Part shown: positions 1 through 54,516 of the stretch, one piece after another
How the letters are laid out: every line of letters starts with the position of its first letter
How positions within the stretch are numbered: position 1 is the stretch's first letter
DNA from: Candidatus Pacearchaeota archaeon
Lineage (GTDB): Archaea > Nanobdellota > Nanobdellia > Pacearchaeales > GW2011-AR1
Direction: 5' to 3'
DNA: 54,516 bases
NCBI GenBank assembly: GCA_018303945.1
Contig: JAGVXD010000005.1
Coordinates: 1 to 54,516 of the forward strand
Translations under genes and position numbers: made by a program
The notes under the pieces: generated by a model
Database searches by the model: none
Seen by the model: the letters and a program-made list of their open reading frames with translations, nothing else
What the model was told of the DNA's origin: nothing

Positions 1-60
1 GATATCGGAAGTTGTTCTCCCACCCAATAGTGGCGCGCGCGAAAAGACTAAAATTATGTA

Positions 61-498
61 TTAAATTGTTATGACTTCTCTTTTATCTTGCCTAAAGGGA
101 TGCAATAGTTTAAGTTCTAATTCAGTAATCCCTTCTAATGTCTGATGGATTAGCTCTAAGCTTAGCTCTGAAAATGAAGAGTTATACATCATAGGTTTTT
201 CTTTCCAGCTATTTTTCCAATTGTCTGTTACATTGACTATCCCCCCACAGATTAGAAAAGACATTACTTTATCATGTCCTCCCCAACCGCTTTCATTTTG
301 TCGTATAAGGCAATTTGGTTTATAATTTTCTTCTAAATTATCTAAAGCGCCCTTCAAAGCAAAATATTCTGGAGAGACCGAATATACTTCGGGAGGGGTT
401 GTATCATCAGAAAATTTGGGATCTATGACCCTTCTTGCTTCAAATTTTCTTTTATGTAAATTACTTTCAAAATAGCTTCCAGGTAGTCTTGTGTTCAT
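61..498 (-). CDS. hypothetical protein
   Basis: 145-aa ORF with ATG and upstream TTTAAATA box; no recognisable motif. Confidence 0.55.
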   Translation of the reverse strand: MNTRLPGSYFESNLHKRKFEARRVIDPKFSDDTTPPEVYSVSPEYFALKGALDNLEENYKPNCLIRQNESGWGGHDKVMSFLICGGIVNVTDNWKNSWKEKPMMYNSSFSELSLELIHQTLEGITELELKLLHPFRQDKREVITI

Positions 499-561
499 AT
501 TTTTTTAATAATACTTGCCTATTTAAATCTTTCTTTTTGTCACTACTACTAAATTAATATA

Positions 562-2892
562 TCAGAAGAGCTTAGCCTGCTTGGAGTTCTTAAGTATGTC
601 ATCCATGGATTTGCCCAGAAGGGACAGGACTTGATTAGCAATGGGCTCAATTTGCTTATTTATATAATGATCGTAATCAATGGGGTGCTTGTGCTTTTGG
701 ATTGGCTCTGGGCCTTCAGTTGTTATGTAATACTCAATTATTGTTGAGTCAAGAGAATCGAGGAGACGGGCAGCTTTTACATGGGGGGGAGTTGTCTTTG
801 TATATTCTGCAAGCTCTTTTCTTATTGACTTGCGGTAAATTAGCTGGGTGTCAAGCTTTCTTTCCTTGATTTTTTTAATGTATTCCTTGATGAATTTTTC
901 TACCTGTTCCTTGTGGAAGACTTTCATAAGAAGCTCGCGCTGGAATTCTCCTGCCGCTTCTGTCCAATCACCCCTTATTGCCTCCAAGCCTATAATTTCT
1001 ATTTCTTCTTCCCCATTTTTTTCAATAAGGCCAGCATAGCGCTTCTTGGCAGCTTTTGCTTCTTCTGTGCCTTTTATGCGCACTGCTGGGAGCATCATTG
1101 AGAGATATTGCTTTTCAAATTGAAGTTCGAGAAAAGATTCTCTGTTAAAATGTTTATTTATGTACTCTTTGTAAAAATCGTTGATGTATTGCTGTATTTC
1201 TTTGCCCAGAGCGTTTGCCTTTTCTTTTCCAAGATCTGTGTCTATAAAAACCGAGTCTGTGTCAGAATATATCACTTTGTATCCTTTATTCTCTATTTCT
1301 TCTGCAGTAAGCTTGATAATCATCTGGCCAAAATGAGTTATTGCATTGGCCATGTCATAATTATAATATCTACAATTAGGGTTAGCCAAGACTCCGAAAA
1401 ATGAGTTCATTATTATCTTTATTGCGTAATTTGAGAGCTCGCGCTTCTCTTTCTTTGCTTTTTCTCTTGCAGTGTGCATCTTTTCTATCAATTTTGGAAG
1501 TATGCCTTCTGTGTTTATGAAATATACGTGATTTGGAGATTCTATGGCGCCAGATTCTTTTTTCTCAAGGCGGGACGCAGGATCTATGTTAAATGTTCGC
1601 ATGATTGAGGGATACAAGGATTTGAAGTCCAGCACAAGAACATTGTTATATATGCCTGGCTTTGATGATTTTACATAACCTCCCGTGATTCCTTTTTCTT
1701 TGCTGCTATAGCGGGTTGTTGGGGAAACCATGTTTTGCTTTCTTGCTTCTCTGATATAAAGTGAGTCAAAAGCCGCTACCGAAGCTCCAAGACGATCGAG
1801 AGCCATTCCCGTCAATTCAGCTCTTTCTATGGCCAAGTCAAGCATGCGTGTCTTTTTGAGAATGTCATAAGCAAGCTTGCAGTCTAGAATGTTGTAATCT
1901 ACCAGCTTTTTTTGATTTGTTTTGTACATTCTTTCTATCTCTTCATACCTATCTTTTCCTTTTATTAGTTTTCCTGTGCCAAGCACTGCCTGCGCAACTG
2001 CTTCCAAGGAATAGGTTTCAAATTCAGCGTGCTTAATTGAAGGAGCTTCTTTAATATACGGGTCTTTTATTGAATTGAATGCGTCAATAACCTGCCTTCC
2101 TGGAATGTTAGCGGTAGATGCTTTGAAAAATCCAGATTCTATTCTTAAATGAGGCTCATCATTTGTCCTGCCAATATCGAAAGAGATTTTATTTTTTTTA
2201 AAGAGATTTTTTAGATATAAAATATCAAAATCTATGATATTCCAACCCGTTATTATGTCTGGGTCCTGTTTTATTATTTCTTCTTTAAATTTAATCAGGC
2301 ATTCTTCTTCTGTTGAACAGCTTATCACATTGTTTAATTTTTCTTTTGTAATCATGAATGTTTTTTCATATGATTCTCCTGAAATGCCTATGCAGAATAA
2401 CTGCCCGTTATTTTTACTTGATTCTGTGTCCAGAGAGAGAACTTTTAGATTTGTCTTGGCTGGTGAGGGTTTTATAGATGGTTCGTGATAGATTCTGTCA
2501 ATTCTTTCTGATGAGGCATATTCTCCTTCTATTTTGACTGAGAAAAAAAGGTCATTATCTATAAGAAATCTTGTATGAGGCTTTACATCTGCTTCGTAAG
2601 TATCTATTTCCTTATGATGAAGAGCTTCAGAGAGCTTATTCAGCATGCTCTGGTTTTGCGCTTTTATTTTTATAACCGGCTCACCTTTGAAATTAGAACA
2701 TGCAGTTTTTTCTAAAACATATTTTCCAAGAATTTTTTTTACTTTAGATAAGTCAGATTCTCTTATGAAACAATATGGCTCTAAAGTGTTTATTGTGACG
2801 AATGATTGGCCATTTTCCATTCTGCCAAATATCTGAACTATTGTTTTTTCATCACGTGTGTCATATGTGGTGTAGACGATAGATCCATTCAT
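562..2892 (-). CDS. polB: family B DNA polymerase
   Basis: Exo motifs (LDTES, GWNIIDFD, YNILD), DFKSLYPSI, KIIMNSFFG, YSDTDS; C-terminal clamp-binding-like QAKLF; start moved to ATG at 2892. Confidence 0.95.
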   Translation of the reverse strand: MNGSIVYTTYDTRDEKTIVQIFGRMENGQSFVTINTLEPYCFIRESDLSKVKKILGKYVLEKTACSNFKGEPVIKIKAQNQSMLNKLSEALHHKEIDTYEADVKPHTRFLIDNDLFFSVKIEGEYASSERIDRIYHEPSIKPSPAKTNLKVLSLDTESSKNNGQLFCIGISGESYEKTFMITKEKLNNVISCSTEEECLIKFKEEIIKQDPDIITGWNIIDFDILYLKNLFKKNKISFDIGRTNDEPHLRIESGFFKASTANIPGRQVIDAFNSIKDPYIKEAPSIKHAEFETYSLEAVAQAVLGTGKLIKGKDRYEEIERMYKTNQKKLVDYNILDCKLAYDILKKTRMLDLAIERAELTGMALDRLGASVAAFDSLYIREARKQNMVSPTTRYSSKEKGITGGYVKSSKPGIYNNVLVLDFKSLYPSIMRTFNIDPASRLEKKESGAIESPNHVYFINTEGILPKLIEKMHTAREKAKKEKRELSNYAIKIIMNSFFGVLANPNCRYYNYDMANAITHFGQMIIKLTAEEIENKGYKVIYSDTDSVFIDTDLGKEKANALGKEIQQYINDFYKEYINKHFNRESFLELQFEKQYLSMMLPAVRIKGTEEAKAAKKRYAGLIEKNGEEEIEIIGLEAIRGDWTEAAGEFQRELLMKVFHKEQVEKFIKEYIKKIKERKLDTQLIYRKSIRKELAEYTKTTPPHVKAARLLDSLDSTIIEYYITTEGPEPIQKHKHPIDYDHYINKQIEPIANQVLSLLGKSMDDILKNSKQAKLF

Positions 2893-3007
2893 TATTTTTC
2901 TAAGCAAAAAGAGTTTTATAAGTTATCTGTCTGTTTTATATTAGATTGTAACTATTTAGTAATTACATATTAGAAACATTTATATATTGATGATGTTTTG
3001 TTAAAAC

Positions 3008-3466
3008 ATGGCAAAATTTTATATGACCTATAAAGAAAGCGAGAAAATAGAATGTAAACTGATGCAAAATGAAATTAATAATGGCAATAGGCATGGAGTT
3101 ATACCTATTGTCCGAAATGGCAAGAAGAGAGCAATAAGTTACGAGCAGATTATTGGAATGATTAACTGTTATTTAAATATTAGTCCAAGTGTTGATTTTT
3201 CTTTTAAACTGGGAACAACTAATAGGGAGGCATCAACAGAGTATGTTACTCCGTATACTTTGGAGCATTCTCGTCCTTTGATGAGAACAGTTTATTCTTT
3301 TAAGGGGCAATTTCGCGATGATGAAGTGCCAAGAGCGCCTGCCCGCGATGTACTTAGCAATATATTATATAGTTTAACAAGGGAAAATGAACATGATGCT
3401 GAATGGATTGCATTGCAACGTAAATTGAGTTCAAATAGTTTTGTTGTAAAACTTGCCAGGGTTTAG
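3008..3466 (+). CDS. hypothetical protein
   Basis: 152-aa ORF with upstream TATA-like box. Confidence 0.55.
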   Translation: MAKFYMTYKESEKIECKLMQNEINNGNRHGVIPIVRNGKKRAISYEQIIGMINCYLNISPSVDFSFKLGTTNREASTEYVTPYTLEHSRPLMRTVYSFKGQFRDDEVPRAPARDVLSNILYSLTRENEHDAEWIALQRKLSSNSFVVKLARV

Positions 3467-3500
3467 ATAGTTTTATTAGGAATAAATTGTTTTGAATTTT

Positions 3501-4508
3501 ATGGGTTTACAAATAGGAGATATTGTTCCAAGAAAGCAGGTTAGTTTTGCAGATTTGAAAGGGAAGACACTTGCAGTTGATGCTTTTAATGCTCTTTATC
3601 AATTTTTGACTTCTATAAGGCAGCCAGATGGTACTCCTCTGATGGATTCTCAAAGAAGAGTTACTTCTCATCTATCCGGACTCTTTTATCGTACAATAGC
3701 TTTGCTAAGTGAAGGGATAAAATCGATATATGTTTTTGATGGAGAATATCATGTTTTGAAAGGTAAAACGCATGAGATTCGCGATGAAGCAAAGGATATC
3801 GCGCAAGAGAGATTTAGGACCGCTCTTGAAGAGGAAGATATTGAAGCTATGCGAAAGTACTCAAGAGGATTTACCAAACTTACTTCTGAAATGATTGCCG
3901 AAAGCAAGGAGTTGTTGCAGGCAATGGGTGTTGCCGTTGTGCAAGCTCCGGGGGAGGGAGAGATGCAGTGTGCCGAGCTTGTTAAATCTGGGCAGGCTTA
4001 TGCTGTTGCTAGTCAGGATTACGACGCTCTTGCTGTTGGTGCACCAAGACTTATCCAGAATGTAACTCTTTCAAGAACAAGAAAGACACCTTCAGGTTTT
4101 GTATATATTGCTCCAGAAATAATAGAATATGAGGGAGTGTTGCAGACACTAGCCATTGATCCTGATCAGTTTATATGCCTTGCAATTTTAGTCGGAACAG
4201 ATTTTAATCCGGGTGGTGTGAAAGGAATTGGGCCCAAGAAAGCGCTCGCTCTTGTGCGGGAGAGGAAATATCCCGTGCAGATTTTTGCCGCTTTGGAAGG
4301 TAGAGTTGATTTTGAGTGGCAGGCAATTTTTGAAATTTTCAAGAAACCTAATGTATCTAAAGAAGGTGTCAATTTTCAGAAGATTGACGAGTCAAGAATA
4401 TTTGAGATTCTTGTAGACAGACATGAATTTTCTCGTGAGCGTGTTCAGAAGCAACTTGAGAAATTGCACAGCATTAAGAAACAGAATTCTCAGAAAACTC
4501 TCTTCTGA
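3501..4508 (+). CDS. fen: flap endonuclease 1
   Basis: MGLQIG start, AVDAFNALYQFL, APGEGE, SQDYD, GTDFNPGGVKGIGPKKA, C-terminal PIP box QKTLF. Confidence 0.97.
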   Translation: MGLQIGDIVPRKQVSFADLKGKTLAVDAFNALYQFLTSIRQPDGTPLMDSQRRVTSHLSGLFYRTIALLSEGIKSIYVFDGEYHVLKGKTHEIRDEAKDIAQERFRTALEEEDIEAMRKYSRGFTKLTSEMIAESKELLQAMGVAVVQAPGEGEMQCAELVKSGQAYAVASQDYDALAVGAPRLIQNVTLSRTRKTPSGFVYIAPEIIEYEGVLQTLAIDPDQFICLAILVGTDFNPGGVKGIGPKKALALVRERKYPVQIFAALEGRVDFEWQAIFEIFKKPNVSKEGVNFQKIDESRIFEILVDRHEFSRERVQKQLEKLHSIKKQNSQKTLF

Positions 4509-4547
4509 CATACAGAAGGTTTAAGTAGTTTTAATATATCTATTTTA

Positions 4548-5132
4548 ATGGGTAAGCATTTAGTTATACCTAAATCGGTTTACTTCTCTCTTATGTCTCT
4601 CACCACTTTATCTGAAAGCTCAAATGGATTAATCTTCTGGAGATATTGTGATGAGCCTGGATTGTTTTCTGCTGATAATTTTCTTGTAACTGCACAGACT
4701 AGAGGATTAAACCCATTTTTTATTTCATTGCCAAATAGGACTGAAATAGCCAGATTATTTAATCCACCAGTCCACAATTTTCAATGTGAAATAAATAAGG
4801 AATATTTTAGAGACAATGAGATTTATAACTGCTATCCTTTCACTTCGTGTCCTTACAAAATAGAGAATGGGGCTGGCAGTTTCATGGGAAGTATTGCCAG
4901 AGATATGTCATCTTATCTTAACGAACACCCATGTTCATGGTATACTTATGTAAGTCCTGAAGGAATATATCCTTTTACATTATACTCTTCTATTGATATT
5001 CAGTTAATTGAGAATAAATCTGCCCCCTCATCTAGCCCTATAGAATCAATGCTTAAAAGAATTATTAATAACAGAGAACTCAAGCTGGAATCTTTAACCT
5101 TGCAGGATATATGCCGCAGTATAGCTGCTTAG
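4548..5132 (+). CDS. hypothetical protein
   Basis: 194-aa ORF, no confident motif. Confidence 0.5.
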   Translation: MGKHLVIPKSVYFSLMSLTTLSESSNGLIFWRYCDEPGLFSADNFLVTAQTRGLNPFFISLPNRTEIARLFNPPVHNFQCEINKEYFRDNEIYNCYPFTSCPYKIENGAGSFMGSIARDMSSYLNEHPCSWYTYVSPEGIYPFTLYSSIDIQLIENKSAPSSSPIESMLKRIINNRELKLESLTLQDICRSIAA

Positions 5133-5386
5133 GAAGATACTCTACGATAGGCAACTATTCTATTTCCTTCATAAACCGGAACTTCTTTATGCTGTTTTCC
5201 TGAAGATTTTTCTTCCTTTCTTAGAAATATTATCCCTAAACCAATAAGAACTATTCCAGCAATAGTTAGAACTCCAGTTGTTAATTGTGATGGCAATGCA
5301 AACGGGATGAGCTTTTTTACAGGCGCAAGCGGAGCTATCAAAGCCAAGATGCCTATTGCGCCAAGAACATATCCCGCTATTTTCAT
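5129..5386 (-). CDS. small membrane protein
   Basis: two hydrophobic segments, C-terminal EVPVYEG..IVAYRR. Confidence 0.7.
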   Translation of the reverse strand: MKIAGYVLGAIGILALIAPLAPVKKLIPFALPSQLTTGVLTIAGIVLIGLGIIFLRKEEKSSGKQHKEVPVYEGNRIVAYRRVSS

Positions 5387-5485
5387 ACTCTTTTTATGAT
5401 GCTTTAGGGCAGGGTTAATATTTAAATGTTTGCCGATAATTCTGAAGGCAGGAACATTTTTTAAACGTCTAATTCATACTTATTT

Positions 5486-6259
5486 ATGGCTAATTATGAC
5501 ATTATTGGAAATATAGTTGTTGTCAAATTTAAACGTAGCGATTCAAAATATAAGAAGAATAAATGGGCGCGGGATTTTTTGAGAGAACATAAGAATGTCA
5601 CAAGCGTTTTAGAGAAAACTGAAAGGTTCAAGGGGAGATTGCGTGTCCAAAAAACTCGTTTCTTAGCTGGTGCAAATACTAAAGAGTCTCTTTATCGAGA
5701 GAATGGGTGTTACTTTAGGTTTAACGTGGATACTTGTTATTTTTCACCAAGGCTTGCTTCCGAAAGGCAGGATATTGCAAAGAAAGTAAAAAAAGGCGAA
5801 GACGTGCTGGTTTTGTTCGGCGGAGTTGCGCCATTTGCTATTGTAATAGCTAAAAATAGCAAGGCGGCAATGGTTACTTCAATTGAATTAAGCAAGGCCT
5901 GCAGCAGATATGCTGTGGAAAATGTAAAAAGGAATAAGTTGGACGGAAAAGTAGAGATAGTTCAGGGAGATGTTAGAAGAAAACTCCCTCCGATGAAGAA
6001 AAAGTTTGACAGGATTATTATGGCACGACCAAATCTTAAAGATTCTTTTTTAGACGTTACTTTTTCACGTATTAAAAATAAGGGCATTATCCACTATTAC
6101 GGCTTTTGTTATGAGAGTGAGTTAGAGAATATGAAATCTATGATTATTACTGAAGCAAAAGAAGTAAAAAGAAAAGTTAAATTAATAAATGTTAAGAAAG
6201 CCGGGGATATAGGGACAAGAAGATATCGTTATAGAATTGACATTCTGATTTTAAGATAG
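5486..6259 (+). CDS. Trm5/TYW2 (Met10+) family tRNA methyltransferase
   Basis: YDIIGNI, ENGCYF, YFSPRLASER, FGGVAPF SAM motif, FDRIIM, IIHYY. Confidence 0.88.
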   Translation: MANYDIIGNIVVVKFKRSDSKYKKNKWARDFLREHKNVTSVLEKTERFKGRLRVQKTRFLAGANTKESLYRENGCYFRFNVDTCYFSPRLASERQDIAKKVKKGEDVLVLFGGVAPFAIVIAKNSKAAMVTSIELSKACSRYAVENVKRNKLDGKVEIVQGDVRRKLPPMKKKFDRIIMARPNLKDSFLDVTFSRIKNKGIIHYYGFCYESELENMKSMIITEAKEVKRKVKLINVKKAGDIGTRRYRYRIDILILR

Positions 6260-6277
6260 AAATTAAAATGTCTGAAA

Positions 6278-6413
6278 ATAAAAAATCCCATCGTTCGCTT
6301 CTCTCATGTCAAAAACATAGTTCTTGAGCACACTCGAGAATCTAGAATGACCTAAAAGATTCTCTATGCTTCGCAGCAAGTTAAGAAGCATAAGACCCAT
6401 TTGGAGCAATTAA
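6278..6413. repeat. 136-bp structured dispersed repeat, copy 1
   Basis: identical to 12703-12838 except one base; several internal hairpins. Confidence 0.95.
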
Positions 6414-6428
6414 TTTCTATCACTATAA

Positions 6429-7736
6429 TTAAATTTTTATTTCTGCTTTTATAGAAATAGGAGCTTCACCGCCGTGCCAGGTGAATCTAGGGCGTATTCT
6501 CATAGGATAAATGCGTTCAGAGTTGTCGTCTAGAATTATTGCTGATCCTTTTAGGGTGGGCAAGTCATCCATTTGCTGTTTAATGCTTTCAAGAAGATAT
6601 GTCTGCATTATTTCGTTCAGAGCTTCCACATCAGGTTTTGAAGTTACCCTATGTGATATGATAATATCTGACTGGCTCATTACATCCCGATGTATTTGTC
6701 CTGGCTGCTGTGTCGCAAGCACGAGAGATATTCCCGGCTGCCTTCCTTCGCGCAAAAGCTGCATCAATGCGTCGCTTGCAGGCGTTTTTGTATTCTTTGG
6801 GAGAAACTCATGTGCTTCATCTATAAAAATCCAGGCCAGAGGTTCTTTTCTTCTTCCTGCATAAGATAAATATTCCTGTCCATGATGAATTGCTTCCATT
6901 TCCTCCTGCTTGCGGGCATCCATGCGGTTTGCAAATATCTTTCTAGATAGCAGGCTTATGACAAGAGCACGTATGTTGAATGCGCTACTTGAGCTATATA
7001 TGGATATGTCCAGAACTGTCGTTGTACCTCCCGTTAGAAGCTCACTTACTTCTGTTCCTTCTCTAGTGTTTGAGAATATACCCCAAGTAGATGCTGCACT
7101 GAAAAGACCATAAACTATTTCTTTTGCCAAATCTGATGCTTTAGAATCATTGATTATAGAGTTTTCAATGTCTTTAATTGTGTAGCTCCCTTTTTCCTGC
7201 AATGCAGTTATTGTTCTCTCTATCAATACTCCTGGTAGGCTGGTAAATTCCAAGTTGAAAAGAGTTATCCAGTCTTCTGCCTGCAGTTCTGATACTTTAA
7301 GAGCAAAAGTCTTATCAAAAGGAATCATCTTTTTTTGATATTCATCTATTTTACCAAACGGTACAAATACTTTTACCGGGAGAAGTTTTGTTTCCAGTTC
7401 CCATGATGAAAGGAGAGCTTTGTCTTTTTCATTGCGGTATTTCATTGTCCAGAATATCCCCATTGTATCAAAAATTAACGAGGCGATATTTTTTGCATTG
7501 TCAGACGGCAGATTGGCAAGCTCTTCTGCAATTACTCCGGCTGAATATGACTTGCCGCTTCCCCTTTTGCCAGCTATCAAGACTACATGGCTTCTTGCTA
7601 TATCCATCCAGAGCTTGTTTGACAATGAAGTATAAGTTCCCATTTTGACATATCCCTTTCCAAGATAGATAAGCCCACGATTACCAAATTTTTCTTTGTC
7701 AGTCGCGTCCCGACCGATTACGATGTCATATGACAT
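6429..7736 (-). CDS. HerA/DUF87-like P-loop ATPase
   Basis: GKRGSGKS Walker A, IFIDEAH Walker B, REGR, LATQQP. Confidence 0.88.
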   Translation of the reverse strand: MSYDIVIGRDATDKEKFGNRGLIYLGKGYVKMGTYTSLSNKLWMDIARSHVVLIAGKRGSGKSYSAGVIAEELANLPSDNAKNIASLIFDTMGIFWTMKYRNEKDKALLSSWELETKLLPVKVFVPFGKIDEYQKKMIPFDKTFALKVSELQAEDWITLFNLEFTSLPGVLIERTITALQEKGSYTIKDIENSIINDSKASDLAKEIVYGLFSAASTWGIFSNTREGTEVSELLTGGTTTVLDISIYSSSSAFNIRALVISLLSRKIFANRMDARKQEEMEAIHHGQEYLSYAGRRKEPLAWIFIDEAHEFLPKNTKTPASDALMQLLREGRQPGISLVLATQQPGQIHRDVMSQSDIIISHRVTSKPDVEALNEIMQTYLLESIKQQMDDLPTLKGSAIILDDNSERIYPMRIRPRFTWHGGEAPISIKAEIKI

Positions 7737-7819
7737 ACTTTATGAAAATAGTCCAAGTTTATTAATGTTAGTTTTTAAAGTTTCCAAAGATTTTTAAAGG
7801 GGTTTATTCTTTGGGTTTC

Positions 7820-8773
7820 ATGGCAGAATCTGCAAAAGAGAAAAAAGATGTTATTGAGATACCCGTTGGCAGATATATAAAAGCCATAAGGTCAAATCCA
7901 TGGATTATATCAAGTGTAGTTTTGGCAGTTATTGTAATAGTTCTTGTAATAGCACTTTTCAGTGAAGAGAAATCTGTAACTGGAAATGTCATAAGCGAGA
8001 ATACGGCTGGAGAAAGTTTAATTTCTTTTATTAATTCACAGGGGCAGGGCAGTGCGACACTGGTTTCTGCAGTGCAGGAAGGCAGTCTGTATAAAGTTGT
8101 TGTTGATTATCAGGGACAAGAGATTCCAGTTTTTGTTTCTTTAGATGGAAAATATCTTATTACCGATCCAATTCCATTAAGCGCCGATGCAGGAGCTTTG
8201 ACAGGAAGCGATAGCGGGGCAACAGCACAGAGAGAACCTGTTGAGGTTGATATCGGAAATAGTCCAATAAAAGGAAGCAAGGATGCTCCTGTAACTATTG
8301 TTGAATTTTCAGATTATGAATGTCCTTTCTGCGGAAGATTTTATACACAATCATTCAAGCAAATTGATGAGAAATACATCAAGACTGGCAAGGTAAAACT
8401 TGTCTTTAAGGATTTTCCTCTTAGCTTCCATCCAAATGCACAGAAAGCTGCAGAAGCAGCTCGTTGCGTACGTGACCAAAAGAGCGACGCAGGTTATTTC
8501 AAGATGCATGACAAATTATTTGAGAATCAAGAGCAGTTAAGTATTGAAAATTACAAGAAATGGGCCAGAGAAATTGGGGTTAATGGAGCGGCATTTGATA
8601 CATGTTTAGATTCAGGCAAGCATGAGAAAGCAGTGCAGGATGAACTTGCTTATGGCCAACAGCTTGGTGTTTCTGGAACTCCGGCATTTTTCATCAATGG
8701 ATTGCTTATAGAGGGTGCGCAGCCATATACTGTTTTTGAACAGGCCATTGAGAATATATTACAAAGTTCTTAG
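7820..8773 (+). CDS. membrane-anchored DsbA/thioredoxin-fold oxidoreductase
   Basis: N-terminal TM, EFSDYECPFC, GVSGTPAFFING. Confidence 0.92.
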   Translation: MAESAKEKKDVIEIPVGRYIKAIRSNPWIISSVVLAVIVIVLVIALFSEEKSVTGNVISENTAGESLISFINSQGQGSATLVSAVQEGSLYKVVVDYQGQEIPVFVSLDGKYLITDPIPLSADAGALTGSDSGATAQREPVEVDIGNSPIKGSKDAPVTIVEFSDYECPFCGRFYTQSFKQIDEKYIKTGKVKLVFKDFPLSFHPNAQKAAEAARCVRDQKSDAGYFKMHDKLFENQEQLSIENYKKWAREIGVNGAAFDTCLDSGKHEKAVQDELAYGQQLGVSGTPAFFINGLLIEGAQPYTVFEQAIENILQSS

Positions 8774-8787
8774 TCTAGTAAGGTTAA

Positions 8788-9255
8788 TTAATCTTCAATA
8801 TAATAATCGCCATCATCCATCTTGTAAACAACTTCACCAAAGTATTCTTCTCCTTCTTTCCAAAGAGATGAGTTATATGCATTAATGAGAATGGCTCCAA
8901 GTTCAAAAGAAGCATTATAATTTGTTTCATTAGGGTATCTTGCTTGCAATACATAATTTCTACCAGCGTCTTTAGCTTGCTCAACAATACTATTTAATTT
9001 TTCATCACCTTTTATACTATCTAGGTCATTAGTTAAAGAAAGCTCTAATTCTGAAGGCGTACGAGTCATTTCACGAATTGCTGGCAATTCTTGCTCTATT
9101 TCTTCTTTTGAAGCGTCACAATAAAAGAAAGCATAAGCTTCTCCAATAGGTACAGGATTAGGACTTACTCTAATTTGATGTCCTTCTTTATCAACAAATT
9201 GTTGATTTTTTCCAATAGCGTATTCTCCTTTTATGATAATTTCTTTCTTTTTCAT
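8788..9255 (-). CDS. hypothetical protein
   Basis: 155-aa ORF with upstream TTTAAATA box. Confidence 0.6.
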   Translation of the reverse strand: MKKKEIIIKGEYAIGKNQQFVDKEGHQIRVSPNPVPIGEAYAFFYCDASKEEIEQELPAIREMTRTPSELELSLTNDLDSIKGDEKLNSIVEQAKDAGRNYVLQARYPNETNYNASFELGAILINAYNSSLWKEGEEYFGEVVYKMDDGDYYIED

Positions 9256-9385
9256 ACTTAAATCATGTTTAAAGACTATTTAAACCTTTCTATCTGTAAC
9301 TACTACTAAAGGACTATATATCTAAGAGATTAAAAAAATACGAAAGTTTATAATCTTATAAGTGTATATATAATTATCTTTTACA

Positions 9386-10006
9386 ATGAAACATATTCTG
9401 CTTTCCTTGCCTTATGGGTATGGTGCCCTTGAGCCGTATATAGATGCAAAAACAATGGAAATTCATCATACAAAGCATCATCAGGCATATATTGAAAATT
9501 TAAACAAGGCATTGGAGAAGTATCCCGAGCTATATGAAAAGAAAGTTGAGGAGTTGTTGGCTAATAATCTGCAAGTTGTTCCAGAAGAGATAAAACATGC
9601 TGTGAGAAACCACGGCGGAGGGCATGCCAATCATTCGTTTTTCTGGGAGATTCTTAAGAAAGATGTTAATATACCAGCTAATTTTAAGAAGGTTATAGAA
9701 AGTGAATTTGAGAGTTTTGATAAGTTTAAAGAAGAGTTTTCTGCTGCAGCACTTGGGCGCTTAGGCTCTGGATGGGCTTGGCTCGTCAAGCATAAAGACC
9801 ACTTAGACATAATCAGCACGGCAAACCAAGACTCTCCCTTAATGGAAGGCAAGATTCCTATTTTAGGATTGGATGTCTGGGAACATGCCTATTATCTGAA
9901 ATTTCAAAACAAGAGAGCAGATTATATTAAAGAATGGTGGAATGTAGTAAATTGGGATAAGGTGAGTGATTTATATGAAAAATCTATCTATAGTGATAGA
10001 AATTAA
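9386..10006 (+). CDS. sod: Fe/Mn superoxide dismutase
   Basis: [33 protein letters not shown]. Confidence 0.97.
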
Positions 10007-10099
10007 TTTCCTTTCATATAATATGATTGCTTAATATTGACAACGCCAGAATTCTGTTTCTTCTATTTAGGATTTCTTAGCAATCCATTATATCTTTCC

Positions 10100-11269
10100 T
10101 TATCTATCCAAAAATTCAATTTCTTCTTCAGAGAGCTTAAGCTGATTTCTGATAGAGTTCTTTTTTAATATTAGTTTAATTAATGTGAAGTCACGCAGGG
10201 CGCGTTTTACAGAACAATGGACGAATTTGGAATATTTCTTTGCAATTGTCTTTTTCTTCTCTATTTTTTGATTATTCATCCATATTTTTAATATGCGTTT
10301 AGGAGTTTCATATTTGGTGAATCCAGGGTTTGAACTAGTTTTTGCGTATGATATTCCGGCGCTTTGGAATGCATTTTGGTATATGAGAAAACGCCAGTGC
10401 TGATTTCTATAAATTCTTCCACGAAAAACGTCTGCATTTCCCAGTGCATAATATGCCTTTGCCAAGGCCTCGTTCTTATACTCTCTCGGAATATTCTCCT
10501 CAAGCCAGAGAAGTATCTCATCAAGCGACATTTTCGTAGTGTCAAAAAGTGTAAGAAAGTCCTGACGCTCTTTGAATAGTCTTTTCAATATATTGAAAAT
10601 GGAATCTTCAACATCTCTCTTCTCTGTTAGGTCAACATAGGGATTATCGGCGTGAATATAGGACTGCAAATCGTTAAGGGCGGCACGCAAATCTCCCTGT
10701 GATTTAACAGCAACTTGCATGAAGAACTTATCTTCTTTTTTAATATTTTCTTTAGAGGATACTTTCTTCAGAATATCAGCTATTATAGCATGAGATAGAG
10801 GCTTCATTTCTATCAGTTTACACTTCTGCCTTAAAGAGGATAATTTTGACTGCCAAACATCATTGCAAGTCATAATAATAGGGTGTTTTGTCTCTTCAAG
10901 GATGCGAATTAACTCCGGAATGCCTCCTATATCTGTACCTGTAACTCCATCTACTTCATCCATGAGTAATATTTTGCCTTTTTTGAAAAGACTTTGCTGT
11001 AGTGTGGCTGGTTTAAGTACTTCTTCCAGTTTTGCTCTATTGCGCAAATCAGAAGCATTAAGCTCAAGCACATCGTAATTATTCTCATATACTGCTGCAA
11101 GTGCAAGGGAAGTCTTGCCGGTTCCAGCCGGACCATGCAGAATAACACCTTTTTTTTTGGGAAATTCCTGCAAGAATTTTTTTATTTCAACAATTGCTAA
11201 ATCTTGGCTTATTATGTCAGAGTATTTCTTTGCACGATACTTTTCTGATATGTTAGTCAGGTCTGTCAT
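10100..11269 (-). CDS. rfcL: replication factor C large subunit
   Basis: EKYR, GPAGTGKT, ELNASD, DEVDG, GDLRAALNDLQ, WLEENIP. Confidence 0.93.
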   Translation of the reverse strand: MTDLTNISEKYRAKKYSDIISQDLAIVEIKKFLQEFPKKKGVILHGPAGTGKTSLALAAVYENNYDVLELNASDLRNRAKLEEVLKPATLQQSLFKKGKILLMDEVDGVTGTDIGGIPELIRILEETKHPIIMTCNDVWQSKLSSLRQKCKLIEMKPLSHAIIADILKKVSSKENIKKEDKFFMQVAVKSQGDLRAALNDLQSYIHADNPYVDLTEKRDVEDSIFNILKRLFKERQDFLTLFDTTKMSLDEILLWLEENIPREYKNEALAKAYYALGNADVFRGRIYRNQHWRFLIYQNAFQSAGISYAKTSSNPGFTKYETPKRILKIWMNNQKIEKKKTIAKKYSKFVHCSVKRALRDFTLIKLILKKNSIRNQLKLSEEEIEFLDR

Positions 11270-11678
11270 TTTTAGCAAATCCCTCGAAATGTACTCTTTT
11301 ATCTGATGGGTTATATTTTCCTCCTTTTTTCATATGTGTTGCTGTCAATATAATGATGCTTGCAACAGGTCTAGAGAGTTTTTCATTACCTTCGGTTATC
11401 AAAAAGTCCTTGCGTTTACCGCACCCTAAAGGGCGCGGTTTATTTGGGACTTTTGGATGCTCGGGAACCGCCGCACCATAAATGGTGCGGTTTTCTTCGG
11501 TTCCCGACATAATAAGAGGAACTTCTCCTTCTAGCCAGTAATTTCTTTGTCCTTCCTTTAAGAAGCAGTATATCTTTTCTTCTTCTAATCTTTCTGGGAG
11601 ACATTCTTCCGGCAATCTTCCCGAGGTGTTATAAGGACGCAATGCAAAATCAGGATTGAATTCTATTTTTATTCCCAT
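11253..11678 (-). CDS. hypothetical protein carrying an in-frame palindromic insertion
   Basis: ORF from MGIKIEFNPD between rfcS and rfcL; GC-rich palindromic block at about 11401-11513. Confidence 0.6.
   Translation of the reverse strand: MGIKIEFNPDFALRPYNTSGRLPEECLPERLEEEKIYCFLKEGQRNYWLEGEVPLIMSGTEENRTIYGAAVPEHPKVPNKPRPLGCGKRKDFLITEGNEKLSRPVASIIILTATHMKKGGKYNPSDKRVHFEGFAKNDRPD
11401..11513. mobile_element. palindromic miniature element (IS200/IS605-end-like double hairpin)
   Basis: hairpins CCGCACCC-TAAA-GGGCGCGG and CCGCACCA-TAAA-TGGTGCGG nested in inverted repeats AAAAGTCC/GGACTTTT and TCGGGAACCG/CGGTTCCCGA; boundaries approximate. Confidence 0.6.
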
Positions 11679-11679
11679 T

Positions 11680-12648
11680 TTATGAGGATTTCCCCTGGCC
11701 TGCAAGAACAAAAGATGCAAGTAAAGCTTGCAGTTGGACGAATTCATCGCTGCCTTCAGTCATACGAAACTCAACTTCTCCCGTTTTTTCTGTAAGACGC
11801 ACCTTAATCTCCGGCTCTATTTGCAGATTCCATATTTCTTTTTGGAATAGCTTAATTATGTCTGTTCCAGCAATACTTTCTTTTAGCATCAAATCAAGCA
11901 GTTTGTCTCTTGCATTAATGAAATCTCCAGAAAGAGCGTAGTCCAGAACTATTTTTATTCCAGCAGGCTTCGCAGAAGATACTATCATGTTAATCATTTC
12001 AGCATTAATATCCAAAGATATAGAAGCAGTGGCTTGGAGAAGGTTGATGGCGCGACGACAGTCTCCTTCGCTAGCTTCATAAAGCGCTTCATAAGCATCA
12101 TCAGTTAGTTTAAGCTTTTCTTTTTCGGTAATTCTCTTAATTACTTCGATGATGTCTCTTCTTTCAAGCAATTTGAATCTGAAAACTACGCAACGTGATT
12201 GTATTGGGTCTATGATATTGCTTGAGTAATTACAAGACATGATAAATCTACACGTATGGGTGTAATTTTCCATAGTGCGACGAAGAGCCTGCTGCGCTTC
12301 TCTTGTAAGCGCGTCGGCTTCATCCAGGAATATAACTTTAAATGGGACATTCTCAAGAGCTTTTGTACGGGCGAAATCTTTGACTTTCTGCCTGATAACG
12401 TCAATGCCTCTTTCGTCAGAAGCATTCAGTTCAAGATAATTTTCTCTCCATGCATCGCCAAAGAGTGATTTTACTATGATTAATGCCAGAGTTGATTTTC
12501 CTATGCCTGCCGGTCCGGCAAATAAAAGATGAGGAATATTTAACGCCTGAACGAGAGATTTTACACGCTTTAAAATCTCCTGTTGGCCAACCACCTCTTC
12601 AAATTTTCCCGGACGGTATTTTTCCGTCCAGATATCACTCTGACTCAT
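11680..12648 (-). CDS. rfcS: replication factor C small subunit
   Basis: WTEKYRP, GPAGIGKS, ELNASDERG, LDEAD, IQSRC; true start taken as MSQSDIW (ORF-track extension runs into the repeat). Confidence 0.96.
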   Translation of the reverse strand: MSQSDIWTEKYRPGKFEEVVGQQEILKRVKSLVQALNIPHLLFAGPAGIGKSTLALIIVKSLFGDAWRENYLELNASDERGIDVIRQKVKDFARTKALENVPFKVIFLDEADALTREAQQALRRTMENYTHTCRFIMSCNYSSNIIDPIQSRCVVFRFKLLERRDIIEVIKRITEKEKLKLTDDAYEALYEASEGDCRRAINLLQATASISLDINAEMINMIVSSAKPAGIKIVLDYALSGDFINARDKLLDLMLKESIAGTDIIKLFQKEIWNLQIEPEIKVRLTEKTGEVEFRMTEGSDEFVQLQALLASFVLAGQGKSS

Positions 12649-12702
12649 GGTTGTTTGGCGGAATAGGTTTTTATAAAGATTTGTATGATTAATGTCATGT
12701 AG

Positions 12703-12838
12703 ATAAAAAATCCCATCGTTCGCTTCTCTCATGTCAAAAACATAGTTCTTGAGCACACTCGAGAATCTAGAATGACCTAAAATATTCTCTATGCTTCGCA
12801 GCAAGTTAAGAAGCATAAGACCCATTTGGAGCAATTAA
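12703..12838. repeat. 136-bp structured dispersed repeat, copy 2
   Basis: same orientation as 6278-6413, one mismatch. Confidence 0.95.
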
Positions 12839-12922
12839 GCAAAGCTCACAATTGTAGAAGAGACTCAATATTCTTTTCTATTAAAGACGTTAGATATATA
12901 TAGGTGATAGTATTGTTAGCGG

Positions 12923-13351
12923 GTGTCTTCCATATATAATTCTCTCCATCAGGCACACAGCGAGATAGAGCGGGAGATATTAGAGTTAGAAACGATAATT
13001 GGGGCGCGGGAGGTAAATTATCCCAATGCTCTGCATGTGCTTAAAAAACTGTTTAAAATGTGGGACAAGCACGAAGAGCAGGAAGAAGAAGTATTTATCA
13101 ATTTACAGAAAAGAGGCTTTACAATTCCTGTCAAGAAGATAATATTTGAGCATGGAAAACTAAAGAAAAAACGCGATGCGCTTGCCAATGCTATTTATTC
13201 CGGAAGTCATGTAAAAGCGCAGGAAGCTTTGCGTAAGGATGGCTTGCAGCTTATACGGGATTTAAGAGAACATATGAAAATGGAAGATTGGGTTTTGTAT
13301 GCTCTTCCCCAGAACGTATTGTCTAAAGAAGAGAGAACAAAACTCTTTTAA
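12923..13351 (+). CDS. hemerythrin/HHE domain protein
   Basis: H..., HEEQEE, EH, HMKMED pattern of HHE cation-binding motifs. Confidence 0.75.
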   Translation: MSSIYNSLHQAHSEIEREILELETIIGAREVNYPNALHVLKKLFKMWDKHEEQEEEVFINLQKRGFTIPVKKIIFEHGKLKKKRDALANAIYSGSHVKAQEALRKDGLQLIRDLREHMKMEDWVLYALPQNVLSKEERTKLF

Positions 13352-13375
13352 ACCTCTATATAGATAGAATGTCAT

Positions 13376-13548
13376 GCCCTTGTAGTCTAGAGGCCAAGGA
13401 CGACGCCCTCTCGCATCGCCGAGTCTGCAATCGTTGAGATTGCAAATTCAGTCCGCTCTCGGACAGGCACTGTTGATTTGCAGCGTCTCTAATTTTTTTT
13501 GAGACGTGGAGAACGGCGTAAACCCGGGTTCAAATCCCGGCGGGGGCA
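13376..13548 (+). tRNA. tRNA-Glu(CTC) with 100-nt intron (13414-13513)
   Basis: acceptor GCCCTTG/CGGGGGC, anticodon stem ACGCC/GGCGT, CTC at 13410-13412, GGTTCAAATCC T arm, intron at canonical 37/38. Confidence 0.9.
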
Positions 13549-13722
13549 TAAATACTTTATGGAACTAAAGGGGTGGCTAGTAGATATCGTTATTTTAATT
13601 ATATTTTGTGATTAGTACAATTCGGCACTAAACTTGCTTGCTTACACAAATATTAAATAGTAATTTAAAAATACTTTCGTTTCTATGATTGAAAAGAAAT
13701 TCCATCTCTTTCAGAAATATCC

Positions 13723-14268
13723 TTATTGTTTCCAATCAACAAGAGTATAACGTCCTACAAAATCATTAGATTCATCCCCATTTTCTGTTTCTTTTTCCTT
13801 TCGTACAGAAGGTTTAGTGAGGTGCATGGTTATCCAAAGTCCAGTTGAATTATCTGTAATAAATGTCCCATCAAGTTCTTTATCTAAACCAAATGCCTTG
13901 ACTAATTTGCCAGGCCCATTTGTGAGATTTTTCTCGTCTGAACTGCCCTTATGCTTCATCATTATTTCTATTCCTTCTAATGGAATAACTTGCCTTATCA
14001 AAACTTCATTGTAAATATCTTCTCTAAATGTAGAAATTGCAAGCATATAATTTCCTTGAGAGGGATACATATGTATTGCGCCTGGAGTGTAAAAAGCCCC
14101 CCTATTTCTATTATTAGGAACTGCATTTCTCATAGAATAAGCATCTACTTGAGAGATAATACCGCTAATCTTCTTGCCTTTGTAATTACGAACTAATAGC
14201 TTTCCAACTAAATCGTAGCCTACTTGTCTTGAATCAAGAGCAAAAAATGATTGAGGCAATGCTTTCAT
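13723..14268 (-). CDS. mpg: 3-methyladenine DNA glycosylase (MPG/AAG family), divergent
   Basis: FF...LVGKLLVR, I..VDAY (canonical ETEAY), VLIR, LTNGPGKL. Confidence 0.85.
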   Translation of the reverse strand: MKALPQSFFALDSRQVGYDLVGKLLVRNYKGKKISGIISQVDAYSMRNAVPNNRNRGAFYTPGAIHMYPSQGNYMLAISTFREDIYNEVLIRQVIPLEGIEIMMKHKGSSDEKNLTNGPGKLVKAFGLDKELDGTFITDNSTGLWITMHLTKPSVRKEKETENGDESNDFVGRYTLVDWKQ

Positions 14269-14332
14269 ATGATAGCGATATTTTTACAGTATTTAAATGT
14301 TTGCTTAGTTACTATTTTAAAATAATAACATT

Positions 14333-14359
14333 TAAAAATACACCTAAGGTGTATTTTTA
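14333..14359. promoter_or_regulatory. perfect palindrome, candidate operator
   Basis: TAAAAATACACCT-A-AGGTGTATTTTTA spanning the TATA box to the ATG of the AbrB-like gene. Confidence 0.7.
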
Positions 14360-14523
14360 TGGCTGAAAAGAAAAGTTATGTAATTACGAAAAAGATAGCG
14401 AAGCATGGGAAACAGCCCATAATTCTAGTGCCTAAAATATTAGAAGTAGAGCTTAAACCAGGCACTATTGTCAAATTGCACATAGAAGTTGTCAAGGAGG
14501 TTGAAAATGGTTCTGGAAAGTAA
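14359..14523 (+). CDS. small AbrB/SpoVT-like DNA-binding protein (54 aa, not in ORF track)
   Basis: MAEKKSYVITKKIAKHGKQPIILVPKILEVELKPGTIVKLHIEV: K-I-x-x-x-G...I-x-V-P-K...L-K-P-G swapped-hairpin pattern. Confidence 0.75.
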   Translation: MAEKKSYVITKKIAKHGKQPIILVPKILEVELKPGTIVKLHIEVVKEVENGSGK

Positions 14524-15310
14524 AATAAATATCGATGGAAACTCTAATTACCAGAAATTAGCGGCAAGACTGCAGGAAATAGCAAAAATGACTGAAAGCA
14601 TGACTTCTAAAGAGATTTCTGAAAGATGGGGAGAATCAAGTTTAGTATGGTTGCAAGGCGTTGACAATTGTATGGTCTATCTTAGAAAAGAAAAGAGAAT
14701 AGTAGAAAAAAAGAGAGAGAAAGTTCCACAAGAATACTACGAGCAAACTTCTGGCTTTGATTTTCCACAATTAAAAAGTTGGTATAATCCAAATGAAAAA
14801 TTAAAGCATAGACAGAGAGAACTCAAAAAGATAGTTTATACAGAAAGGATGCTTGAACTTATTGCTCAGAAATTTGATATAAATATAAAGCCTATTGCAA
14901 ATAGAGGGTCAGATGGCTTTGTTAAAACTTCAAAGGACTTGCTTAATTTATGTGATACTGACCCTAAAGCGAGATATATTATCCAGCTTTGCCAGGGAGA
15001 TGATGTGGATGTTGCAGACATTATAGCAGTTGTTTATGATGGAAAAATTGCAAGAGATGATGCAATTAAGCTCTTGCAAGAGCCATCTCTTAGAGATTAC
15101 TTGGGTGAATTTAGGAAACCAGTAGGAATTCCAGATATTGAAGAATATGCAAATGAGTTGTTGCCTCTTGATAAAAATGGAGTTGTTGCCTCTATAGTTT
15201 ACAGAAGACTTATAGAATGTAGAAGAAATAAGCTTGGGGCAAAGCCGAGTATTGAACAGCGTAAAGATTTCTTAGAAGAAGTACAGAGAAACTTAGAGAG
15301 GTTGATATGA
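14507..15310 (+). CDS. hypothetical protein, first large gene of the repeat/SNF2 operon
   Basis: GGAGG RBS before ATG 14507; overlaps both neighbours. Confidence 0.75.
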   Translation: MVLESKINIDGNSNYQKLAARLQEIAKMTESMTSKEISERWGESSLVWLQGVDNCMVYLRKEKRIVEKKREKVPQEYYEQTSGFDFPQLKSWYNPNEKLKHRQRELKKIVYTERMLELIAQKFDINIKPIANRGSDGFVKTSKDLLNLCDTDPKARYIIQLCQGDDVDVADIIAVVYDGKIARDDAIKLLQEPSLRDYLGEFRKPVGIPDIEEYANELLPLDKNGVVASIVYRRLIECRRNKLGAKPSIEQRKDFLEEVQRNLERLI

Positions 15311-16134
15311 AATCACAACTCTATCAGACACATGAAGGGAGATTGATCGCGTTCGCAGCCCTAAAAAATGAACTTTGCAGGAATCCTTCCGGCCGGGAAA
15401 TGATGGAAAGATATCCAAATATAGAAAAGCCGTATAATGGAAGATACCGTAATTACTGGCAGAAATGGGAATTTGACAAAGCGTTTGATGATTTAATGAC
15501 TAAATTGGAAATAGTTCCTACAGAAGAAGATATTAATATTTTTATTTCCGGTGCAGTATTTTATTTTAATGATTTATCAGGCAAGAGAGAAAATAGAGGA
15601 CATTATGATTTACTAGATTATCTAGCAGATAGAGGTCTTGGACCTAATAGGGATGAACGAGACAAATTGAGAGTAAGGTTGAAAGAAGAGCATAATAGAA
15701 ATAGGATGAATGAGATAAACGATATATTCTCTGAAATGGAGAGAAAATTGGGAAAACAACCATCTTCTGAAGAATTTGAGAAAGCTCACAAAAGAGAATA
15801 TGGCTTCATTTTATATTCATTAGGCAATTGGACGAATTATCTTGCAACTCTAGGGAGAAAAACCTTAAGGACATTCCGTTATTGGGATGTTAAAACCGTA
15901 GATAAGGCATATGATGCACTGGAAGAAGATCTGAGGAGAACACCTACTTTTACTGAGTTCAAAATAAAAAATCCCGGGGCAATATCAAGAATTACTTCAG
16001 GAAAATATGATTCTTCTATCAAATCATGGAGAGATTATTTAGTTTACAGAGGTAAAAATCCCATAGAAAAAAGACACTCTCTTAATTTACTGGAATCTAT
16101 ATTAGAAGACCCTGAAACTGGAGGTCTGCCATGA
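15307..16134 (+). CDS. repeat protein (HNH-associated-repeat-like LGxxP(T/S)xxEF units) with LLESILE tail
   Basis: up to four partial or complete repeats; ATGA coupling. Confidence 0.8.
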   Translation: MKSQLYQTHEGRLIAFAALKNELCRNPSGREMMERYPNIEKPYNGRYRNYWQKWEFDKAFDDLMTKLEIVPTEEDINIFISGAVFYFNDLSGKRENRGHYDLLDYLADRGLGPNRDERDKLRVRLKEEHNRNRMNEINDIFSEMERKLGKQPSSEEFEKAHKREYGFILYSLGNWTNYLATLGRKTLRTFRYWDVKTVDKAYDALEEDLRRTPTFTEFKIKNPGAISRITSGKYDSSIKSWRDYLVYRGKNPIEKRHSLNLLESILEDPETGGLP

Positions 16135-16556
16135 TAAAACGTGTTTATTATCAATATTGGAAAGATTTTGAATCTTGGGAAAGATTTGGCTATGATAATA
16201 ATTATGATGAAAGGAAGGCTACTAACCTAACTGATAGTGATGCAAAAGAAGAGAGAAGCTGGTATAGAAGAGGCAAATATATGGGGTGGCTGAAAGATTT
16301 TCCTTTTGCAAGCAGATCTCCTTATCTAAAACTTGATGGGTGGAAGAAGCATGGGTTAGAAAACGAGTTTGATAAGAGGGGCGGCAGAAGCCTTAGAAAG
16401 AGCGGTAACATAGATGAGAGATCATGGTATCAACGAGGCGAGTATAAAGATTGGCTGGATCAATTTCCTTTTAAAAGGAAGAGAAGAAAGAGTAGAATTC
16501 TTCATAATTCATTATTGCTATTGGAATCTCTTCTCGAAGAAGGAGACATAAAATGA
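16131..16556 (+). CDS. two-repeat protein (ERSWYxRGxYxxWLxxFPF) with LLESLLEEG tail
   Basis: internal duplication of about 55 aa; ATGA coupling. Confidence 0.8.
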   Translation: MIKRVYYQYWKDFESWERFGYDNNYDERKATNLTDSDAKEERSWYRRGKYMGWLKDFPFASRSPYLKLDGWKKHGLENEFDKRGGRSLRKSGNIDERSWYQRGEYKDWLDQFPFKRKRRKSRILHNSLLLLESLLEEGDIK

Positions 16557-17209
16557 GAAAAAGAAAGAATGTATTTTGGACTCCTAGTAAAATAGATGGG
16601 GCATTTAGTAGTCTAAGACATGAACTTGGTAGGGTTCCAACTAACGATGAATTTATAAATAAATATAGCGGCGCGATGAAATCAATAAGAAGGGGGATTT
16701 TTTCAGGTATTAACTCTTGGAATGATTACTTAATATCTAAGGGATATGACAAATGGAATATTGATGTTGAGAATGTTGATTCTCTTTATAGCGAATTGAA
16801 ACAAGAATTAGGCAGGATACCAAATGGAACTGAATTTTCTAAGAAAAGTTGCGGAGCATATGCTTTTATTGTAAGAAGAAAATATAGGCCTTCTATAAAA
16901 AATTACAATCAATTTGTTCAATTTAAGGAGGGCAAACCTGCTACTCCATTTAAATTATCCTGGAATCCTGAAAGAGTAAACGAAGTATTTTATGAACACA
17001 AGAGTCAATTGGAAAGAGTTCCAACATTTAGAGAATTTGCAAAAAAAAATAAAGGTGCTTTAAGGATGATACTTGAAGGAAGATATAACTTTTCTGTGAG
17101 AACTTGGAATGGTTTTTTAGAATCATTAGGAGAAAAAAATCCCAAAAAAGAAAAAGGCTTTCTTGGTGTTTTAGAAACAATTTTAGAAGGAGGAAATGAA
17201 AATGCCTAA
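16553..17209 (+). CDS. three-repeat protein (LGRxPTxxEF units) with VLETILEGG tail
   Basis: three repeats of about 60-70 aa. Confidence 0.85.
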   Translation: MRKRKNVFWTPSKIDGAFSSLRHELGRVPTNDEFINKYSGAMKSIRRGIFSGINSWNDYLISKGYDKWNIDVENVDSLYSELKQELGRIPNGTEFSKKSCGAYAFIVRRKYRPSIKNYNQFVQFKEGKPATPFKLSWNPERVNEVFYEHKSQLERVPTFREFAKKNKGALRMILEGRYNFSVRTWNGFLESLGEKNPKKEKGFLGVLETILEGGNENA

Positions 17210-17873
17210 AGTAAAAGCTAACAGGTATTGGAATAACCATAAGAATGTAGACTCGGCATTTGATAACCTTGAAAAAGAATTAGGCCATATTCCTACTTCA
17301 AGAGAGTTCAGAGATGTGAATGAATGTGCGTTTAAAGCAATTGCCAATGGAAGATATAATAGCGATATTAAGACATGGAATGGTTACTTAACATATAGAG
17401 ACAAAAAGGTAAATCAAGAAAGAGGAATCTGGACACCTAAAAAAATCGATGAAGCTTTTGATACATTGGAATCTCAGTTAAAAAAAACTCCTTCTCAAGA
17501 TGAATTTAAGAGAAAATATTTTGGAGCTTTTGATTCAATAGTCAGTGGGAGATATGCAAAAGAAGTGACCTCTTGGAATGCTTATCTGAAAAAGAGGGAT
17601 AAAGAAACAAATGTTGATTTGACAAATTGGTCTCCTAAAGCGATAGACGAGGCGTTTGATACATTGGAGCGTAAATTAGGTAAGACTCCAACCTCTGTAG
17701 AATTTCATAATTTGCATGGTGCTGCATTAAGAGCAATCAGCAAAGGAAGATATGACTCAAAGGTTCATTCATGGCCAGAATATCTCATTCATAGAGGAAA
17801 GAAACCTTATAGGACAAGAACTAATCCTATAAGAATTTTTGAAGACATCTTAGAAAATGGAGGCACACAATGA
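17196..17873 (+). CDS. three-repeat protein with IFEDILENGG tail
   Basis: three repeats W..IDxAFDxLExxLGxxPTxxEF...GRY...SWxxYL. Confidence 0.85.
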   Translation: MKMPKVKANRYWNNHKNVDSAFDNLEKELGHIPTSREFRDVNECAFKAIANGRYNSDIKTWNGYLTYRDKKVNQERGIWTPKKIDEAFDTLESQLKKTPSQDEFKRKYFGAFDSIVSGRYAKEVTSWNAYLKKRDKETNVDLTNWSPKAIDEAFDTLERKLGKTPTSVEFHNLHGAALRAISKGRYDSKVHSWPEYLIHRGKKPYRTRTNPIRIFEDILENGGTQ

Positions 17874-18547
17874 GTAGAAGACAAGAAAACTATTGGAGTA
17901 ATCCTTCTAATATTGATAAGGCATTCAGTCAGCTTTGCAAAAAAATAAAGAGAATTCCTACGGCAAGAGAATTCGCAAGTGAATACTGTGGAGCAATGGC
18001 TTCACTAGCAAAAGGAAGATATTATAAAATTATAACAACCTACAATCAATATTTGTTAAGTCATGGAAAAAATGTGACTAGAGACTCAAATAAATATAAT
18101 TCGCCTGCAAAAATTAATGGGGCGTTTGATGAACTGGAAAAGGAAATAGGTAAGGTGCCTACCGCTAGAGAAATTGAAGAAAGTTGTGGTGGATTATTAG
18201 TATCATTAAGAAAAGGAAGATATCATCCAGAAATTAAAACTTATAATGATTACTTAAAACATCGTGGAAAATTAGTGTTGCATGATATAGGTAGATGGTC
18301 TTCTCCTAATAAAATCGATGAAGCTTTTGACAGACTTGAAGAATCTCTTGGAAGAACGCCTAGAAGAAAAGATTTTGTAATAAAATACGCTGGAGCATTA
18401 TCTGCCATTGTTCAAGGCAGATATAATAAGAATATCCACTACTGGAATGAATATCTTATGTTTAGAAACAGAGTTATTAACAAAAAATCAGGTAAAGACA
18501 CGACATTAATTCTTGAATCTCTTCTCGAAGAAGGAGGCACACAATGA
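17870..18547 (+). CDS. three-repeat protein with ILESLLEEGG tail
   Basis: three repeats as above; ATGA coupling to the SNF2 gene. Confidence 0.85.
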   Translation: MSRRQENYWSNPSNIDKAFSQLCKKIKRIPTAREFASEYCGAMASLAKGRYYKIITTYNQYLLSHGKNVTRDSNKYNSPAKINGAFDELEKEIGKVPTAREIEESCGGLLVSLRKGRYHPEIKTYNDYLKHRGKLVLHDIGRWSSPNKIDEAFDRLEESLGRTPRRKDFVIKYAGALSAIVQGRYNKNIHYWNEYLMFRNRVINKKSGKDTTLILESLLEEGGTQ

Positions 18548-21021
18548 CTAAAGTAAATTCTGAACAGCAAAGAGAGATAAGATCGGCATATAGAGAAATA
18601 TATCAGGATTTTGCGGAAAAAACTGGAGAATTGTTCAGAATGTATGAGGGAAAAATACCTGGACTTGAAGAAAGGGTGAGAAATCCTGCTTACGATATAA
18701 ATGGAGATAATGGAGGTTCAGAATATCTGTATGATTTTCCTTCATTCTATCAGGTAGAAGGCGTACAGTTTCTTATGGATCAAAAGAGAGTTCTAATTGC
18801 AGATGAAATGGGTGGTGGGAAAACTGCACAAGCAATTGCCGGAAAGATAGCATTGGACAATAAGCTCGGAAGGAAAGTAAAAACACTTATTGTCTCTCCA
18901 AATAGACAAGTAAAGAGAATGTGGGCGGAAAAACTCAAAGAATATATTACTCCTGAACAATATGCAACTATCAGAATAGAGAATATAGAGAGTTACAAGA
19001 AAGCTAATATAGATGAAGCAGACGTTGTTCTTATAGATTATCATGTATTTTCTTTCTCTGATAATAAGTCGAATAATCTAAGTAGAAAAGAATTAAAGAG
19101 AAAATTGATGAATGCCGGCTTCAATTACTTTGTTCTAGATGAAGCCCATAATGTTAAGAATTTCTCATCAGCAAGCAGATTTAATCATGTAAATGACCTT
19201 GCTTCTCAATCAGAGTATCTCTGTTTGTTATCCGGAACTCCAATTCCAAATAGCATCCAAGATATATATGCTTTGATTGCACTTCTAAAGCCAGAACATA
19301 TTGATGAGAGCGGCAAGAAGGTTGGATATAAAAACGCTTCAGCAGTTGCGGCAGAACATTACAAAACTCCTTCTGTCGTCGGAGCAATTCTTAGGGCTTC
19401 AAGATTAGAAAGAAAGCTTGAAAATGTAGCTAATTTGCCTTCTAAAACGGAAGAGTGCGTACATATAGAAAGGCTAAGCGATGCCCAACAGGAATTATAC
19501 GATTCTATATATGAAGATGATTCACTTTCAGGTTTGCAGAAAATTCAGAAACTTAAGCAAGCATTGCTTAATCCAGCTATCATTGATAAGAATCTAACTT
19601 CTGTGCCGCAAGCAAAATATGAAAAATTAGATGAGATAGTAAGAAGAACTTTAAAGAAAGGAGAGAAGATTATTATTTATTCTCCTAACTTCAGAATAGG
19701 TGTTGTTGACACACTAAGAGAACGCTATGAAGAATTTGGAGCCGTGCATATGGATGGGAGCAATACTTCTTCTCGTTCTTTCGTTATTAAGAGATTTCAG
19801 AAAGATGCCAGTACTAAGATAATGATTATGAATAAAGTTGGAGGAGAAGGCATTCCACTTACTGCTGCGAACAATCTTGTATTTCTTGAAGACCCATATT
19901 CTCCTGGTGAAAGAAGGCAAGTAATTGGAAGAATTTGGCGTCCAGGACAGAAAAAACCCGTGACTATATTAACGTTGAACGTAGATTGCACAATTGATGA
20001 TGGCTTAAGGAAATTTCTTGAGCAGAAGAGAATTGCCATTGAATATATAGAAAAGGGGCTTCCTTTAACTTCAGAGCAGAGAAAATTACTAAGTGGAGAT
20101 AATGATAAAGCTCTTGCTCTATGGCTTAGAATTAATCAGAATTACTTATATACTCCTGCACAAATCACTGGATCATTAATTAGAAATATTAAAGAAAAGC
20201 CTGAAGAAAAGGTGGTTAAGATTTTTGAAGGAAGGTTTGGAAAACATCTTGCTGAATCTCTTACAAAGAGTTGGGGAGATTCTGTATTAAGCAATTGCGC
20301 AAATCTTTACACTACAATAATAAATGGAATAGAGAAGAAAGAAGGAAATTTAGAGAAGATTGTGGACATAGCTTCTGGATTTGGAGCTCTGTCGCATGCT
20401 TTACAAAGGAGAGGCATAGTTAATATAGATGCAGATAAGCATCACTTTAACTCCCCTTATGCTTCTAAAGAAAACATTAACTTGATAGGCAAAATGACAA
20501 AACTCCCTATTGAAGAAAATGGCACATTTAATTTAGCACTTTGTTCTATGGCTTTAGATATATTGCCAAATACTTCAGAAGAGCCTGGACGCGTGAAGGC
20601 AGTTGGAGAAGCAAATAGAGTTTTACAAAGAGGAGGGTATTATATGTTTGTTCTTTCTGCTCCAGCAGTTAAAAATGACGATAAAATGAGGGAAGGAATG
20701 AAGAAAATCGGGTTTGAGGTTTTGCCTGAACTTACCGGCTTTGTAAAGTCGAAAGACAGAAGAATAAAAACTAATCTGTATGTACTTACTGCCCAGAAAA
20801 CGTTTGATTTAGATAATTCACAAAATGTTGCTGATTTCAGAGAATACTTTGAGCTTAATTCACCGGCAGTTGCAAGAATATTGGGAACTGCGCAGAAACG
20901 CAGAGGCGACGCAGTTGAGTTTGAATTTGTAAGAGAAACTGAAATAGAGGATTTGCAAAAAGCAATCAGAAGATTTCAGGAGAGAAAAGGGAAATCTAAT
21001 TTTTCTTCTTCGCAGGTCTGA
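18544..21021 (+). CDS. SNF2-family helicase/ATPase fused to C-terminal class I SAM-dependent methyltransferase domain
   Basis: ADEMGGGKT, VLDEAH, LSGTPIPN, MDGS, GGEGIPLTAA, QVIGRIWRPGQ; C-terminal VDIASGFG, FNLALCSMALD, EANRVLQRGG. Confidence 0.9.
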   Translation: MTKVNSEQQREIRSAYREIYQDFAEKTGELFRMYEGKIPGLEERVRNPAYDINGDNGGSEYLYDFPSFYQVEGVQFLMDQKRVLIADEMGGGKTAQAIAGKIALDNKLGRKVKTLIVSPNRQVKRMWAEKLKEYITPEQYATIRIENIESYKKANIDEADVVLIDYHVFSFSDNKSNNLSRKELKRKLMNAGFNYFVLDEAHNVKNFSSASRFNHVNDLASQSEYLCLLSGTPIPNSIQDIYALIALLKPEHIDESGKKVGYKNASAVAAEHYKTPSVVGAILRASRLERKLENVANLPSKTEECVHIERLSDAQQELYDSIYEDDSLSGLQKIQKLKQALLNPAIIDKNLTSVPQAKYEKLDEIVRRTLKKGEKIIIYSPNFRIGVVDTLRERYEEFGAVHMDGSNTSSRSFVIKRFQKDASTKIMIMNKVGGEGIPLTAANNLVFLEDPYSPGERRQVIGRIWRPGQKKPVTILTLNVDCTIDDGLRKFLEQKRIAIEYIEKGLPLTSEQRKLLSGDNDKALALWLRINQNYLYTPAQITGSLIRNIKEKPEEKVVKIFEGRFGKHLAESLTKSWGDSVLSNCANLYTTIINGIEKKEGNLEKIVDIASGFGALSHALQRRGIVNIDADKHHFNSPYASKENINLIGKMTKLPIEENGTFNLALCSMALDILPNTSEEPGRVKAVGEANRVLQRGGYYMFVLSAPAVKNDDKMREGMKKIGFEVLPELTGFVKSKDRRIKTNLYVLTAQKTFDLDNSQNVADFREYFELNSPAVARILGTAQKRRGDAVEFEFVRETEIEDLQKAIRRFQERKGKSNFSSSQV

Positions 21022-21613
21022 ATTTTATTCCAAAGGCACCATCTGGACGCCAGCCCAAGTAGCCGTCGAAATCTCGTGTCTTGCCTACCGGAACATTCCA
21101 GGAAAGAAAAGGAAGGAAATCAGTAAGGGAAATATTAAAATAAAGACCTTTCTTTTGTGAGAGAGAAGGCTTTTGAGGCGAAAATACATGACTACTTCCT
21201 CTTTCAAGATTTATCAGTGAAAAATGCGAGTGATTTGTTTCTTGTGCTGTGCCAATAAAATAAAAGTTAAAGTTGTGCAGAGGATTTCTAGTATTCCAAG
21301 AGCAAAATGTCTTAGATGTGATATTTTTACTATATGGTGTGCGCCTTGCTTCTCCAAAAATGCCGTCGTCTTCATTTCCAAGAAGAGCCCAAGCTGTCCA
21401 ATGAGGCACGTCATACCATTCAATTTGCTCTCTATGCCTCGGGATTATTTCATATAATGAATGTCTTGATGCTTCTTCTCTTATTTCTGCGTACTTAGAT
21501 TGCTCTATACCATAATTAACATATTTCTGTGCGGAATTATGGTATGATGCACATCCAGAAAGATAAATTAAATTAGATAATAACAGAAAAGATTTTCTAG
21601 AAGGAAATTTCAT
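20996..21613 (-). CDS. hypothetical exported/lipoprotein-like protein
   Basis: N-terminal LSGC lipobox-like signal; NEDDG and RNP motifs. Confidence 0.65.
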   Translation of the reverse strand: MKFPSRKSFLLLSNLIYLSGCASYHNSAQKYVNYGIEQSKYAEIREEASRHSLYEIIPRHREQIEWYDVPHWTAWALLGNEDDGIFGEARRTPYSKNITSKTFCSWNTRNPLHNFNFYFIGTAQETNHSHFSLINLERGSSHVFSPQKPSLSQKKGLYFNISLTDFLPFLSWNVPVGKTRDFDGYLGWRPDGAFGIKFRPAKKKN

Positions 21614-21707
21614 ATATTTACAACATAATAGATATATTTAAAATAAGCTGTTTAATTTAATTTGCTAAGTGGTATAAACTTAAATACAAGGAGGACTTAA
21701 TAAAATA

Positions 21708-22802
21708 ATGGATGGGCAGGCTGAACTTGAAAAAGAAGTGAAGGAGGTGCAGGAGACGATTATACCTGTACAGCAGAGCAACGGCAAGGTTTCAGAAGAA
21801 GAGTTTTTTAGCATATTAAAGATAATTGCACCCGGTACAAGCTTGCGGACGGCACTTGATGGAGCTTTACGCATAGGGCATGGAGCTCTAATTGTTCTTG
21901 AAACTGAACAACTTATCCCCCTTTTAGATGGCGGCTTCAGGGTAAACTGTCGTTTTACTCCGCAACGTCTCATGGAGCTTACAAAAATGGATGGAGCAAT
22001 AATTCTCTCAAAGGACTGCAAGAGAATAAATCATGCAAATGTTCTTCTTACACCAGACAGCAAGATTAAAAGCAGCGAGACAGGGACAAGGCACAAAGCT
22101 GCCGAGCGTACTGCAAAACAATTGGGCACTTTAGTTATCGCCATATCAGAGCGCAAACATGAAATAACGATTTTTTACAAGAATATAAAATATCCTATTA
22201 AGACAACAGGAGAAGTATTAAGAAAGTCAAATGATTTTCTGCAGGTACTTGAAAAACAGAGAGATTTATTTGACAAAAATCTTGATAAACTGAATAAATT
22301 AGAGCTTAGAAATCATCCAAGTCTTCATCAAGCTTTGCTAGTTATACAAAAAGGGAGACTTATTCAGAAGATAGCTGAAGATGTGAAGAGGTATGTTATA
22401 GAAATAGGCAACGAGGGAACTCTTTTAAAAACGCGCTTAAAAGAAATTACTACTGGTGTGGAAAAAGAAACTAACTTGGTAATAAAGGATTATACAAAAC
22501 TAGACCTTAAGAAATCCAGAATATTATTGGAGAGCCTGACTCATGAAGAGCTGCTTGATAATGAGAATATTCTAAGTATGCTTGCTTATGAGAAGCCCAT
22601 CCAAACTTTGCCTATTAAGGGTTGGCGCATACTTTCAAAGACTTCCTTATCAGAAGCTGAAGTTGCTGCTATTGTAAAAGCTTCCGGTAGTTTAGGGAAG
22701 GCGATAAATTCTCCTGTAAGTGTCCACACTGATGTTGTTGGGCAGGAAAAAGCACAGTCATTCAAGGAAGAAATTGATAAAATAAAGCTTAATCAGTACT
22801 AA
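21708..22802 (+). CDS. disA: DisA-type diadenylate cyclase
   Basis: APGT.LR, ELTKMDGAI, ETGTRHKAAER, DisA linker region (EKQR, ELG.EG.L-like). Confidence 0.9.
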   Translation: MDGQAELEKEVKEVQETIIPVQQSNGKVSEEEFFSILKIIAPGTSLRTALDGALRIGHGALIVLETEQLIPLLDGGFRVNCRFTPQRLMELTKMDGAIILSKDCKRINHANVLLTPDSKIKSSETGTRHKAAERTAKQLGTLVIAISERKHEITIFYKNIKYPIKTTGEVLRKSNDFLQVLEKQRDLFDKNLDKLNKLELRNHPSLHQALLVIQKGRLIQKIAEDVKRYVIEIGNEGTLLKTRLKEITTGVEKETNLVIKDYTKLDLKKSRILLESLTHEELLDNENILSMLAYEKPIQTLPIKGWRILSKTSLSEAEVAAIVKASGSLGKAINSPVSVHTDVVGQEKAQSFKEEIDKIKLNQY

Positions 22803-23548
22803 TCCCTAATTTTTCCTCTTTGCCAGTCTCTTACTAAAGTAATTGCTGTTTTAATTTCATCAACAGAGCCGCCTTTTTTAAGAAAACCTCTGTGTCTGCC
22901 TATTTGTTCTAAAATAGAATGTGGCTCTTCATCTATTAAATGAGCCCCGGAATATTTCTCAATAGCAGGCTTGTTATTTTTAAGTAATTTTTCTAATATC
23001 TCAATTGCAACATGCTCTGGATTCCTTAATTTTTCAGGATTTTTTGCCGCTATCATTCCTAATTTGCTTTCTTTATCTTCAAAGGGTACAACTCCTGGTG
23101 TATCAAGAATCTTCAGACTGCCGGCTCTTATGAACTGGACTCCTCTAGTAGTGCCTGCTTTGATAGAGACTTTTGCTCTCGCGCGGTGAGCCATTGCATT
23201 TATTATGGCGCTCTTGCCGACATTCGGATATCCCACTATGCCTATTTTAGGAGACTTATTTCCCATGCGCTTTCCCATGATTAATAATTTAGTTTTCAAA
23301 TCCTTTATTCCAATATTCTTTACTCCAGAGACAAGAAGAGCTTCAGGATAGTTTTCCCTTAATTCATCGAGTTTATCTGGTGAGACAAGATCCATTTTAT
23401 TTAATACATATAATATAGGTACCCTAAGTCTCTTAGCTCTTTCTTCAAGTTCAATGTTTCGCGATAATTCAGGCATACGAGCATCTAGTATAAACACAGT
23501 AATATCTGAACTTCTCATAACTCTCTCAACAATGAACCAAAATCCCAT
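22799..23548 (-). CDS. RbgA/YlqF-type circularly permuted GTPase
   Basis: DAR.P, NKMD before GYPNVGKS, GTT, DTPG. Confidence 0.92.
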   Translation of the reverse strand: MGFWFIVERVMRSSDITVFILDARMPELSRNIELEERAKRLRVPILYVLNKMDLVSPDKLDELRENYPEALLVSGVKNIGIKDLKTKLLIMGKRMGNKSPKIGIVGYPNVGKSAIINAMAHRARAKVSIKAGTTRGVQFIRAGSLKILDTPGVVPFEDKESKLGMIAAKNPEKLRNPEHVAIEILEKLLKNNKPAIEKYSGAHLIDEEPHSILEQIGRHRGFLKKGGSVDEIKTAITLVRDWQRGKIRD

Positions 23549-23583
23549 ATTATCAAGAGCAAAAACAAGCTTATAAGTGTTGC

Positions 23584-24069
23584 TTATGTCTGAAATCTAT
23601 TTCTAGATACAGCGAATAAACTTGAACTAGCAGAACCGTTTCGCGGATAAGTAATTGAACATATCTGTCTCTTAATAAATATTCTAAAACGAGATATATC
23701 TGGAAAATATCTATCAATTCCTTCTCTAATAAAAGCCTGGTGTTCTGCTTCCTGTACATCTAATGACGGAGCATTATTATTTACAATAATGACTGGTGTA
23801 CGGGAATTAGGAGAAGATTTCTGTATATGGCTGATTAATTTAACTGCCTGGAGGTCAGAATATGAATTGCCATTTCTATACCCATTATCTGCAGGTAAGT
23901 CTGATGCAATGACAATAAAACCATATTTTTTTTTGGCAAAAGCATCCATGGCTAAATTAGGATATTTATAATGGTCTATCTCGTATAAATTCCTAGTTAC
24001 TTCTCTTAGAACTGGCAAGATAAAGAATTCACTTCTGTCAACACAGGCGATATTGTTTATTAAAGCCAT
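23584..24069 (-). CDS. degenerate receiver (CheY-like) domain protein
   Basis: IACVD...FIVIASDLP...TPVIIV...AFIREGIDRYF pattern; phosphoacceptor not clearly kept. Confidence 0.45.
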   Translation of the reverse strand: MALINNIACVDRSEFFILPVLREVTRNLYEIDHYKYPNLAMDAFAKKKYGFIVIASDLPADNGYRNGNSYSDLQAVKLISHIQKSSPNSRTPVIIVNNNAPSLDVQEAEHQAFIREGIDRYFPDISRFRIFIKRQICSITYPRNGSASSSLFAVSRNRFQT

Positions 24070-24167
24070 ATTAAATTACTCAAATAGTGTTTTATATAAT
24101 TAATGATGCTCTAATATAGAAATGGTCTTCTAAAAAGCTTTATAAACCGATTTTTGCTTGAGAACTT

Positions 24168-24284
24168 ATGAAACGTTCGTCAAGACGCTGGAAGAAAAAG
24201 CGACAAATGCGCTGGAAATGGCAGCGCAAGCGCCTTAAGAAGGAAAAACGCAGAAGAAAGATGCACAGAGCACGTTCAGCATAA
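24168..24284 (+). CDS. rpl41e: ribosomal protein L41e (eS32)-like, 38 aa, not in ORF track
   Basis: MKRSSRRWKKKRQMRWKWQRKRLKKEKRRRKMHRARSA with upstream TTTATAAA box. Confidence 0.85.
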   Translation: MKRSSRRWKKKRQMRWKWQRKRLKKEKRRRKMHRARSA

Positions 24285-24285
24285 A

Positions 24286-24522
24286 ATGGAAGTTAGATAT
24301 CACAGTTCACCAATGGATGGAGAAGGAAGCTATGACTCTAATAAATCTAGAGATGAATACTCTAAACAGACTCCAGATTTTGCGGCACAAATTGGGAGAG
24401 TTTACCCTCATGGAGTTGGAGAGACGAGAGATTCCTTAATAAGAGAGAATTATGCCAGAAAAGGATTTACTGATTCTAGAAAACACCCATATTTCAATGG
24501 CCGGAGTTACAGTTTTAATTGA
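24286..24522 (+). CDS. hypothetical protein
   Basis: 78-aa ORF starting 1 nt after the L41e-like stop. Confidence 0.4.
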   Translation: MEVRYHSSPMDGEGSYDSNKSRDEYSKQTPDFAAQIGRVYPHGVGETRDSLIRENYARKGFTDSRKHPYFNGRSYSFN

Positions 24523-24556
24523 TTTATAGTTCCGCCAAAGCCAAAAGATGCTGGCT

Positions 24557-24994
24557 CTATTGAATGTTTAAGATTTGTAATGTCCGGAACCAATTTCTCT
24601 CTTTTTTGAGTTTATTACTTACTATCTTATTCAGTACAGCAATAATAGTGCGTATCTCTGTTTCATGATTAGCCAGAAATCCTTCGCTTACTTTCTTTCC
24701 ATAGTATACTATTCCATGCCTAAATTTTCTTAACTTGTCTATAAGTTGAATCTGATTCTGGTTTAGTTCTTTATAATTTTTAGAAACATACTCTATAAGA
24801 GAAATATGGCTCAGTGTTTTGTAACCATCTGAATACATGAGTGCAGTACTAAGCTAAACAACAACTTCATAATATTCTTCAATAATTTTATATGACTTGT
24901 CTTTTGGTAAGATAGGAATAATATCTTTAACTCTCTCCTGCACCATTTCATATATTTCTTTAGCACGAGGCAAATCTTTTGTTATTCTAAACAT
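24557..24994 (-). pseudogene. HEPN domain protein, interrupted by in-frame TAG
   Basis: MFRITKDLPRAK...IEEYYEVVV*LSTALMYSDGYKTLSH...LRKFRHGIVYYG; stop at 24854-24856. Confidence 0.75.
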
Positions 24995-25048
24995 ATGTTT
25001 ACTTTTGATAATATTCCTGCATTAAAATTAAACAAAGCGTAATCGGAA

Positions 25049-26560
25049 CTATTTTTTCTTTCTTTTTTTACTTTTATAGGTATAAATAATAATTATTGAA
25101 ATAATTAAGAGAAGTGCGACTACCATTATTATCTTTTTGTTTATCCAAGATTTATTTTTTATTTCATTTGCGGGATTAGTTTCTTTTATAATTTCACTTT
25201 TATTTTGTGATTCTTCAAAATTATTTTCCCTTTCAGGTGCCTTTTCACTTACATATTTCAATTCTAATTCTACCTTGCTAGAATTTATAGAAACTAATTT
25301 TACAATCAGATCATGATAACCATTATTATTAACATCAAATCTTTTCTCTTCTCCAATATTCAATACTGCCTGCTGTGGAGTTGATGAGACATTTATTGTT
25401 GCACTGGTATTAGTTAAATTAATGATTCCTATAAAATGTTGCTCTTCATTTATCTTTATTCTTATCCTGTGTTTAATAGAAAGACTTTTCGATATAGTTT
25501 TCTTTTCGCTAAATTCTACATCGTCTTCCGCAAAAGTATTTGTCCAGAAAGATTGACTGACGCTTCCTCCGCTTCCCCCACCAGAACTAGAGGAAGAGCT
25601 AGGAGAAGAACTTGCTGCAATGTTGAGGGTAAGAAGTCTTTTGACACTCTCATAGGTAGTCACTGGCGCACCGCTGTCATCAGAACAATTAATCCACCAG
25701 TAATAATCTCCATTAGACAAAGAAGCGTTGGCTGTCAGCGTTGTTGATGTTACGTTAAGAACAGAATTATTATTAGCATACGAAGCAACAGTTCCAGATG
25801 AATTAATCCATAAAGTACAATTTACTGTTGCACTATTATCTGTTATATTAAAGAAGAAGTTCGGTGTAGCATCTGATGATTCTGTGCTGGCATTTGCAGG
25901 AGACTCCAGACTTATTGTCATGGGGGTGCTACATTGGGTGGTGTTTGCAATTGTGATATTATTTGCATTATTAAGATCAAGTACAAAAAAATCTCCTTCA
26001 TTTAAGACTCCGTTAATAGTCGTAAAATTTACCCCGACAGCTATGGGGTTAGTATTAAAATCTGATGAATTATACTCGCCAAGAACCCGCCAAAAATAAG
26101 GGTCAGTAGCTCCTACATCCCGATAAGCCAGATTAATTCTTGTCATATTGACTGTGTTATTTAGAGGGATAATTTCTAAGCCAGAGCCAGATCCATTTAC
26201 TCGCCAGATTTTCAGTTGTGTGTAGTTACTATCAGAAAAATTAATAATTCCATCTCCATTACTATCGAGCAAAGCTAAGTCCTCAAAAGCATTATCAATA
26301 TCTCTCCCAGTCAGATTTCTTCCGCCAAAAAGGTCTTCTGCATCAACAGTACCATCATTATCTCTGTCCAATATAAGAGCTCCATCTCCGCTGCTATTCA
26401 TAAATTGGGTATATTCAACATACGTCCCATTGGAGCGTTCTACATATGGACAATATAGACCCGAAATCGTAGGGAGTAAGAAAAATCCTATTAATAAAAA
26501 CAAACCTGCTGCAAACTGAACTCCTTTACCTAACACCCTTTTTTTGTTTATTTTTACCAT
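25049..26560 (-). CDS. cell-surface glycoprotein with Ca-binding DxDxDG repeats, Ig-like domain, Ser/Gly linker and C-terminal TM anchor
   Basis: signal peptide, DRDNDGTVD and DSNGDGIIN motifs, many NxS/T sequons, poly-Ser, TM followed by Lys tail. Confidence 0.8.
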   Translation of the reverse strand: MVKINKKRVLGKGVQFAAGLFLLIGFFLLPTISGLYCPYVERSNGTYVEYTQFMNSSGDGALILDRDNDGTVDAEDLFGGRNLTGRDIDNAFEDLALLDSNGDGIINFSDSNYTQLKIWRVNGSGSGLEIIPLNNTVNMTRINLAYRDVGATDPYFWRVLGEYNSSDFNTNPIAVGVNFTTINGVLNEGDFFVLDLNNANNITIANTTQCSTPMTISLESPANASTESSDATPNFFFNITDNSATVNCTLWINSSGTVASYANNNSVLNVTSTTLTANASLSNGDYYWWINCSDDSGAPVTTYESVKRLLTLNIAASSSPSSSSSSGGGSGGSVSQSFWTNTFAEDDVEFSEKKTISKSLSIKHRIRIKINEEQHFIGIINLTNTSATINVSSTPQQAVLNIGEEKRFDVNNNGYHDLIVKLVSINSSKVELELKYVSEKAPERENNFEESQNKSEIIKETNPANEIKNKSWINKKIIMVVALLLIISIIIIYTYKSKKRKKK

Positions 26561-26634
26561 CTCTCTTAAAATATGAAACATTTATTAATATTTAAACTTT
26601 TAGAGCGAGTCTTTGAAAGAAATCTTGCGCGGTT

Positions 26635-27147
26635 TTAACTTGTTTTTCGGCAAGCGCGTACCTCGAGCGAGGAATTCGAGAACGTCGGATCCCTGCCGCA
26701 GCTTAGGCTAGCCCTGCTCGAATCCGCGCCGAACCCCGCGACTCTATCATTACAAGGATGTCAATAGTATAGACTTCCATTAGAAGTAGTGGGCTTGGGT
26801 ATTCCATAATTGTTTGCATCCCGAAGCCACTGTTCAGCATCTATACCTGGAGTCTTATGTGAATCTAAGTAAGACTCAAGCTTTTCACTTTTACCACATA
26901 TTAGGTCTCCTGCCTGATTCACGCTATGCTCATAATTGATATACATATCAGACCCAATACCTATGATGCCTCCTTTCTTCTCAAATTTTGCATCGAGCCA
27001 CTCAGATCTCCATGGACTTTTTACAGTCATAATTTCATCCAAAATTTCATTAAGCCTTGATGAGGGAACTTGATTGCCAGCCCCATTAAATGCCCTTCCT
27101 GTTTTTATGAGATTTATAAAATCAACAAATTGGCAGATAGTAAGCAT
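26635..27147 (-). pseudogene. DGR-target-like (CLec-type C-terminus) gene remnant
   Basis: frame continues past TGA at 26761-26763 into GC-rich HPCNDRVAGFGADSSRASLSCGRDPTFSNSSLEVRACRKTS; 5' end truncated. Confidence 0.65.
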
Positions 27148-27219
27148 TTTGTCCAGCTGTTCGTGCCCTAGCTTGGCTGATTTGTTTGAAAAAAGAATGG
27201 AAGTACAAAAACTTGAATC

Positions 27220-27683
27220 TTAATTGATATTAACAAAGGTTTCTTAGATATTGCAAGATCTTCAAATATTAGAGTAAAAGAATTAGTAATTGATCATTCA
27301 GATATACTAAAATCTAAATTAAAGAAAGAATGTGATTTAGTATTCTCAATTTTTGCTTATCATCATGTTAAAGACGATGAAAAGAAGAAATATATAGAAC
27401 AGATTAAAAGTTGTCTTAAAGAAACTGGAATATTAATACTAACTGAGATCTATCTTAAAGATAAACAAGAATGTATTGATTATTACAAAAGACTCTCTAA
27501 ATCAATACCAAACAAAGATTACATTCAGGGTTTGGATGAGTTTTTACAACAAACTGCAAAAAGCACGGATTTTGAGTTTAAAGTTGAGAAAGAATTTGCA
27601 GACAACAATTCAAAGAAGAAGGTTTTACCAAACTCGAGGAAATACCTATATGGTCTGATGATAGTTCGAAAAAAATAGGGTAA
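27220..27683 (+). pseudogene. class I SAM methyltransferase fragment
   Basis: startless frame LIDINKGFLDIAR...DLVFSIFAYHHV...LKETGILILTE; apparent frameshift near 27605; boundaries approximate. Confidence 0.65.
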
Positions 27684-27974
27684 AGGGCAAGCTTAAGTTT
27701 TTGATTTTATCTTTACATTAAGATTATTAGTTTTGGTTAGAAAAACCATGTTCTTATTTACCTTGAGTTAATTGCCAAATAGCCCTTAGTTTATTCAAAA
27801 TAATGGTTTAAACTATTTGAGTCGCTATCAAACCTTTCATTTTATAGCTCCGCCAGCTTTATAACTAAAAGTTATTTTCTAGGCTTTTTTGCTTAAAACG
27901 GGCTGATAAGGCATAGTTACCTCAATTATTTTAAGGGGCGTCCAGAGTTAGATTCTCTCTGAGACAATTTAATT

Positions 27975-28808
27975 TTAAAACCTTAATTTTGATAAGGGAA
28001 AATCTATTTCGTAATCCTTTCTATCTCTGTGACCAAAAGCACCAAATTCAATAGGGATACTTTTTGTTTTTGCGTAATCAAATATTTCATCTCTTGGAAT
28101 TTTGTCTCTTATAGAGCTACCTTTTTCAAAAGTTCTCCTCATATTTTCTACGTTCAAATCTTCATGAATATAGAGAATACTAGTGGTTTTTACTTTTTTT
28201 ATAAAACTAAATAACACTTTATGCAATTGTTCGTCTCGTTTACCCAAATATAATCCATGAAGTCCAGTCTCTTCTGCACCAAGAATTACGTTTCTTGGAT
28301 TTTGAGCATTATTCCTATCAGCAATATAATCTTCAATAGTATCATAACCTAAACTTTTTACAACCCCTAAAGCTCTTCTCATCTGGACTTGAATTTTATC
28401 AAGAGCTTTCCTTGATTTTTGTTCAGGAGTTTCATTATCAAACTTAATCATTAAATCTTCATTAGCAACCAAATCAACACCCAGTTTATGGGAGGTTGCA
28501 GAAATATATCTAGCGCCAACCATTTTTTCTAAATCAGGTATTGCTCCCCAGATATGCGGAGCAGCACCAGAAACTATTATAATTGTTCCACTTGTATGAT
28601 AAGTATGGGCTCCAACAAATTCTCTTATTTCATCCCAACTAGTTGTATCCCTAGAATAGGCTTCGGGTTTTGTAGTTGTTTTAAGTTCTTGATAAGCTAG
28701 TCTAAGTCTTTCATCAGTTAAATCAAACAAAGAGTTATCTAAATTAGAAAAACCTCCTTCTTGGAGTTCTCTTTCAAGTAAGCTTATATCTGATTGATTA
28801 ACTACCAT
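27975..28808 (-). CDS. hypothetical protein
   Basis: 277-aa ORF with upstream TTTAAATA box. Confidence 0.65.
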   Translation of the reverse strand: MVVNQSDISLLERELQEGGFSNLDNSLFDLTDERLRLAYQELKTTTKPEAYSRDTTSWDEIREFVGAHTYHTSGTIIIVSGAAPHIWGAIPDLEKMVGARYISATSHKLGVDLVANEDLMIKFDNETPEQKSRKALDKIQVQMRRALGVVKSLGYDTIEDYIADRNNAQNPRNVILGAEETGLHGLYLGKRDEQLHKVLFSFIKKVKTTSILYIHEDLNVENMRRTFEKGSSIRDKIPRDEIFDYAKTKSIPIEFGAFGHRDRKDYEIDFPLSKLRF

Positions 28809-28874
28809 ATTTAATGAGAGAAACAGGTATATTTAAACCTTACTATTATTAACTACTTTCTAGTTATAAATAAG

Positions 28875-28947
28875 TAGCCCCGCCAGGATTCGAACCTGGG
28901 TCCAGAGAGCCAGAGTCTCTGATGCTTGACCGCTACACTACGGAGCT
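28875..28947 (-). tRNA. tRNA-Gln(CTG)
   Basis: AGCTCCG/CGGGGCT acceptor, AGAGA-CTCTGGC-TCTCT anticodon arm, GGTTCGAATCC. Confidence 0.95.
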
Positions 28948-29041
28948 GTTAAATACGGATGATTTCAGGCGTTTTAAATACTTATCTTTTTAGTGAGCTG
29001 TAAAGTTAGCGACACCTAATAGTCAAGTTTTTAAGTTTTAT

Positions 29042-29470
29042 ATGTTAAGGTTTAACATGGATTTAAAGAAAATACCTAGAGGGGAAATAAATGGGGTTCC
29101 TATGATTACCAAATTCAAGGGTGTAATGATAGAACTGTTTAAAGGTTATCCAGGATTTCAATACTTTGGAATTTTTGAGTCTTATTTTGGAAAAGAACTC
29201 GGAGAAGAGATAGTTAGAATATTGCATCAAGATAAGTTGCTTGATATATTTCCAAAAAAAGAAAATGAGCCTACTCGATATCGTCTTACTGGTGAGGGAG
29301 TAAACATGGCGATTTCCATGATTAACTTAGATTATAGTGAAAAGATGCATAAATTCACTATTTGGATAATTATGCTAACCATTATTACTGCCATAGTGGG
29401 AATAATTCAAATATATCCATTTTTATTGAAATGCTTAGAATGGTTAATGTCGTATGGAATTAGAACTTAA
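29042..29470 (+). CDS. hypothetical membrane protein (transposon cargo)
   Basis: C-terminal TM; YRLTGEG suggests a winged-helix-like part. Confidence 0.6.
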   Translation: MLRFNMDLKKIPRGEINGVPMITKFKGVMIELFKGYPGFQYFGIFESYFGKELGEEIVRILHQDKLLDIFPKKENEPTRYRLTGEGVNMAISMINLDYSEKMHKFTIWIIMLTIITAIVGIIQIYPFLLKCLEWLMSYGIRT

Positions 29471-29531
29471 AATTTCGCTAAAGGTTCTTTAGTACTGATA
29501 GAATTAAATACTTCATGTGCCTGATTATTTC

Positions 29532-29690
29532 ATGAAAATAAGAGAAGTCCTTGATAAAAAAGTTGGAAATACTGAATATACTAGATATATAACAACATTG
29601 CCTAAAGATGTAGTCAAAGAGTCAAAACTTCTCGGAAAAGAGTTAAAAGCAAGAGTCGAAAAAGGAAAGATAATCCTAGAAGAAGTATAG
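29532..29690 (+). CDS. small AbrB-like protein (52 aa, not in ORF track)
   Basis: Y.RY.TTLPKDVV...GKEL...VEKGKIILE pattern. Confidence 0.7.
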   Translation: MKIREVLDKKVGNTEYTRYITTLPKDVVKESKLLGKELKARVEKGKIILEEV

Positions 29691-29740
29691 CTCTTTCATG
29701 TACCGAAAGGTTTATATACTTCATGTACCTGAATATAAGT

Positions 29741-30601
29741 ATGATAAAGTGTAAACATTGCTCAAGTTTAAACTTTTCTAAAAAAGGTTTTAGAAAAACA
29801 GAATATCGAGGGAAAATCCAAAAATATTATTGTAAAGATTGTCACAAATTATTTACAAATGATGACGGTTTTTACAGAATGAGAAATAAGCAAGAAATAA
29901 TTACAATGTCTATTGATATGTATATTTCTAATTTATCAAGCAGAAAAATGAGAAATCAATTAAGCAGACATTTAAACACAAAAATAAGCCATATGAGTAT
30001 TCTTGATTGGGTAAGGAGATATACCTTAAAAGTCAGCAAGTTTGTTGATAAATTAGGTTATAATATGGGAAATAGTTTCTATGCTGATGAAACTTTAATT
30101 GATTGTGAAGGAAGAGATGATAGATTTTGGTGTTGTATTGATTGGGATACAAGATTGATTACTGGAGTTCATTACAGTTTAGCAGGTAATCCAATAGAAG
30201 CACAAAAATTCTTGTTTAAATCAATACAGAAAGGAAAACCTAAATTTATTCAGACAGATGGCGGAGTTTTCTACCCTAAAGCATTTAGAAAACTCTTCTA
30301 TTCTAATAAAATTGGTGGATTAACAGTAGAGCATAAGATACAGAATGCAAGTGTTACAAAGATACATAATTATCGAATAGAAACCGTATTTATGAAACTT
30401 AAAGATAGAGTAGATGACTTTAGAGGACTAAAAGCGTTATGGTCTGCCCCTATTCTAATGAATGCTTTGATTATTCAACATAACTTCATAGAAGCCCATA
30501 CAACATTAGAAGATGTGCCTTGTGAAAGAGCAGGGGCAAATCTCAATCTTGGAGATAATCGGTGGTTAGACTTAATTAAATTGAGTAGTCTAAATAATTA
30601 A
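29741..30601 (+). CDS. DDE transposase (IS6/IS240-like core with N-terminal zinc ribbon)
   Basis: CKHC...CKDC, ADET, QTDG, RIE; start taken at MIKCKHC. Confidence 0.88.
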   Translation: MIKCKHCSSLNFSKKGFRKTEYRGKIQKYYCKDCHKLFTNDDGFYRMRNKQEIITMSIDMYISNLSSRKMRNQLSRHLNTKISHMSILDWVRRYTLKVSKFVDKLGYNMGNSFYADETLIDCEGRDDRFWCCIDWDTRLITGVHYSLAGNPIEAQKFLFKSIQKGKPKFIQTDGGVFYPKAFRKLFYSNKIGGLTVEHKIQNASVTKIHNYRIETVFMKLKDRVDDFRGLKALWSAPILMNALIIQHNFIEAHTTLEDVPCERAGANLNLGDNRWLDLIKLSSLNN

Positions 30602-30605
30602 AAAG

Positions 30606-31850
30606 ATGATAAAACATTATCTTATTATGGAAAAAGAGCAAGAAGGATTTATTAATTGGGATTTTAGAGAAGCAGATACTAAACAGTTTACTCATGGAAT
30701 ACATACCTACCCTGCTATGATGATACCCCAAATAGCTAGAAGGTTAATCTATCTTTATGGTAAGGATGCTAAAACGTTATTAGATCCCTTTATGGGTTCT
30801 GGCACTTCTCTAGTTGAAGCATCTTTAACAAATCAAATAAAAGAAGCTTATGGTTTTGATTTAAACCCCTTAGCATTCTTAATATCAAAAGTCAAAACAA
30901 CTCCCTTGAATATTGAAAATTTAGACAAAGAATTATCAAATATAATAAAATCAAAAAATTATAAAGAACTTCCAAAATTCAAGAATATAGAATTTTGGTT
31001 TAAACCCAAAGTTATTGAACAACTGGCAATAATAAAGACAGCAATAAATAAAATAAATGATAAAGGTATTAAAGACTTCTTTTTAGTTTGTTTTTCTGAA
31101 ACAGTTAGAAACGTATCTAACACTAGAAATGGAGAGTTTAAACTTTATAGAATGTCTGATAAAGATTTGATAAAGCATAATCCATATGTTATTTCTGAAT
31201 TTGAAAGAATCGCTTTAAAGAATATGAAGGGAATGAAAGAATATGTAAAGGCTAGACAAAAGACGAAAACAATACCACAAAATTATAGCTCTATGGAAGA
31301 ATTACCTTTAAGTCCAGAGAGCATAGATTTAATCGTAACATCTCCGCCATATGGAGATAGTAAAACAACAGTTGCTTATGGTCAATTTTCAAGACTAGCT
31401 TTACAATGGTTAGATTATGAAGATGTAGCAAGTTTAGATAATAGACTCTTAGGCGGTAAAGCCAGCAAAGAATTGGAAATTAAAATTAATTCCTCAACTT
31501 TAAAAGAGATTATTAAAAGAATAGCTGAAATAGATGGTAAAAGAGCAAAAGAGGTTTTAAGCTTCTATGAAGATTTTGATAAGTGCGTTATTCAATTAGA
31601 TAGAGTAATGACTAAAAATGGTTTTGTTTGTTTTGTTGTTGGCAATAGAACAGTTAAAGGTATTAACATACCTACGGATAAGATAATGACTGAAATGTTT
31701 AAAGCAAGAGGTAATTATAAATATATGACTACTCATCTAAGAGCAATACCTAATAAAAGAATGCCTAGTTTAAATTCTCCTTCAAACAAAGCAGGAGAAA
31801 AAGTAACTACCATGTGTAACGAGTTTATTTTTGTTCTTCAAAAAATCTAA
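30606..31850 (+). CDS. DNA methyltransferase, N4-cytosine type (M.MvaI-like)
   Basis: THGIHTYPA, LDPFMGSGT, VTSPPY. Confidence 0.9.
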   Translation: MIKHYLIMEKEQEGFINWDFREADTKQFTHGIHTYPAMMIPQIARRLIYLYGKDAKTLLDPFMGSGTSLVEASLTNQIKEAYGFDLNPLAFLISKVKTTPLNIENLDKELSNIIKSKNYKELPKFKNIEFWFKPKVIEQLAIIKTAINKINDKGIKDFFLVCFSETVRNVSNTRNGEFKLYRMSDKDLIKHNPYVISEFERIALKNMKGMKEYVKARQKTKTIPQNYSSMEELPLSPESIDLIVTSPPYGDSKTTVAYGQFSRLALQWLDYEDVASLDNRLLGGKASKELEIKINSSTLKEIIKRIAEIDGKRAKEVLSFYEDFDKCVIQLDRVMTKNGFVCFVVGNRTVKGINIPTDKIMTEMFKARGNYKYMTTHLRAIPNKRMPSLNSPSNKAGEKVTTMCNEFIFVLQKI

Positions 31851-32566
31851 ATGAGATTTATTTCCTTTTGATATAAATCAGATAAATTCTTTCTTGCTGT
31901 TCTAAAACCAGAACCATGGTCTCTAATAGCGGTATCTGATTTAAGATGGAGCCTAAATTCCCAAACTATTCTACCATCCTTTATCATTTTCTTAAACTCT
32001 TGTGGCTTAAATCCAGAAAGATAAAGTGCTTCTTTATAATGAAAATATTCATTATCTCCTTTTTTCTTAACATCTGCCAAGACCAATAATATATTTTCTC
32101 CAAGTTTTGCTCTTATAATACTCATCAATTTTCCATAGTCAAAAAAACAAACCTCTCCTAATTTGTGATGGATTATTGCTATTCTTTTTCTAAATACGCC
32201 TCTTATTTCTAGCTTGTAACCTTTGGGATTATATCCTCTTGTAGACAAAATTATCTTTAATGCTTGTCTACCTTTTTTATCTATATATCCCGTCTTTCTT
32301 ATCACTTCAAACTTATTCATTTTCCAAGTCGGCTCTTTTGTAGAAAGAGTTATGGGAGTTTCTGCCTCAATTCTCTGAGCTTTTAATTCAATTAGTGTTT
32401 TTCCAATAGTGAAGTCATGCTCTGGAAGATTATTTTCACTTATATTCATTTCATCTTCTAAGGTTTTACCTATTCCAGTATTATTTGACCTGTGGCTTTT
32501 GATAAATCCTTTTTCTGATATTTCTTTAAGCTTTTGCTTTAATCCTTCTAAACTTGCAAAATCCAT
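31847..32566 (-). CDS. MvaI/BcnI-family restriction endonuclease
   Basis: TGIGKTLE...ENN..HD...ELKAQR, ITL, RDHGSGFR; convergent with the MTase. Confidence 0.85.
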   Translation of the reverse strand: MDFASLEGLKQKLKEISEKGFIKSHRSNNTGIGKTLEDEMNISENNLPEHDFTIGKTLIELKAQRIEAETPITLSTKEPTWKMNKFEVIRKTGYIDKKGRQALKIILSTRGYNPKGYKLEIRGVFRKRIAIIHHKLGEVCFFDYGKLMSIIRAKLGENILLVLADVKKKGDNEYFHYKEALYLSGFKPQEFKKMIKDGRIVWEFRLHLKSDTAIRDHGSGFRTARKNLSDLYQKEINLI

Positions 32567-32668
32567 ACATTTTAGAGAGAATAATCACTTAAATAGGTGT
32601 CGCTAACTTTACAGCTCACTTTTTAGAGAGAAAAGATTTTTATATGTGTCTGGACTCAAATATAAGAG

Positions 32669-32971
32669 GTGAAAATGATAAACTGGTATATTATTGGGGC
32701 TTTGGTGGTGTTGGCTTTAATACTGCTAAAATTTAAGGAGATTAGGCATCAATTAGGCATATTCATAGGGCTTGGAATATTGGTATTCTTAGTAATTTCT
32801 TTTGGGACTCTCTCGGCTAGCAATGATTTAGATTTAACCAGTTTTGATGGAGTAGTGTCAGCAAGCAAACTATATATTGTTTGGCTGGGCAATTTGTTTA
32901 CTAATGTAAAGGGCATCTCTACATACGTTGTTAATCAGCCGTGGGGCATAAACGAGAGCATAGGCAAGTAG
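32669..32971 (+). CDS. small membrane protein
   Basis: hydrophobic segments. Confidence 0.7.
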   Translation: MKMINWYIIGALVVLALILLKFKEIRHQLGIFIGLGILVFLVISFGTLSASNDLDLTSFDGVVSASKLYIVWLGNLFTNVKGISTYVVNQPWGINESIGK

Positions 32972-32975
32972 AAAG

Positions 32976-33194
32976 ATGATTCGCATAGGCACTACTATAT
33001 TAATTTTCTTATTAATCGGGGCTTTTTTAATAATAAGCAATAATAATCTGCATATCTCTCAATCGGAAGGGAGAGTGATTTTTGCCAGAAGTTATTACAA
33101 TTGGATTTTTGGTTTGTTTGGAAATGTAAAGAGCCTGACAGGCTACTTTGTTTCAACTGAATGGCTCCCAGATTTTAATTCCAGTAAGCCATAA
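32976..33194 (+). CDS. small membrane protein
   Basis: hydrophobic N-terminus; LFxNVK C-terminal similarity to the upstream gene. Confidence 0.65.
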   Translation: MIRIGTTILIFLLIGAFLIISNNNLHISQSEGRVIFARSYYNWIFGLFGNVKSLTGYFVSTEWLPDFNSSKP

Positions 33195-33240
33195 GTTTGA
33201 AGCGGTATATTTTTATACACATATACAGATATTTTCATGT

Positions 33241-33441
33241 GCCTCTATAGCTCAGTTGGTTAGAGCGCGACATTGGTATAGCGTGGAACATAAATAAATG
33301 AGCGAAATCGTTTATGTTCCCCGAATATACTAACAGACAAACTGCTCAATTATTTGAATCTGTTAGTATAAAATCAAGAACTTAGATTTTCTAAGAAATC
33401 CAAATATGTCGAGGTCCCGCGTTCAAGTCGCGGTAGAGGCT
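33241..33441 (+). tRNA. tRNA-Thr(GGT) with 127-nt intron (33279-33405)
   Basis: GCCTCTA/TAGAGGC acceptor, CGACA/TGTCG stem, GGT at 33275-33277, TTGG/CCAA central BHB helix. Confidence 0.92.
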
Positions 33442-33620
33442 TTAACCTAGAGATTTAGGACGCATACTTTCTAGTCGTTGTGAATAGAGTAGATAAACTT
33501 AGGGATATAGAGAACTACGTACAAATATGTAATCTAGCCTGCGCAGTTCTCTGTCTGGATAACTGCCCTTCCGTGAGCTATAAGTATGTAGTTACCCATA
33601 ATTCTTAGTAAGAGATTTTA

Positions 33621-34034
33621 TTACAAATAAGGTCTTATTTCTTGAAGGGCCTGCTCAACTGCTCTTTGTTTTATAATAGATGAATAATTTTTAAATTTAT
33701 CAAGTGATTCTTTTAAAATTGCCTCATTTTCAGGGTGTGCTTTTCCACGATTTCCTTTTCCATACTCTTGAACTCTGCCTTCTTTTGTGATAATTTTTAA
33801 TTTATTAACATATTCCCCGCTATTCCAAGTTGTCACCTCATAATATAATTTTGTTTTATCTATTTTCTCAATATCTAATTCACACTTTGTTTCATATAAA
33901 AAGTGAGTTTCAGAATATTTTACTCTTTCGTCTCCAATAGTTCCTTCATACGTTTTAGTACTACCATGGCATCCTAATAACAGAGTTGCAAGACTACTAA
34001 ACAGAGCCGGTTTTATTTTTTTAGCTATATTCAT
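33621..34034 (-). CDS. hypothetical lipoprotein-like protein
   Basis: LLLGC lipobox-like signal. Confidence 0.6.
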   Translation of the reverse strand: MNIAKKIKPALFSSLATLLLGCHGSTKTYEGTIGDERVKYSETHFLYETKCELDIEKIDKTKLYYEVTTWNSGEYVNKLKIITKEGRVQEYGKGNRGKAHPENEAILKESLDKFKNYSSIIKQRAVEQALQEIRPYL

Positions 34035-34219
34035 AAAAGAAAAAATAATTCAAGATATATAAACTTTTCTATTAGTTACTATAATAAAGTGTTTACAAGA
34101 CTAATCACTCTCTTCTTTTCTAAACTATGACTTAATTATAGTCCGGTATAACTGTTCAATTTGCTATGTCTTTCACTATACATACTTAATTTTATTAAGG
34201 CTAAAGTATGTGTCTTTTT

Positions 34220-34996
34220 ATGAACGAGTTTTTATCAATGTTGATTTTGGCGGTTGTACAGGGCATTGCTGAATGGGTGCCAATTTCCAGTTCAGGGCAT
34301 TTAGTTCTTGTTTCCAAACTTATAGGATATGAGCTAACTTTGCCTTTTATTTTAGCTTTGCATTTTGGAACTCTTATGGCTGTTTTTGTTTATTTTGGCA
34401 GGGAGATTACCGATATTATAAGAGATTTATTTAGATTAGACTTTAAGAGTGAGAACGGGAGGATGGGACTGCTTTTGATTATTGCCACAATACCTGCAGG
34501 AATAGCAGGATTTTTGCTGCGTGGTTTTCTTGAGCAAAATGTTGAAAACCTTGGGCTTTTAAACGTAGGATTGGCTATAACGGGGATTGTTTTACTTATT
34601 GGTAGCTTGGATATTGTAAAGAAGGGAAGAAAATTAACTCCATGGGGTGCTTTGATTATAGGATGTGTGCAAATTCTATCTTTATTCAGAGGGATATCAA
34701 GAAGCGGCACTACGATAAGCAACGGATTGCTTCTTGGATTAAACGAAAAACAGGCAGTCACTTTCTCGTTTTTGCTTTCAATTCCAGTGGTATTTGGGGC
34801 GAATGTTCTTCTATTAGGCAATAAGACTATTCCTCCAGAGTTCTTTTTGGCTTCACTTGTTTCTTTCATTATAGGAATAGCTACAATACATATAATGTTT
34901 AAGCTTATATTAAGCGATAAGAAGAATCTGCGATGGGTTGCATTGTATGTGCTTCTTGTTGCTCTTTCTTTAGGGATTTATTTGCTTTTTAGATAA
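34220..34996 (+). CDS. uppP: undecaprenyl-diphosphate phosphatase (BacA/UppP)
   Basis: QGIAEWVPISSSGH, HFGT, GISRSGTT, FSFLLSIP. Confidence 0.93.
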   Translation: MNEFLSMLILAVVQGIAEWVPISSSGHLVLVSKLIGYELTLPFILALHFGTLMAVFVYFGREITDIIRDLFRLDFKSENGRMGLLLIIATIPAGIAGFLLRGFLEQNVENLGLLNVGLAITGIVLLIGSLDIVKKGRKLTPWGALIIGCVQILSLFRGISRSGTTISNGLLLGLNEKQAVTFSFLLSIPVVFGANVLLLGNKTIPPEFFLASLVSFIIGIATIHIMFKLILSDKKNLRWVALYVLLVALSLGIYLLFR

Positions 34997-35017
34997 AGAT
35001 AAAGGGCTTGTTCCTCA

Positions 35018-35416
35018 ATGGATATTGTCTCTTTATATAGGGTGTGGGACGAGAGAGAAAGATATAACTGGTGCCACATATCTAGTGAGTATGAGTCTAG
35101 TCAAGGCAATGTAGTGTTATGCATAACTCCTCTAAGAAAATTGTTCGAGATTTCTATTTTTGGTATAAGTGATATGTATCTTGTACTGGCGGCAAATGCA
35201 GCAGAAATTCCATATAAGGATTTTGGTTTTTCTTATAGTAGAAAACCTGCCTTTGAATTCAATAGATTATTTCCACCTATTACAAATGAAGCTACTCCAA
35301 GAGGATATAAACAGTTATTTAGAGATTATCAGGAGAGACGATGGCTCAAACAAAGAAAAAAACTTCATCCTGACACTCTTTCTTACAATCGAAATAGGGC
35401 AATGAATTTTATCTAA
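35018..35416 (+). CDS. hypothetical protein
   Basis: 132-aa ORF, no motif. Confidence 0.4.
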   Translation: MDIVSLYRVWDERERYNWCHISSEYESSQGNVVLCITPLRKLFEISIFGISDMYLVLAANAAEIPYKDFGFSYSRKPAFEFNRLFPPITNEATPRGYKQLFRDYQERRWLKQRKKLHPDTLSYNRNRAMNFI

Positions 35417-35640
35417 CAGGCTTTTTCTTCTTATGAAGTAGAAGATACGGCTAAAAGAGTTTTAGGCGTTGATACATTTTATAGAGAAAGGAATTATATA
35501 TCAAGAAGATTCAAGAAGATTATTGCAATAAGCATATATCTAACTTTTATACGTTGTATGCCGGGAGACTACGCGGCTAATTATATTGCACTTTCTTTCA
35601 AATAAAGATATATGCAATTTAACTGCATTACCCATTATTC

Positions 35641-38223
35641 ATGCGATTATCTTATTTTGTCTTCATAAGCCTCGTCTTCTGCATTATATTCAGCCAGAGC
35701 ATTTATAGTACGCAAGATATTAATCAGAAAAATGTTATAAAATTGGTTCCCAAAGAAAATATGAATACTTCTTCTTTAATTCATTTAAATCCTGAAACCA
35801 AGTCTCGTGAAAAGAGTATAGCATCAGATGGAAGAGTACCCAAAAGAGGAGATATTAAAAATATTTCTGCAATAAATTCAATCATTCTCAAAAATGCAAG
35901 CAGTCAGGAAAATTTAGGAAAACGCACTGAAGAAAGGCCAAATAGTTCTCCAAATAATCCTGATTTACCGTCAGGTATTGTAGCAAGATACTCATTTGAG
36001 AATAATTTCAGAGACTCGTCAGGATACGATTTTCATGCTCATCCAGAGGGAAATCCGGAATTAATTGAGGTTACTCGTTTTAATCATGCGGCTAAATTTG
36101 ATGGGAGTGATGACTTTTTGGAAATACCTCTGGTATTGAACAAGGCAAGAGATGTCACTTTGTCTGCATGGGTAAACATAAGTTCTGAAGATGAGCGAGG
36201 AGCTGTATTAAAAATAGGAACTTTAACTGGATATGGTTTGGGTGTAGGAAATTCTACTGTAGACAGCAAAGGAAATAATCTTGTTGGATTATATGAATGG
36301 AAAGATTGGCTGCCAAGCAATACAGGGATAGGCACTGGATGGCATCATTTGCTTTTAACTATAGACAAGAATGGAGTGCCGAGCTTTTACATAGATGGAA
36401 CTTTTATAGGGCCCGAAGATGAATTCTATTCAGATCCTGAAGCACCCAAGGAAAAAGGATTTATTGGGGGCTACTCTGTATCAGGATACAATAGGTATTT
36501 TAAAGGAGCTATAGATGAGGTAATAGTTTATAACAGGACTCTAAATGATGAGGAAGTTAAAAAAGCATACATTTCTCAAAAATCTCTATTTAATTCAGCT
36601 CTTGTTGAAAGCGCCCCAAGTACTCCTACAAATTTAAAAGCCGTTGCTTTTTCTCCTTACAAGGTAGTTGTATCGTGGAGAGATACTTCAGTTAACGAGG
36701 AGTATTTTGCAGTTGAGCGTTCCAAAGGAAACAGCAATGATTTTGTTAAGATTGCCATAACATCCAGAAATGAACCTTACTATACGGATGAAAAACTTGA
36801 GTCTGGAGTTAAGTATTATTACAGGGTGAGAGCATTTAAGGGGAGTCTTAGCTCTTCTTATTCAAATATGGGTGAAGTGACAACTTCAATTCTTAATTAC
36901 ATCTCATTAGAGAACAATGATGATTACGTCATGATACCAGATAGTCAAAATATTGAGCCAAAGTCAGGTATTACTTGGAATTTATGGGTAAAGCAATCAT
37001 CTTATTCTGATAAATCAGCTTTATTGAGCAAATATGAGCCATTATCAGGCAGGCGCTCTTATTTAATAAGAGTCTCTCTTAATGACAGCATATCGATAGT
37101 TGTTTCCGGAGATGGAAACCAGGCCATATCTTATACTTCAAATTCTGCCAGAAAATGCGGCATTCGTAATAATGATGAGTGGACAATGATAACTTTAACA
37201 TACAATGGCTCTCTTATAAGATATTATAGAAACGGAGTTTATTGCGATAGTGACAGAACTACAGTATCAGTGATATACGACTCTTCCAATGAACTGCGTT
37301 TTGGAGGAGGAACAGACAGCAATTTCAATGGCTCTCTTGATGAACTTAGAATATATAACGATGCTCTAACTACTTATCAAATACAGAGGATTTACAATGA
37401 GAGTTTTCATGGGAGCAGTTTAGGTATTTCTATTCCTGTTCTTATGTATCATCAAATAAGACATAATGCAACCGCTTTGGATAGAGTTACTCCGACATCT
37501 TTTTCTCAACAAATGGATTTCCTCCATAAAAATGGCTTCAGCACAATCACTCTAAATGATTATGATCAATGGAGAAGAGGGAGAAAAGAAATACCGATGA
37601 GACCGGTGATTATAACATTTGATGATGGTTGGAGGTCAGTCTATGAAGAAGCTCTTCCAGTCATGAAGAAATATGGGTTTAAAGGAACAGAAAACATAAT
37701 TATTGCTTATATGAACAGAAGCAAAGGGGGAGATAGCTACATGCATGAGGATATGTTGCACGAGCTTAGAAGAGAGGGATGGGATTTACAGTCTCATGGA
37801 TTAACTCATGTTGATATGCTTCAATTTAATGAAGAGAGATTTACTGATCAACTTAGAGAGTCAAAAACAGTTCTTCGGGAAACTTTTAATATTAGCGTTT
37901 TTTCTTTTATTTTTCCGTTTCATAGTGCAGACTCAAGATATGCTTCCTTATGTGGCAGGTATTACAGAATGTGCTGGACTCGCGCTGAATCAGTAAACAG
38001 TCCGCAATATGTATTCCAATCTACAAACGGGACTGCTTATCAGGGATTAAGAAGAATTTCTATAACAAACAATACTGATTTGGAGGAATTTTCAGAGATA
38101 TTCGCAAAGGACATGGTTATCAGTTCTGACTGGAAGTTTGATGAAGGGCAGGGAACGAGCAGCAGCGATAGCTTACAAGGAATAACAGCAACATTAATTA
38201 ATGGTGTTGTTTGGGGAAGATAG
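35641..38223 (+). CDS. secreted LamG-FN3-LamG-polysaccharide deacetylase protein
   Basis: signal peptide; FKGAIDEVIVYNR and FNGSLDELRIYN LamG motifs; APSTPTNL..YYYRVRA FN3; PVLMYH, ITFDDG, QSHGLTH NodB motifs. Confidence 0.88.
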   Translation: MRLSYFVFISLVFCIIFSQSIYSTQDINQKNVIKLVPKENMNTSSLIHLNPETKSREKSIASDGRVPKRGDIKNISAINSIILKNASSQENLGKRTEERPNSSPNNPDLPSGIVARYSFENNFRDSSGYDFHAHPEGNPELIEVTRFNHAAKFDGSDDFLEIPLVLNKARDVTLSAWVNISSEDERGAVLKIGTLTGYGLGVGNSTVDSKGNNLVGLYEWKDWLPSNTGIGTGWHHLLLTIDKNGVPSFYIDGTFIGPEDEFYSDPEAPKEKGFIGGYSVSGYNRYFKGAIDEVIVYNRTLNDEEVKKAYISQKSLFNSALVESAPSTPTNLKAVAFSPYKVVVSWRDTSVNEEYFAVERSKGNSNDFVKIAITSRNEPYYTDEKLESGVKYYYRVRAFKGSLSSSYSNMGEVTTSILNYISLENNDDYVMIPDSQNIEPKSGITWNLWVKQSSYSDKSALLSKYEPLSGRRSYLIRVSLNDSISIVVSGDGNQAISYTSNSARKCGIRNNDEWTMITLTYNGSLIRYYRNGVYCDSDRTTVSVIYDSSNELRFGGGTDSNFNGSLDELRIYNDALTTYQIQRIYNESFHGSSLGISIPVLMYHQIRHNATALDRVTPTSFSQQMDFLHKNGFSTITLNDYDQWRRGRKEIPMRPVIITFDDGWRSVYEEALPVMKKYGFKGTENIIIAYMNRSKGGDSYMHEDMLHELRREGWDLQSHGLTHVDMLQFNEERFTDQLRESKTVLRETFNISVFSFIFPFHSADSRYASLCGRYYRMCWTRAESVNSPQYVFQSTNGTAYQGLRRISITNNTDLEEFSEIFAKDMVISSDWKFDEGQGTSSSDSLQGITATLINGVVWGR

Positions 38224-38260
38224 AATAAATTTATATTTTTACTAATCCTTTATTTATTCT

Positions 38261-39100
38261 ATGGAGTATGATATATCTAAATTTTCCTGGAGTTCGGTAT
38301 ATAAGTATATACCAGGCAATAAAAGTATCCATATGTGGATGGGTGCACTTTTTGTCTTAAATATAAGTATATTATTTTTAGCTTCATTTTATTTATCTCC
38401 GGAGAAAGATAATAATTTAGATGCAGAAGAATATCTTGTAATGCATTATGTCTTCAAGGAAGACTTTATTGACTTGAATAGAGGCATTATTTTAGACAGG
38501 AGTGGGAGCAAAAATCATGGTTTTATTCATGGAGGAATAAAAATGAATGAGAATGGAGGACTTATATTTAACGGTGAAGATAATTACATAATTGTACCAG
38601 ATTCAGATAGTTTAAGTCCCAGTACTAATGGGCACTTTTCTATAGCAATATGGATGACTCTTTCTTCAGACTTTAGTACAATTGATAATAAAAACTATAG
38701 AACAATATTGGGCAAGGGTTATCCAGGAAATTACGAGTATGTCTTGAGATACTATAATTCTACAAACTCAGAAGATAAACCATATAGGATAAGTTTTTAT
38801 TTATTTAATTTAAGCGGAGGTCTTGGAGCCGGAAGTTATGTGCAGGAGACAAGCCAGAGTGATGAGCAGTTGCTTATTATTGGAGTTTTTAATGGTACAC
38901 ATGTTCAAATGTGGAAAAATGGTGATTTCAAGGACAGCGATTCAATAGATGATTACGGCATAATATCCAGCAATGGAGAGGCTCCTCTTCAAATAGGAAC
39001 TTTAGATAATTTAAATTACTTTAAGGGAACTATATCTGAAATAAGAATTTACTCCAAAGCTTTAGACTTTCACGAGATAAAGAGATTTCCTAAAACTTAG
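38261..39100 (+). CDS. membrane-anchored LamG domain protein
   Basis: TM, DRSG..NHG, FKGTISEIRIYSKAL. Confidence 0.85.
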   Translation: MEYDISKFSWSSVYKYIPGNKSIHMWMGALFVLNISILFLASFYLSPEKDNNLDAEEYLVMHYVFKEDFIDLNRGIILDRSGSKNHGFIHGGIKMNENGGLIFNGEDNYIIVPDSDSLSPSTNGHFSIAIWMTLSSDFSTIDNKNYRTILGKGYPGNYEYVLRYYNSTNSEDKPYRISFYLFNLSGGLGAGSYVQETSQSDEQLLIIGVFNGTHVQMWKNGDFKDSDSIDDYGIISSNGEAPLQIGTLDNLNYFKGTISEIRIYSKALDFHEIKRFPKT

Positions 39101-39406
39101 CTATTCTACAGCAAGCTGATTGAGTATTATGCTATTTTTCTAGACGGAAATCTCTAATCTCGTTTTGGAACATGGCAGAGACTTGAATTTACAGAAAATT
39201 CTGTACTGAACATTATGCAATCAACAAAATTTTCTGTCCAGCTAATTCTACCGCAGAATGATAAAATTATCAGAATTCTCCGTAAACCAAAATGAAATAA
39301 AAAATCTAACATATTCTTTATTCGTTGTCTGCCGGAATACTCTTCTTCTTTTTATAATCTACTTGATAGTATATATAATGACCCGAGTTTTAAGTCAGAT
39401 TTTCAA

Positions 39407-40684
39407 ATGATTAAAAATTATCATCCTAAAGTCGTTGTTATTGGCATGGGCTATGTTGGCTTTCCTCTGGCTTGTGCTATTGCAAAAAGCCAGAAGTATG
39501 AAGTTTACGGATTTGATATAGATATGAAAAGAGTTGATCTTATCAACAAGAAAATCTCCCCTATAGAAGATAAACAAGCAGCAGAAGATCTTAAGGAAAT
39601 ATCTCTGCACGCGACAAATGATGAGGGGATTCTTGCAGACAGCGAGATTATAGTTATATGTGTTCCTACCCCGGTAGATCATTACAAAAAACCAGATCTT
39701 CTACCGGTGAAGATGGCATCACAAAGCATCGGAAAGCATATTAGGGCTGGACAGATGATAATATTGGAATCTACCGTCAATCCAGGAGTCTGTGAGGAAG
39801 TCGTACTTCCTATTCTTGAGAAAAATGGGCTTAAGGGCGGCAAAGACTTCAACCTTGTACACTGTCCTGAAAGAATAAATCCTGGAGATGAGAGATGGAA
39901 TGTTTACAATATACCAAGAAACGTAGGGGCAGTCACGAAAGAGGGAACAAAAAGAGCCGCAGATTTTTATCGCTCGTTTATACATGCAGAGGTGAATGAA
40001 GTATCCTCTCTTAAAGCTGCAGAAGCCACAAAAATTGTTGAAAATACCTTTAGAGACATTAATATTGCATATGTCAATGAATTAGCCCAGTTATTTGATA
40101 AAATGGGAATTGATATAGTGGAGGTATTAAGGGGAGCAGAGAATAAGCCCTTCGCTTTCATGCCTCATTATCCAGGATGTGGGGTTGGAGGGCACTGCAT
40201 TCCAGTTGACCCGTACTATTTAATTGAGAAAGCCATGGAAATTGGATTTGATAATCGTCTTATCAGAGTTGCCAGAGAAGTAAATAATACTATGCCAGCA
40301 TATACAGTTCGTAAGTTAATAAGCGCGCTTGCCTTAAAAGGAATACAGATACGCGGAACATTCGTAGGATTGCTTGGGCTATCTTACAAGGCACAAGTAG
40401 GAGACATGAGGGAAAGTCCCGCACTGGAAATACAGAAAGAGCTTGTAAGGAATGGAGCTAAAGTTCTTTCTTATGACCCTTATTGCAACGGACATTCTAC
40501 TTCTACAATGGACACAATACTTTCCACATGCGAAGGAGTAATAGTAGCTACAGGGCATAGTCAGTTTATTTCAATAGATAACTGGAAGAATGTAAAGGTT
40601 GTTGTAGACGGAAGAAATTGTCTTAACAAGGAGATGATTCTCTCTCAGAATGTACAATATTTAGGGATTGGCCGGGGGTCTTAG
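39407..40684 (+). CDS. UDP-N-acetylhexosamine dehydrogenase (WecC/WbpA-like)
   Basis: GMGYVG, CVPTP, ESTVNPG, CPERINPG, GVGGHCIPVDP. Confidence 0.92.
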   Translation: MIKNYHPKVVVIGMGYVGFPLACAIAKSQKYEVYGFDIDMKRVDLINKKISPIEDKQAAEDLKEISLHATNDEGILADSEIIVICVPTPVDHYKKPDLLPVKMASQSIGKHIRAGQMIILESTVNPGVCEEVVLPILEKNGLKGGKDFNLVHCPERINPGDERWNVYNIPRNVGAVTKEGTKRAADFYRSFIHAEVNEVSSLKAAEATKIVENTFRDINIAYVNELAQLFDKMGIDIVEVLRGAENKPFAFMPHYPGCGVGGHCIPVDPYYLIEKAMEIGFDNRLIRVAREVNNTMPAYTVRKLISALALKGIQIRGTFVGLLGLSYKAQVGDMRESPALEIQKELVRNGAKVLSYDPYCNGHSTSTMDTILSTCEGVIVATGHSQFISIDNWKNVKVVVDGRNCLNKEMILSQNVQYLGIGRGS

Positions 40685-40685
40685 C

Positions 40686-42032
40686 ATGGGCAATACTGTT
40701 ACGAAACACGGTGTCGTGACAGGAATTCTTATTGCTCTTCTTTTTATTATAGGCATTAAGTTTTATTCTTATGATTACTCAAATGTATTCCTGTTTTTTT
40801 ACAGCATTACTGTAACAAGTGTGATTTTCTTCACATTTTTTCTTACTTATGTCAGATATAAGGACATAAGCGAAATTATTGATAGAAAAGGATTAAGGGG
40901 GAAATTGGAGAAGCCGAAGGTTTCATGTGTTCTTGCCGTATATAATGAGGAGAAGGTAATATCTGCATGCATTCAATCACTTATAGATAATACTTATAAA
41001 AATAAGGAAATAATAATTGTAAATGATTCAAGTACCGATGGCACAAGAGAATTATTAAGCGTCTTTTCTTCTCATAAAAATGTCAAGATAATAAATCTGA
41101 AGAAGAATATAGGGAAGAAGAAAGCTATAGCACGGGGAGTTCTAATGGCTGATGGAGAAATTTTCGTTTTTACCGATAGTGACTGTGTTATGGCTCCGGA
41201 TGCGATAGAAAGAGTAGTTGAGATATTTTCTTATGATAAAAGTGTTGGAGCAGTTTCTGGACATGGAAGGGCTTTAAATGCTAAAGACAATCTTCTGACT
41301 AAGATACAGGACTCATGGTATGAAACTCAATATTCTGTTGAGAAAGCCTTTGAAAGTGCATATGGGAGTGTTACTTGCGTTTCCGGACCATTGGCTGCTT
41401 TTAGGCGTGAGGCAATTTATAATTATATTCCAGCTTGGGAAAATGATACTTTTTTAGGTAAAGAATTCAAGTTTGCCACAGATAGGCAACTAACCGGATA
41501 TGTGCTTGGCTCTTTGTATATAGGGAAGAATTTAAAGAAGAAATATGCCGACTCTCCATTCGTAAAAAATGTGAATTATTCTGAAAGAGAGTGGAAAGTT
41601 CTTTATTGCAAATCTGCCCGTGTTTGGACTGTTGTGCCAGATACTATGAAGAAACTTGTCAGACAGCACGTGCGATGGAAAAAAAGCTTCATAAGAAATT
41701 TATTTTTTACAGGCAAGTTTTACTGGAAGAAACCAGTCGCTCCGGCATTAAAATACTATTTAGGGGCATTATTTACAATAATTGGTCCGCTAATCGCTCT
41801 TAGACATTTAGTTTACCTTCCTTTTCAGGGAGATGCTCTATCTGGAGTGTATTATCTTAGCGGCATAATCTTTGTAGGCTCGCTTTATGGAATTGCTTTC
41901 AAATTGGAAAATCCGAAATCTTCTGTGTGGGTTTACCGCCCACTTATGAGCTTAATATCAACTCTAGTTCTATCATGGCTGATTTTCTACTCTCTATTAA
42001 CGATAAAAAAAGGAGTATGGCATCGTGGATGA
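40686..42032 (+). CDS. processive GT2 synthase (hyaluronan synthase/IcaA-like)
   Basis: N- and C-terminal TMs, GKKKA, TDSD, CVSGPL, TDR, QHVRW. Confidence 0.88.
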   Translation: MGNTVTKHGVVTGILIALLFIIGIKFYSYDYSNVFLFFYSITVTSVIFFTFFLTYVRYKDISEIIDRKGLRGKLEKPKVSCVLAVYNEEKVISACIQSLIDNTYKNKEIIIVNDSSTDGTRELLSVFSSHKNVKIINLKKNIGKKKAIARGVLMADGEIFVFTDSDCVMAPDAIERVVEIFSYDKSVGAVSGHGRALNAKDNLLTKIQDSWYETQYSVEKAFESAYGSVTCVSGPLAAFRREAIYNYIPAWENDTFLGKEFKFATDRQLTGYVLGSLYIGKNLKKKYADSPFVKNVNYSEREWKVLYCKSARVWTVVPDTMKKLVRQHVRWKKSFIRNLFFTGKFYWKKPVAPALKYYLGALFTIIGPLIALRHLVYLPFQGDALSGVYYLSGIIFVGSLYGIAFKLENPKSSVWVYRPLMSLISTLVLSWLIFYSLLTIKKGVWHRG

Positions 42033-43824
42033 GGGGAAAAATATCAGAAGGTCTGCTATTCTTGAGATAGTTGGAATAACAATAATATTATTTACTCTTT
42101 GCCTTATTTTAATACAATATGCTCTTCCTTTTTCTATACTATTAAATAAGACCTCTCTCGATTCTTATGTAGATGTAAATAACTATTTTTACAAACCTTT
42201 AAACAAAACCTTAACTCCTCTGGGAAATTACAATCCTCTCTCAAAAGTTAATGATAAAAGAGCAGACTATTCTTCCTATTATTCTTATGTCAATTATACT
42301 CAAATAGAATCTGAGGCGGCATTGATAGGTGCAGGCAATTACATAAATAAAGGAAATGCTTCCAGCATAGTTGTTTTAAACTATCATGGCACTATTGCAA
42401 ATAATGATACTGATGAGTATAGTATATCCATAGAAGATTTTAAGGCACATATGTTTAATCTTAAGAAAGAAGGATATGAAACTGTAAAAATTAAAGATTT
42501 TTATGAATTTCTTAAGGGCGAGAGAGATATTCCTGATAAATCTTTTCTTCTGACTTTTGACGATGGTATTAGAGACACTTATTATAATTCAGATCCTGTA
42601 TTGAAAGCTCTCAACTATAGCGCCGTTATGTTTGTAATTACCAGCCAATCCATAGAACAGGATAGAAGATATTATTTGAATGCAAATGAGCTCATTGAGA
42701 TGCAGTCAAGCGGAAGGTGGGAGATAGAGTCCCATAGCTATGAAGGACATAGCAGAATAAAGACAAATTCAGAAGGAAAAGCCAGCCCTTTCTTTAGCAA
42801 TAAGATGTGGCTTGACGAAAAGCAAAGACTTGAGAGCGATGAGGAATTTGATTACAGGGTGAGAAATGATTTAGCCGTTTCAAAATACCAGTTAGAAAAA
42901 TCTCTTGGAAAAGAAATTACGGGTTTCGCTCTGCCATTTGGGGAGTTTGGGCAGAGAGAGACGAACTATAAGGGTTCAGAGAGTGTGATTCTAAACGCCA
43001 CAGAAGATTATTACAAAATGGTTTTTTATCAGTTTAAGCCGGCAATTAATAAGGATTTTAGAGCAAACTATGCAGACGAACCAGGAAATGATTTTTATCT
43101 GGTCATGAGAATATCTGCTGACTACATCCGCTCGGCAGATACATTACTGCAAGAGATGCGAGCAGCACAATCTCTTTCTCTCCCCTATAATGAAAAGTTT
43201 GACAATCCAAAACAGTGGGTTAGCGTATGGGGCAGAGTGAATTTTACATATATAGAGAATTCTGTTGATTGTGTCATTCCGCCCCAGAATTCGCTGGACG
43301 GAAAATTCTGTACTAAAAATGATACAATCAACAGAATTTTTCGTAATTCAATTATAATATCTAACAATCCGGGGGGTGGAGGTGCAATGGTTTATTTAGA
43401 CGGCTCTTATCTCTGGAAAGATTATCAAGCTAATGTCGTGATAGATGAGCATGATGTGCAGAAAATTATTTTAGCGGCGCGTTTTCATGATTCTTATAAT
43501 TATATAGGGTGCAAGTATCAGAGCAATTCTATATCAATAATAAAAGTGAACAACCAGAAGAAAGAGGAGATTAACGAGACAAATATACGTCATTTTCCAG
43601 CAGTGCAGAACTATCTTATAGGAAAGCCGGAACTAGGCATAAGAGTTGTGGGAAATCATGTAAGCTGTTATATAAATAATAATCTCACAGTACAGGCTTA
43701 TCTTAATGATATACCTAAAAATGGAGGCATAGGCGTTCGCCTTGAGAATCTAGATTCCGGAGAGCAATCAATAAAATTCCACAGTATAAAGACTGAAATT
43801 ATAGAAAAGGATTTATTGTATTAA
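42025..43824 (+). CDS. membrane-anchored polysaccharide deacetylase (IcaB/PgaB-like) with C-terminal beta-sandwich
   Basis: VLNYHG, LTFDDG, ESHSYEGH, FALPFG. Confidence 0.85.
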   Translation: MDEGKNIRRSAILEIVGITIILFTLCLILIQYALPFSILLNKTSLDSYVDVNNYFYKPLNKTLTPLGNYNPLSKVNDKRADYSSYYSYVNYTQIESEAALIGAGNYINKGNASSIVVLNYHGTIANNDTDEYSISIEDFKAHMFNLKKEGYETVKIKDFYEFLKGERDIPDKSFLLTFDDGIRDTYYNSDPVLKALNYSAVMFVITSQSIEQDRRYYLNANELIEMQSSGRWEIESHSYEGHSRIKTNSEGKASPFFSNKMWLDEKQRLESDEEFDYRVRNDLAVSKYQLEKSLGKEITGFALPFGEFGQRETNYKGSESVILNATEDYYKMVFYQFKPAINKDFRANYADEPGNDFYLVMRISADYIRSADTLLQEMRAAQSLSLPYNEKFDNPKQWVSVWGRVNFTYIENSVDCVIPPQNSLDGKFCTKNDTINRIFRNSIIISNNPGGGGAMVYLDGSYLWKDYQANVVIDEHDVQKIILAARFHDSYNYIGCKYQSNSISIIKVNNQKKEEINETNIRHFPAVQNYLIGKPELGIRVVGNHVSCYINNNLTVQAYLNDIPKNGGIGVRLENLDSGEQSIKFHSIKTEIIEKDLLY

Positions 43825-44328
43825 TTTATCAGCGATTAAAAACATAAATATATAAGACAATATTTTAAGAAATATGAAAGTATTAGATTTGCCAAAGTTA
43901 GAAGATGAAAAATCAGAACAAACGAGAGGTTTAGTCGAATATTAGTATAGTAAGGAAAGTATCTTTCTCACATAGATTATTTTCTAATAATCCATGGCCT
44001 GGTTTTGAAGTAGTAGGCCATTTTTACAGTGATTCTTCTGGAAAGTCTTTGAATGATGGTGAAAGTGATGGAAGTGTAATTACAGTAAAGCCGGAATATA
44101 GAACTCAAGGAGAGAGATATGCTGAAATATAGCAAATAACTTTAATTTCCGGAATTTTTTGTTATCTGCTAGATAGGAAATCACGGAAGAGAGTACGATT
44201 ATTAAAGTGATTTTCTATATATGAAATAATATTAATAGTTATACAAACTCATAAGGCATATTAAATCGTTTAAGCACTCTAAAAAGGTAAATGGAAAAGA
44301 GCACGATAAAGAGTCTATATTATTTATT

Positions 44329-45072
44329 CTACCAAAGAGTATTTTTTCTTTCTCTTACTTTGATAGCTATTCTATCCAAGCTGTCTATGGCATTTATTAT
44401 AGGATGTGATTCTCTTGGAGAACTCTTTGGGGAGAGATTTCTTGGCATCTGGACTGGCTCCTGCTTAATTATTAGAGGCTTTAAGTTTCTTACATTCTCA
44501 AGAATAAGCGCACCCATATCTTCCTTAGAAGGCTCTTCTTGAACAATTTCCTTTGGAGAACTCCTCATGCCTATAAACTTTCCAAAAATTTTAAAGAATA
44601 ATGAAGTTGTCTGCTGCTGATTAGGCTTATCTTCACTTATAATTTTTTTTAAGAGAGATATTAATACTGCTAGACTATATCCATCAATAGGTTCTCCGCC
44701 GTAAAGGTGTTCCATCATCTTGTGGGAAAACTGTGCTGCTCGCAGCTTATTTTTGCCTATGAAGAATCTCTGCATTTCAGAATAATCTAAACCTTCCTTA
44801 AAGCCGTAAGTGTGCGAAAAGAAAGTTTTTGCAATTCTATCTATTTCAGCCATTGTCGTTTCAACTGGCTGGTGTTGCCTTGTAAGCCAATCAAGCTCTT
44901 TAAGGGCATCCGGTTCAGGCAAAATCAATTGCTGAGTCTTTCGCTTTTGCGATATTCTTCTCTCAATTACAAGAAGAACAACCATTATTGCCAGAAGAGT
45001 AGATAATGCAATAAGCAAGGTGACGCGCTTTTCAAGGATAAGTTGAGTAAGAGTCATGGTGATAAAGAGCAA
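44329..45072 (-). CDS. hypothetical membrane protein
   Basis: N-terminal TM; in series with two upstream minus-strand genes. Confidence 0.65.
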   Translation of the reverse strand: MLFITMTLTQLILEKRVTLLIALSTLLAIMVVLLVIERRISQKRKTQQLILPEPDALKELDWLTRQHQPVETTMAEIDRIAKTFFSHTYGFKEGLDYSEMQRFFIGKNKLRAAQFSHKMMEHLYGGEPIDGYSLAVLISLLKKIISEDKPNQQQTTSLFFKIFGKFIGMRSSPKEIVQEEPSKEDMGALILENVRNLKPLIIKQEPVQMPRNLSPKSSPRESHPIINAIDSLDRIAIKVRERKNTLW

Positions 45073-45088
45073 TTAGAGTATAAAAATA

Positions 45089-45709
45089 TTACCTGATGGG
45101 AAAAGATGCCGCCTGGGTGGGCTTTCTCTGTATTACGAACCGCGTTCCCAGAAATTCAGACAGAATAGCATTGATAATATACTGGTCAAATGCGGCGGTG
45201 AATATTCCTGTGCTTAAAGGTATTCTGGTTCTCTCTGATAGAGATTTTACTAAACCGTCAATTTCCTCTTTTGTAAGCATCAATGGGAGTGAGCTAACTC
45301 CTCCATATTGAGTGACTAAAAGAGGTTTGTTCGGACCAGGACACTCTAAAAGCCGTATTGATGAGTCTGCAAGAATCCTCTGAATTCTCTCAAGAGGAGT
45401 TTTTGGATTGTCCAGAAATGATTGTTGCATTCTTTGAGGTCTCGGCGGCAAAGGACGGCTTATCTGAAGAGCTGGAGAGCGCATATTAAATGGAATTACT
45501 TTGGGTTCTAGAGGAAGAGCAACTTTCTGAAAGGATTCTCCTGAAGGACGAAACTCATTTGAAATAAAATCTTCTTTTGCTATCATGGGCCTGACATGAC
45601 TATAGTTTATTTTAAGAACCTTTAATTCTTCTCTTGGGTGAACTCTTGCTATAACTGCTGCAATAAACTGCTGAAGAAACAACGTTCTGACACTCATCTG
45701 TTCGCCCAT
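45089..45709 (-). CDS. hypothetical protein resembling the N-terminal domain of type II/IV secretion ATPases
   Basis: D.SIRLLECPGPNKPLLV...LTKEEI...LSERTRIPL. Confidence 0.5.
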   Translation of the reverse strand: MGEQMSVRTLFLQQFIAAVIARVHPREELKVLKINYSHVRPMIAKEDFISNEFRPSGESFQKVALPLEPKVIPFNMRSPALQISRPLPPRPQRMQQSFLDNPKTPLERIQRILADSSIRLLECPGPNKPLLVTQYGGVSSLPLMLTKEEIDGLVKSLSERTRIPLSTGIFTAAFDQYIINAILSEFLGTRFVIQRKPTQAASFPIR

Positions 45710-45710
45710 T

Positions 45711-46136
45711 TTAGAATCTCGGCAGGGGTTTTATATTAGTTGAAGGAGTATATATCTCCTCGGGTTTTTTATCTTCTTCCGGTTGAGGCGGTCTTGAAGA
45801 ACCATACATCCTCTCCCTAATGCGTTCTTCTACTATTGTAAGACCTTTTGCTATGACTTTATTCTGTTCAAGGAGTTTATCCACCTTTTCCAGAAACTCT
45901 TTGTCTTTCTCAGCTACCTGATTTGCAGGATGCTCGGAGAAACTGCGGGCAGCCATTTCAAAAAGAGAAAGCAGACTTGCAATCTGCTCTGATAATTTAT
46001 CAAACTTCTCGGCTAAATCAGTATGGACTTTCTGGAGTTCAATTAAATTTTCAAGGAGCTTTTTTTCTATTTCTGATTTATGTGAAGATTTATGCTCTTC
46101 TTTAGAAACTACACTCTCCTCCCTCTTTTTCACCAT
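45711..46136 (-). CDS. coiled-coil hypothetical protein
   Basis: heptad pattern, LLEQNKVIAKGL, KPLPRF end. Confidence 0.7.
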   Translation of the reverse strand: MVKKREESVVSKEEHKSSHKSEIEKKLLENLIELQKVHTDLAEKFDKLSEQIASLLSLFEMAARSFSEHPANQVAEKDKEFLEKVDKLLEQNKVIAKGLTIVEERIRERMYGSSRPPQPEEDKKPEEIYTPSTNIKPLPRF

Positions 46137-46351
46137 GGTTATTTGACGGGAGTTTTATTTATAAATGTTTTCGCCGATGCGAAAACATGTCTTATCCCTA
46201 AATAATGTCCTCTTGGTAAATAATATAAGACTGATAATTTTGCTGAATGGGCATCATTTGCTTTATATTTCATAAAAAGATAGTTTTTTAATATGTGGAA
46301 ATAAGATTATTGTATAAGTGGAATCTGAATAAAAGAGATTCCTAAGATTAT

Positions 46352-46422
46352 GGATCTGTAGGCTAGTGGTAAACTGACTGGCTCCAGCCCAGTATTCGGG
46401 GGTTCGATTCCCTCCAGGTCCA
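46352..46422 (+). tRNA. tRNA-Trp(CCA), intronless
   Basis: GGATCTG/CAGGTCC acceptor, ACTGG-CTCCAGC-CCAGT, GGTTCGATTCC. Confidence 0.9.
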
Positions 46423-46459
46423 TTTAAAATTTAAATTAAAAACACGCTTATAAAGCGTT

Positions 46460-46813
46460 TTATCTTCTTGCTATAGAGAAGACATTCTTTATGGCAACGA
46501 TTATTGTCGCCGGTACGAATATAGCTAGTAAGGCTTCAAGTATGCCATTGACAAACTTTATGTCAGTCATCAATTGACCACCAAGACTGGCCGCTATAAT
46601 AAGCACCGCTCCAGATAGGAGAAATGGTGAAACTTCTTCATCGGCTACATTAAAGAATCCTACAATAAGTCCAAGAATGACTAGAATAATAATCATTGTG
46701 TTACCAATTCCGTCACCAGTAGCTCCGCTAAACAGCCCAAGGATTACTGCTAGGATTACACCAATCAGGAAAGCCCAGCTTCCAATAAGATTACCTTTAT
46801 CAGCTCTGACCAT
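46460..46813 (-). CDS. small four-TM membrane protein
   Basis: strong GGAGG RBS; hydrophobic helices. Confidence 0.8.
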   Translation of the reverse strand: MVRADKGNLIGSWAFLIGVILAVILGLFSGATGDGIGNTMIIILVILGLIVGFFNVADEEVSPFLLSGAVLIIAASLGGQLMTDIKFVNGILEALLAIFVPATIIVAIKNVFSIARR

Positions 46814-47004
46814 ATTTACCTCCTTTCATCGGTATAGATGTATATAACTATAAGGGTTTTATGGTTTAAATAAGTTTTTACTTTACGATTCAGGGTCTTA
46901 TCCAGAAATAAGGTTACCTCGACAAATAAGACAGGCGGTCAGATTCGAGGTGGCTTAACGTAACCTCAAAAACAGCATATTTCTGCTATTTATAACCTTA
47001 AGGA

Positions 47005-47679
47005 TTATAATTTCTTTAACTGCTCAATTTCCTCAAATGATATTGCTGCGCCCTTGAATTTTGTTGCGTAAAGCGCAGCCTCAAGAGCTTTTTTACCTTC
47101 AAGACCTAGTATTCCCTTCTTGAAAGCTACATAAACTAGCTCGGAAGAGCGGATAAACCTAAAACTAGCAAATAAAGAGAGGTCTGTCGATGCCAATTTG
47201 ACATTCTGGTGCGTTCTGGCTGATATCAATTTCTCCAGTTCACGAGGCTTCTCGCACAATATCCTGGTTGTTCTCTCATCTACAGCAATTAAAGTTTCAT
47301 ATCTTTTTTTACTTAATATTGAGCTAAGAGCAAGGCAGGACATTTCAGCTTCGCTTACCACAGGAATCCAGTGGTCGTTTACCTGCAAAGAATGGTTTGC
47401 CTGCTCCATAAATAATTTTGTCAGTTCTGATATTTCATTGTCGTTTACTCCGAGAGACGAAGGCATTTCCAATACATTGTGAAATAAAAGAGATTGAACT
47501 CTTAAAGCTCCAAGCTCAAATCTCTCGACCTCAAGAGGACGGTCTATTATCTCATATTTTACTTGAGAAGTTATTATAAGCTTTCCATTCCATATTGATT
47601 TTAATCTCTCAAGCAAGTCTAACATTCCATTCATTGATAAATTAATCAGTGTGCCGGAGTCAAATATTAGAATTTTCAT
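47005..47679 (-). CDS. PIN-fold-like protein
   Basis: IFDSGTLI, E, AE, VDERTTR acidic pattern. Confidence 0.65.
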   Translation of the reverse strand: MKILIFDSGTLINLSMNGMLDLLERLKSIWNGKLIITSQVKYEIIDRPLEVERFELGALRVQSLLFHNVLEMPSSLGVNDNEISELTKLFMEQANHSLQVNDHWIPVVSEAEMSCLALSSILSKKRYETLIAVDERTTRILCEKPRELEKLISARTHQNVKLASTDLSLFASFRFIRSSELVYVAFKKGILGLEGKKALEAALYATKFKGAAISFEEIEQLKKL

Positions 47680-47857
47680 TATTTATACCCCTTAGTTTTT
47701 TATTAAAGCAGAATATCAATGGATTTCCCAAGTTGATTCTTTCTTTATCTTCTTTTCTTATATTAAAATATTCAAGCTCTTTTGTTTTAGATAGTGCTAT
47801 AAAATCTAAAGAATCCTTTAATATATACTTCATTTTCTCTATTGCAGTAACTTTCAT
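47660..47857 (-). CDS. small hypothetical protein
   Basis: 65-aa ORF overlapping both neighbours. Confidence 0.35.
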   Translation of the reverse strand: MKVTAIEKMKYILKDSLDFIALSKTKELEYFNIRKEDKERINLGNPLIFCFNKKLRGINNENSNI

Positions 47858-48432
47858 ATTAATTTTCCTTTTTCAGAAGAGAAGAAGTCAAGAGCCATTT
47901 TAGCCCTTTCCTTTACATTTAGGGTGTGGTAACCGGATTCTTCTGCTCCTTTCTGTCCTGTATATTCTGATAGTTCCCATTGTGTTACGCCTAAGAGCTG
48001 GGCTGTTTTGCCAAGCGATATGCCATGCTCGTATACTCTGGAGGCTTTATTGATTGAAGCTTTAAGAATTACATCCTGGATATATGGCTTGAGATTTACA
48101 GAGAGAGATGCCAGAGACTTTCTTGCCTGTTCTAGATAACTTTCGTATTCGTGCGTTTCAGAAGTTCTTATTGAAGATTCTGCCAAAGCCATCCACGAAT
48201 TGAACTTTTTTACAAAATTGCCCCAGTTCTTTGCTCTTTTGTGGTCATTGCGCTCTATCAATTTGCTTAATGTATAAACCAGTACAGCGAGAGTTATGCT
48301 GCCGCTGTCCTGTATCAAAGAAGCACTGTGGACGGTTTGATTAGATAATTCACGGAGCTTTACTGCATCTTCATCTTTTAATGCCTGCTGTGTAGCTTCA
48401 AGAACATCGGCTATGTGCTCTCCCTCTCCCAT
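47854..48432 (-). CDS. hypothetical protein with C-terminal HTH-like segment
   Basis: YEHGISLGKTAQLLGVTQWEL. Confidence 0.7.
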   Translation of the reverse strand: MGEGEHIADVLEATQQALKDEDAVKLRELSNQTVHSASLIQDSGSITLAVLVYTLSKLIERNDHKRAKNWGNFVKKFNSWMALAESSIRTSETHEYESYLEQARKSLASLSVNLKPYIQDVILKASINKASRVYEHGISLGKTAQLLGVTQWELSEYTGQKGAEESGYHTLNVKERAKMALDFFSSEKGKLI

Positions 48433-48473
48433 TATTTTAAAAGTTTCTGCTCCTATATAAAGCTATCCAGTAT

Positions 48474-49028
48474 TTATAAATTTAAGAGAATAAATATTCC
48501 AATAGTATTTAGCAAAAAGCTTAGAATTATCAATTTGTCCAGCTTAACCCGCGTTAAACCTGCAAGCATTAATATACCTATCTCGTCGGGAAGAGGAGAA
48601 GAAATGACCAATCCTATCAATGCATATAACAAATAAATTTTTATATATTTGCTTAAACTTTTCTTAATAATTGCCTCTCCTTTTACAAGAATAGAGTTTC
48701 TGCTTAGTCTTAAGAATTCATCCTTTAAGGAAAGTCTAAAAAAACTAAAAATTAAAATATCTCCTATTAAAGCCCCTATTCCTCCTATTACTGCTGAAAG
48801 AATTATATTTTCTGGTTGCGATACAATAAAAAATCCCACAGCTATTGGGGTGGTAAAGCCAAAAGAAAAAAATAAGCCGAAGACAAACGTTGCAAGTAAT
48901 TTATTGTTTTTTTCAAGACCAATAAAAAAGTTTCCTATGTTTGCATTGCTGAAAATTATGTATGCGGCAAAAATTATTATAATTAAAATAGTAATCTTTG
49001 GATACTTGAATTTGTGCAGGCTCAGCAT
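48474..49028 (-). CDS. integral membrane protein
   Basis: multiple TMs, SPLPDE motif. Confidence 0.7.
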   Translation of the reverse strand: MLSLHKFKYPKITILIIIIFAAYIIFSNANIGNFFIGLEKNNKLLATFVFGLFFSFGFTTPIAVGFFIVSQPENIILSAVIGGIGALIGDILIFSFFRLSLKDEFLRLSRNSILVKGEAIIKKSLSKYIKIYLLYALIGLVISSPLPDEIGILMLAGLTRVKLDKLIILSFLLNTIGIFILLNL

Positions 49029-49116
49029 GAATATTCAAACAATCACACCTATAAAAAAGCAGCGAAAATTCTGGAAAAAACACAAGTTTAATATAGTATA
49101 ATATCCTTTCTTATTT

Positions 49117-49482
49117 ATGGAAGTTCTTTTAGATACTAATTTTATCCTGGCTTGCTTAAGAAGGAAAATAGATATCGCAGAATCTCTTGGCGATTTGGGT
49201 TTTACACCAGTAATACCTAGAGAAGTAATGCAGGAACTTAAGGACTTAAAGCTAAAATCCAGTAGAACTGATAAAGTGTTTATCTCTCTTGCTCTTGAGA
49301 AATTCTCCTCTCCAGATTTTAAGAAAGCTAAAGTTGGAGGAAGAACAGTTGATGAAGGCCTTATAAGCAAAGGAAAAAGAGGAATATATATTGCTACATT
49401 AGATTCCGGAATAAAACGCATGGTGCCAAATAAGATTATAATAATCGATGCATCAAATGGTCTTTCTGTAGAAAGAGCGTAA
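49117..49482 (+). CDS. PIN domain protein (Fcf1/Utp24-like)
   Basis: VLLDTNF, EL, VDE, IATLD. Confidence 0.85.
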   Translation: MEVLLDTNFILACLRRKIDIAESLGDLGFTPVIPREVMQELKDLKLKSSRTDKVFISLALEKFSSPDFKKAKVGGRTVDEGLISKGKRGIYIATLDSGIKRMVPNKIIIIDASNGLSVERA

Positions 49483-50132
49483 CACACCATGTGCGTCATA
49501 AATCTTATTTGATGTCAAAGTGTCTGACAAACCACACACTTCACGTGGAACACTTTGAGCAATAAAAATTTCTATCTATTAATTTCTAAGGAGTAACAAA
49601 ATAGAAAGGTTTAAATACGTATTATTCATAGAAAAAATATGAGTTCAGAATTCAATTCAGTACAATTAAGGGAAAAATACGCAGACTTTAATGGCAAAAT
49701 AAAACAAAGGAAAAGGAGACAATCAGGAAATCAGATTTATTCTAACTGCAAACAGGCAAGGACTTACTGAAACAGGAAGATTTGCTCTAGGACTTATTAA
49801 TCCTCATTCAGACTATGTAAATGGGGCATTAAATCTTACTAAAGCGAAGGATGCGCAAGGCAAAGATGTAAATGGAGCATATGAAGCTATCTCAGGAAGT
49901 GGAGTAATTGCTGTAAAAAGAAAACTAGGAATTATAGGGGCTAGAATGACACAAGAACAAGTTTTGAATCATAAAGGCTGGAGAATGTTACTAAGACATC
50001 CTGATGAAGTTCCTAAAGAACTTGCAGAAGATTTTGAAGGAGCAAAAGAGTATATAGGCAAGGTTGTTTTCTCAAAGTATGATCAAGCAATGGGAATGTT
50101 CCCTTCAGATGGAGAAACAGTTCCAACTTTAA

Positions 50133-50222
50133 GGGCGTGGTTCGTTAGCAGGCTTGATGACTGCAGCAGGTCTAATGCTGGTGGCAGGTGCGGGCTTGAT
50201 AATGACAATGGTTGCTCGGTCG
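50133..50222 (+). repeat. DGR variable repeat (VR)
   Basis: 90 bp matching 50601-50690 with 11 mismatches, all at TR adenines. Confidence 0.96.
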
Positions 50223-50227
50223 GTGTA

Positions 50228-50240
50228 GCGCCAGAGGCGC
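50228..50240 (+). other. DGR target-recognition hairpin candidate
   Basis: GCGCC-AGA-GGCGC immediately 3' of the VR. Confidence 0.65.
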
Positions 50241-50600
50241 CAAACGCACTCGACACAAATGTTCAGCAAGTGAAGGCATATAGCCCTGCAGATTTAGCTA
50301 CTTTTGATAATGCTGTAAGAGGACTAGAAGGCGTTCTTAATCCTGCTTTGCTTAGACCATTTCAGCAATTGAGAAGCAAACTGTAAGTTCCTATTTACTT
50401 CTTGGAAATATACATTTTATCAGATGAATGTTTTTATAGTCTATTCTGGAAAGCATTATGTCCTAGCTAACTATGCAACAAGGATGCATAGGGCAGACTG
50501 GGCTACACGTCCTTTCACTAAGGCGAGAAATTGCTATAAAATACAGCCATGACAGCAATGAAATGGCAGTGAGTTTGATAAAGTGAAAGGGCTACTCTGG

Positions 50601-50690
50601 GGGCGTGGTACGTTAACAGGCTTGATGACAACAACAGGTCTAATGCTAATGACAGGAACAGGCTTGATAATGACAATGGTTGCTCGGTCG
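50601..50690 (+). repeat. DGR template repeat (TR)
   Basis: AAC/AAT-rich copy of the VR, 30 bp upstream of the RT. Confidence 0.96.
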
Positions 50691-50720
50691 AATAGAATAG
50701 TCTGCCGTTAGGATTTTATA

Positions 50721-52166
50721 ATGCTATACACAAAATTATGCTCTTATGAAAATCTTTTCAGCGCTTATCAAAAAGCAAGACAGGGAAAGACAAAGAAGCA
50801 TTATATTCTGACATTTGAGAAAGAGTTGGAAAAGAATCTTAATCAATTACAAATAGAGCTTATAACTCAGACTTACAAGCCAAAGCCTCTGAGAACATTT
50901 ATCATAAGGGATCCAAAAACTAGGAAAATATCAAAATCACGATTTAGGGATAGGGTTATCCATCACGCTCTAATCAATATCATAGGTTCGGATTTCAGCA
51001 AGGGTTTTATTTATGATTCTCATGCAAATCAGATAGGGAAAGGAACATTAAAGGCACTTGAAAGGTTTGATCATTTTAAGCGCAAAGCCTCAAAAAATGG
51101 AACTTGTCCTTGCTATGTGTTGAAGGCAGACATAAGACATTATTTTGAAGAAGTAAATCATAGTGTGCTAATATCAATCCTTAGAAGAAAAATAAAAGAT
51201 GAAAAAGTAATCTGGCTTGTAAAACAGATTCTATCAAATATATCTGAGAATCCATCGGGGGGGGGGGGCGAACGCCTCCAAGGCATGCCTCTTGGCAACT
51301 ACACTTCTCAATTTTTTGCCAATGTATATCTTAATGAACTTGACCAATATGTTAAGCACATCTTAAAGGCAAAATATTACATTCGCTATGTGGATGACTT
51401 TGTTATTCTTTCTCATTCAAAACAAGAGCTTGAATTATACAAAGAGAAAATTGATAGATTCTTAACAGAGATACTGCATCTCAGTTTACATTCCGACAAG
51501 TCAAAAGTGTTGATGCTTGATCAGGGTATTCCCTTTCTCGGATTTAGGATTTTTACACATAGCAGGATAATAAGAAAGGCAAATCTAAGAAAATTTCAGG
51601 GAAAATTTCGGGAATTTAAGACATTATATAAAGAAAGACAAATAAACAGAGAGCAGGTTGTGGAAAAATTAGAAGGTTGGATGGCATATGCAAGACAGGG
51701 CAATACTTACAAATACAGGAGAAAGCTACTCCAAAGATTCAACAAAGATTTTCCAATTAAGAATAAAAGTCAAATCATCCTATCTAAAAAGATAACTAAT
51801 TTTTTCAGAAAGTATTATTCAAGCAAGGTGGAGTTTAGTGTTCAGAAAACATTGTTTCTTCTCAGGAAAGGATTAAGCATAGAAGAGATAGAAAAAGAAA
51901 GATGCCTAAAGCAGGGAACTGTCTGGGAGCACGTTATAAATCTTATAGAGCATGGACAATTAGCTGTTTGGAATATCATGCCTAAAAAGAAAATTGTTTA
52001 TTTATTGCAAAGAATAAAAGATCCCGAAGAGCCTCTTAAGCAGATCAAGGAAAGAATATATGATCAAAGAATAACGTATGATGAGATTGCTTGTGTGAGA
52101 GCACATATGAAGATGAAGGAGAAAATAAAGAAAAGCAATAGCCTTAAACACGCAAAGAGTCACTAG
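50721..52166 (+). CDS. DGR reverse transcriptase with C-terminal HTH-like extension
   Basis: PKTR.I, FRDRVIHH, ADIRHYF, GMPLGNYTSQFFAN, YIRYVDDF, FLGF; extra C-terminal GLSIEEI..ER.LK..TVWEH. Confidence 0.95.
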   Translation: MLYTKLCSYENLFSAYQKARQGKTKKHYILTFEKELEKNLNQLQIELITQTYKPKPLRTFIIRDPKTRKISKSRFRDRVIHHALINIIGSDFSKGFIYDSHANQIGKGTLKALERFDHFKRKASKNGTCPCYVLKADIRHYFEEVNHSVLISILRRKIKDEKVIWLVKQILSNISENPSGGGGERLQGMPLGNYTSQFFANVYLNELDQYVKHILKAKYYIRYVDDFVILSHSKQELELYKEKIDRFLTEILHLSLHSDKSKVLMLDQGIPFLGFRIFTHSRIIRKANLRKFQGKFREFKTLYKERQINREQVVEKLEGWMAYARQGNTYKYRRKLLQRFNKDFPIKNKSQIILSKKITNFFRKYYSSKVEFSVQKTLFLLRKGLSIEEIEKERCLKQGTVWEHVINLIEHGQLAVWNIMPKKKIVYLLQRIKDPEEPLKQIKERIYDQRITYDEIACVRAHMKMKEKIKKSNSLKHAKSH

Positions 52167-52200
52167 GCAGGCAAAGAAGAATATGGTGAGTGACTGTTTA

Positions 52201-52220
52201 GCTATTCTTGCCAGAATAGC
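52201..52220. terminator. hairpin between convergent genes
   Basis: GCTATTCT-TGCC-AGAATAGC. Confidence 0.35.
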
Positions 52221-52266
52221 GTCGGAAATAATTTATTACCCCTAAATGTGCCTGCTGAATTCCAAG

Positions 52267-54516
52267 CTATTTCAGAAGATTTTTCAGCTTTCTTAAAATA
52301 AACCGAGAATCTAAAGTTTCTCCAAATGTTTTGTAACTTTTTACCAAATTCCGATTAGTGACTACAAAAAACCAGTCATCATACTTGCTATTCAGGTTTC
52401 TTACCTTTTCAGCAATCATCTTTCTGTCCTTTTTTAGATTAATTCCTGTCTCAATCTCAATAGCATATCTCTTACCATTGTGGCTGAAGACAATATCAGG
52501 CATTCTGGTTGTATACATCTCTGCATTTATTCCTCTTAGTTTAAGATAATCTACAATATCATAAATTACAAACATATGATTCAAGCTTTCATTATGTCTT
52601 GGCTTTAATATATAATCTTCTTGCTTGCCAGACACAATGCTCTTTTGAGAAAATAGTTTGTAGCCTTCATTGATTAGATATTTAACTTCATCCTTATTCA
52701 ATTCTTTTTCTTTGTAGAATCTTTTATCCAAATCAACATTTATACTTGCTCCTCCATTGTTTCTTTTTTCAACCACTTTTTTATCAAGTATCTCATCAGC
52801 ATTAGTTGTAATTATCTCATTTTCTTCTGGAGAAGCAACTACCTTTATCTTGCTATGCTCATCTTCCATAATAAGAAGCCCCTCACCAATATTTGCAGTC
52901 AAAAGATGCTCCCTCTCAGAAGGGCTTAAATGAAAAGCTTCGCAAATGTTCTTTATTACTGAAGGTTTCTGTTTTAATAGCATAGTATAGGCAGAATTAG
53001 CTAGAACAGATTTACCTGCTCTTGAATTGAACAGATCTTCTACTTCTTGATTTATAAGCAATAAGCCCATATTGAACTTTCTACAGGTCTTTACTATCTC
53101 AAGAATGTACCCTGCGTCTTCGGTTCTGCTCAATAAAGACCATGCTTCGTCTACCAAGAGAATCTTTCTGCTTATGTCTGACTTCATTTTCATATAAACA
53201 TAATCCAAAACAAGAAACATCACGACTGGTTTGATCTGCTTAGGCATATTTCCAAGATCAAAGCAAACTAGATTATTGTTAAATTTAAGATTAGTGTGCT
53301 TGTTTAGAAAGCTAAAAACTCCTGAGACATACATATCAAGCCTATTAATCACGCTCCTAAGAGTGGCGTTCTCTATTTGTGTGGCTTTTTTGACGAGTTT
53401 TGTTAAAGATTCCAATAAATCTTCCATAATTGGAGGCTCATTACTCCAAGTATCAGATATCATGTTTATCCCTTTATCTGCATAAGCATTAGTTATCGCT
53501 TTGTCTAAAAACGCCTTTTGTGGCTCTGAAAGTCCTCCCAACATAACAGGCATTAAATCCATGAGACTTAGGCGCTTTTCAGTATAGTCATGCCCCATAA
53601 GATCTAAAGGATTAATCAAAGTATTAGACTCCCTGGAAAGATCGATTATTTGCCCACCAAAGCGCTTTACAAGGGCTTTGTACTCTCCTTGGGGATCAAT
53701 TATAATGACTTTCGTGCCATTGAGCAAATAACGTGTAATGAGGAGTTTGCAGAAGTAAGACTTGCCACCCCCTGATTGGGCTAAGACTACTCCATTAGGA
53801 TTGGAAAGCTTGAATATATCTTTAATTATAGGAATATTATTCTTATTAAGTCCTAGCCAAACTCCAGTATTATCTGCTTGCAGGAATTGGCTTGTAAATG
53901 GGAAAAATGCAGAAAGAGCTCTAGTGGTAATATTTCGGTTGACTTTTACCTCATCCATTCCTAAAGGCAAGACCGATTTAAAGCCCTGAATCATTCTGAA
54001 TTTAGCAACTTTGGGCAAAATCATTATGCTGTTTAGCTCTGCTTCTACCTTCTTAGTCAATAAATCTAAGTCGGATACTGAATCTGCTTTGCAAGTTACA
54101 TATAAGCTGATATTAAACAGACGTTCGTCGCCTTTTTGTAAAGTTTCAAGTGTGCTTCTGGTATCGTTATATTGAATTTCTAATGAAGGGTTAATAATCC
54201 CCTTAGACTGCATTGCATAGAGATCTGCTCTTTGTTTTTGAAGCTCTTTGTTTAAGTCTACCAGCATATGTTCTATAGGATATGGCTTGATTTGCAGGCT
54301 TAGATTAAAATCTCCCAGTAGGCTAACAATCCTGTCTAAAAATCCAGGCTCAACAGTTCTTGGATAACCTGAGGCGTAAATTACTCTATAAAAACTCTTA
54401 TTTATATCAAGGTGGTTAATGTTATTATTAATCTCGATGAATTTCTTCTGATTATCTTGCTTTTTTGGAATAAATTTTAAAATTAACTCCTGTAACTGTT
54501 TATTGTTCAATCGTTC
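52267..54516 (-). CDS. VirB4/TraC-like ATPase, probably 5'-truncated by the window edge
   Basis: AQSGGGKS, IIDPQGEY, INPLD, LVDEAW, RKF; C-terminal PDIVF...AIEIETG. Confidence 0.85.
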   Translation of the reverse strand, partial: ERLNNKQLQELILKFIPKKQDNQKKFIEINNNINHLDINKSFYRVIYASGYPRTVEPGFLDRIVSLLGDFNLSLQIKPYPIEHMLVDLNKELQKQRADLYAMQSKGIINPSLEIQYNDTRSTLETLQKGDERLFNISLYVTCKADSVSDLDLLTKKVEAELNSIMILPKVAKFRMIQGFKSVLPLGMDEVKVNRNITTRALSAFFPFTSQFLQADNTGVWLGLNKNNIPIIKDIFKLSNPNGVVLAQSGGGKSYFCKLLITRYLLNGTKVIIIDPQGEYKALVKRFGGQIIDLSRESNTLINPLDLMGHDYTEKRLSLMDLMPVMLGGLSEPQKAFLDKAITNAYADKGINMISDTWSNEPPIMEDLLESLTKLVKKATQIENATLRSVINRLDMYVSGVFSFLNKHTNLKFNNNLVCFDLGNMPKQIKPVVMFLVLDYVYMKMKSDISRKILLVDEAWSLLSRTEDAGYILEIVKTCRKFNMGLLLINQEVEDLFNSRAGKSVLANSAYTMLLKQKPSVIKNICEAFHLSPSEREHLLTANIGEGLLIMEDEHSKIKVVASPEENEIITTNADEILDKKVVEKRNNGGASINVDLDKRFYKEKELNKDEVKYLINEGYKLFSQKSIVSGKQEDYILKPRHNESLNHMFVIYDIVDYLKLRGINAEMYTTRMPDIVFSHNGKRYAIEIETGINLKKDRKMIAEKVRNLNSKYDDWFFVVTNRNLVKSYKTFGETLDSRFILRKLKNLLK

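Follow-up and report, generated by a model that had tools for sequence, protein, structure and literature searches.

Repeat arrays and DNA motors in described systems

The homing endonuclease associated repeat (PF18780, HNH_repeat) is a unit of about 60 residues that recurs in tandem and shows the pattern LGRxPT...W..YL. No experimental work on this family was found in the literature searched, where it fills just one row in a table of modelled repeat families in the part of that source available (PMC8078820). TALE and C2H2 zinc-finger arrays are likewise built from small tandem modules, each of which could touch a few base pairs, on a near-identical scaffold with one to few specificity positions. 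In type I and ISP restriction-modification, a motor and a methyltransferase are combined with separate variable targeting subunits, and in hsdS shufflons recombination reshuffles the targeting modules. SNF2 motors are found in DISARM (DrmD with DrmMI), BREX (BrxH with PglX), Zorya (ZorD) and Dpd (DpdE), while the P1 DarB-like methylase-helicase proteins resemble the pairing of an SNF2 motor with a methyltransferase.

The locus described here belongs to a Candidatus Pacearchaeota archaeon, a tiny groundwater archaeon, and lies in a window of 54,516 nt, the whole stretch of DNA that was analysed. Five coupled genes, B to F, occupy positions 15307-18547 of the + strand in the list of open reading frames. 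At a probability of roughly 0.6, proteins B, D, E and F, together with C, would be interchangeable nucleic-acid-targeting accessory subunits of protein G, an SNF2 motor-methyltransferase. The established parts of this reading are the repeat family, the coupling of the genes, the fused proteins of relatives, a neighbourhood that is conserved and an adaptor content that varies.

In contrast to homing endonucleases carrying PF18780, B-F are short proteins, mostly of three units, that share a tail and are encoded by a row of paralogues in an operon with an SNF2-methyltransferase gene. As the sequence-only reading had said of HNH, no HNH or other nuclease family was matched in A-G at E<=1 (Pfam), and the locus was thus rejected as a homing endonuclease, whether HNH or LAGLIDADG. 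Similarity to type I and ISP systems is an analogy only: this locus has no nuclease, its motor is of SNF2 type, its methyltransferase is a generic class-I enzyme and its possible effector is Mpg-like. Families HsdS, HsdM and HsdR were not detected in A-G or the downstream ORF, and an HsdS identity for A-F was discarded in the absence of a match to a Methylase_S-type target recognition domain (Pfam, PADLOC). G shares an SNF2 motor, here with a methyltransferase, with DISARM, BREX, Zorya and Dpd, and matches the SNF2 parts of the PADLOC models ZorD, DpdE, BrxH and DrmD. The other signature proteins of these four systems were not found by PADLOC among the eight proteins searched (A-G and the downstream ORF), which speaks against them as candidates; besides G, only a marginal AbiEi match for A was returned (E 0.0022).

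A coupled array of repeat genes

Genes A through G overlap by 4 nt (ATGA) at each junction, except at D/E, where the overlap is 14 nt (Table 1). The operon opens with a 54-aa ORF that matches no Pfam family at E<=0.1 and overlaps the TTG start of protein A. For A, the Met codon at 14507 is the more likely start than TTG; its Atlas record begins at residue 7.

Table 1. Features of the locus, in window coordinates
Feature	Position	Strand	Source
Mpg/AAG-like glycosylase, divergent	13723..14268	-	PF02245, 88.8 bits
54-aa ORF, operon head; gene status uncertain	14359..14523	+	ORF list
Protein A, 273 aa from TTG: one degenerate unit and a ~130-aa 'A-domain'	14489..15310	+	
Protein B, 275 aa, four units and tail	15307..16134	+	
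Protein B units	15349-15468, 15457-15558, 15712-15861, 15883-16062	+	unit profile
Protein B tail	16081-16131	+	
Protein C, 141 aa, without PF18780 unit	16131..16556	+	
Protein C motif ERSWYxRGxYxxWLxxFPF, two copies	16251-16307, 16416-16472	+	
Protein C tail	16512-16553	+	
Protein D, 218 aa	16553..17209	+	
Protein D units	16577-16747, 16763-16936, 16961-17137	+	unit profile
Protein D tail	17162-17206	+	
Recombination junction, D unit 1	16704..16733	+	metagenome contigs, P0001
Protein E, 225 aa	17196..17873	+	
Protein E units	17229-17408, 17430-17606, 17628-17807	+	unit profile
Protein E tail	17829-17870	+	
Protein F, 225 aa	17870..18547	+	
Protein F units	17894-18073, 18101-18271, 18296-18472	+	unit profile
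Protein F tail	18506-18544	+	
Protein G, 825 aa, SNF2 ATPase and class-I SAM methyltransferase	18544..21021	+	Pfam

About 12 copies of a repeat, three per protein, had been proposed for this stretch. The repeats are confirmed, including all ten of the 9-mers that had been listed, and the unit profile raises the count to 13 in four of the five genes; the three-unit layout applies to D, E and F, while B holds four units, of which only the last is canonical and the others are degenerate or truncated, and C holds none. Kinship to the homing endonuclease associated repeat also stands, with PF18780 scores of 29.0 (D), 35.5 (E) and 32.2 bits (F), and 25.9 bits for B, just under the gathering score of 26 bits; A and C have no PF18780 match. 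Across the 803.7-kb assembly (86.9% complete), the sole PF18780 match falls within this locus, and the family is present in 95 of the 121 relatives scanned. The units are basic, as had been claimed: D, E and F have a pI of 9.5-9.8 and each unit a computed net charge of +1 to +8, whereas the tails are acidic.

A shared C-terminal tail

Proteins B, C, D, E and F end in one common amphipathic acidic helix of about 12 residues, L-L-E-S/T-L/I-L-E-E/G-G, which is kept across paralogues and relatives. Repeat proteins that share one tail within a locus are also found in the genomes G216, G172 and G225, with other tail sequences: tails are alike inside each locus and unlike between loci (LLESLLEEGG in B-F, ELAALEELVEVLG in G216, TIE(N/E)L..EYS in G172 and ILE(D/E)YA in G225). 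In G225, the Mpg-like protein bears the same kind of tail as the repeat proteins of its locus. The codons of E-E-G-G read as a GGAGG ribosome-binding site 7-10 nt 5' of the next ATG, and conservation of the tail inside the B-F locus may lie partly at the DNA level. The sequence-only reading left out both the tail and the SNF2-methyltransferase/Mpg-like context.

Neighbouring enzymes and their relatives

Protein G consists of an SNF2 ATPase (residues 69-468; SNF2-rel_dom E 5.9e-30, Helicase_C E 1e-12) and a class-I SAM methyltransferase at about residues 600-740 (Methyltransf_11 E 5e-06), a fusion also found in 29 homologues. The methyltransferase matched no known DNA-methylase family and has a generic class-I likeness (UbiE-like, E 8e-05); since it falls outside those families, it could act on RNA, protein or a small molecule. 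The Mpg-like gene is on the opposite strand to the operon and upstream of it, with 90 nt between it and the first ORF. Its match to PF02245 covers profile positions 2-149, with a D aligned to the E of the canonical E-A-Y motif. The canonical Mpg copy of the same genome is encoded on contig C7 (234.5 bits), making the module-linked protein a second paralogue.

Protein A has no Pfam or NCBIfam family. In its residues 145-272 it shares 49% identity with residues 71-199 of P0092, a segment directly N-terminal of the SNF2-methyltransferase part of that protein. P0092 comprises, in this order, a unit, the A-domain and an orthologue of G (37% identity over residues 9-753). The A-domain can be aligned in 13 proteins, and in eight of the 12 others besides A it follows repeat units. 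Further fusions include P0005 (five units and a methyltransferase), P0040 (units and Methyltransf_11) and P0093 (Mrr nuclease, ResIII helicase and units; PF18780 E 5e-05). P0126, which has the nuclease-helicase layout of P0093, matched the repeat query, with PF18780 itself not detected. In relatives the units are joined to Mrr and LAGLIDADG nucleases and to helicases from more than one family.

As in the B-F locus, Mpg-like, repeat or adaptor, and SNF2 genes adjoin in five further genomes, G216, G229, G222, G172 and G225; these six loci are relatives within one phylum and so do not count as independent. The adaptors of G222 and G229 have the same A-domain, and classical HTH repeats (HTH_23, E 6e-17) are found in G222 where G229 has PF18780 units. 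Close relatives of G (64-66% identity) are accompanied by other adaptor sets, in one case A with a single three-unit protein and elsewhere one mixed-unit protein. With five tail-bearing proteins, B-F is the largest adaptor set among the loci compared.

Recombination between units

Unit 1 of D and unit 2 of F (18245-18257) share the 13-nt sequence AATGATTACTTAA. A contig of run X8 that reaches 16733 continues with the letters after 18257, and in run X10 a contig carries the letters of 16704-16720 ahead of its match from 18245 onward. The join of D unit 1 to F unit 2 is thus present in metagenome contigs of two runs from two studies, and also in protein P0001, a natural swap between unit scaffolds of the segment from after EF to WNDYL. 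P0001 and P0004 are natural chimeras.

Fold and ligand of the repeat unit

An AlphaFold2 (AF2) model of a single unit is a four-helix bundle with a pLDDT of 94.9 (82.1 for the whole of F). An HTH-like fold, as first suggested, is plausible from this model and from the HTH_23 repeats at the equivalent place in G222, but the structural matches are weak. VIA returned Z scores of at most ~6 against HTH and winged-helix folds (3.5-4.3 for TetR N-terminal HTH and winged-helix domains, 4.7-5.1 for LOTUS domains), in a range under 8 where a score may mean just a common arrangement, and Foldseek found nothing at E<=0.001 (E at least 3). The unit profile matched sigma-factor region 3 (WhiG) at E 0.006 over 26 residues, covering helix 1 and LGRxPTxxE, and Pfam Sigma70_r3 gave sub-threshold matches to the units. 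Likeness to sigma-70 region 3, TetR and winged-helix HTH stays below the level of homology throughout, and the units differ from all three in adding a short hairpin and a fourth helix after helix 3. The best VIA match (Z 5.9-6.1) is a four-short-helix subdomain of the SauUSI coupler (PDB 7clg, residues 618-669; at Z 6.1, rmsd 1.7 Å over 51 residues, 18% identity). This subdomain is also joined to a DNA-acting SF2 ATPase, but as a single copy inside one polypeptide, and according to the authors (PMC7913695), in the part of the paper available, it connects the ATPase with the recognition domain and has no further binding role. The units of B, D, E and F are putative DNA-binding modules, as indirectly suggested by their basic charge, the fusions to DNA enzymes and the HTH_23 replacement in G222.

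According to the sequence-only reading, the helix after EF is a hypervariable recognition helix set on a conserved scaffold, with which every unit would recognise a short DNA word by a simple code of the TALE or zinc-finger kind. The ten canonical units have a mean pairwise identity of about 35%. The named helix, represented by the 9-mer G-A-x-x-x-I-x-x-G with about three variable polar positions, is no more variable than the scaffold helices (40% pairwise identity, versus 39% in helix 1 and 40% in helix 4); real variability is concentrated in the five residues that separate EF from GA (14%). Among 268 non-redundant units from 130 proteins, entropy is spread over every helix and not confined to the one after EF: more than 20 of 60 columns exceed 3 bits, among them columns 5, 8, 12, 14 and 15 of helix 1, 23, 24 and 27-31 of helix 2, 34, 35, 38 and 39 of helix 3, 43 and 45 of the hairpin, and 54 and 55 of helix 4. 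Such a code would agree with the modularity of the units, their fixed spacing in E and F (66-67 residues from start to start) and the segment swapped in P0001. It would also agree with the high variability (H 3.4-3.9 bits, among the highest) of columns 35, 38 and 39, which share one face of helix 3; columns 35 and 39, with a hydrophobic fraction of 0.17 and 0.09, are polar and therefore probably exposed. Nevertheless, in the single orthologue pair compared, E and P0003, columns 27-39 hold only three of 29 substitutions, and the near-identical scaffold of TALE and C2H2 arrays is absent. Because the units are only ~35% identical and vary at so many columns, a code of this type is highly improbable.

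That the units regulate the SNF2 ATPase by binding protein or RNA, in the manner of LOTUS domains or the SauUSI coupler, and are not DNA readers, is unlikely, though less so than the code. LOTUS domains bind the Vasa helicase or RNA, and these two folds are the top structural matches; yet every Z score is low, the units are basic, in relatives they are fused to Mrr and LAGLIDADG nucleases and varied helicases, and classical DNA-binding HTH repeats take their place in G222. It has the slightest chance of all that the repeat proteins are decaying homing-endonuclease remnants, left with no present function after loss of the nuclease. The family name, the missing nuclease domain and the degenerate units of B would fit such decay, but the five ORFs are intact and translationally coupled, the tail is conserved in paralogues and relatives, the gene order beside SNF2-methyltransferase genes is maintained, and an orthologue at 87% identity has its frames intact.

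A proposed targeting module and its significance

Judged from sequence, it is the shared tail and the SNF2-methyltransferase/Mpg-like context that decide the function of the repeat proteins. As targeting subunits of G, they would bind nucleic acid, most likely DNA, through basic units that each act as an independent HTH-like domain. The tail would dock each array on the motor-methyltransferase, a task that the A-domain may perform in the fused forms. Different arrays could then steer where G translocates or methylates, loosely like type I specificity subunits, and units would be reshuffled between genes by recombination at conserved motif-coding DNA. A more speculative and rather doubtful extension, drawn by analogy, envisages that ultra-small archaea possess a programmable machine for DNA marking or defence, which would operate as type I restriction-modification does but with other components. 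In it, swappable HTH-array specificity subunits, diversified within populations by recombination at the conserved motif DNA, would plug by a common tail into an SNF2 translocase-methyltransferase, and the unusual methyl mark written by this enzyme would be read or removed by an Mpg-like protein whose catalysis is mostly altered.

The literature searched (supplementary files aside) holds nothing on a module of SNF2-methyltransferase, Mpg-like protein and tail-tagged adaptors. Should the arrays be targeting subunits, a DNA motor-methyltransferase would here be aimed by small modules that lack a nuclease and share a plug, a means of targeting new to that literature. The locus provides an archaeal example of a module in which a glycosylase look-alike accompanies an SNF2 motor and a non-canonical methyltransferase. 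Natural shuffling of modules can be observed here in environmental populations, and the three-unit proteins, together with the chimeras P0001 and P0004, make ligand recognition by PF18780 directly testable.

Operon layout

The window, a contig of chromosomal DNA, belongs to a small archaeal genome assembled as 22 contigs (803.7 kb in total, completeness 86.9%). PolB, FEN1 and RFC genes are present, and one of the encoded proteins has named homologues in Woesearchaeota and Pacearchaeota archaea. Seven plus-strand open reading frames, A to G, occupy 14489-21021 and are joined by ATGA overlaps between neighbours, with an overlap of 14 nt at D/E. Pfam identifies protein G as a fusion of an SNF2 ATPase with a class-I methyltransferase, and 29 homologues have the same architecture. 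Its methyltransferase part resembles generic class-I enzymes only, a likeness that names no substrate, and a sequence search of the PDB with this part returned no methyltransferase at E<=1. Protein A has no match in NCBIfam and gave no lead in the Protein Atlas (feature score 0.79 at best, TM no higher than 0.31). With PADLOC, G produced SNF2-level matches only and A a marginal match to AbiEi (E 0.0022).

A short reading frame without a family match heads the operon and overlaps A where that gene begins; it could encode a small regulator, or might be no gene at all. A HerA-like ATPase gene lies upstream of the operon and a DisA-type diadenylate cyclase gene (E 4e-91) about 0.7 kb downstream of G, with a 205-aa frame on the opposite strand between G and the cyclase gene. 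Neither the cyclase nor the ATPase was seen in the other loci of the module. Elsewhere in the window, a gene for a reverse transcriptase (RVT_1, E 3.3e-20) with a C-terminal HTH_40 domain is directly preceded by an RNA motif of the RT-16 type (Rfam RF03019, 82.2 bits).

Features of the operon, its surroundings and related loci (window coordinates unless another contig or locus is named)
Feature	Coordinates	Strand	Length (aa)	Repeat units	C-terminal tail or remark
HerA-like ATPase gene	6429-7736	-			
Mpg-like gene	13723-14268	-			
Short frame heading the operon	14359-14523	+	54		
Protein A		+	273	0	
Protein B		+	275	4	LNLLESILED...
Protein C	16131-16556	+	141	0	LLLLESLLEEGDIK
Protein D		+	218	3	LGVLETILEGGNENA
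Protein E		+	225	3	IRIFEDILENGGTQ
Protein F		+	225	3	LILESLLEEGGTQ
Protein G		+	825	0	
Junction repeat, 43 nt	16524-16566; 17841-17883; 18515-18557				
DisA-type cyclase gene	21708-22802	+			
RT-16 RNA motif	50462-50600	+			
Reverse transcriptase	50721-52166	+	481		
Canonical Mpg/AAG gene, same genome	C7:1809-2348				
Mpg-like gene of G225	L059 2231-2818	-			
Second repeat type	L023 9143-11490; L092 109-1089				by eye

Repeat units and their variability

From the sequence alone, about 12 repeats resembling the homing-endonuclease-associated family, free of any HNH domain, had been described at 15307-18547, the interval from B to F. A unit profile derived from the canonical units finds 13 after one iteration, three of the four in B being degenerate or truncated, and the ten nine-residue strings originally quoted are all found in the window. 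PF18780 (HNH_repeat), a curated family already known and independent of the window-built profile, scores 25.9 bits in B, 29.0 in D, 35.5 in E and 32.2 in F (cut-off 26), and no nuclease family matches A to G in Pfam at E<=1. The unit profile, the PF18780 matches and the lack of a nuclease family thus confirm the count, the consensus, the family likeness and the absence of HNH. PF26350 is listed in the precomputed annotations of three related proteins, P0001, P0003 and P0004.

The same reading held that the helix after EF is hypervariable and reads DNA by a modular code in the style of TALEs or zinc fingers. Hypervariability of this helix is contradicted by the ten canonical units, in which the nine-residue segment G-A-x-x-x-I-x-x-G has a mean pairwise identity of 40%, against 39% for helix 1 and 40% for helix 4. 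PTxxEF reaches 51%, and the five residues between EF and GA 14%. A set of 268 non-redundant full-length units, drawn from 537 in 130 proteins, has columns with an entropy above 3 bits in every helix. In helix 3, the conserved columns 32, 33, 36, 37 and 40 hold G, A, A, I and G respectively, a hydrophobic residue occupies column 34, and the variable columns 35, 38 and 39 have hydrophobic fractions of 0.17, 0.40 and 0.09. This conservation pattern and these fractions indicate that one face of helix 3 is probably exposed and variable, but not more so than columns 23, 24 and 27-31. Between E and P0003, the sole orthologue pair available (87% identity), 3 of 29 substitutions fall in columns 27-39. 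A coded array of the TALE or zinc-finger type is unlikely. Positional orthology of the units, in which the first units of D, E and F would correspond, was considered and not seen: distance between units hardly depends on position or protein, identity being 35% for units at the same position, 38% within the same protein and 36% for other pairs.

Predicted fold of the unit

AlphaFold2 models F, with 13 aligned relatives, as three separate four-helix units (pLDDT 82.1), and a single unit, with ten aligned units, at a pLDDT of 94.9 and a pTM of 0.78. The helices of the single-unit model lie at residues 4-18, 24-30, 32-39 and 50-56, with a short hairpin between the last two. Foldseek against the PDB found nothing at E<=0.001 with either the three-unit or the single-unit model, its best rows being sigma factors at E 3 or more. 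VIA-align ranks SauUSI first, matching one of its segments at Z 6.1 (rmsd 1.7 Å, 51 residues) and at Z 5.9 in a second comparison. LOTUS domains come next (Z 4.7-5.1), then numerous TetR N-terminal and winged-helix domains (Z 3.5-4.3); by the tool's own guidance a Z under 8 may mean just a common arrangement. The SauUSI segment is a four-short-helix subdomain (618-669) of the coupler that links the ATPase to the recognition domain (PMC7913695). A ten-unit profile matched the sigma factor WhiG in its region 3 (E 0.006), spanning helix 1 and LGRxPTxxE, and F has only sub-threshold matches in NCBIfam, all to sigma factors. The HTH-like fold proposed earlier therefore gains a confident four-helix model and the WhiG match, and, with structural and profile matches this weak, is plausible but not established.

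A shared tail on proteins B to F

Proteins B to F end in a common amphipathic acidic tail. The codons of its E-E-G-G spell a GGAGG ribosome-binding site ahead of the next start codon, so conservation of the tail at this locus may be partly at the DNA level. The tail codons, GGAGG and ATGA start form a 43-nt DNA repeat at three gene junctions, with 84% identity between the copies at C/D and F/G.

Protein C has two copies of ERSWYxRGxYxxWLxxFPF in place of PF18780 units and no match in NCBIfam. A second repeat type, approximately W/F..(S/T).E.L..Y....G.S........Y..V..RGL.D..FP, stands beside PF18780 units in several relatives. C may carry it, a likeness seen by eye only; BLAST of C against the relatives' loci with this repeat found nothing at E<=1e-3.

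Fusions and the conserved neighbourhood

An exhaustive search of 1.84 billion representatives gave 123 clusters of relatives of F, and PF18780 is present in 95 of the 121 scanned. Their other domains include ResIII/helicase (3), SNF2 (2), Mrr nuclease (2), LAGLIDADG (2) and Methyltransf_11 (2); HNH is not among the 25 commonest of 74 families. Several relatives join units to enzymes in one chain. P0092 (1006 aa) consists of one unit, an A-like segment (49% identical to A residues 145-272) and a G orthologue (37% identity over residues 9-753). P0005 has five units and a methyltransferase, P0040 units and Methyltransf_11, and P0093 an Mrr nuclease, a helicase and units; P0126, which matched the repeat query, has the same nuclease-helicase layout with no PF18780 detected. 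The C-terminal region of A (A-domain, about 130 residues) aligns across 13 proteins and is preceded by PF18780 units in eight. A pattern search of the genome contigs for G and P0092 gave 56 pattern matches, with no relative among them.

Of 400 other genomes sampled from the phylum, 11 matched the three-unit profile; no match came from the 27 that belong to the same family. Genome G216 has an Mpg-like gene, an SNF2 gene (1167 aa, in which Pfam detected no methyltransferase) and three repeat proteins, in that order, with tails ELAALEELVEVLV, ELAALEELVEVLG and ELAALEELVASLAE; G172 has an Mpg-like gene, an SNF2 gene and two repeat proteins with tails TIENLINEYSKQ and TIEELMAEYSRKDDK. In G229, an Mpg-like gene accompanies a 484-aa protein of PF18780 units plus A-domain and an SNF2-methyltransferase. 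G222 shares this layout, with a 460-aa adaptor in which classical HTH repeats (HTH_23, E 6e-17) replace the PF18780 units. G225 has a repeat protein, an Mpg-like gene and an SNF2 gene; repeat-protein tails there are ILEDYAA, ILEEYAR and ILSAYVGRQ. A tail of this kind, HLLADYVRGKF, also closes the Mpg-like protein of G225.

PF02245, the profile matched by the Mpg-like genes, occurs in 83 of 401 genomes. The genome of the window has two genes of the Mpg/AAG family. One is canonical (234.5 bits); the other, by the operon, is divergent (88 bits) and truncated to positions 2-149 of the 181 in the profile. The divergent protein has D aligned to the E of the canonical E-A-Y motif, an E that is the catalytic residue of human AAG; among the five other module-linked Mpg-like proteins this position holds G twice, S twice and A once.

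Variable adaptor sets

Adaptor sets differ among metagenome relatives whose G is 64-66% identical. One locus (L091) has an A orthologue and a single three-unit protein with tail LLEALLEEDIP; another (L092) has one mixed-unit protein of 326 aa, its tail being FLETILKEDKLT; a third (L090) has the mixed-unit protein of L092, its start lost at a contig end, and a further array downstream. Some close relatives in the protein collection are assembled from units found in the window: P0001 (356 aa; three member sequences on three contigs) is a mosaic, E1-E2-E3/E1-E2/D1/F2-F3 by protein and unit number, and P0004 (227 aa) is an E/F mosaic. P0057 (151 aa) has the termini of D, in a comparison of the ends only, and is 67 residues shorter.

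Contigs from four groundwater or soil metagenome runs were compared with the locus, and their ends recur at 16675, 16733, 17378, 17508 and 17744, the EF and WNxYL codons. Two loose contig ends from different studies (runs X8 and X10) both describe a D1-to-F2 junction at a 13-nt stretch, AATGATTACTTAA, common to the two units, and P0001 has the same join. Assembly chimerism was considered as an origin of the mosaics P0001 and P0004. For the D1::F2 join, the one checked at read level, it was rejected because only 13 identical bases are present there and contigs of two runs cross it; at the presumed contig word length of 31, an overlap of 13 bases would be too short to create a false join.

Contig cover in runs X8 and X9 is 100% identical to the window over A to E but stops after about 18274-18385, and 17932-21100 (F and G) is almost without contig cover. 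These populations may have a different downstream part, or a filter effect may be responsible; the gap in cover proves nothing.

Proposed function

In the favoured reading, the units would act as independent, basic, HTH-like modules that bind nucleic acid. Their basic character, part of the sequence-only reading, is borne out by isoelectric points of 9.5-9.8 for D, E and F. The arrays may serve as alternative targeting subunits, attached to the SNF2-methyltransferase through the tail or, in fused forms, the A-domain; the Mpg-like protein may have a role in the same module. Family membership, the operon, the fusions, the conserved gene neighbourhood, the likeness of tails at any one locus and the changing adaptor content are observed; binding to nucleic acid, docking and the part played by the Mpg-like protein are inferred. 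A prediction of the complex between G and F residues 143-225, from alignments of 25 and 13 rows respectively, scored 0.00 in two runs without controls, returned no verdict and weighs neither for nor against docking. Within the literature searched, PF18780 appeared in one table row only, and no publication on an SNF2, methyltransferase and Mpg-like module was found among titles, abstracts and passages. The system in which the repeats sit merits experimental study.

Follow-up and report, generated by a model that had tools for sequence, protein, structure and literature searches.

A shared C-terminal tail on five repeat-array proteins as a candidate docking peptide of an archaeal SNF2-methyltransferase system

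Results

An operon with five consecutive tail-bearing array genes

In a contig of a Candidatus Pacearchaeota archaeon (GCA_018303945.1, JAGVXD010000005.1; the whole stretch of 54,516 nucleotides that was analysed is called the window), five consecutive genes encode repeat arrays that end in one common C-terminal tail. We consider it probable that this tail is a short linear docking peptide that links the arrays non-covalently to the SNF2-methyltransferase encoded behind them, most likely via a 267-aa hub. The source organism is described as a tiny groundwater archaeon. The features are:

13723..14268, minus strand: MPG/AAG-family methylpurine-DNA glycosylase (PF02245, E 3.6e-25), transcribed divergently from the operon
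14359..14523, plus strand: small basic protein of 54 aa (ORF; pI 9.7), operon gene 1
14507..15310, plus strand: 267-aa candidate hub, composed of the N-terminal 135 aa (N135, 14507-14911) and the connector domain X (14912-15307)
15307..16134, plus strand: 275-aa HNH_repeat-like array of four units, with tail (motif core 16087-16107)
16131..16556, plus strand: 141-aa W-rich two-unit array of another repeat type, with tail (motif core 16518-16538)
16553..17209, plus strand: 218-aa HNH_repeat array of three units, with tail (motif core 17168-17188)
17196..17873, plus strand: first 225-aa HNH_repeat array, with tail (motif core 17835-17855)
17870..18547, plus strand: second 225-aa HNH_repeat array, with tail (motif core 18509-18529)
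18544..21021, plus strand: 825-aa fusion of a SNF2 ATPase and a class I SAM methyltransferase (PF00176 5.9e-30, PF00271 1e-12, PF08241 5e-6)

The five tail-bearing genes (15307-18547) are translationally coupled, with ATGA overlaps at 16131, 16553, 17870 and 18544 and two candidate ATGs at 17196/17202. The first 225-aa array has 223 aa if the ATG at 17202 is the start, and the database variant P0002 uses this second ATG. The gene for the 267-aa protein has a GGAGG 8 nt upstream of its ATG at 14507. The 54-aa protein matched no family among the Pfam and NCBIfam profiles, and a 52-aa homologue lies in the same position in locus L107, where the methylpurine glycosylase (MPG) is also arranged as in the window. 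The MPG of the window carries no tail; the MPG of one relative ends in a tail-like peptide.

The tail occurs on unrelated array types

The arrays end, directly before the stop codon, in ...NLLESILEDPETGGLP (275 aa), ...LLLESLLEEGDIK (141 aa), ...GVLETILEGGNENA (218 aa), ...RIFEDILENGGTQ (first 225 aa) and ...LILESLLEEGGTQ (second 225 aa), that is, in a basic linker followed by the motif [LIV][LF]-E-x-[IL]-L-E with its seven-residue core. Each tail has three or four acidic residues, preceded by a flexible basic or proline-rich linker. The initial annotation had described one tail common to five consecutive proteins of two unrelated repeat types, and both parts of this description were borne out: all five quoted tails were recovered, on four arrays of the PF18780 type and one W-rich array. 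Because every gene overlaps the next start, each protein runs 2-4 residues beyond the tail as quoted there.

With membership of PF18780 (HNH_repeat) defined as a whole-protein score at or above the Pfam gathering cut-off of 26 bits, the 218-aa protein (29.0 bits) and the first (35.5 bits) and second (32.2 bits) 225-aa proteins belong to the family, and the 275-aa protein falls just below it (25.9 bits). A local unit HMM detected 3, 3, 3 and 4 units in the four HNH_repeat genes and none elsewhere in the genome; a six-frame search of the same genome with PF18780 itself gave no match, because single units score too weakly. Despite the name of the repeat, Pfam and NCBIfam profiles detected neither an HNH family nor another nuclease family in the operon proteins. 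The one paper found to name PF18780, PMC8078820, gives it merely as an entry in a table of modelled repeats.

The 141-aa protein has no Pfam family. Its W-rich repeat is also present in a 447-aa protein of L039 (E 1.3e-58) and in L036, L038 and L045, and local phmmer found W-rich units in P0023 and P0028, in which arrays are fused to X. Homologue searches returned only the query itself for the 141-aa protein, and the query plus two chimeric variants for the second 225-aa protein. The arrays probably bind nucleic acid, since four of the five have a net charge of +8 to +14 and weak HTH-like matches occur among them.

Across the whole 0.8-Mb assembly (1,208 six-frame ORFs of at least 80 aa; 274,172 aa), the loose motif [LIVF]Ex[ILV]LE has 14 matches, six of them within the last 25 residues, and five of these six are the tail genes of the operon. 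The strict motif [LIVF][LF]Ex[ILV]LE has ten matches in the 3,000 distinct ORFs of the collected loci (643,939 aa); eight lie within the last 25 residues, five in the window, two in L027 and one in L107. A chance origin of this clustering is excluded. Only these three loci carry the exact tail; the arrays that bear it fall into no fewer than three unrelated types, with PF18780 units, with W-rich units or, in L027, with ~70-aa 'DLIHYVRSN' units. The tail sequence is lineage-specific, and the window arrays retain only an 8-residue motif. A search of the L027 and L029 genomes with the back-translated tail pattern gave the two known tails, one internal match in a membrane protein and otherwise control-level matches only.

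Conservation of the tail in homologous loci had been set beforehand as a check, and the two closest loci, L027 (SNF2-methyltransferase 61% identical; full-length relative of the 267-aa protein 48% identical) and L107 (full-length relative 59-60% identical), both keep it; the arrays that carry it there belong to other repeat types or cannot be aligned apart from the tail.

Selection acts on the peptide

In the window, the 141-aa and second 225-aa tails have 22 identical bases in common, and two tails are identical over their last 15 bases. The remark of the initial annotation that the tails use varied codons therefore holds for the other three, which differ, and fails for this pair. Because of the 22 identical bases, the similarity of the tails is due in part to recent copying. 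It is extremely improbable that copying or inheritance among paralogues explains the tails altogether, leaving them without function of their own: four of the five genes are indeed paralogous HNH_repeat arrays, but the motif is retained where core genes are only 47-61% identical and the arrays are of other types, and the linkers beside it are not conserved.

Just downstream of each tail come the ribosome-binding site and the overlapping start of the next gene, CTTCTTGAA-like words are found again in L027, L107 and G050, and chimeric array variants exist. All this would fit a nucleotide element (for translational coupling, ribosome-binding-site context or recombination homology) with the peptide as a by-product. 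We regard such an element as very improbable, because the two invariant Leu positions are encoded by five and four different Leu codons across the eight tails, the distance from motif to stop ranges from 11 to 19 codons, the spacing to the next start varies by 8 codons, and the chimeric junction that was observed falls within repeat units and not at the tails. No RNA structure was detected at the five junctions, where folding was no better than in shuffles (z +0.05 to +1.0), and an RNA hairpin at the gene junctions was rejected on this ground.

The terminal GG had been attributed to the overlapping ribosome-binding site, and this proved correct (GGAGG/AAGGAG): GG is replaced by EED or EEEGEG where that site is coded differently. 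A double-glycine or ubiquitin-like processing signal was also considered and rejected, as GG is missing from the 141-aa, L107 and L027 tails and, where present, stems from the next gene's ribosome-binding site. The variation of the Leu codons, the lack of conservation of GG and the absence of predicted RNA structure together place selection at the level of the protein, in agreement with the earlier proposal.

A connector domain is fused to arrays in related loci

X belongs to a connector family of about 130 aa defined here by the signature GDDxDVADIIAVVYDG...LRDYLG...LDKN...LGxKPxxEQ and usually located C-terminal to arrays. The X of the window (residues 136-267 of the 267-aa protein) carries this signature; an alignment of five sequences has 39 invariant columns, and two repeat-array proteins of L029 have a C-terminal domain with 48-52% identity to X. 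The family was found in 56 cluster representatives, of which 35 have at least 150 aa upstream of X. It forms the C-terminal domain of array proteins in L029 and in these 35 of 56; HNH_repeat or HTH arrays were confirmed with Pfam in a sample of the representatives. The HNH_repeat arrays, free-standing in the window, are fused to X in relatives. None of the X-bearing representatives ends in the tail motif; tail and X are mutually exclusive on arrays. P0014 joins an HNH unit, X, the N-extension and the SNF2-methyltransferase in a single chain of 1,006 aa, 37% identical to the window enzyme over residues 9-753.

Of the 20 archaeal SNF2-methyltransferase loci examined, 19 contain connector-bearing partners. 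Class A connectors are homologous to those of class B (hhalign 98%, E 3.6e-14); homology of X with class A is only suggestive (65%, E 6e-5). Loci of classes A and B have no separate hub. An N135-X protein lies beside detached tail-bearing arrays in all three loci with context (window, L027 and L107).

N135 has a net charge of +6. The ESM Atlas search with it gave nothing usable, and the N135-X alignment matched only G000 among 401 genomes of the order and, among 401 genomes of the class, G000 plus one marginal 58-residue match; a metagenome scan gave one locus of 1,956 nt. A likeness of the 267-aa protein to Chd1 SANT-SLIDE in the PDB sequence search (E 0.13) was treated as noise. Because a repeat unit of P0009 can be aligned with residues ~89-135 of the 267-aa protein, the latter may be just another minimal adaptor and not a receptor.

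Detached arrays also occur in G050: there are five, of two types, with GLLGKLYMEGD-like tails, and the SNF2-methyltransferase there carries the connector itself, behind another N-terminal region that is not an array. Because N135 and this region have no detectable homology (E 0.56), the parallel is architectural only.

The SNF2-methyltransferase

The enzyme consists of a SNF2 N-lobe (PF00176, 104.8 bits, residues 69-344), a helicase C-lobe (PF00271, 48.7 bits, residues 358-468) and a class I SAM methyltransferase (PF08241, 27.5 bits with a cut-off of 21.2, residues 607-702). Judged by family profiles, none of the 15 Pfam and 17 NCBIfam matches is to an N6_Mtase or DNA_methylase of the restriction-modification type, and the methyltransferase part found no solved relative in the PDB sequence search. 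The acidic N-terminal extension (18544-18747, net charge -4) is present only in X-type loci, and matches reaching residues 1-13 were obtained only in L027, L028, L029 and P0014. In the corresponding fusions of CPR bacteria, the N-terminal regions gave no Pfam family and no connector match. A scan of viral contigs returned 14 generic SNF2 matches, none extending into the methyltransferase part. An apparent co-variation of the accessory C-terminus with the enzyme C-terminus reflects two subfamilies and was not used.

Discussion

Comparison with known systems

In type I restriction-modification, an HsdR motor and an HsdM methyltransferase work with an exchangeable HsdS specificity subunit. The operon resembles this arrangement in combining a motor ATPase and a methyltransferase that would be directed by separate, exchangeable and recombinable modular sequence readers. 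However, no HsdS, HsdM or HsdR family is matched in the operon, its motor is a SNF2 protein fused to a methyltransferase of the Methyltransf_11 type (small-molecule/RNA/protein), and its putative readers are tandem repeat arrays, for which a connector domain or, in this operon, a short tail serves as the link.

DISARM and the defence systems with SNF2-like helicases (Zorya ZorD, Dpd DpdE, BREX BrxH) likewise combine a SNF2-like ATPase with methylation and are patchily distributed among relatives. The PADLOC matches of the enzyme are confined to residues 65-501. The DrmD models scored 58.4 and 56.0 bits against cut-offs of 950 and 610, so the operon does not qualify as DISARM, and no other Drm component was found in it; ZorD scored 42 bits against a cut-off of 1500, and only the generic SNF2 core matches. 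System-specific defence models had no match among the other eight operon proteins, the sole other match being a weak one of the 267-aa protein to AbiEi (E 0.0022, PADLOC). A full-text literature search found no published description of a machine made of a SNF2-methyltransferase and docked arrays.

Short linear peptides by which many clients dock on a single hub include clamp-binding or PIP-box peptides, the acidic tip of bacterial SSB and LxxLL boxes. These share with the tail a flexible linker and a short C-terminal amphipathic or acidic peptide on otherwise unrelated proteins; they differ in sequence pattern, and the clients in the operon are all encoded next to their presumed hub.

Probable docking of the arrays

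In most related systems the array is covalently fused to a connector of ~130-150 aa, a link that the tail would replace here. In the window, X is part of the separate 267-aa protein, where it follows the basic N135, and the five arrays have the tail alone. The tail is predicted to comprise a linker of 10-15 basic or proline-rich residues and then a two-turn amphipathic acidic helix, phi-L-E-x-phi-L-E-(acidic), by which interchangeable basic, probably nucleic-acid-binding arrays would attach non-covalently to the SNF2-methyltransferase machine. Because X sits on the 267-aa protein while the arrays carry the tail alone, the most likely path would run from the array tail to the hub (N-terminal region), through X and on to the acidic N-terminal extension of the enzyme, with a single motor either shared by the five alternative readers or contested among them. 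Docking is supported by the finding that all C-terminal strict-motif matches (8/8) come from the three loci with an N135-X hub of known context. The fit of charges between the acidic tails, N135 (+6) and the enzyme extension (-4) also favours this path. The motif, its specificity for these loci, its conservation and the fusions are observations; binding of the tail to a partner, the surface that receives it and the reading of DNA by the arrays are inferences.

The initial annotation had proposed that different DNA-binding modules plug into one partner, either the SNF2-methyltransferase or the 267-aa protein. The plugging-in gains from the natural fusions of array with X and of array, X and SNF2-methyltransferase; the DNA binding is a putative assignment from charge and weak HTH-like matches.

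The tail might also dock directly on the SNF2-methyltransferase, for example at the site of the X C-terminal helix, with the 267-aa protein as one more competing adaptor, and we consider this rather unlikely. At the C-terminal end of the 267-aa protein, FLEEVQRNLERLI, lies the last helix of X (FLEEVQRNLE); it is similar to the tail, which fits direct docking equally well. In P0014 the tail-like helix lies ~10 residues before the N-extension of the enzyme. The connectors of class A and B loci, having no separate hub, must contact the enzyme, and a portion of N135 is reminiscent of a degenerate array unit. However, direct docking leaves unexplained why detached tailed arrays co-occur with N135-X in three of three loci, and the lineage-specific N-extension of the enzyme is acidic, as is the tail.

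Self-inhibition by acidic tails is known in other DNA-binding proteins. An acidic tail that folds onto its own basic array as a nucleic-acid mimic would suit the charge of the arrays, the acidic residues of the tails and their flexible linkers; we nevertheless hold such autoinhibition to be improbable, because the conserved features are hydrophobic positions (the two invariant Leu) and not charge alone, the same tail is found on unrelated array folds, and the X-fused arrays do without it.

What the docked arrays are used for is a more speculative matter. In 9 of the 20 archaeal loci, the surroundings of the SNF2-methyltransferase (-5.5/+7 kb) include an MPG-like gene. On an admittedly unlikely scheme, the tail-docked arrays would act as swappable addresses, directing the SNF2 motor with its non-canonical methyltransferase to chosen DNA sites for the writing of an N-methylpurine; the co-inherited MPG would excise it, leaving targeted abasic sites, and recombination of array genes would renew the addresses. 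Such a scheme might serve to defend against invading DNA or to control the host-symbiont genome heritably.

Implications

If the tail is a docking peptide as we favour, the operon would be a compact natural case of a covalent domain link turned into plug and socket, in which one motor-enzyme could be shared among several interchangeable sequence readers. The arrays (PF18780, W-rich units and others) would then be candidate new modular scaffolds for nucleic-acid recognition, and the repeated linkage to a methylpurine glycosylase hints at unusual base-modification chemistry. The tail offers a direct and cheap experimental handle on a widespread, undescribed SNF2-methyltransferase system of DPANN archaea and CPR bacteria.

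A shared C-terminal tail on five consecutive repeat proteins

The assembly (0.8 Mb, 22 contigs) carries on contig C21, the window, an operon of eight overlapping genes (14359-21021, plus strand), transcribed divergently from a methylpurine-DNA glycosylase (MPG) gene out of one common intergenic region:

13723-14268, minus strand, methylpurine-DNA glycosylase (PF02245, E 3.6e-25)
14359-14523, plus strand, 54-aa basic protein, first gene of the operon
ATG at 14507, plus strand, 267-aa protein, with GGAGG 8 nt upstream of the ATG
consecutive in the operon, plus strand, five repeat proteins of 275, 141, 218, 225 and 225 aa
plus strand, 825-aa fusion of a SNF2 ATPase and a class I methyltransferase (PF00176, PF00271, PF08241)

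The five tails quoted in the initial annotation were confirmed as the C-termini of all five repeat proteins, each followed by 2-4 extra residues because the start of the next gene overlaps. The tail core, [LIV][LF]-E-x-[IL]-L-E followed by an acidic residue or glycine, is preceded by a linker of 10-15 residues rich in K, R and P. A loose form of the motif occurs 14 times in the 274,172 aa of the whole genome (1,208 six-frame ORFs, counted on raw ORFs, not curated genes); six of the 14 fall inside the C-terminal 25 residues, and five of those six are the repeat genes of the operon. Among 3,000 distinct ORFs of the loci collected, the strict motif falls inside the C-terminal 25 residues eight times, five in the window, two in locus L027, one in locus L107 and nowhere else. 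The tail is real and non-random.

Two repeat types were likewise found among the tailed proteins, as first described. Four are of the HNH_repeat type (PF18780), three of which pass the Pfam cut-off and the fourth (275 aa) misses it by 0.1 bit; a single-unit local HMM run over the assembly detected these units only in the four array genes. The 141-aa protein, for which no Pfam family was found, consists of two W-rich units of a distinct type that recur in SNF2-methyltransferase partner proteins of L039 (E 1.3e-58), L036, L038 and L045, and in two proteins that join an array to connector domain X (see below).

Selection at the protein or nucleotide level

Across the eight tails of the three loci, the two invariant leucines use five and four different codons, x stands for S, T, D or A, and the distance from motif to stop varies from 11 to 19 codons. 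The terminal GG is not conserved: the L107 tail ends EEDIP, with GAGGAGGA coding the ribosome-binding site there, and the L027 tails end EEEGEGIT or DNEDKIRGEKHG. The initial attribution of the GG to an overlapping ribosome-binding site is therefore right. The varied codons claimed for the amphipathic part hold for three of the five tails but not for the other two, since these share 22 identical bases. Folding of the five junction RNAs was no better than that of dinucleotide shuffles (z +0.05 to +1.0).

Homologous loci

A one-genome-per-species scan, with an alignment of four SNF2-methyltransferases as query, matched 307 stretches; 194 of these were relatives, and the best 80 were retained. 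We compared 20 archaeal loci, including the window, whose match extends into the methyltransferase part. L028, which ends within the enzyme, and L034, which lies on one and the same cut contig as L023, were set aside; six CPR bacterial loci were treated separately, and other bacterial loci, matching in the SNF2 core only, were set aside.

The closest locus among the best 80 of 194 relatives is L027, with an enzyme 61% identical over residues 1-819 and a 272-aa homologue (48% identical) of the 267-aa protein. Its two flanking repeat proteins carry the tails ISLLESLLED... and ISLLESLLEEEGEGIT on other repeat types, namely five 'DLIHYVRSN' units of ~70 aa and a mixed array, without match in a Pfam search; the 376-aa one probably extends past the contig start. 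Scanning metagenomes with the 267-aa family returned one locus, L107 (1,956 nt), with the gene order of the window: MPG (minus strand), genes for 52 aa and 266 aa (the latter 59% identical to the 267-aa protein) and a 212-aa HNH_repeat array ending in SIGLLEALLEEDIP. The tail, whose conservation in homologous loci had been left to be checked, is thus kept in both.

The more distant locus G050 has analogous shared tails of different sequence: one HNH_repeat-like protein (156 aa) and four multi-HTH repeat proteins terminate in a basic linker and GLLGKLYMEGD/GLLKRIYLGED. Its 185-aa MPG-like protein also ends in a basic linker and LKLLQKYMEA, like these array tails; the MPG of the window has no such tail.

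The small basic protein opening the operon is conserved in the window (14359-14523, 54 aa) and L107 (342-500, 52 aa). A family search with it gave no match; by eye, we take it to resemble small AbrB-like DNA-binding proteins.

Natural fusions of arrays to a connector domain

A connector domain, X, makes up the last 132 residues of the 267-aa protein; two repeat-array proteins of L029, an Aenigmatarchaeota locus, both adjoining its SNF2-methyltransferase, have a C-terminal domain 48-52% identical to X. An exhaustive search of cluster representatives gave 57 relatives, 56 with X by local HMM. In 35 of the 56, X is C-terminal behind at least 150 residues, comprising HNH_repeat (P0006 and P0015) or HTH units (P0017) by Pfam in sampled representatives, 'SMSDDELKQHY' repeats by sequence inspection (P0009) and W-rich units by local phmmer (P0028). 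Five have 100-149 residues ahead of X: P0022, a short HNH_repeat array, and four (P0005, P0007, P0012 and the window's own protein) that align to the N-terminal 135 residues of the 267-aa protein. X stands alone or nearly so in nine and elsewhere in the chain in seven. One of these seven, P0014 (1,006 aa), joins in a single chain an HNH_repeat unit, X, the N-terminal extension, SNF2 and methyltransferase; its identity to the window enzyme is 37% over residues 9-753. The tail motif was at the C-terminus of none of the X-bearing representatives.

In other loci, partner proteins have C-terminal regions of 150 residues that fall into two more connector classes; these share homology with one another (98%, E 3.6e-14) and perhaps, by profile similarity, with X (65%, E 6e-5). 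Of the 20 archaeal loci, 19 encode a connector-bearing protein, and the remaining one is a 2,959-nt contig; the G050 enzyme itself contains the connector as a fused domain, which follows a ~150-residue non-array region.

We read the general design as array, connector and enzyme. The window, L027 and L107 depart from it: their arrays bear the tail and would have lost the connector, which is found on a separate protein, after an N-terminal region. On the simplest account of these sequences, the tail would take over from the covalent array-connector link and dock on the 267-aa protein as hub. Four of the five arrays have a net charge of +8 to +14; the N-terminal region of the 267-aa protein is basic (net +6) and the lineage-specific N-extension of the enzyme acidic (net -4). 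The main alternative is that the tail docks directly on the enzyme; in its favour, X itself carries a terminal tail-like helix and hub residues ~89-135 look like a degenerate array unit. Docking, on the hub in the simplest account, remains a prediction well motivated by the natural fusions.

As a separate observation, the 267-aa protein (14507-14750, profile positions 12-82) gave a weak, non-significant profile match to the SANT-SLIDE DNA-binding domain of Chd1 (2xb0, 3ted; E 0.13-0.14), which is curious given its SNF2 partner enzyme, Chd1 being a SNF2 remodeler.

Array variation

Among public database entries, P0002 (356 aa) and P0003 (227 aa) are chimeric variants that combine units from the 218- and 225-aa genes and retain the tail. 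Contigs assembled from two runs, each of a different study, contain a junction inside repeat units, from 16704-16720 in the 218-aa gene to 18245 in the last array gene. The arrays may recombine in the population, or the chimeras may be an assembly effect; the assemblies of runs break within arrays. No letter differences were found in the tails of run contigs, which can hide rare variants.

Distribution and genomic neighbours

In 9 of the 20 archaeal loci, the stretch from -5.5 to +7 kb around the enzyme contains an MPG-like gene; several of the loci without one are cut contigs or members of the class-B connector subfamily, in which a conserved ~135-aa gene pair takes its place beside the SNF2-methyltransferase:

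L026 334-891, MPG/AAG-family gene near the SNF2-methyltransferase
L032 6265-7082, L036 7668-8084, L044 10174-10994 and L039 175-576, class-B ~135-aa gene pair
L046 3658-4479, class-B pair fused as a single 273-aa gene
L021 (in genome G001) 5859-9169 and L041 4445-9368, minus strand, two to three 470-630-aa paralogues on the opposite strand, adjoining MPG and SNF2-methyltransferase

No Pfam family was found for these paralogues; their C-terminal HTH-like segment recurs at the start of the 381-aa connector protein encoded downstream. Five CPR loci (L047, L052, L054, L058 and L064) encode SNF2-methyltransferases of 1,064-1,607 aa, whose N-terminal regions (160-800 residues) showed no Pfam family and no match to the three connector profiles. 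Defence-system libraries matched the generic SNF2 core only, and the viral contigs scanned held no relative whose match extends into the methyltransferase part.

The hub form is rare and was found in G000 alone in two overlapping samples of 401 genomes each, one drawn from the class and one from the order. In G001, a genome of the same genus, the subtype is another one (29% identical) and the gene context differs. Together, these observations speak for an accessory, exchangeable module.

In the main texts of openly accessible articles we found no description of the system, a result that is provisional. PMC8078820 has PF18780 as a table entry only, and PMC7641849 concerns a different, SNF2-nuclease system. 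The operon is part of a modular, apparently undescribed SNF2-methyltransferase system.
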